In this document: positions 1 to 20,000 of the stretch, one piece after another
How positions within the stretch are numbered: position 1 is the first letter of the stretch
How the letters are laid out: each line of letters starts with the position of its first letter
Source: an uncultured virus (IMG/VR IMGVR_UViG_3300030044_000012)
Taxonomy: Duplodnaviria; Heunggongvirae; Uroviricota; Caudoviricetes
DNA: 20,000 nt
Virus record (IMG/VR): IMGVR_UViG_3300030044_000012
Strand: one strand, 5' to 3'
Translations under genes and position numbers: made by a program
Notes under the pieces: model-generated
The model's database searches: none
Seen by the model: only the letters and a program-made list of their open reading frames with translations
What the model was told of the DNA's origin: nothing

Positions 1-340
1 CATCTTCAGAATCGAACTGCCCTGTCACCCATAGAAATACCACCAAATCCCGGTAGTCTCTCAGTAGAATTTTAGGGTCTCGAAGAGCTTTCCTGAATTG
101 CTCCGACAATTCATCCTTGGAATATAGAGGGACAAACTGTTCATGTCGTTTGCAGAACTCCGGGTTTCGAGAGCCACAGGTGTCACAACCGAGAACCGTC
201 CGTCCAGCAACATCGGCGAAGCTGCAATTGTTAGGACATGGGCGCAGAAACCGCTTTAGAAAACGGCGGCGATGACGATGCACCAACTCTTTGAAACGAG
301 CAAGTACCTCATCAAGAGATTTCAGCTTTATCGGTTTCAT
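1..340 (-). CDS. Cys-rich hypothetical protein (possible Zn-binding), runs off the window start
   Basis: Manual translation from ATG at 340: MKPIKLKSLDEVLARFKELVHRHRRRFLKRFLRPCPNNC...GCDTCGSRNPEFCKRH...; open to the window edge; overlaps the 3' end of the upstream gene. Confidence 0.75.
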   Translation of the reverse strand, partial: MKPIKLKSLDEVLARFKELVHRHRRRFLKRFLRPCPNNCSFADVAGRTVLGCDTCGSRNPEFCKRHEQFVPLYSKDELSEQFRKALRDPKILLRDYRDLVVFLWVTGQFDSED

Positions 341-995
341 CAGGCTCCCCTACTTCACTAATACTGACCTGTTCACGTAGGGTCGGTGGGCTTGTTGGAA
401 CAACCTCATAAACATGCCTCGCAGCCTCAGTTAACTCAGCCACCTGAGTCACAGCAAGAATGGTGAATCCATGATCTTCAGACAATGTTTTGAGCATTGC
501 TGAGACGTTGGTGACAAAATTGATGTAGTCCACTGAAACGTTGGCGAAAACCTCATCAAGGGCAACCAGCTTTGCCAATTTAAATCGCTTGATGAAAATA
601 ATGCGGAGAAGAAACGCTACAACATTCTGCACGCCGCCGCCGAATGAATCCATGGGGTTACCCACGGTATCTCCATGTTTGATTAACAGCCGGTATGAGT
701 AACCTCTCGCTGTTTCTTTCTTTTCTACGACAAGGGCGAGGGTTTTATCATTAAACACCCGGTGCAACCCGGCAGATACAACCGATTCAATTTTACCTAT
801 GCCGTTAGCTGAGACAATCTCGATGCATTTGTCAATAAGCCCGACCGCTTTAACAAGCTGAGCCGACTCTTCTTTAAGTCGGTCAATCCTGTTCGTGAGA
901 CGAGTGATGGTCGTCCTCTCATTTTCAAGCTGTTGCTCGATACGAGTGCGACCGTTGCGGAAAACCGCAATGCGATTAGAGAGGCTTTGTTCCAT
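312..995 (-). CDS. SbcC/Rad50/gp46-like ABC ATPase, C-terminal half only
   Basis: N-terminal coiled coil, then signature-like DSFGGG, Walker B/D-loop LVALDEVFANVS and H-loop region ILAVTQ; no Walker A. Confidence 0.8.
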   Translation of the reverse strand: MEQSLSNRIAVFRNGRTRIEQQLENERTTITRLTNRIDRLKEESAQLVKAVGLIDKCIEIVSANGIGKIESVVSAGLHRVFNDKTLALVVEKKETARGYSYRLLIKHGDTVGNPMDSFGGGVQNVVAFLLRIIFIKRFKLAKLVALDEVFANVSVDYINFVTNVSAMLKTLSEDHGFTILAVTQVAELTEAARHVYEVVPTSPPTLREQVSISEVGEPDETDKAEIS

Positions 996-1177
996 TAGGT
1001 AACAACCCGATCTTCATTAAAACGCAGAACCTCAAACATGTTCTTATCGGATAACTGACCTTCTAGGGGTCCGCCAAGCCGCAACAACGCTAACCCCAAA
1101 AGGTATTTCAATTCGGTCTCGGAGCTTACAACATCGAGCCCATTTTTAATCTGTGTCACTATCTCAGGAAGTTCCAA
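995..1177 (-). CDS. small hypothetical protein (60 aa)
   Basis: TTG start preceded by GGAGGAG; tightly packed between neighbours (1-bp overlap with the downstream gene). Confidence 0.7.
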   Translation of the reverse strand: MELPEIVTQIKNGLDVVSSETELKYLLGLALLRLGGPLEGQLSDKNMFEVLRFNEDRVVT

Positions 1178-1178
1178 A

Positions 1179-1454
1179 TTACTCCTCCACTAGTTTGTCG
1201 ATGTAGTAAACGATTTCGTAAGTCCCACCGACACCTTGGGATTGGTTGACAGCGAAAATCTGGTGATCCAACGCCGAGAGTTCATTCAGCTTATCGGCCA
1301 CGTAGCGGTTTTGAACGTTGACCTGAGACCAGAAGCGAGTTTTCCGCCGGAAGGTCTTGGTCTTGGCCTTCTCCTCATCCCTTTTGAGTGATGCCTTTAC
1401 GAGTTCTGTTAACTCAGAATCGGAGAGTTGAACCTTCTTGTTTACTTTGACCAT
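1179..1454 (-). CDS. hypothetical protein (91 aa)
   Basis: ATG preceded by AAAGGAG; operon-like packing. Confidence 0.75.
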   Translation of the reverse strand: MVKVNKKVQLSDSELTELVKASLKRDEEKAKTKTFRRKTRFWSQVNVQNRYVADKLNELSALDHQIFAVNQSQGVGGTYEIVYYIDKLVEE

Positions 1455-1549
1455 GATGATGCTCCTTTTACCACCTATCTTATTTACTGCGATTTTCTGA
1501 ACCGGGTAACAATTGATACTTAGAATGATGGTACTTCTGACGAATCTTT

Positions 1550-2560
1550 CTAAATAAGCCCAAAGTTTACTTCAAAAGGCCCACGAACTATACGATAGGT
1601 GGGGTTGCGTAGTGGAACTGAATAGAGAACAGCTTCATCCTCAGTTGTCTGGCTCAAAGCGTCCACAATAAACTTGGCAGTTCTACCAAAAATGGTGGAC
1701 CGAGGCCATGTAGTTGAAGACGCTCCGTGGGGGAAAATTTGGACGTTACTATACTTGTCCCGGCATACTATGCCGTCCTTGGGGTTCAACTCTACCCTAT
1801 CCGTATCCCCGGTCAAGTAAGCCACATTGGATAATGAAGAAAGAAGGCGAGAAGCCCGGAAACGAGTTAACTCTGTACCCGGCTGTTCATAGACCTTGAG
1901 CATCTCAGTTGGGGTTTGATGAGAAGTCATAGCACACACCAATCCCTCTTTTTCCACAACCCAATACCCTTGGTTGCTAACGAGAAACTCAGCAACTCCT
2001 CCGCCAGCGATAAACCTTAGAAAGGACTCACGTGGCTGGAGGACGACTGGCACAGCCTTAAGCCCCTCCGATGTCCAGATGACTGCCCCACTGATTGTGC
2101 TAACCAACAGGCGTCCTTTCTCTAAAAGAGGGGGACTAGAGAGGGTCTTAAACAAGCGAATATCGAAGCCATTGAACAGGGTGCCGGTAAAACGGAAGTT
2201 GCCGGGGTTGCCTAAATAGTGATCCTTGAAGCCAGCGACTTCGTTCCGAACCGTATGTACCTGTAGCCGTACTGGATATTCATCCGTGGATTCAAGCCGT
2301 AATTTATTCGCAGCGTCCAAAGACAGTTGCATGGTATCTGCCGATACATTCAGCAAATCCTTTAAGTTCCCCAATGATGCGAATATATGGGGTTTTGTCA
2401 ACTCAAATTTACTGGTCTGGATGAACCCGAACGGGCTCGACCGATGAAACTGCGGCTCGGCGTTCTCAGGAAGTTGCACCCCGAGGAACGCACAAGCTTG
2501 AGTATCAAATCCAGAAACCACGCGGAGTACCTTAAGCAGGTCTCCCTTATCAATCAACAT
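1550..2560 (-). CDS. putative DNA sliding clamp (beta-clamp-like), 336 aa
   Basis: Start reassigned to ATG 2560, which removes the overlap with the upstream gene. N-terminus MLIDKGDLLKVLRVVS, size and repeating alpha/beta pattern (e.g. FRASRLLSSLSNVA, AKFIVDALSQ) resemble DnaN-type clamps. The fold call is inference. Confidence 0.45.
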   Translation of the reverse strand: MLIDKGDLLKVLRVVSGFDTQACAFLGVQLPENAEPQFHRSSPFGFIQTSKFELTKPHIFASLGNLKDLLNVSADTMQLSLDAANKLRLESTDEYPVRLQVHTVRNEVAGFKDHYLGNPGNFRFTGTLFNGFDIRLFKTLSSPPLLEKGRLLVSTISGAVIWTSEGLKAVPVVLQPRESFLRFIAGGGVAEFLVSNQGYWVVEKEGLVCAMTSHQTPTEMLKVYEQPGTELTRFRASRLLSSLSNVAYLTGDTDRVELNPKDGIVCRDKYSNVQIFPHGASSTTWPRSTIFGRTAKFIVDALSQTTEDEAVLYSVPLRNPTYRIVRGPFEVNFGLI

Positions 2561-2576
2561 ACTTAGTAATACCGGC

Positions 2577-3581
2577 TTAATCGACAACCCAGTTCGTGCC
2601 ATTGCAGAATGCATGAACAGAGGTTCCCGCACTGCCCGTACCCGACAATGTAGCACCATAGGTGGTAGTTGCGGGGTCGCTTACTGTTGCGTGCATCCCA
2701 TTGGTGGTTGAGGAACAAGATGGCAAGGCGGCAAATAGTTGGGGAGAGAGTCGGGTCAAAGCTAGGTCTAACTCCCCATCATTAAGCGGAGAACCAAGAC
2801 TGTAGGTGCTTGACAAGGTATACTTATTCGGTCCTGTGCGATAAAGGAAACCATCAAATGCCGTGTTGGCGGCTGGCATGTTCTGGTAGGAGGATAAGCC
2901 TGAGTTGAAACCAATAGCCCCTCCTGAAGGAACACTGTAACCATAGAATCCAGAGAAACTACCAATCCCAAAATTCTTCACAGTGTCATTGTATCGAAAG
3001 CCTCCGCTATTCTCCATACCACTGTAATAACTAACCGGCCCAGTGATTGTGTGTTGAACCAACCATTCTGTTGCATTGTTACCAAGGTCGGATAACTCGT
3101 AAATACCCACACAAGCATCCTGAGCCACCGATGAGTTGTAGGCACTTCCGCACCACTGAATAACATTCGAGGTTACCGGCGAGGATGGCCCGGAGGCTGT
3201 TCCTGTTTTTAGGACTACCAAACCAGCCGCACCACTTATAGTTAAGCTAGTACGAGCGTCAGTCAACGTCGTAATACCAGAACCCCCTGTTACAATCTGA
3301 GCAATGGGTACCATGGTCGATGTAAACCCAGTAGTATTGACGGTCGGGGCGTACGAAGCTGTAGAATCCAAGAATACGTAGTTTGTGGTGCTGGCTGTAA
3401 GCGACTCAACACCCCCCGGATAGGAGACCAGAGTGCCACCATTATTTGCCCTACCCGGACCGATGACCACCTGTAACCCCACACCCTGAGTAGGTTGGTA
3501 ATAGTTCGCCGCGACATACACCTGTGAAAAAAGGGGCAGCGTAAACAGCAACAATGTAATCAGAGTTAAAAGCTTCTTCAT
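2577..3581 (-). CDS. tail-fibre/adhesin-like protein with N-terminal signal-peptide-like sequence
   Basis: ATG 3581 with GAGAGG RBS; begins MKKLLTLITLLLFTLPLFSQ; S/T/G-rich beta-type composition; C-terminus ALPSC...ATVSD...FCNGTNW resembles a common phage fibre C-terminal module. Confidence 0.6.
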   Translation of the reverse strand: MKKLLTLITLLLFTLPLFSQVYVAANYYQPTQGVGLQVVIGPGRANNGGTLVSYPGGVESLTASTTNYVFLDSTASYAPTVNTTGFTSTMVPIAQIVTGGSGITTLTDARTSLTISGAAGLVVLKTGTASGPSSPVTSNVIQWCGSAYNSSVAQDACVGIYELSDLGNNATEWLVQHTITGPVSYYSGMENSGGFRYNDTVKNFGIGSFSGFYGYSVPSGGAIGFNSGLSSYQNMPAANTAFDGFLYRTGPNKYTLSSTYSLGSPLNDGELDLALTRLSPQLFAALPSCSSTTNGMHATVSDPATTTYGATLSGTGSAGTSVHAFCNGTNWVVD

Positions 3582-3595
3582 GATACCTCTCTTAT

Positions 3596-4354
3596 TTATG
3601 GGAAACAAAGTACAATTCCGCTAATCCCAGCATCCGATGCAACAAGGTAAATGTTCGTAGCATCCACGTAGGTGGACTGGAGCCAGACGTGCCCATCAGA
3701 TGTCATAACCGGGACAATATAACTTGGAGTGAATGAAAGACCATGGGCAAACTGGAAGTTACCAGCGAAAGCCGTATTGGATGAGTTAAAGATAACAATA
3801 GAAGCCGGAACCGTCCTCAGTACGCCACTGCTAATGGCAATAGTGGCATTGTCTGGCCTGACGATGCCAAGAGTTCCATTGGTAGCGGTTGACGCCGATA
3901 TAACCCCCGAACCATTAACCACAATGGTTGCGTCATCAGGGACAACACTTCCGGCCACAGAGCTAGTAGCTAAGCTGGACACCCAATCACCAGCAGCATC
4001 CACATAATAGAACAAGGCGTCAGCCACCGAATATACAATCCACCCCGACTTGGGGGTGTAGAACTCCCATCCCGGCGTAAGATTGTTAGTCCCGGTGGCT
4101 GTAATCTGAGAGGAATATACCGCAATGTTGTTGGTCTGTCCAACCCACAACCCAGTGGCCCCCGAGAGAACAATATAGGCATCACCGTTACTAGGTGAAG
4201 ATGGGGGTGTAGACATTCTTGATAACACACTGGCTTGAACGAGGGCGTCTACCCCGCGAAGAAATGGGCGAAATTGATCGTAGTATACCTCACTAATCGC
4301 CGCGTTGTTGAGAAGCCCTAACTTAGAGCCGTATGAAATTGTCGCTTGTGCCAT
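3596..4354 (-). CDS. DUF2793-domain phage tail-associated protein
   Basis: TPPSSPSNGDAYIVLSGATGLWVGQTNNIAVY...GWEFYTPKSGWIVY matches the DUF2793 pattern; AAGGAG RBS. Confidence 0.85.
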   Translation of the reverse strand: MAQATISYGSKLGLLNNAAISEVYYDQFRPFLRGVDALVQASVLSRMSTPPSSPSNGDAYIVLSGATGLWVGQTNNIAVYSSQITATGTNNLTPGWEFYTPKSGWIVYSVADALFYYVDAAGDWVSSLATSSVAGSVVPDDATIVVNGSGVISASTATNGTLGIVRPDNATIAISSGVLRTVPASIVIFNSSNTAFAGNFQFAHGLSFTPSYIVPVMTSDGHVWLQSTYVDATNIYLVASDAGISGIVLCFP

Positions 4355-4369
4355 TACTTACTCCTTTTG

Positions 4370-7300
4370 TTAGGTGGTTCCAAATCCAACCCCGAATAAA
4401 ACTGCAAACCCTGTGCTGATTACTGGAGGAGGAGGCGGTTGCCCTGTGTTAGCTTCCTCAATGTTTGAATAGGGTGATGCGCCATCTGTCGAAACTGCTT
4501 GAACCCTGAAGTAGATATGCTGGCCTATTGGTTCAGGGAGGGTTATTGTTTCAACATAACCACTGTTTATCAACGTACGTGTCCAAGTCATTTCATCGAA
4601 AGAAGACTCTAAGATGTAATACTGAATGAGGTCTGGGCGTTCAGCACTCCAGCTAACTGTAAGATCAACATAGTCACCTCCAATTAAACTCCCAACCCCA
4701 ATGGGATTAAGAATAGGAGCGGCGGGACGACCGGCATAAGTGTCATTTGTCTCAAACAGAATTTCACCTGTAGTAACAAACTGATTACGCAAGTTAGAGG
4801 CGTCGAAGATACCAATAATCTGACCATGGGACAAGTCAATCAGGGTCTCATAAGTCTTACCCCCTGCAACAGCAGTTGCTCCGGTTCCTTCTGACGTTGT
4901 GCCATAGTTAGCATGTTGATAGCTGACAACAAATTGAGTAGGTGTGGCCGACGTAACCGTAGCCTTAGCCCCATTCAAAAATGTAGCCGCAGTCAAACCA
5001 TTGAAGGTAACCACGTGTCCCGCAGTGTAGGTGTTATTCGCCACCACAGTGACAATATTTCCAGTAATGTTGATGCTCTGAATGTTGGCTGAAACAAGGG
5101 CGATGGTACCAATAAGGATTTTGCCTGTGCTCAGGGATTCCACATTTGAGGTGCGAACGAACTGCACATTGTCGATCCCATAGAGTTCTCCCGATTCAAC
5201 CGTCAACTCTAATGTGCCCTCTATCGTCATTCCTATGTTTTGTACCTGAAGAAGCAAGCATCCATCTACTCCGGTTAACACGATAATGCGAATGTTGTTA
5301 AAGCTGTAAGTTGAAAACACCTTATTGAAGGACATGCTGGCTTCTGTGCTCAACACAATAGTGGTGTCTGGGTTATCTGTACTAATTAACGGAGCGGTGG
5401 AGTACCGATATAAGTTACCCGCACTATCAAGCACAAACGTCGTATCATCCTCAGTATGTACCGCGTCGATAATCGCATTCTGATTACCTTCACTATCTAG
5501 CGGCACGAAGAGCTTTCGCAAAAGCGCCATATTCGGCTGTATACCACCAAACACGCACACTGAGGCCGGAGAAATTAACAGGTATCGGTCGGAGCCGTCA
5601 AACGCAGAAGACCGTTTAATACTCTGGAAATTTGTATAAATACCAGAGACATCCAGCGGCACCCACGTATGTGTAGTGTTTCGTTGAGAGATAGTGGCGG
5701 TCGGTCCCCACAAGGAGCGGGACAGTTGAAGGGTGTCTTGAATATCAAAGGGGTAGGCAACTATGTTTATCGTCACTGAAGCAGTGACTGGGGAGTTGAC
5801 TCCATCGTTAACAGTGAGACTCCACACTGAGGACTCCCCTTGAATGAGAGCACCGTTTGTATTCACCCGCAAAACAGAGGAAGTTACTCCACCTGAAACA
5901 ACAAGCGGGTTGCCCGATACCTGCGTCCACAGATATGTGGTTGCGTCATCCGATTCTACGATACCAGTATAAGTCGGGGAGATTATGACAAGAGAATTCC
6001 TATCCGCCGCAATCGGGTTGGTAGGGAAAGTGATGGTAGGAGAAGGGTTGTAAGGCACCGTGACATTGCACCAACCAAATTGAGCATTGGCAACTGCATT
6101 TCCAGTATCTGCTGTTGATGTGTAGTCAGCGTGTGTGAAGTTCGCTGTAAAACTATCCCCACTGGTTCCCGTCACCACAACCATAAGATCATTCAAAAAA
6201 GTAGCTGTACCAATGTTGTATAAGAACACCTCTTCTGTGGACGCTAAGTTGACAGAGGCACTCGTGCCAACAGTGAGAACATTAGACGCAATTCCAATCG
6301 TCGTAATAGTCATCGCTGGGCTAGAAGATGTAGTTGCTACAAGTCCCACAATAAAGCTTTGAGCATCCCCTCCGATAGTACGGTTCACCAAAAGGTTAGC
6401 CGTCGTATTCAGTGGAGCCACCGGAGTTAAAGTGACATGGGAGTTTGCAGGAGTAAATGTCCAATCAAAAGTAACTGGGTCAAGGTTTGCGTCGTTCGTA
6501 CCGCTGGCGTTAAATAAAAAGGGAGTTCCACGAATTACAGTTGTAGAACTTGGGAGATGCGTATCCGGTACGAGATTGACCACAGGTGGGGTGTCGAACC
6601 CAGAAATATACCTAGCTCCGAATACTGCATCACCCTCTCCCTGTGCAAGTATTTGTTCTCCAACAACACCCCACTTGGTCAGGTCATCTAAAATATCCTT
6701 AGTGCCGCGAAGCCATGTGAAATTCAGATTGTTGTAGAACCCCGGCGCGTCTACCAGATTAAACGTACTAACTCCATCCACTGTGTCGATATGCAATGTG
6801 GCTGTATGCAACGGCCATGCTGTTGGTGCCTGAGTGAATCGACTGTCGGCAGTTGGAACTGGTGTTGAGGTCCAGTTGGTTGTATCTAGGTTTGGTGAAA
6901 CGGTAGTAGAAGAGATGGCGTTCTTCGCTGTGTAGTAAGCGTAGCTCACTGGAAAGGTGGGAACAGCCACCTGAACCACAGCCCCTGTCGTGTAAGATGT
7001 GTAGGGTTTCCACGCACCCGCATATAAGTAGGTTACTGCTGTGTTAACAATGTAGCTTGTTCCATTGTAGGACACTCGATCATTCACATAGTACGTTTCC
7101 ACCTGAGGTGACCAAACCCCACGTACACTGTACACTGGTTCCGCCAAATAGGAAACACTCGTTCCCTGCGTATTTGCGATTGAGAGCGTCCCCTGAATGT
7201 AAGATGATGTAGTTGACCCCGGAATTACTTGGAAGCTCCAAGCAGACCCGGTGTAATACCCAAGCAATAGGTTACCCACCAAGGCGTTTTGATAGACCAA

Positions 7301-8347
7301 CTGATTATAGAACTGTTGCAGCAGAGTTCGAGTTGATCCTTGAGCAACTACAGTTAAACGAGAGTCGGCATAACGGCTGGTAAAAGTAGTCAACACGGTT
7401 GAGGATGACCAAACATCCGCTGTGCGTGTTACTGCCTTGACGCTAAACGTCTGGTCCTGAAAAGTTATCTGCTTAGGATGACTCTCGTAATAGACCTCGA
7501 TAGTGGAACCATCAGGAGAATAGCACGACACCGCACCAAAGGTATTCCCGGAGCGAAATGGTGAAGAGTCAAGGGAGGTTGCTCCAACCAAAGATACTGG
7601 GTCTGCATTTCCAACCACTTCAAACCCAACAAGAGAATGTCCCGGAAGCCAACTCGCAAAACCATTCTCATAACCCACTTGAGTGTAATTGCTGTGGGTG
7701 TAGGTGGCGGTAAAAGACACCCCCGGTGTGGTGCTGGCTACCGTAACTGTAACCCCATTCATGAACACCGCGTTCTGCAACCCAGAGAGCGTGATTTGTT
7801 GCCCTACCGAGAACTCCACATTACCTTCGACAGTGAGTACATTGCTGGCGATATTGATGTTAGTAACTTCAGCAACTGCCGGAGTTGTCCAGATTTGTTG
7901 AGGATTGGTGAAGGCTATCGCAATGAATTGAGATGCCGACAACGAGCAAATGTCATAAGAATCCCGAACATACGATGCTGTTACAAGCGTAGTCGGGCCG
8001 ACCAGAGTAAGATTGTCAATGTTGAAGTAAAAAAGGATAACGTCGGTGCAATTCCCGTTATCTTGTGTCCCCACAATATAGATTGTGTTGTTTCCATCAA
8101 AGGCCACAACAGGGTCAAATGATGAGTTTGGATGAGGGAAAGTATACGTCGCAGCGGCAGCGAACACTGCACCCGGTCCGGGTTGCGGAGGCGCAGGTTC
8201 AGACACAAACACCGCAAAGGTGTTATCCGCCCGAACCTGCGAGACGATATAAATGGTCGAGTCTATCTCAGTGAACTGGGCGTTGCCAGTAACTAACTCA
8301 CTCGACCATGATTGATTGTCTACCGGGGTAATCATGCGTGCCACCAC
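4370..8347 (-). CDS. large multidomain virion structural/adhesion protein (~1320 aa)
   Basis: Three copies of a ~65-aa beta repeat, chitin-binding-like W..TY..ND.V.Y.G modules, PKD/Ig-like segments (FNASGTND...FDWT; YLWTQVSG), C-terminal FN3-like domain (LTVSWS...YFRVQAVSTDGASPYSN) and GFxxxFGxGFG tail directly before the DUF2793 gene; start may be ATG 8335. Confidence 0.75.
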   Translation of the reverse strand: MVARMITPVDNQSWSSELVTGNAQFTEIDSTIYIVSQVRADNTFAVFVSEPAPPQPGPGAVFAAAATYTFPHPNSSFDPVVAFDGNNTIYIVGTQDNGNCTDVILFYFNIDNLTLVGPTTLVTASYVRDSYDICSLSASQFIAIAFTNPQQIWTTPAVAEVTNINIASNVLTVEGNVEFSVGQQITLSGLQNAVFMNGVTVTVASTTPGVSFTATYTHSNYTQVGYENGFASWLPGHSLVGFEVVGNADPVSLVGATSLDSSPFRSGNTFGAVSCYSPDGSTIEVYYESHPKQITFQDQTFSVKAVTRTADVWSSSTVLTTFTSRYADSRLTVVAQGSTRTLLQQFYNQLVYQNALVGNLLLGYYTGSAWSFQVIPGSTTSSYIQGTLSIANTQGTSVSYLAEPVYSVRGVWSPQVETYYVNDRVSYNGTSYIVNTAVTYLYAGAWKPYTSYTTGAVVQVAVPTFPVSYAYYTAKNAISSTTVSPNLDTTNWTSTPVPTADSRFTQAPTAWPLHTATLHIDTVDGVSTFNLVDAPGFYNNLNFTWLRGTKDILDDLTKWGVVGEQILAQGEGDAVFGARYISGFDTPPVVNLVPDTHLPSSTTVIRGTPFLFNASGTNDANLDPVTFDWTFTPANSHVTLTPVAPLNTTANLLVNRTIGGDAQSFIVGLVATTSSSPAMTITTIGIASNVLTVGTSASVNLASTEEVFLYNIGTATFLNDLMVVVTGTSGDSFTANFTHADYTSTADTGNAVANAQFGWCNVTVPYNPSPTITFPTNPIAADRNSLVIISPTYTGIVESDDATTYLWTQVSGNPLVVSGGVTSSVLRVNTNGALIQGESSVWSLTVNDGVNSPVTASVTINIVAYPFDIQDTLQLSRSLWGPTATISQRNTTHTWVPLDVSGIYTNFQSIKRSSAFDGSDRYLLISPASVCVFGGIQPNMALLRKLFVPLDSEGNQNAIIDAVHTEDDTTFVLDSAGNLYRYSTAPLISTDNPDTTIVLSTEASMSFNKVFSTYSFNNIRIIVLTGVDGCLLLQVQNIGMTIEGTLELTVESGELYGIDNVQFVRTSNVESLSTGKILIGTIALVSANIQSINITGNIVTVVANNTYTAGHVVTFNGLTAATFLNGAKATVTSATPTQFVVSYQHANYGTTSEGTGATAVAGGKTYETLIDLSHGQIIGIFDASNLRNQFVTTGEILFETNDTYAGRPAAPILNPIGVGSLIGGDYVDLTVSWSAERPDLIQYYILESSFDEMTWTRTLINSGYVETITLPEPIGQHIYFRVQAVSTDGASPYSNIEEANTGQPPPPPVISTGFAVLFGVGFGTT

Positions 8348-8419
8348 CTATGGCATTGTCTTTGAGGATACCCATACATGCTGGTGCCGTGATCCAGCTT
8401 TGGGGGTAGTTTTAAGAAT

Positions 8420-8971
8420 TTAGCTGCGAATCGCATGTTGCCACCTATGAATGGCTTCGATAGCCGACAAGAATTCTTCACGAGTTTTATCAGATTTCAA
8501 CTCGTTGCAGGTCTTGCAGCAGGGAACCACGTTCTCTTCGGTGTACCCTTTGGTGCTGTCAATGCGGTCGAGACCGTTCCAGCGGAAAACTTGACGCTCC
8601 TTATCGGCTACACCCTGCCACAACTTCTGTGATGGTGGCTGACCGCAGTAGTCGCAGGGCGACGTAATCAAACCAATGAAGGTATTCTCGGGTATGCCAA
8701 ACTCCCTATCGTTGTGCTTAGCGTTACGTTGGTACACGCTCAAAACCTGACTCCATGGTTGTGTCTTAACCACCATGGAGCAGGGGCGACAACTTTTAAT
8801 CCCCCTAGTTTTTCGCTTTAGATTGGCACTAGAAGCCACCGTTGTTACACCACACTCACACCTACAAGACCAATAAGTGTGCTCATCGGTGATGTTCGGT
8901 GAATTGACCCGAGATACCACCTTTAATTTCCCAAATTGCTGACCAGTTAGCTGCGAAGCCTTTCTACTCAT
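8420..8971 (-). CDS. HNH homing endonuclease
   Basis: N-terminal LTGQQFGKLKV...WSCRCECG module, CDYCG, and GLDRIDSTKGYTEENVVPCCKTCNELK His-Me finger. Confidence 0.9.
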   Translation of the reverse strand: MSRKASQLTGQQFGKLKVVSRVNSPNITDEHTYWSCRCECGVTTVASSANLKRKTRGIKSCRPCSMVVKTQPWSQVLSVYQRNAKHNDREFGIPENTFIGLITSPCDYCGQPPSQKLWQGVADKERQVFRWNGLDRIDSTKGYTEENVVPCCKTCNELKSDKTREEFLSAIEAIHRWQHAIRS

Positions 8972-8973
8972 TG

Positions 8974-11445
8974 CTAAGCCATCCCCTCGCCGCTTCCCTC
9001 TGGACCTTCCTCCGCTTCGTTGTCAACTTCGTCGAGGGTGAGTCCTTTTATCACTCTTTTTATCAAGTCGGACTTCTCCATAATGACTTGGCCAATGCTA
9101 CCATAGATGTTACTGAGTAACTCGTTGAATTTGCTGTCATTGACAGTAAATAAGCTATCCTGAAGTTTCTGCTTGCAATCTTCAGGGTCGATGTTAAGAA
9201 ACTCAAGGATGATGTCAACAGGCAGACTTCCCTTTGAATATAAATTAAAAAGCATATCGTAAAGGTCGCCACTGTCGCGTAAAGCCATACGTGAAAAGCT
9301 TACCTTGGGGTAAATCCAACGCGGACGACCGTACTTATCGGTTTCGTAGAAGCCTTTCTTCATCGCCACAGGGCGGAAAATCTGGTCTTCAATAATCCCG
9401 GTCAGGACATCCCTAAACTGAGTGTATGACACGTTCATGATTTCCAATTGGATTTTGTTGCCGCTGTACATCCCCTCACCGATAAGCAGTTCAGGCGAGA
9501 GACCGAGACCGATAGCAAGGTCAGAGTTGGTGTGGTTCCACTCAGCATCAAGTGAGAGCAAGCGGCCTTCTGAGCCAATTTCATCCCAACGTGCCTCATA
9601 GTTCAAAACGACCGAGTAATCAGGGTCGCTCTTGGCCTCGTCAATGTGAGCACGAAGAGCCATGACTTCAGACGGTGGGATGTCCGGGGCAATGACCAGT
9701 GTCTTCGGCGTCATGTTACGTGAAGCAATAGTGCTCTGCACCTGACGCAACTTCTCACGATAGATAACCGTGCGGATGCAGCGTTGGAGAATCGAACGGC
9801 CATGCAACTCATAGCCTGACTTCTTACGGGCGAAGTGGATAACGTAAGAACCAGTGAAAGGGTCTTGATTGAGAGCGACCTTACCTTCTGACTGGAGCGT
9901 ATCCTTTACCTCAGGTGCCACGTCCGGGTCTTCCAGATAGGCTTGCTTCTGCTTCTCCGGTGGTTTGTAGTAGACGGTAGGCAAGTCCCCCATCAACCCG
10001 TCTGCGGCCATCTCTATCTGTTCTGGAGCCAGAACCTGAATGCGGTCGAAGCCTTCATAATCAGGGTTCGTCACATGCGAGAATAACTCCATCTCTTCTT
10101 TCTTCTTGTCGCGAATCTCTTTCAACTCTTCAAGGAGTTGCTTCTTCTTTTCCAGCAACCGAAGATAGTGCTTCATCTCCATGATTTCGCGTTGAGCAGA
10201 GATAGAGGAACCCATGGCGATAGCCTCGCGAACATCCCCTGTGGCACCAGCCGGAGTCTCAGGGGAGAATCCTCCTCCTCCACCTCCTCCACCCATAGGC
10301 ATCGAGCCACCGCCGCCGAAATCATCGAGACCGCCAAGGTCACCGTCTCCCATGCCGCCATCATCCATTGGGGCACCCCCTTCTTCAGGAAGAGGACCAC
10401 CGGCATCAGGGGCAGCATCAGCACCCCCTTCAGCGGGGGGTGGGGCAGGAGCCGGATCACCGGGAGCCGCTGTAATGGAGATGGGGTATTGATCGTCAGC
10501 CTTGGATTGAGAAATCAGCTTGGCAATCTTTGAGATACCGGCACGCTTGGTAAAAATCTCCCGTGTAACGGCTGCTACGCTGTCGTCAAAGCTGAAACCA
10601 ACCTTGGACTTGCGTAATTCATCAATGACGGCTGACTTCTTTTTCACCCAAGCTGCGTGTTTATCTGGTGACAGGAAATCCAAAATCTGTCCAGAAGTCC
10701 CACCAAGAGGCCCGTTCTGAGATTCTTTGGTTGGGTCGGCACCCTTAACTCCCCGCTTATCCTTCTCCAAAATCTTCTTGGCGGCGGGGCAGGGTTCAAC
10801 CTCATCGTATTCCTCTACAAACAGGAAGGCTTCACCAATCGTCCAATATTCACGAACGGCGTCGATGAGCACTTGGAACAATTTTGTGTTGTTCACTAGC
10901 CCGGTGAAATAATCATAGATGTAATCTGCGTACTCATCACTCGAACATTTTGGCTTCTCAAGAACCATCTTGGATAGCGGGAGTTCGGTGTGCATATCGA
11001 TAGCACGACCAACAACAGGGTCACGGTCGTAAGCCAAGCGATAGAAGCGAAGTTCCTCAGGACGTGAGGCTGGGAGTTCCAGTGCATCCACTGGAAATTC
11101 ATAGCTATAGTATCCAATGTTATTTGAATCTTGAATGTCGGCGTAACCTAGAGAACCATCAGAGAACAACCCTGCGGTCTTGACCCGCTCATACATACCC
11201 CAACCACGATTGGGGGAAGAGACATCGCCTTTGGCGGCTTGTCGGATAGCTTGTATCTGGTGGTCATCAATAATCTCATCATCGGTGCCGGATTTCATGC
11301 GAGACCAGCGGCCAGCGGAAGCGTATTGCTTTCCTGATTTGTCCGCAGCTACCTTACGGACTTCTGTTCTAATTTGTGGTTGAACACCGTTACGAAGACG
11401 ACTTGACGCTGCTTTCTTACCTTTACCCTCATCTTTTTCTGCCAT
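8974..11445 (-). CDS. phage portal protein with ~250-aa internal insertion
   Basis: YDRDPVVGRAIDMHTELPLS, REYWTIGEAF, VIHFARK...HGRSILQRC, LAIGLGLS...GEGMYS and PKVSFSRMAL follow the order seen in large-phage portals. Confidence 0.8.
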   Translation of the reverse strand: MAEKDEGKGKKAASSRLRNGVQPQIRTEVRKVAADKSGKQYASAGRWSRMKSGTDDEIIDDHQIQAIRQAAKGDVSSPNRGWGMYERVKTAGLFSDGSLGYADIQDSNNIGYYSYEFPVDALELPASRPEELRFYRLAYDRDPVVGRAIDMHTELPLSKMVLEKPKCSSDEYADYIYDYFTGLVNNTKLFQVLIDAVREYWTIGEAFLFVEEYDEVEPCPAAKKILEKDKRGVKGADPTKESQNGPLGGTSGQILDFLSPDKHAAWVKKKSAVIDELRKSKVGFSFDDSVAAVTREIFTKRAGISKIAKLISQSKADDQYPISITAAPGDPAPAPPPAEGGADAAPDAGGPLPEEGGAPMDDGGMGDGDLGGLDDFGGGGSMPMGGGGGGGGFSPETPAGATGDVREAIAMGSSISAQREIMEMKHYLRLLEKKKQLLEELKEIRDKKKEEMELFSHVTNPDYEGFDRIQVLAPEQIEMAADGLMGDLPTVYYKPPEKQKQAYLEDPDVAPEVKDTLQSEGKVALNQDPFTGSYVIHFARKKSGYELHGRSILQRCIRTVIYREKLRQVQSTIASRNMTPKTLVIAPDIPPSEVMALRAHIDEAKSDPDYSVVLNYEARWDEIGSEGRLLSLDAEWNHTNSDLAIGLGLSPELLIGEGMYSGNKIQLEIMNVSYTQFRDVLTGIIEDQIFRPVAMKKGFYETDKYGRPRWIYPKVSFSRMALRDSGDLYDMLFNLYSKGSLPVDIILEFLNIDPEDCKQKLQDSLFTVNDSKFNELLSNIYGSIGQVIMEKSDLIKRVIKGLTLDEVDNEAEEGPEGSGEGMA

Positions 11446-11589
11446 AGCAAACCTCTAATAAATTTAGTTACGGTAATACAAACTACGATGGTGCGGTTAT
11501 GCGGTGTTACAAACTGCAAGGGTACTTCTAATTAGACCTAGATATTGGGAAAACTAGTCTTCGGGTTCATCTGTAGTGTTGATTATGCG

Positions 11590-12273
11590 CTATTTCTCTT
11601 TGTCTAGGATGGCATTAGCCGCCTCTTTAAACAGGTTGGCCGGGTCTATTTCTTCCCCATACACAATAGGCACATCTATATTCGAATCGGGAAGTCTCAA
11701 CACCCAAAACTCCTGTTCTTGGGCCTTCTTCTTGGCGACACGAGTGCGTACTTTACGAGCCTTCTGTCTAGCTTCGGTGCCCACTTCTTCCATAGCCTCG
11801 GCCTGTTTTATCTTGTTCTGCCGGATGCGATTCAAAGTCTGAAGAGAGTCCTGTAGGGTTTGAATCAAAGGGATAAGCTGGGCTCTCTCTTTTTGCAAAG
11901 CTTCATCGTCAATGTCCAATTCGTCAGCAAAACGAATGAGCCATTGCAGAGCGGTCTTCTGGCTCTCGTGCGCTTTCACCGAGTAGCCCATCAGGTTATA
12001 TACTTTGGAAGAGTTAAGTCGCAGGAGGGCTCGGTTGCGTGTGACTTCCACCTCATCATCAACCTGAGGGTCTATGTCAACACGGAACTTGAAAGGTAAA
12101 GAGCCCGGTTCAAGTCCCATCTCCTTGCGAGTACGGAACTTGAACTTGGGCTCACCCACCTTAGTTTTAGGGCAGTCGGCCTCTTCATGAAAAGGCGACT
12201 TGCACGAGGGGCAACCGATAGTCTCCCACTCAGGGAAGAACTCGGCTTTCAGTTTGTTATCTTTAGCAGCCAT
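11590..12273 (-). CDS. CCHC zinc-knuckle and coiled-coil protein
   Basis: CPSCKSPFHEEADC = C-x2-C-x4-H-x4-C; helical, basic C-terminal half. Confidence 0.7.
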   Translation of the reverse strand: MAAKDNKLKAEFFPEWETIGCPSCKSPFHEEADCPKTKVGEPKFKFRTRKEMGLEPGSLPFKFRVDIDPQVDDEVEVTRNRALLRLNSSKVYNLMGYSVKAHESQKTALQWLIRFADELDIDDEALQKERAQLIPLIQTLQDSLQTLNRIRQNKIKQAEAMEEVGTEARQKARKVRTRVAKKKAQEQEFWVLRLPDSNIDVPIVYGEEIDPANLFKEAANAILDKEK

Positions 12274-12277
12274 ATAC

Positions 12278-15200
12278 TCATGAGTTCAATACCTCAGAAA
12301 TTGAGTGAATATCTTTTACAAACTCCTCCGGCACCTCAGTTACCGCTTTGTTGCGGAGCAGTTGCAACTTGCCACGATAGATGACACGAATGTTGTGAGT
12401 TCCAACCCCCAGCCGTTTCCTCAACCGAGCACCCACCTCTTCATCTAAGTCAATAATTTCAACAATCTGCTCTGGTTCTTCGACAACAGCCGGTACTTGT
12501 TCTACCACCCTAGTTACCGCCTCAGCAAAAGCTGAGGCCGCAGCCGCCATAGCTTTAAGTGGGGTTGGTTCTTCTTCAACCTCATCTTCATCGTCATCCA
12601 AATTCACTTTGACTGTAGCCGTTACATACTCCAAAGGCTTGTCCAAGGTGACCGTGATGGTTTGCTCAGAAACAACCACTTCGATGTCTTCCACTTCTAC
12701 AGGCTCCCCAAGAACCTCCACGGTTGGACGCTTGACTGTTGCAGTTAGTGGGATGGCACCGAGGTAGCCGAACTCTGGGGTGAGAGGATCACGATTCTCA
12801 ACCCCGAGACCCATCCGTTTTTCATAGGCTTCAAGAGTTTCCAACTTGTCATCCTCATCATCCGGAGTGTGGTCAATACGCCAGTATTCATCCAACTGAA
12901 GAGCCGCGATGAGTGCCTTCTTCCGTGCCTTGTCATCTTTGGCCTCAAAGAAATGGTTGGCCGCAATGAAAGCACGCGGGTGAAGGCTTTCTTCGAGGAA
13001 AGCCTTCGCCTTGGCAATGCGAGTGTCTATCCCCGAGCCCACAGCTTGAACAAGGTTCTTAAGAGTGTCAACTTCCCACTCATCAGGGATATAATTGGCA
13101 ATTTCCTTGATTTCCGTCCATGCTGCTGGCGTGTGGTCATCATCACCAGTCACGTGGTGCTCCACATCCCATGAGTTACCATACTCGGCATCAGACTCGA
13201 TAGGCACCCTCCACTTCATCTTCTCATGCATCTTACGCAACTTCATGAGACGAGTGATGCGGGGAAGAATGAATGGTACATACTCATTCTTAACGATGAA
13301 GTCAATTTCATCATGCACCGAGCAGTGCAGATGGAACACCGACTGTACCAAGGGGTCACTCTCTACCCACTTGCGAATCCGGTTAAGAGACATACGCATG
13401 AAGTCACCGGCCAGCCCTTGCAAAGGAACGTTGACGCTGACACGTTGAATCTTACCCATGAACTTGTTGTAGTCCATGCAGTTCCTGACTCCTGTGTCTG
13501 AGTCCTTCCACATACGGTCGGCCATTGCCCGGAAGCTTGCGGCCTTCTCCGGGTCTTCTGCCTTCTTGGCAGCTTCTGACTTCCTCATCAAGTCACGATA
13601 TGCCCAATAGTTCTTGGTCTCCTCTTCGGTGGGTACGTGAATGTGTTGTGCTTCCATCGCCGACTTGAAACTAATGACACGTCCAGTCGCCGTCTTGCAA
13701 TACATCTCTTCCTTGGCGATGTTCTGCTTTGTCTGACACCAATCGAAAAATACCGGGACACCTTCCCAATACTTGGCGACCATCTTCTTGGCTTCTTCCC
13801 AAGTGATGTCTGGTTTCTTCTTCTTCATGTTTTCATAGATGGTGTACTCAGTACCGCCATACAACAACGCGAAGTTGATGATCTTAGCGAGGTCGCGGAG
13901 ACTCTTACGAATCGCCTTCGATGTATTCGGGTCGGTGAATTCAGCAAATACCTTACTGGCAGTGAGTGAGTGAAAGTCACCTTTACCGACAAGAAACTCA
14001 TTGATGAATTCCGGCTCACCTGATACATTGGCAGCGCAACGCATTTCAATGTTGCCATAGTCAACCGAAAATAATGTCCAGCCGGGAGGAGCATGGAACA
14101 AGCAACGAAGGTTAACAACCTCATTAGCATCTATCTTGGTGTTTTCAATTAAGATGCCATACTTGTCAGCACACGTCTTACACTCAGGCACTAAGCAGAC
14201 AGCGTACCCCATGTACTTGCCGATATGATTTTTGACAATACCGGGGGCTTTGGTACGCACCTTAATCTTCTTCTCTTCAACCACCTCTTCCAAGACGGGC
14301 TCACCACCTACTTCATGAAAGCGAGGCAAGCCGGTCTCCCAGTCCATGCTTTGCTTATAAGAGATGATAGTTTCAACCTTATCTTTCTCTTTAAAACAAG
14401 AGGGATGTAGGTCCGACTCGGTATACTCTTCGATGTCTTCATCCGATATTTTCTCAGGATCAGGATCGAGGACGTTACCCTTAACCTTCCACATCAAGTA
14501 GCTTTCAATCTTCTTGATGCCCTGAGGGTTGAGACCGAAACCGCCATCACGCTCAAACTCACCACCGGCAGCAGCCAGACGGCCACCAGCCACCACGTTC
14601 TGCTTGAGGTAAATACGGGCGCTATGGTCACGTGGGTCAAAGCGAAGGTTATCTGGGTGCAGGGCCATGTAATCCCTGTATTGAAGGATAGTCTCAAGGA
14701 ATTTATCCTCTGGGTGCTGCTTGAACAAATCTTCAAGAGCTTCAGCATCGCATGACGGATTTCCCGTGGTGGTAAATTTGGAAACGGTGTAACCCTTGAC
14801 CTTGAAGAACAAGGTTTGAAGTTGCATAGTCGAGCCGGGGTTGAATTGCTCTTCTTCAGCTACCGTACCTTCATCCCCCTTGGGCTCTTCGTACCCGGCA
14901 TCAAGAGCAAGCTGACGAAGCTTTATACGCATCCCATCCAGCTTCTTGCGGTGCCCCTTAACCGTACGAGAGAGGCGATTGGTGTCTACCAGCCAACGTT
15001 GACGTTCAATCCACGTGATGGACTCAACCAACTCATGGTCAATGCGGTGGATTATCTTGCGGCTCCGGGCAAGTTCATACATCTTCTTCCAGAGCAGCCA
15101 TGTGCAGATGGCGTCACCAGCGGCGTACCAGAGTGCAATGTCAGTTGGTATCCATGAGAAAGGAACAAACTGATTCTTGAGCGTATGCTTGTACGCCTTC

Positions 15201-16018
15201 CTTTGTTCAACAGAGCAGTTACAGAATGGGCCACCCGTTAATGGGCAGTAATCTACCTTGACCTTGGCAATCTCTTCCAGTTCAATCTGGTCAATACCAA
15301 GCACATTCTTTGACAGAGCCTTCAACCCACCGGCACCACCAGTGAATGACCCTTTGTCGCCGAGGTCCGCCTTGGGGTCGTTGATGTAGGCTAGTACCTG
15401 CACATCCTCGAAGTGAGGGTAGGAACGAAAGTTGATCCCCATGGTAAGGCGAAGAACTTCACGGTCAAACTTTGCGTTGTAAAACACAAGATGGCAACGA
15501 TCAAACAGGTACTGTAGTATCTCCGCACACTTCTCGCGGTCGATGTTGACCGCTGCTGTGCTCAGCGTCTGGTCTTTCTTCTCGTGGTTAACTGAGATGT
15601 AGACACCATCCATACCATCGGATGAGAGGCAGATACCTGCAAGCTCAATGTTAACTTCGTAAACATGATCCCACGAACCATCCGGTCGTTGTATCTTTTC
15701 AACAAGAACACGAGTATCCAGCCCCATGGTCTCAGTGTCTAGTGCAACAACGGGAGTCAACACGCCATCAATGAGAATGTGCCGGGAGGTGTCAGCCAAC
15801 ACGCTATCTACCCATGTTTGCAAATCCTCAGGGGTATTGATAAGACGGAATGCTTTCTGAGCCATCCATGGCTTCTTCAGCTTAGGCAGGTCCACTTCCT
15901 TAAGGGTCTTGCGGAATACGTACCGTATATCCTTGGGTTCCTTCTTGGACTTGGCCTTCTTCTTCGGCTGTACCTTTGTCAGTTCTTCTTGACCGACTTT
16001 CTGTTGTGTAATTTTCAT
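12278..16018 (-). CDS. polA: family A DNA polymerase with 3'-5' exonuclease
   Basis: ExoI ALDTETMG, ExoII FYNAKFD, ExoIII YAAGDA; motif A SVDYGNIEMR, motif B RDLAKIINFALLYG, motif C SVHDEI; no 5'-3' exonuclease domain. Confidence 0.95.
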   Translation of the reverse strand: MKITQQKVGQEELTKVQPKKKAKSKKEPKDIRYVFRKTLKEVDLPKLKKPWMAQKAFRLINTPEDLQTWVDSVLADTSRHILIDGVLTPVVALDTETMGLDTRVLVEKIQRPDGSWDHVYEVNIELAGICLSSDGMDGVYISVNHEKKDQTLSTAAVNIDREKCAEILQYLFDRCHLVFYNAKFDREVLRLTMGINFRSYPHFEDVQVLAYINDPKADLGDKGSFTGGAGGLKALSKNVLGIDQIELEEIAKVKVDYCPLTGGPFCNCSVEQRKAYKHTLKNQFVPFSWIPTDIALWYAAGDAICTWLLWKKMYELARSRKIIHRIDHELVESITWIERQRWLVDTNRLSRTVKGHRKKLDGMRIKLRQLALDAGYEEPKGDEGTVAEEEQFNPGSTMQLQTLFFKVKGYTVSKFTTTGNPSCDAEALEDLFKQHPEDKFLETILQYRDYMALHPDNLRFDPRDHSARIYLKQNVVAGGRLAAAGGEFERDGGFGLNPQGIKKIESYLMWKVKGNVLDPDPEKISDEDIEEYTESDLHPSCFKEKDKVETIISYKQSMDWETGLPRFHEVGGEPVLEEVVEEKKIKVRTKAPGIVKNHIGKYMGYAVCLVPECKTCADKYGILIENTKIDANEVVNLRCLFHAPPGWTLFSVDYGNIEMRCAANVSGEPEFINEFLVGKGDFHSLTASKVFAEFTDPNTSKAIRKSLRDLAKIINFALLYGGTEYTIYENMKKKKPDITWEEAKKMVAKYWEGVPVFFDWCQTKQNIAKEEMYCKTATGRVISFKSAMEAQHIHVPTEEETKNYWAYRDLMRKSEAAKKAEDPEKAASFRAMADRMWKDSDTGVRNCMDYNKFMGKIQRVSVNVPLQGLAGDFMRMSLNRIRKWVESDPLVQSVFHLHCSVHDEIDFIVKNEYVPFILPRITRLMKLRKMHEKMKWRVPIESDAEYGNSWDVEHHVTGDDDHTPAAWTEIKEIANYIPDEWEVDTLKNLVQAVGSGIDTRIAKAKAFLEESLHPRAFIAANHFFEAKDDKARKKALIAALQLDEYWRIDHTPDDEDDKLETLEAYEKRMGLGVENRDPLTPEFGYLGAIPLTATVKRPTVEVLGEPVEVEDIEVVVSEQTITVTLDKPLEYVTATVKVNLDDDEDEVEEEPTPLKAMAAAASAFAEAVTRVVEQVPAVVEEPEQIVEIIDLDEEVGARLRKRLGVGTHNIRVIYRGKLQLLRNKAVTEVPEEFVKDIHSISEVLNS

Positions 16019-16031
16019 ACCTACCTGTTAC

Positions 16032-16727
16032 CTATCTTCTGACCTGTTTGTAAGCGAAAATGCGGTTTCTCTCTTCTTTGGTCAAAGCCTGAGCGAGGGT
16101 CAGAGAAGCTTTAACTTCAAAGGCATTGGCGTCTTCTGGTTCACCTTCTCTTCTCGCAGTGTCAGCAAGTTTCATGCTCTGGAGGGCTTTGAAGTAATGG
16201 CATAGGTAGTCTTCAGCGAGTTCAACATCTCTGAACTCCTGTACCTGCCGAATCGCTTTCAAAATAAAGGGTTCCTGTAAGTCGGCGAACTGCAATTCGA
16301 TTGTTTCAACATCTTCTTCTTCCGGTACAATATCGGCAAGCGGAGATAGCTCCCACTTCTTTTCCAGCCAGTTAAGGGCGGCTGCGCGATTGATGCCCAA
16401 ATACTTTGAAACAAACCGTACTTGATCGTAGTATTGTTCTTTAGGAGGACAGCCGAAACACCACCCATCATTCGTTCTCTTATACAACCAGAACGAGGGG
16501 CGTGAGTCTCGGCCATGGAATGGGCAACTAATTGCGGTGCTACCGCTACGACCTGTTAGGTCAGCAACAATATCTTCGAAGCGAATGTCTCTGCGTACTC
16601 GATCCCAGCGTTCAGGGTTTATTTCCTTTGACCACCCTGACCGATACAGCTTATATAGACTACTCTTCTCGAAGGTTAGTTGATCTTCTTCGGGTATTAG
16701 TTCCTCAAGTTCCTTGTCCTCTGGCAT
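16032..16727 (-). CDS. stand-alone CHC2 (DnaG-type) zinc-finger protein
   Basis: ISCPFHGRDSRPSF...GWCFGC followed by a helix typical of the DnaG zinc-binding domain; no TOPRIM domain. Confidence 0.85.
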   Translation of the reverse strand: MPEDKELEELIPEEDQLTFEKSSLYKLYRSGWSKEINPERWDRVRRDIRFEDIVADLTGRSGSTAISCPFHGRDSRPSFWLYKRTNDGWCFGCPPKEQYYDQVRFVSKYLGINRAAALNWLEKKWELSPLADIVPEEEDVETIELQFADLQEPFILKAIRQVQEFRDVELAEDYLCHYFKALQSMKLADTARREGEPEDANAFEVKASLTLAQALTKEERNRIFAYKQVRR

Positions 16728-16784
16728 GAAAGATAATACGCAAATCCATGTTACCGATCAGCAAGAATTGAGGTATTTTAAGAT
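16728..16784. promoter_or_regulatory. divergent promoter region with back-to-back GTATT-N7-ATG motifs
   Basis: GTATT lies exactly 7 nt before the ATG on both strands (16739-16735 minus; 16773-16777 plus); same motif before ATG 2560. Confidence 0.5.
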
Positions 16785-17489
16785 ATGAGGCATTTAGTGA
16801 TTGGCTCCAAAGGTCAGGTGGGCTCAGCCCTGCTTGAAGTTCTTTCTGAGAAGTGTGAGGTTTTTGACATTGACTTCAATGAAGTGCTGCCTTTCGCCGG
16901 GAAGTTCAATGTGCTCCACATATGCATTCCCTACAATGATCTGTTTGAGGCGGCGGTCACAACATACATTAAGCAGTACCTTACTCCTCAAGGATTGGTC
17001 ATTATTCACTCTACAGTGCCCGTAGGCACGTCCACGAAGTTAAATGCGGTTCATTCCCCCATCCGAGGTGTCCACCCGCACCTAGCGGACGGTATTCGCC
17101 GATTTCTAAAATTTTTCGGTGGACCGAGGGCGGCTGAAGCTGCTTGGATGTGGCACAGTATTGTGGGTGGGACGGCCAGCGCCAGCCCCAAGGCCGAGGA
17201 CACCGAAGCTCTGAAACTGTGGGACACAACCTACTACGGCTGGAACATCGTATTCGAGAAGGCTGTCAAAGCGTACTGTGATGAGCACAGGCTCAACTTC
17301 GACATCGTGTACACACAGGCCAACCGGAGCTACAACGAGGGCTATGCAAATTTAGGCATGGAGTCCGTTCGTCGCCCGGTGCTGAAACACTATCCGGGCA
17401 AGGTTGGCGGACATTGCGTCATTCCGAATGCAAAGTTACTCGGCGGCGAAGTTGCTGATTTTATCTTGAAGAAGAACGAGGAATATTAG
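16785..17489 (+). CDS. short UDP-glucose/GDP-mannose dehydrogenase family protein
   Basis: Rossmann VIGSKGQVG, HICIP, IIHSTVPVGT, EALKLWDTT and catalytic VGGHC; lacks the C-terminal UDP-binding domain. Confidence 0.85.
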   Translation: MRHLVIGSKGQVGSALLEVLSEKCEVFDIDFNEVLPFAGKFNVLHICIPYNDLFEAAVTTYIKQYLTPQGLVIIHSTVPVGTSTKLNAVHSPIRGVHPHLADGIRRFLKFFGGPRAAEAAWMWHSIVGGTASASPKAEDTEALKLWDTTYYGWNIVFEKAVKAYCDEHRLNFDIVYTQANRSYNEGYANLGMESVRRPVLKHYPGKVGGHCVIPNAKLLGGEVADFILKKNEEY

Positions 17490-17518
17490 CTACCGGGTCT
17501 AGTGGACCCACGAAGCGG

Positions 17519-18074
17519 TTGTATCAAAAGTTTGAAAGAGATGGAGACAACAACTCCCTCTGCCCAGTCTGCGGTAAGGCTTTCAGCCTAAATGGAGTAC
17601 AAACCCATTGGAGGCTTAAACATCGTGGAGATGCTAATAGCGGGAGCGGTTGGAACCGTGGGCTAACTATAAACACAGATACCCGAGTGGCGGCTAACAC
17701 CTTAAATGCTACAGCGGGTTTGAACAAGTTCTACAACACCCTTACCCCTGACGAAAAATTAAAACTGAACGCTCGAAGAAGACCAAAAAACACAGCCAAT
17801 ATGGGAGGGGTAAGACGGGGCTCTGGTCGGGGTAAGAAGGGTTGGTGCCGAGGCTACTGGTGCGACTCCACATGGGAACTAGCTTGGGTGCTGTACAGCA
17901 CCGACCATAGTATACAATTCACCCGCAATACTGAAGGGTTCGCTTACACATTTGAAGGTAAGAGATACAAATAAAGCAGAGATGAAGCCGCTACTCAGTT
18001 ACGCGATAAAAACGTACGGTGATGACTTCGTGAATATGTATGGTGGGGAGTCCGGGAATCGGACCCGACTCTAA
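17519..18074 (+). pseudogene. zinc-finger + PD-(D/E)xK-type homing endonuclease, internally deleted and frameshifted
   Basis: C2H2 finger CPVC...HWRLKH; GKKGWCRGYWCDSTWELAW...FEGKRYK stops where Y-x-PDF...EIKG is expected; another frame continues KAEMKPLLSYAIKTYGDDFVNMY to TAA 18074. Confidence 0.6.
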
Positions 18075-18116
18075 GGATTTTCAGTCCCCCGCATCGACCA
18101 CGTTTGCTTACTCCCC
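18041..18116 (-). tRNA. tRNA-Phe(GAA), non-canonical, CCA encoded
   Basis: GGGGAGT/ACTCCCC acceptor + ACCA; D stem GCA/TGC with GG; anticodon arm GGGGA-CTGAAAA-TCCTT; T arm TCGGG-TCCGATT-CCCGG; 76 nt. Confidence 0.88.
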
Positions 18117-18193
18117 ATACGGAAATATACACGCCTCGCTGTTAGCGAGTGCTAGTAAATCGTTCCGCCGAGTTGTAGTTCTGGTAGTTCATT

Positions 18194-18340
18194 TCATTTC
18201 CTTAATACTTGTTCCAAAAGTCCAGCAATGTAAATCAACAAGCGAATAATTAAGACCGTCTCAGCAGACCACACCGAGGTTATCTTATCGGCCTCCGCCT
18301 GTGCTTCTACAGAGGAGTCAATCCTTGGAAAATGACTCAT
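18194..18340 (-). CDS. small protein (48 aa) with a hydrophobic C-terminal segment
   Basis: MSHFPRIDSSVEAQAEADKITSVWSAETVLIIRLLIYIAGLLEQVLRK; starts 3 nt after the stop of 18344..18571. Confidence 0.55.
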   Translation of the reverse strand: MSHFPRIDSSVEAQAEADKITSVWSAETVLIIRLLIYIAGLLEQVLRK

Positions 18341-18343
18341 GGC

Positions 18344-18571
18344 CTAAACAGTTACGTCATTAACATAAACAGTCACGTCATCAACAGCGAGTTCAGTGCC
18401 TGTCGGGAGGTCCAAATCCCCCTCCACAAACACAGCACCCGGAGGAAGCTCACCGATAGTTATCGGGATGCGGGTTTGGGTCGTCGGGCAGTGCAAGAAA
18501 AACAAAAGCCCTTCGCGAACCACTCGCCACCTCGGGCAACCGTTATACTCCAGAATGATTCCCTGTGCCAT
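18344..18571 (-). CDS. small hypothetical protein (75 aa)
   Basis: ATG preceded by GAAAGGAAAG; natural-looking sequence; lies directly 3' of the structured region. Confidence 0.7.
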   Translation of the reverse strand: MAQGIILEYNGCPRWRVVREGLLFFLHCPTTQTRIPITIGELPPGAVFVEGDLDLPTGTELAVDDVTVYVNDVTV

Positions 18572-18589
18572 CGTGCTTTCCTTTCAAAC

Positions 18590-19597
18590 TCAAGGGCACC
18601 TTGCGATGCCCTTAAAGGGGACGTAGCGGTTTCCCGCGTCCCTCCACCACTTGCATTTTACAGATGCAAGAAACTGACTGGGAGTCACCCCATCTACCGC
18701 TCCACCGGCTTTTACGAAGCCGGAAACGTCTCCATGGGAGCCACTTGGTTTACGTCCAAGAACGGAGCCGAATAGCTCTCAGAGACTAGTATAACACCTC
18801 TGAGCCCTCCTCGTCCACCACTTAGTTTACGTCTAAGAACGCCCGGTTTAACGACCTTACCGGGAACGGCGAGATTGTCGTTCTGCCTGCCGCCTAGTTA
18901 ACGTCTAGGAACGCTTGAAGCGTGAAGCGTGAGCATCCGGCTCTGCTAGTTTACCGGATACGCCGCACTCCCCAACTACACTAGCATCGAGAGGAGCCGC
19001 TCTTAGTAGGATTAACTAACCTACCCACCCACTACACCCTTTTTGTTTTAATTCGGATGGTCGCCTAAGCGGAGTAACCGAATGTTCTGTGGGCTCTCAC
19101 GTGTTACCTTACTCATCCTGAGTGTACCATAACGGCTCTCCAATGAGCAAGCTCAATATCAATGGCGGTTTATGTGACGCCGCCAAACACCCCCTAAGTT
19201 ATCGAATCGGGAAGACGCCCCTGAGTAACGAAGTCAGAGGGCTCGACATCTAATTCACGGAGTAGACACCACACCGACCCTATGTTACGAGTCCGGGCAG
19301 GACACGTCTCGTTAAGTTTACGTTCCAGAGCGGAACGGCCTTATTTTACCTCCAAAGCGAGAGGATCGCGAAGCCCCAACATACGATTCAGGACTAGCAA
19401 TATCTGCGGATGTTCTCAATACTATGGGCACCGTATGAACATGGTTAACGGCCTGTTTAAGCCACTGGCTCCAGACCTTACGATGTGGAGGCATCCGCAT
19501 ATTTTAGGCCGGGAGAGGAGGTCGCCTAACAACTGCCGTGCGTGCTACACAGCCTGACGACCCGCGTGCCTCCCGGTTGGGGTTCGCACTAAACCCC
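18590..19597 (-). ncRNA. putative large structured non-coding RNA (or RNA cluster), ~1 kb, family unassigned
   Basis: No credible ORF. GNRA-capped hairpins on the minus strand (AAGGGCAUC-GCAA-GGUGCCCUU, CGG-GAAA-CCG, AUC-GUAA-GGU), G-U-rich stems, long-range helices (19492-19499 with 19405-19412; CCGGGAG/CUCCCGG) and repeated loop motifs. Confidence 0.65.
18644..18914 (-). repeat. array of six stem-loops: GUU(U)-stem-N(C/U)GU(A/U)AA-stem-YG(G)
   Basis: Hairpins at 18650-18670, 18705-18723, 18744-18760, 18821-18837, 18842-18864 and 18893-18909 with compensatory stem changes (CUUGG/CCAAG, CUUAG/CUAAG, CCUAG/CUAGG). Confidence 0.85.
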
Positions 19598-19741
19598 GGA
19601 AATAATCTCTTTGGCAATCTGTTCGCGAACTAACGCGATAATCTCCTCGGCAACATCAGTCTGCCGTGGATTTGCACCCTTGGCGAAAACGTAGCTGTCA
19701 ATCTTCTCAACGACTCGCGTAACCAAATCCTTTTCTTCCAT
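19589..19741 (-). CDS. small hypothetical protein (50 aa)
   Basis: MEEKDLVTRVVEKIDSYVFAKGANPRQTDVAEEIIALVREQIAKEIISGV; GGAG RBS 6 nt upstream; not in the provided ORF track. Confidence 0.7.
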   Translation of the reverse strand: MEEKDLVTRVVEKIDSYVFAKGANPRQTDVAEEIIALVREQIAKEIISGV

Positions 19742-19757
19742 GGGGTTCTCCAAAACC

Positions 19758-20000
19758 TATGGCGGTTTACGGACTCCGCCAAACGCCTCTATGTTTACGA
19801 AACCGAGGAGGCTCGTCCTAGTTACGTACAGAATAACGGCCTACTACTATGGGTCGAGGCTAGACTCATCTGTTTTTACAGTGCAGCTAACTGTTTCACA
19901 ATTGACGTTGACCTTCTTAGGGGTCACCGAGGTAGCAAACATACCTAACCTGACTTATAGCTCAGGCCCAGCGTTCCGGCAGCTAACGGGTCGCCGAACG
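19758..20000 (-). ncRNA. second structured RNA segment related to 19162-19341 (continues beyond the window)
   Basis: Shares ordered motifs AGGCCGUU...ACGUAA(A)CU...ACGAG...UCGUAA(A)CAUAG...GYGUUUGGCGG...UAAACCGCCAU with the first region; further hairpins to the window end. Confidence 0.6.

Follow-up and report, generated by a model that had tools for sequence, protein, structure and literature searches.

What occupies the ORF-poor end of this phage DNA is the question that the locus raises. The window, by which we mean the whole 20,000-nucleotide stretch analyzed, carries genes for DNA polymerase A, a primase zinc finger, and a portal protein. Positions 18590 to 20000 hold no ORF of 100 aa or more, in line with the claim from the sequence alone that 18590-19590 and 19758-20000 have no credible ORF. 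Small ORFs do occur there, one of them at 19589-19741 on the minus strand and several others on the opposite strand. The sequence-only reading proposed an undescribed large structured RNA, or a family of RNAs, transcribed from the minus strand. We conclude that the region is probably the modular end of a tRNA gene island in a large phage and not one giant RNA. A 310-kb contig carries one protein of the window. It would be the polymerase-proximal end of an island of tRNA and noncoding RNA genes, read on the minus strand and built of separate modules (Table 1).

Relatives of the phage carry 9 to 10 tRNA genes in the 8 to 10 kb upstream of the polymerase gene, and tRNA-Phe was the sole ARAGORN find in the window. 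We note that the island is rich in odd tRNA-like pieces as well as in tRNA genes. One close relative, L021, was found for the elements here called RNA A and block C, and nhmmer profiles of both found L021 alone among the loci compared. Viral contigs were also scanned for two exact strings from block C and one from RNA A, none of which occurred there, and phage GenBank records held nothing resembling the region apart from a tRNA-Phe fragment. The window and L021 share about 76% identity in coding DNA. L021 has no counterpart of 18814-18675, and another relative, L002, has the last ~150 nt of the region only.

Table 1. Features in and beside the ORF-poor region, in order of transcription on the minus strand
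Feature	Position	Strand	Basis
RNA A, visible part (about 215 nt of roughly 300 nt)	19784..20000	- (inferred)	Metatranscriptome contigs; runs past window end
Pseudoknot-capable element at mapped end of RNA A, CGAG-CCUC-CUCG-(14-nt A-rich loop)-GAGG	19786..19815	-	Pairing inferred by eye
Unit a (GCG-UUU-GGCGG-loop-CCGCC)	19761..19786	-	Unit search
Small ORF, 50 aa from ATG	19589..19741	-	GGAG 8 nt upstream
Spacer with hairpins, poorly conserved	19191..19588	-	Weak L021 alignment; holds long-range helices and looser ..UCGUAAC.. hairpins
Unit b (GUG-UUU-GGCGG-..CAC..AUAAA-CCGCC)	19163..19190	-	Unit search
Promoter-like site TTGCTC-18-TACACT with TG	19121..19150	-	By eye; not listed by promoter scan of window
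Block C, highly conserved, noncoding	18925..19113	-	Exact matches to L021
Unit c	18890..18914	-	Unit search; identical in L021 at 6974-7004
Unit d	18842..18869	-	Unit search; conserved in L021
Unit e	18818..18842	-	Unit search, 45.3 bits
Promoter-like site TGGACG-18-TATACT with TG	18788..18817	-	Promoter scan
Unit f	18741..18765	-	Unit search, 42.5 bits
wcaG RNA (RF01761), units g and h around central hairpin	18636..18731	-	Rfam covariance model
Unit g	18705..18729	-	Half of wcaG RNA
Unit h	18650..18676	-	Half of wcaG RNA
Two GNRA-capped hairpins between wcaG and ribosome-binding site	18590..18642	-	By sequence
Conserved 75-aa ORF downstream of wcaG	18344..18571	-	72% identical to L002 7760-7957
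tRNA-Phe (GAA)	18041..18116	-	tRNA prediction

As a whole, the region has no folding advantage over shuffled sequence. The mean minus-strand z score, computed from 25 dinucleotide shuffles per 150-nt window, was -0.55 over 17 windows, equal to that of the coding background (-0.55; standard deviation, 1.13; 40 windows), and the claim of nearly continuous inverted repeats thus does not go beyond chance. Positions 19754-20000 alone gave z scores of -1.17 (minus strand) and -1.72 (plus strand). Reading the region at the RNA level and on the minus strand nevertheless held up: stems and pseudoknots covary, one part belongs to a known RNA family, and four metatranscriptomes contain RNA contigs. Given this evidence, we do not regard background-level folding as refuting an RNA function. 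GNRA loops lie on the minus strand where they were claimed (GCAA at 18604-18601, GAAA at 18633-18630, and GUAA at 19481-19478), and the pairing of GGUGUCUA with UAGAUGUC (about 19270-19245) contains three G-U wobbles and therefore works on the minus strand only. An inverted repeat at 19399-19412 and 19492-19505 is real (14 nt, 86% complementary). The long-range helices proposed at 19590-19400 found no comparative support and sit in the part that aligns worst with L021. Self-comparison of four segments of the region returned short common modules alone (segments A-B, z 9.7 over 45 nt; C-D, z 5.2) and no large tandem duplication. A hammerhead-like GAUGAG at 19870, noticed by eye, was dropped without Rfam support.

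What recurs in the region is a small pseudoknot. The hairpins said to share a loop motif proved to be eight clean units with stems of 5 to 7 bp, all on the minus strand and starting at 19786, 19190, 18914, 18869, 18842, 18765, 18729, and 18676, and about four looser hairpins with ..UCGUAAC.. loops were seen by eye. CGTAAA occurs 13 times in the window versus 8.7 expected overall, and six of its eight minus-strand copies fall in 18711-19799. The unit is a compact H-type pseudoknot, NNG-UU(U)-stem-loop ending (U)AAA-stem-GUGG, and the minus strand carries at least eight canonical copies of this half-unit of the wcaG RNA in 1.15 kb. Three nucleotides and one to three U residues precede a stem of 5 to 7 bp, the 5' part of the loop pairs with the leading three nucleotides, the 3' part of the loop is (U)AAA, and GUGG follows. 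Unit a has an orthologue in L021 at 6216 in which GCG/CGU is changed to GUG/CAC, and unit b resembles unit a, including the upstream hairpin (local alignment z 9.7). In the long loop of unit d, GUCGUU can pair by eye with AACGAC 12 nt upstream.

Both stems of the unit covary. In an alignment of 12 sequences, all 96 of 96 cells pair, four of eight pairs changed on both sides, and none of 500 shuffles matched this. The hairpin stem was a search criterion, and the pseudoknot stem was not. For the pseudoknot stem, 12 of 28 distinct units form three Watson-Crick pairs (ACG/CGU, CAG/CUG, GUG/CAC, GAG/CUC, UAG/CUA, and AAG/CUU) versus a permutation mean of 3.9, with 12 reached in 0 of 20,000 permutations, these and the other covariation counts being drawn from units that are not phylogenetically independent. 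The other 16 of the 28 do not form three Watson-Crick pairs in the strict register, and many of them pair via G-U or in a shifted register only. Model R1 of the unit is narrow and misses the wcaG halves and other variants, and thus it yields no census. A pattern, GTTTC..AGTGGTGGAGG, gave mostly chance matches, as 71 of 80 loci examined had no hairpin (at least 118 stretches matched).

The claim that the region is undescribed holds only in part, as its 3'-most ~100 nt are the wcaG RNA (RF01761), an RNA whose pseudoknot is already published. The family model was matched over positions 1 to 98 of 98 with 45.1 bits, a small margin over the gathering score of 42 (E value of 1.2e-6 in a 2.1-kb search), and the orthologue in L002 at 7610-7705 scored 42.2 bits. 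Two hairpins flanked by GUUUC and GUGG enclose a central hairpin. Weinberg et al. 2010 (PMC2864571), in their drawing of wcaG, gave a CYRG/CYG pseudoknot with CYRG upstream of the second hairpin and CYG in the loop of that hairpin; the pairing partners here are CAG (18676-18674) and CUG (18663-18661), and the pairing is also found in L002. The wcaG RNA ends 64 nt before the ATG of the 75-aa ORF, a likely 5' untranslated region (UTR) position, and among the GNRA-capped hairpins in between, a helix of the form GGAGGG...GAAA...CCCC recurs in L002, phage tmRNAs, and Eremiobacterota loci. The product of the ORF matched eight protein clusters, all hypothetical, and no Pfam or PHROG family, and a search for relatives through it returned the L002 phage alone. 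Three lineages retain a unit array with this ORF downstream. In L021, the ORF persists, one wcaG half has been lost, and the wcaG model finds no match.

Units also occur well away from the island. Six phage tmRNA genes contain one (L006, L011, L012, L043, L063, and L093), and there the unit and the GGAGGG...CCCC helix that follows it sit in the PK3/PK4 region; all six genes came from searching for the unit and give no frequency. A further copy is in a terminator-ended locus of Eremiobacterota metagenome-assembled genomes (MAGs), and in one host genome, that locus faces a convergent gene. Among 185,579 species genomes scanned, the exact unit was found in Eremiobacterota only, which hints at where the host of this uncultured peat jumbo phage may be sought. 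With the narrow model, no unit was detected in the tmRNAs of three Eremiobacterota genomes.

Upstream of the units, we infer that RNA A is a discrete, highly abundant RNA of the minus strand. In each of four peat metatranscriptomes, one contig runs without mismatch from 19784, 19786, 19788, or 19789 to 20000 and extends 18 to 79 nt beyond it, with contig sizes of 230 to 296 nt. All of the ends at this side fall within 19784-19789 with no loose end in 4/4 runs and coincide with the last stem strand of the pseudoknot-capable element, a weak hint, as Logan contigs carry neither strand nor true ends. Contig depth was 605, 71.5, 36.5, and 5.7 versus 0 to 12 for other contigs, values unsuited to ranking and taken from runs chosen by match to this very stretch. 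The contigs assembled elsewhere have a depth of 2 to 12, and none covers most of 14000-17800, where absence of cover proves nothing. The homologue of RNA A in L021 (about 5932-6218) directly follows a tRNA(CAU) that ends at 5931, and in the window, tRNA-Phe lies 1.7 kb downstream. That homologue folds with a z score of -2.80 (0 of 200 shuffles as good), and its antisense strand also folds fairly well (-2.02; 6 of 200). Between the window and L021, 4 of 33 predicted pairs changed on both sides. No Rfam family matched RNA A in the window or in L021 5840-6300, and a counterpart of the L021 homologue was not found in three Eremiobacterota genomes. A plus-strand ORF at 19740-20000 that overlies RNA A was rejected, as it is not conserved. 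Perhaps RNA A is cut from a tRNA cotranscript and then trimmed back to the fold at 19786-19815.

Between unit a and wcaG, conservation is uneven. Block C matches L021 exactly over 31 nt (19101-19071) and over 39 nt (19003-18965), and a third exact match of 38 nt (18925-18888) begins at its last base and enters unit c; block C and unit c hold three of the six exact matches of at least 31 nt along the shared ~9 kb. Conservation over about 19113-18888 equals that of the best coding parts, and the indels of block C relative to L021 fall in hairpins, such as 19024-19006. The spacer gave an RNA contig at 19206-19378, with a depth of 4.3 and in run X22 only. The 50-aa ORF is not conserved (no similar ORF in L021), had no Pfam or PHROG match, and is covered by no RNA contig. 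The promoter-like site near block C aligns with a scanned TTGAAA-17-TATACT in L021 at 6755-6783, and L002 has, by eye, TTGCAA-16-TATACT just ahead of its own units; the count of such sites in the region is not above that of shuffles.

How the region is best explained depends on whether its parts belong together. Of the two forms of the earlier proposal, a family of RNAs fits better than a single large RNA. One ornate RNA like GOLLD or ROOL, spanning the whole ~1.4 kb or reaching beyond the window end and folded as a single particle near tRNA genes, is disfavored and very improbable. Phage tRNA islands are often where GOLLD and ROOL lie, and GOLLD env-38 is downstream of a Met-tRNA (bioRxiv 10.1101/2024.12.08.627333), as the L021 homologue of RNA A is downstream of tRNA(CAU); many hairpins and pseudoknots on one strand also suit a single RNA. 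The contigs, however, stop within 6 nt of 19786 in all four runs with a >50-fold drop in depth, a plausible ORF and two promoter-like sites break up the stretch, and folding energy is at background level. Moreover, conservation with L021 is patchy, L002 has only the far end, and the number of units differs between relatives. The proposed Rfam check returned wcaG, and models of GOLLD, ROOL, OLE, and HEARO gave no match at an E value of up to 10 in 17900-20000 or in L021 5840-6300. Alternatively, the units and neighboring hairpins might be functionless, decaying debris of old tRNA or tmRNA genes in a fast-evolving island. Decay would agree with the variable unit number, with the tRNA genes and tRNA-like pieces of the island, and with phage tmRNA genes whose pseudoknot region holds the identical unit and, after it, GUGGUGGAGGG...CCCC. 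We nonetheless consider debris unlikely: units c and d, together with their flanks, are the same or almost the same in L021 where coding DNA is about 76% identical, both unit stems covary, the array and its ORF persist in three lineages, there is neither a tRNA-like domain nor a tag reading frame, and the wcaG family is listed with 120 representatives by Weinberg 2010 (PMC2864571).

Two further explanations concern what the modules do. The wcaG pair, and perhaps every unit, might be a sensor of a small molecule or protein (a riboswitch or protein-binding leader) that tunes the downstream ORF and tRNA and not a stability element, which we regard as possible but doubtful. Weinberg 2010 (PMC2864571) rated the RNA a probable cis-regulatory element and riboswitch candidate, its placement 64 nt upstream of a conserved ORF recurs in three lineages, and the loop and flanks (GUUU, (U)AAA, and GUGG) are conserved beyond the needs of pairing. 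Units are also found, however, where there is nothing downstream to regulate, both in tmRNA genes and in the terminator-ended locus facing a convergent gene. In addition, L021 keeps the ORF yet lost one wcaG half, and no alternative pairing that hides the ribosome-binding site was seen by eye. Alternatively, block C and the repeats may function at the DNA level, as an origin of replication, for instance, or as a packaging site next to the replication genes. Block C is strongly conserved but covered by no RNA contig (18925-19113), and its three exact matches of 31 to 39 nt, an adjacent A-rich run, and a distance of 2 to 3 kb from the primase and polymerase genes are consistent with such a role. 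Missing cover in contig data proves nothing, however, the indels relative to L021 are themselves hairpins, one stem changed on both sides by eye (AUCCGG/CCGGAU versus UCAG/CUGA), and the units are strand specific with G-U pairs and pseudoknot covariation. We consider a role as DNA improbable.

In the reading that we favor, a modular tRNA island, the units may be portable, nuclease-resistant building blocks that set and protect the RNA ends and leader segments of island transcripts, much as pseudoknots stabilize and fold tmRNA, and the pair beside the 75-aa ORF may act as a cis-regulatory leader. We speculate, tentatively, that wcaG is not a metabolite sensor but a pair of portable pseudoknot modules that define and protect RNA ends, common to phage tmRNA pseudoknot domains, gene leaders, tRNA-island spacers, and an Eremiobacterota small RNA, and that RNA A, formed in this way, represents a new class of highly abundant RNA in jumbo phages. 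wcaG has been an orphan RNA without a known ligand since 2010. Its half-unit, free-standing and repeated and also present in phage tmRNA genes, suggests a specific and testable purpose for the fold, and a role in stability or end definition can be tested directly in place of ligand screens.

The locus resembles several known systems in part. The wcaG RNA here matches its full family model, with the GUUUC-stem-loop-GUGG pair, the published pseudoknot, and a location in the 5' UTR of a phage gene. Weinberg 2010 (PMC2864571) reported the family from marine metagenomes and T4-like cyanophages, where it precedes exopolysaccharide or high-light genes, whereas here it belongs to a peat phage, lies upstream of a 75-aa ORF inside a tRNA island, and is preceded by six further single units to which the family model gives no score. 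Like PK2 to PK4 of tmRNA (RF00023), the units are compact H-type pseudoknots in series, and an identical unit is found in phage tmRNA genes, but the window as seen has no tRNA-like domain, tag frame, or RF00023 match at an E value of up to 10. The upstream pseudoknot domains (UPDs) and exonuclease-resistant folds of plant-virus RNAs are likewise series of small H-type pseudoknots, placed at the RNA 3' end or close to it. The units match the TMV and BMV UPD pseudoknot models below threshold (15 to 22 bits versus cutoffs of 34 to 39), a likeness of shape and not membership. GOLLD and ROOL are likewise phage encoded, often near tRNA islands, pseudoknot rich, and of unknown function (bioRxiv 10.1101/2024.12.08.627333), but they are much larger (GOLLD is often >800 nt), have single conserved architectures, and have Rfam models that find no match here. 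Finally, phage T4 makes RNAC and RNAD, small RNAs of unknown role, from its tRNA region (PMC3014915), and RNA A may be a small stable RNA akin to them. It would be an abundant small RNA encoded among tRNA genes, although it is longer (about 300 nt) and its cotranscription with tRNA is putative. RNA A would add an environmentally abundant, uncatalogued member to the few small RNAs of phage tRNA regions.

The region at 18590-20000 is modular. RNA A, a small, abundant RNA belonging to a new family, is followed by a spacer with a nonconserved ORF, a conserved block, and a run of wcaG-type units leading into a true wcaG leader, a conserved small ORF and tRNA-Phe. The sequence-only reading had proposed a large single RNA or a family of RNAs, and RNA elements are indeed present, but they lie in separate modules and lack the architecture of GOLLD or ROOL. 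In Rfam, GOLLD, ROOL, OLE, HEARO, tmRNA, RNase P and intron models had zero matches at E up to 10; the region is not free of catalogued families, however, as the wcaG family matched. GNRA loops, a G-U-rich helix near 19270-19245 and a 14-nt inverted repeat (19399-19412/19492-19505) were where they had been placed by eye, and the hairpins said to share a loop are real, namely, eight units, every one on the minus strand. Folding energy did not bear out an excess of structure over chance, as the minus-strand mean z was -0.55 for the region (17 windows of 150 nt) and also -0.55 for background (standard deviation, 1.13; 40 windows). Taken alone, 19754-20000 had a z of -1.17 (minus strand) or -1.72 (plus strand). 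Six of the eight minus-strand CGTAAA copies in the whole window fall in 18711-19799.

Features of the window and of RNA contigs mapped to it
Feature	Position	Strand	Remark
Portal protein	8974-11445	minus	
Family A DNA polymerase	12278-16018	minus	
RNA contig in polymerase gene	14051-14287		depth 2.3
Primase-type zinc finger	16032-16727	minus	
RNA contig around tRNA-Phe	17972-18224		depth 10.1
tRNA-Phe	18041-18116	minus	same strand as polymerase, zinc finger and portal
Conserved small ORF	18344-18571		75 aa; begins 64 nt past wcaG end
RNA contig over units and wcaG	18624-18897		depth 3.4
wcaG RNA (RF01761)	18636-18731	minus	45.1 bits versus gathering score 42; whole model matched
Units a to h (starts)	19786, 19190, 18914, 18869, 18842, 18765, 18729, 18676	minus	g and h make wcaG RNA
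RNA contig, 41 nt	19830-19870		depth 12; 3 mismatches

The window is phage DNA by gene content, and the stretch is present in peat metagenomes. Records of its 75-aa protein come from 17 contigs of up to 310 kb, and viral contigs bearing relatives span 140-231 kb; thus, the source is probably a jumbo phage. The DNA polymerase has 1246 aa, with an acidic, poorly conserved C-terminal ~250 aa past the Pfam domains. One related phage (L002-L004; polymerase protein 73-74% identical) has nine tRNA genes in the 8 kb that precede its polymerase gene, and its DNA-level similarity to the region is limited to the last ~150 nt. The 75-aa ORF (eight protein clusters, each unnamed) is 72% identical in L002, where a wcaG match of 42.2 bits also precedes the orthologous ORF. 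An ORF-free 600 nt before the L002 units holds a degenerate tRNA-like piece (L002:7060-7135) with an intact CAU anticodon arm (CGGG-CUCAUAA-CCCG) and no convincing T arm by eye. A second relative is metagenome contig L021, whose polymerase is 81% identical. It runs collinear with 19870-18814, is missing 18814-18675, the stretch bearing the first wcaG half and unit f, and has no wcaG match. Against L021, the 50-aa ORF at 19589-19741 showed no conservation and 19590-19190 aligned poorly. Exact matches of 31, 39 and 38 nt in 19101-18888 make up three of the six matches of at least 31 nt along about 9 kb shared, and the indels there are hairpins. Promoter-like sites, which are no more numerous than in shuffles, lie ahead of the conserved block (by eye in the window, by scan in L021) and ahead of unit f.

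RNA A was seen in peat metatranscriptomes, namely, four runs, each from a different study, which had been found with this same stretch and whose contigs were compared with 14000-20000. Each run has one contig without mismatches from 19784, 19786, 19788 or 19789 to 20000, extending 18-79 nt farther (record lengths, 230-296 nt), at mean word depths of 605, 71.5, 36.5 and 5.7; other contigs in these runs have depths of 2-12. Carry-over of DNA does not explain the peak, as most of 14000-17800 is without a contig. The 41-nt contig is probably RNA A of a relative. Logan contigs are without strand or true ends, and the tool itself treats a coincidence of ends as weak evidence; the RNA A contig end falls exactly past CGAG-CCUC-CUCG-(14 nt)-GAGG (19815-19786), which by eye can form an H-type pseudoknot, just ahead of unit a. 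The L021 homologue (about 5932-6218) begins at the end of a tRNA(CAU), matches zero Rfam families, and shares with RNA A a long-range helix plus four doubly changed pairs. It folds with a z of -2.80 (0 of 200 shuffles as good), but its antisense reaches -2.02, and folding energy therefore leaves the strand unsettled. The minus strand is presumed from the direction in which every unit and tRNA gene runs. The adjoining tRNA(CAU) (L021:5854-5931) has a 9-nt D-loop insertion, scores 32.7 bits in Rfam and was missed by ARAGORN.

The unit is a pseudoknot. Its form is NNG-UU(U)-stem(5-7 bp)-loop ending (U)AAA-stem-(G)UGG, and the triplet ahead of the U run base-pairs with the loop's 5' portion as ACG/CGU, CAG/CUG, GUG/CAC, GAG/CUC, UAG/CUA or AAG/CUU. 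From 35 distinct rows, seven were dropped by eye for wrong strand, flank or loop (window plus strand, 18139 and 19574; L002, 18214; L021 minus strand, 7582 and 6610; and two further viral stretches, L007 minus strand, 7753, and L008 minus strand, 3690). Three Watson-Crick pairs in strict register formed in 12 of the remaining 28 units, orthologues among which are not independent; permuting triplets among units gave a mean of 3.9 fully paired, and 0 of 20000 permutations reached 12. The other 16 had G-U pairing only, a shifted register or no pseudoknot pairing. When 12 sequences of the commonest type were aligned, pairing held in all 96 cells, hairpin-stem pairing having been a search requirement, and four of eight pairs were changed on both sides. 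The fold itself is already known, as Weinberg et al. 2010 (PMC2864571) label the wcaG pseudoknot CYRG/CYG in their supplement. What sets this region apart is the half-unit used free-standing and repeatedly. Unit content also varies among strains: a contig of run X22 connects 18674 to 18842 through 145 different letters, and a related phage therefore has different units there. Just upstream of tRNA-Phe, 18133-18178 agrees exactly with L021 over 25 nt and over 20 nt. These matches include the hairpin CUCGCUAACAGCGAG, listed for L021 by a terminator scan; on the plus strand this site reads as a unit-like hairpin.

The unit occurs in other phages. An IUPAC pattern matched 10 viral stretches, of which three are the L002 phage and two (L007 and L009) are duplicates of one another. 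Phage tmRNA genes of L006, L011 and L012 carry the unit in their PK3/PK4 segment, with GUGGUGGAGGG...CCCC after it; L007 has a pair of units ahead of an ORF, and in L008 and L010 units adjoin tRNA genes. A second pattern matched at least 118 stretches, 80 of which were fetched; 71 were chance hits lacking the hairpin, and the nine with it include three (L043, L063 and L093) again in tmRNA genes. Low-scoring wcaG matches overlap the tmRNA in L043 (28.9 bits) and L063 (23.2 bits), and L105 has a wcaG-like pair below threshold (32.5 bits). All tmRNA cases were found via the unit and therefore demonstrate its occurrence in tmRNA genes, not its frequency. Searches on wcaG, alone or with tmRNA (the latter judged by title and abstract), found no paper linking the two. 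Other weak matches were seen in these phages. L043:171-255 is wcaG-like (24.9 bits), immediately past the tmRNA gene 3' end. A manA RNA match below threshold (L012:7165-7400; 40.9 versus 55.2 bits) spans the gap from tRNA-Asn to tRNA-Cys in a tRNA island that also has a unit-bearing tmRNA gene. Y RNA-like (YrlA) matches at L008:2063-2189 (31.2 bits) and L021:918-1047 (27.5 bits), against a cutoff of 69, adjoin tRNA genes in phage tRNA islands.

The exact 23-nt unit pattern hit eight genome records among 185,579 species, all eight Candidatus Eremiobacterota MAGs, which may be a lead to the phage host. In these MAGs the unit is not in the tmRNA; a GGAGGG...CCCC helix and a hairpin resembling a terminator come after it, and the gene contexts differ. 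Sampling 101 genomes from the phylum with a narrow unit model gave matches in 3. This single-copy locus (L144-L151; wider context, L160-L162), which in three genomes follows a conserved GGCCGGGGUGGAGAAUCGGGAAUCCCCGG element and a common upstream string, resembles a small, as yet uncatalogued RNA of some 200-250 nt, with zero Rfam matches at E up to 1.

Within this modular reading, the preferred view of the units, held at somewhat less than even confidence, is that they are portable folds that define ends and stabilize RNA, the pair nearest the ORF having a regulatory role as well. The main rival is that the units, or the wcaG pair, act as a sensor. GOLLD and ROOL also lie near tRNA islands, but their architecture differs from that of this region. 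The nearest precedent for RNA A is RNAC and RNAD of phage T4.

Follow-up and report, generated by a model that had tools for sequence, protein, structure and literature searches.

Structured RNAs of the wcaG type have stood as orphan riboswitch candidates since 2010. In the original description, wcaG is rated a riboswitch candidate and is placed ahead of exopolysaccharide or high-light genes in DNA of marine or T4-like cyanophage origin, and the text layer of the consensus drawing (supplement file 6) labels a pseudoknot, the bases of which are not legible there (Weinberg et al. 2010, PMC2864571). In a limited literature search, no ligand or later functional study of wcaG since 2010 was found. 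A second class of element, the PeSL cassettes of T4-type phages, is described as a strong early promoter joined to a transcription-terminating stem-loop, and is proposed to shuffle gene cassettes (Arbiol et al. 2010, PMC2839356).

The window analysed here is a stretch of 20,000 nucleotides from an uncultured virus (IMG/VR record IMGVR_UViG_3300030044_000012), with six same-strand hairpins, H1 to H6, on the minus strand between 18647 and 18914 and two further units upstream (Table 1). We conclude, with a probability of roughly 90%, that this array is an expanded and divergent member of the wcaG family, that its repeat is a ~30-nt H-type pseudoknot block, and that it forms the leader of an operon of small ORF, tRNA-Phe and terminator in a jumbo phage.

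Table 1. Positions of the array, its neighbours and related elements in the 20,000-nt window, in the order of minus-strand transcription.
Feature	Position	Strand	Remarks
Solitary unit M19784	19760..19786	-	Paralogue of M19188; strict unit scan
Solitary unit M19188, 6-bp stem	19163..19190	-	Flank GUG : loop CAC possible
Weak promoter-like P1 (TTGCTC, 18 nt, TACACT)	19121..19150	-	By position against the strong L133 promoter
H1, 5-bp stem, 7-nt loop ending UUAA, 3' CGG	18890..18914	-	Also in L133, L134 and L132
H2, 6-bp stem, 11-nt loop ending UUAA	18840..18870	-	3' end overlaps the H3 5' flank
H3, short-stem unit, 5 bp, loop ACGUAAA, 3' UGG	18818..18842	-	Strict unit scan
P2 -35 TGGACG	18817-18812	-	18-nt spacer to -10
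Spacer hairpin carrying promoter-like P2	18778..18817	-	7-bp arms 18804-18798 / 18784-18778
P2 -10 TATACT, preceded by TG	18793-18788	-	Promoter consensus scan
H4, short-stem unit	18741..18765	-	Kept as first unit in L135-type relatives
Rfam wcaG RNA (RF01761) match	18636..18731	-	45.1 bits; gathering score 42; E 1.1e-5
H5, long-stem unit, 7 bp	18702..18729	-	wcaG P1; R1 20.7 bits, E 3.9e-4
Middle hairpin	18679..18692	-	wcaG P2 (Rfam alignment)
H6, long-stem unit, near cyanophage consensus	18647..18676	-	wcaG P3; R1 39 bits, E 1.3e-9
Two conserved hairpins A and B, 3' of last unit	18591..18642	-	Neither U-run nor promoter
Hairpin A, GAAA loop	18642-18617	-	
Hairpin B, GCAA loop	18612-18591	-	
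Shine-Dalgarno-like GAAAGGAAAG	18585-18576	-	
Conserved 75-aa ORF P0001	18571-18344	-	
tRNA-Phe (GAA)	18041..18116	-	Downstream of the P0001 ORF
Terminator-like hairpin and T-run	17975..17992	-	Closes the transcription unit

The stems of H1 to H6 are perfect Watson-Crick helices of 5-7 bp, all of different sequence, set between a 5' flank of GUU or GUUU and a 3' flank that is UGG in four of the six hairpins (CGG in H1, CG in H2), and their loops, which include ACGUUAA, ACGUAAA, UCGUAAA and CUGUAAA, end in UAAA or UUAA. The first-pass annotation, made from the letters of the window, had reported six minus-strand hairpins as copies of one folded unit in which the stem sequence varies while pairing is kept, and this is borne out, as is the constancy of the flanks and, for its 3' end, of the loop. 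Its exclusion of a CRISPR or simple tandem repeat also stands because the spacing is irregular. The 7-nt loop described there as fixed is seen in H1, H3, H4 and H6, but H2 has 11 nt and H5 has 5 or 7 nt by choice of stem end. The loops of H1, H3 and H4 contain the palindrome ACGU, and a kissing interaction is possible.

A strict unit definition, which required GTT(T), 5-8 bp of perfect stem and a loop of 5-11 nt with AA as its last bases, returned eight sites on the minus strand, namely H1 to H6 with those at 19784 and 19188, and one on the plus strand. Over 300 dinucleotide shuffles of the minus strand the mean was 0.27 sites (sd 0.47, maximum 2), and no 300-nt span of a shuffled strand ever held more than one. 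A multivalent architecture is still a live reading of the array.

With regard to family identity, H5, the middle hairpin and H6 together make up a match to the Rfam wcaG model above its gathering score, and syntenic matches in relatives reach 42.2 and 41 bits. Between 17900 and 20000 no second wcaG match was found at E ≤ 10, and other Rfam families at that threshold stayed far under their cut-offs (sX8 at 20.6 bits, flg-Rhizobiales at 17.1 bits). H5 and H6 show the two-hairpin P1/P3 layout around P2, with GUUUC as 5' and GUGG as 3' flanks, while the flanks of H1-H4 are GUUC and YGG only. A separate unit model, R1, was derived from 126 units in viral contigs, none of them from the window or its relatives, and it recovers H6 and H5, gives 7.0 bits for H4 and 6.1 bits for H3, and leaves H1 and H2 absent. 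Since R1 misses H1-H4, these hairpins are not counted as proven family members, and their link to the wcaG family consists of common features and adjacency only. The architecture is thus not an unclassified one, given the Rfam match of the H5-middle-H6 segment and the recovery of H6 and H5 with a model derived only from cyanophage-type units. In the wcaG block, a UU(U) linker leads into a stem of 5-7 bp, the A-rich remainder of the loop closes with AA(A), and UGG follows on the 3' side.

A blastn comparison of 17900-20000 with 50,697 phage records gave a tRNA-Phe fragment of a crAss-like phage as its sole match. When a 17-base unit pattern was searched in bacterial and archaeal genomes, 2 of 119 hits fitted the pseudoknot and 1 of 120 had at least two units, which is chance-like, and in viral contigs the same pattern gave 72 of 120 and 79 of 120, respectively. 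To judge from this pattern search, the wcaG motif is confined to viruses.

The pairing patterns show the unit to be an H-type mini-pseudoknot, with the triplet that precedes the UU(U) paired to the first bases of the loop. In strict register, all three flank-loop pairs form in 76 of 128 unique cyanophage-type units, as against 15.8 ± 3.3 in shuffles (maximum 27 in 2000), and on alignment A1 89.6% of the flank-loop cells are paired, by GC, AU, GU and UA types. The combinations seen are UGG:CCA, GAG:CUC, AGG:CCU, CUG:CAG, CAG:CUG, AAG:CUU, UAG:CUA and CGG:CCG, and among the units of the window H5 (ACG:CGU), H6 (CAG:CUG) and M19188 (GUG:CAC) fit the scheme. The U-rich bulge of the first description is better read as the linker of this pseudoknot, and the pairing of flank with flank that was to leave the bulge fails across the wider family: N(-2):G(+2) forms in only 12 of 126 units, and G:U is an invariant pair. 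In short-stem units a CGU:ACG pairing is feasible, and their pseudoknot is without covariation support because this pairing never varies. A flexible-register test within the lineage of the window found 22 of 24 rows to fit against 17.9 expected, with 39 of 2000 permutations reaching the observed mean, a signal weakly above permutation in a set whose 24 rows include hairpin B, which is not a unit.

The source phage is a peat jumbo phage, a relative of an Acidobacteria phage, and its host is probably other than a cyanobacterium. Sequencing runs containing the stretch are labelled peat, and the family-A DNA polymerase is closest to that of an Acidobacteria phage, with Tunturiibacter phage Tunturi_5 as the closest isolate (47%). 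Tunturi_5 gave neither an R1 match at E ≤ 1 nor a match to P0001, an empty result that is weakly informative. The 75-aa ORF belongs to no Pfam or PHROG family and has no usable protein-atlas match; its relatives form 8 clusters, all hypothetical, and its AlphaFold model has a pLDDT of 57.8. The product of this ORF was considered as the binder of the array and dropped, a candidacy weakened by two relatives, L131 and L138, that keep the ORF without the array.

Other relatives sharing the ORF carry three units (the L135 type, and L132/L133) or six (L134), the unit order differs among them, and tRNA-Phe lies 3' of the ORF in every relative with the ORF and enough sequence. By eye, H2-type copies can be recognised in L132, L133 and L134, and covarying counterparts of hairpins A and B in L135 and L134. 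Across 120 viral loci the number of units was 0 in 6, 1 in 35, 2 in 69, 3 in 9 and 4 in 1, and solitary units exist. The units appear to behave as independent modules, because copy number ranges from 0 to 6, order is shuffled and some units stand alone.

Cyanophage-type loci have a different layout, in which an ORF stop precedes the units (71 of 72 loci; the gap has a median of 32 nt) and, at 54 of 68, a terminator begins 14-28 nt past the final unit. At 42 of the 68 the terminator overlaps a sigma-70-type promoter, the overlap element being a terminator hairpin whose loop holds the -35, with TATAAT 17 nt beyond it. In the controls the counts were 0 of 67 and 0 of 68. Genes for tRNAs lie at most 700 nt away in 12 of 56 loci, and the next genes, judged from translations read by eye, mostly encode nucleotide-sugar enzymes. 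The close terminator and the sugar-related genes would suit a tandem metabolite riboswitch, in which each unit or pair would bind a small ligand and occupancy would control the downstream elements, i.e., the terminator in cyanophages and the hairpins and ribosome-binding site here. Small H-type pseudoknots can act as aptamers, as in preQ1-I, SAM-II and guanidine-III, and about 12 of the 34 positions of the unit are invariant or nearly so. The candidate rating of 2010 points the same way (Weinberg et al. 2010, PMC2864571). However, copy number from 0 to 6 or more, in shuffled order, and unrelated contexts, with a small ORF and tRNA-Phe here and tRNAs near some cyanophage-type loci, argue against a riboswitch. 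The consensus promoter inside or just after the terminator also means that the next gene need not rely on read-through, no antiterminator pairing between units and the variable terminator arms was seen by eye in cyanophage-type loci, and both terminator and promoter are absent after the array in the window, L133, L134 and L135. We regard the riboswitch as unlikely.

Another alternative is a role at the level of DNA, in which the repeats and their promoter/terminator cassettes would mainly be recombination sites that shuffle gene cassettes, as PeSLs are proposed to do. Cyanophage-type units do adjoin terminator-promoter cassettes that resemble PeSLs (Arbiol et al. 2010, PMC2839356). Close relatives also vary in how many units they have and in what order, and the ORF of L131 and L138 has no array before it. 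Furthermore, M19784 and M19188 flank a stretch with a 50-aa ORF that has no match in L132 or L133. Yet stems differ between copies while their pairing and the flank-loop pairing covary, which indicates selection on RNA folding and not on DNA identity, and all copies point along transcription, so that we consider this role highly improbable.

The placement of the units along the transcript bears on a further alternative. A promoter-like -10 ends ~6-10 nt upstream of the first unit in L134 and L135, and in L135 a TTGCAA/TATACT site homologous to P2 lies directly 5' of the first unit. In the window, P1 fails the promoter consensus scan; if used, it would place H1-H3 within a ~550-nt leader. M19784 lies ~20 nt upstream of the ribosome-binding site of the 50-aa ORF (19741-19589). 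At its 3' side the array is followed by hairpins A and B and a ribosome-binding site, with a terminator absent, and a CCCCUUU stretch might, judged by eye, pair with either GGAGGG or the ribosome-binding site. Units of which the first begins just after predicted start sites in this lineage, and which stand in 3' untranslated stretches before terminators and beside tRNAs elsewhere, could be partner-free structural barriers or insulators at transcript boundaries. They would stop exonucleases, or 5'-end-dependent RNases that attack once the RNA is processed, and would thereby stabilise the neighbouring RNA. Such barriers would tolerate a variable copy number, and triple-helix contacts in the major and minor grooves could explain the conserved UUU and AAA. 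We find this reading rather doubtful, as the fold leaves the invariant 3' UGG unexplained and 3' ends are already protected by the terminator hairpin. An RNA contig of very high depth at the edge of the window also stops just before M19784, neither containing the unit nor starting there, although contig ends are weak evidence.

Our preferred reading, which we hold tentatively, is that the units are independent docking sites at the RNA level, able to work in different positions, for one conserved partner acting in trans, and that the number of units would set valency. The position of the units varies, from the 5' leader here to the stretch after an ORF stop in cyanophage-type loci. A protein may fill the role of partner, as may an RNA end, for instance the tRNA 3'-CCA meeting the invariant UGG, and binding would decide the fate of the carrier RNA or titrate the partner. 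The array would then not be a riboswitch aptamer of the classical type, which has one ligand and a fixed architecture. One point against docking is the classical riboswitch look of the cyanophage loci, with their terminator shortly 3' of the units and their nucleotide-sugar genes.

A bolder form of the docking reading, which we regard as a long shot, takes wcaG RNAs to be, instead of two-hairpin riboswitch aptamers, open-ended chains of a ~30-nt pseudoknot bead of triple-helix style that displays the invariant 3' UGG and docks a universal cellular partner. Viruses as unrelated as T4-like cyanophages and peat jumbo phages would place such chains at the boundaries of transcripts and next to tRNA genes. 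At its boldest, the bead would dock the tRNA 3'-CCA by UGG:CCA pairing, and the arrays would retain or titrate either the ends of tRNAs or enzymes that act on these. Pairing of this kind is used by T-box leaders, RNase P and the ribosomal P-loop to dock the 3'-CCA. A T-box-like reading, with UUC as Phe specifier and UGG, was set aside, a 30-nt unit being too short to span a tRNA. The ~1.5 kb that runs from 18.6 kb past 20.0 kb would, in the bolder form, make up a single multi-bead RNA region, and peat metatranscriptome libraries contain part of it in very high abundance. For the array, a 274-nt contig from a metatranscriptome library matches 18624-18897 without mismatch at a depth of 3.4, where DNA carry-over is possible and contigs give neither strand nor ends, and within 17000-20000 the uncovered parts and low-depth RNA-contig pieces are uninformative either way.

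Among known systems, the upstream pseudoknot domain of tobamovirus 3' UTRs resembles the array in chaining mini-pseudoknots with tRNA-related elements, but it belongs to a eukaryotic RNA virus and its units are different. CsrB/RsmY, lambda boxB and HK022 put likewise carry several similar stem-loops on one RNA, and the put and nut sites are phage elements near promoters. The CsrB/RsmY analogy proposed at first holds for layout but goes no further because the loops lack GGA, and no N-like or CsrA-like partner was identified for the array. RNA antitermination of the put or EAR kind, for polymerases arriving from upstream, may be possible. The small pseudoknot aptamers preQ1-I, SAM-II and guanidine-III, together with the two-hairpin guanidine-II, share with the unit a size of ~30 nt, a pseudoknot topology, an A-rich strand and, sometimes, a tandem arrangement. 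In contrast to them, the topology of the unit is mirrored, because its loop pairs with the 5' flank, and there are six or more copies; preQ1-I, SAM-II and guanidine-II/-III are not among the Rfam matches of the window.

PeSLs combine strong sigma-70-like promoters with stem-loops in variable genome regions, in which cassettes are gained and lost between relatives (Arbiol et al. 2010, PMC2839356). The element directly after cyanophage wcaG fits this description at the 42 of 68 loci given above. Unlike PeSLs, the units of the array have neither U-run nor promoter, and their stems covary and form a pseudoknot. The PeSL combination of promoter and stem-loop is absent from the array, where only P2 sits in a hairpin, that of the spacer.

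The closest system is wcaG itself, with GUUUC, stem, loop ending in AAA and GUGG as the common unit. The array differs in scoring 45 bits, where 17 cyanophage-type loci reach 78-103 bits, in having six to eight units against two, in the short-stem subtype of four of its units (5 bp, UU linker, ACGUWAA loop), and in its place within a 5' leader, with a small ORF and tRNA-Phe after it. The setting of 2010 is replaced by a peat phage with an Acidobacteria-phage-like polymerase and with a 75-aa ORF and tRNA-Phe downstream, and the wcaG family thereby extends to phages well outside the marine cyanophages. This locus and its relatives indicate that the real wcaG unit is the single small pseudoknot, in a copy number from 0 to 6 or more, and the array suggests that wcaG RNA is an extendable chain of tiny knots as opposed to a fixed two-hairpin switch. 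With this the question shifts from which metabolite is recognised to what one unit binds or blocks.

The tandem hairpin array is real and lies well above chance expectation. All six hairpins (H1-H6) are present on the minus strand where the first-pass annotation had placed them, with perfect stems that each differ in sequence, a 5' flank of GUU or GUUU, loops ending in UAAA or UUAA, and UGG 3' of four of the six. Under a strict unit definition, i.e., GTT(T), a perfect 5-8 bp stem and a 5-11 nt loop with an AA end, the 20-kb window holds eight sites on the minus strand (H1-H6 and two solitary upstream units, M19784 and M19188, at 19784 and 19188) versus one on the plus strand. This far exceeds 300 dinucleotide shuffles, which gave a mean of 0.27 sites (sd 0.47, maximum 2) and never more than one per 300-nt span. 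The loop motif CGTWAA occurs nine times on the minus strand within 18711-19799, as against four times on this strand elsewhere in the window.

Features of the hairpin array and the sequence around it (window coordinates)
Feature	Coordinates	Strand	Remarks
P1, weaker promoter-like site	19150-19121	minus	placed solely by position relative to the strong promoter in a relative
H1	18914-18890	minus	hairpin
H2	18870-18840	minus	hairpin
H3	18842-18818	minus	hairpin
P2, promoter-like site		minus	in spacer hairpin between H3 and H4; TGGACG, 18 nt, TG-n-TATACT
H4	18765-18741	minus	hairpin
H5	18729-18702	minus	hairpin
H6	18676-18647	minus	hairpin
Conserved hairpin pair	18642-18617, 18612-18591	minus	3' of H6; the second is hairpin B
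Shine-Dalgarno-like stretch		minus	between hairpin pair and 75-aa ORF
75-aa small ORF	18571-18344	minus	
tRNA-Phe	18116-18041	minus	3' of small ORF
Terminator-like site	17992-17975	minus	last in the series after H6

By curated score and H5-H6 architecture, the array is a member of the wcaG RNA family (Rfam RF01761). The match (18636-18731, minus strand) reached 45.1 bits (E 1.1e-5), above the gathering score of 42, and comprises H5 and H6 with a small hairpin between them; Rfam returned no further wcaG match at E<=10 within 17900-20000. As the Rfam consensus consists of one unit in two copies flanking a central hairpin, the array unit is the wcaG building block. The 2010 description of wcaG, based on marine metagenomes and T4-like cyanophages, put it upstream of exopolysaccharide and high-light genes and rated it a riboswitch candidate (PMC2864571), and the accessible portions of later cyanophage genome papers merely list it; a literature search of limited coverage found no functional study. 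That the array acts as a tandem metabolite riboswitch seems unlikely to us.

A 17-base pattern from H6 matched at least 120 stretches in viral contigs, and 17 of 19 such loci gave wcaG scores of 78.4-102.7 bits, by which measure the window's copy is divergent. Among the 120 matches listed, units per locus numbered none in six, one in 35, two in 69, three in nine and four in one. Searched across 596 Gb of genomes from bacteria and archaea, the same pattern gave at least 120 matches, and these appear chance-like. Among the matches listed, the AA loop end was found in 17/119 of these versus 100/120 from viral contigs, a pseudoknot fit in 2/119 versus 72/120, and two or more units in 1/120 versus 79/120.

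Sequence comparison establishes a pseudoknot as the predicted fold of the long-stem units. Among 128 unique units, chosen from the matches listed solely by stem, flanks and AA loop end, the triplet 5' of the UUU linker can pair at all three positions with loop bases 1-3 in 76, compared with 15.8 ± 3.3 in shuffles (maximum 27 in 2000), and eight pair combinations are seen in this flank-loop helix. On a MAFFT alignment of 126 units (A1; three of 129 rows were removed as obvious chance hairpins) 89.6% of its cells are paired, the middle pair being GC in 49, AU in 38, GU in 20 and UA in nine. Stem statistics on A1 are true by construction because units were selected for pairing, which does not apply to the flank-loop statistics. 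The fold first proposed, in which the flanks pair with one another and leave a U-rich bulge, does not hold: the N:G pair occurs in only 12 of the 126 units, and the G:U pair is without any variation. We infer a helix 1 of 3 bp and a helix 2 of 5-7 bp. In this geometry the deep groove of helix 2 would be crossed by the U linker and the shallow groove of helix 1 by the A-rich rest of the loop; the unit itself offers no partner for the invariant 3' UGG. The 2010 consensus drawing of wcaG bears the label 'pseudoknot' (PMC2864571 supplement), and since the bases it joins could not be discerned, we make no claim of novelty for the pseudoknot. The covariation speaks against a recombination role at the DNA level, which we regard as very improbable.

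How far the six hairpins belong to the wcaG family was gauged with R1, a unit model trained on the 126 units from viral contigs, to which neither the window nor its relatives contributed. In the window R1 recognised H6 (39.0 bits, E 1.3e-9) and H5 (20.7 bits, E 3.9e-4), while H4 and H3 scored at noise level (7.0 and 6.1 bits) and H1 and H2 were missed. H1, H3 and H4 form a short-stem subtype (5 bp) whose linker is UU and whose loop reads ACGUWAA; in its seven distinct copies from the window and its relatives, all stem cells are paired and three of the five pairs vary on both sides. A candidate pseudoknot, CGU:ACG, is constant in all seven and, lacking variation, is neither supported nor contradicted. 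A free-register pseudoknot test across the window lineage gave at least three contiguous pairs in 22 of 24 rows (one row being hairpin B, not a unit) versus 17.9 expected, weakly above permutation, with the observed mean reached by 39 of 2000 permutations.

The window is phage DNA, encoding a family-A DNA polymerase and primase-like, portal and tail-fibre-like proteins. Among isolates, the one closest by polymerase is Tunturi_5, a 309-kb phage of Tunturiibacter (Acidobacteriaceae) with 47% identity across 86% of the protein and the same gene order; searches of Tunturi_5 for the unit and for the small ORF gave no match, both weak negatives. The array stands in an operon context, ahead of the small ORF and tRNA-Phe on the same strand. 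No known family was found for the small ORF, only eight clusters of relatives, some of them on 310-413 kb contigs. A 21-bp tandem duplication (18345-18386, copies 90% alike) extends its C-terminus, which ends ...DDVTVYVNDVTV in the window versus ...DVTV in most relatives.

A search with the small ORF matched nine loci in metagenomes plus three viral contigs, including the window's own sequence (L130). Loci L135-L137 and L002-L004 carry three units immediately 3' of TTGCAA-16-TATACT (Rfam score 42.2 bits). In L132 and L133, three units, one of H1 type, one of H2 type (by eye) and one long, lie about 190 nt 3' of TTGAAA-17-TATACT, and there is no Rfam wcaG match. L134 has six in a different order (one by eye), starting about 10 nt 3' of TTGACA-18-TATGCT, and scores 41 bits, under the cut-off. 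L131 and L138 have coding-like sequence in place of the array and still possess the small ORF and tRNA-Phe; tRNA-Phe lies 3' of the small ORF in every relative with enough sequence. On the 231-kb and 140-kb relatives R1 gave two matches each at E<=0.01, at this locus only. As unit number and order differ among relatives, the array is an accessory, modular part of the leader that varies in length, its units having been gained, lost and reordered.

Several further elements were observed nearby. L132, L133 and L134 carry two adjacent tRNA-Phe(GAA) genes 3' of the small ORF versus one in the window, the first copy in L132 and L133 being 79 nt long with a low Rfam score (~29 bits). A second minus-strand hairpin family (19291-19265, 19210-19184 and 18291-18265, possibly a fourth copy near 19240) has a short stem, a loop with GUAAC or GAUAAC and a 3' UGUGG; the small ORF and tRNA-Phe have one of the three copies between them. 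A 50-aa ORF (19589-19741, minus strand) with a GGAGA ribosome-binding site and a terminal hairpin starts ~20 nt past M19784 and is flanked, cassette-like, by the paralogous M19784 and M19188. By blastn its stretch had no match in L132 or L133, though the flanks align.

Parts of the stretch are present as assembled contigs in two peat-labelled metatranscriptome runs. A 274-nt contig equals 18624-18897 without mismatch, spanning P2 and taking in H2-H6, and the tRNA region is also covered; depth is low (3.4 for the 274-nt contig), DNA carry-over is possible, and such contigs show neither strand nor ends. In a relative's contig, TGCTATACT stands about 17 nt 5' of an H1-type unit, as a loose end. 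Further upstream, depth rises to 605 over 19788-20000+ in a contig from one run and to 71.5 over 19784-20000+ in a contig from the other; both are free of mismatches and end at the 5' edge of M19784, whereas depth is 0-12 in the remainder of 17000-20000. Judged from the pattern of indels relative to L132 and L133, the 19784-20000 region is non-coding; by eye it consists of more small hairpins or pseudoknots whose loops are of the CGUAA type, and, as 19784-20000+, it may represent a stable, abundant RNA ~250-300 nt long. At 17972 the contigs from both runs break off, with unrelated sequence on one side (loose ends). The break is immediately beyond the terminator-like site, and what follows the tRNA-Phe unit may therefore vary among related genomes.

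The cyanophage-type loci lie outside the window but inform the mechanism. In 71 of 72 unique loci of this type, a same-strand ORF (at least 60 codons) stops upstream of the first unit recognised, at a median distance of 32 nt (quartiles 4.5-71). The next ORF, mostly a nucleotide-sugar enzyme as judged by reading translations, begins about 70-90 nt past the last unit. Many of these loci have, by eye, extra upstream variant units with a longer first helix, uncounted by Rfam and R1. In 12 of 56 loci, complete tRNA genes are found no further than 700 nt away, with partial ones at the ends of three more loci, and in S-PM2 an unannotated tRNA-Gly (~123000-123071) lies 37 nt 3' of an extra unit behind the Rfam match; units and tRNAs may merely share variable genome regions. 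The unit is therefore found in 5' leaders, 3' untranslated stretches and tRNA neighbourhoods, and the same conserved unit appears to function in several positions and copy numbers, across phages of distant hosts. A partner-free role as nuclease barrier or insulator is a doubtful explanation. We tentatively favour, at a probability of about 0.4 and as the most likely reading, that each unit would be a docking site for one conserved partner, with arrays multiplying valency, because the conserved unit varies in position and copy number and keeps an invariant, unexplained UGG.

Past the last unit of cyanophage-type loci, a T-run hairpin begins after 14-28 nt (median 19) in 54 of 68 unique loci. 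A -35 element lies inside this terminator hairpin in 42 of the 68 (TTGCAT in 25, TTGACA in 10), followed at 17 nt by a -10 in 41 of the 42 (TATAAT in 33); controls gave 0/67 in upstream sequence and 0/68 in shuffled sequence. Such terminator-promoter cassettes, the -35 being in the hairpin loop, were noted in viral contigs L005-L083 and in S-PM2 (L139). The cassette matches the PeSLs of T4-type phages as described (PMC2839356). Relative to known wcaG, the array in the window is novel in its copy number, its short-stem subtype, its host lineage and its placement relative to genes.
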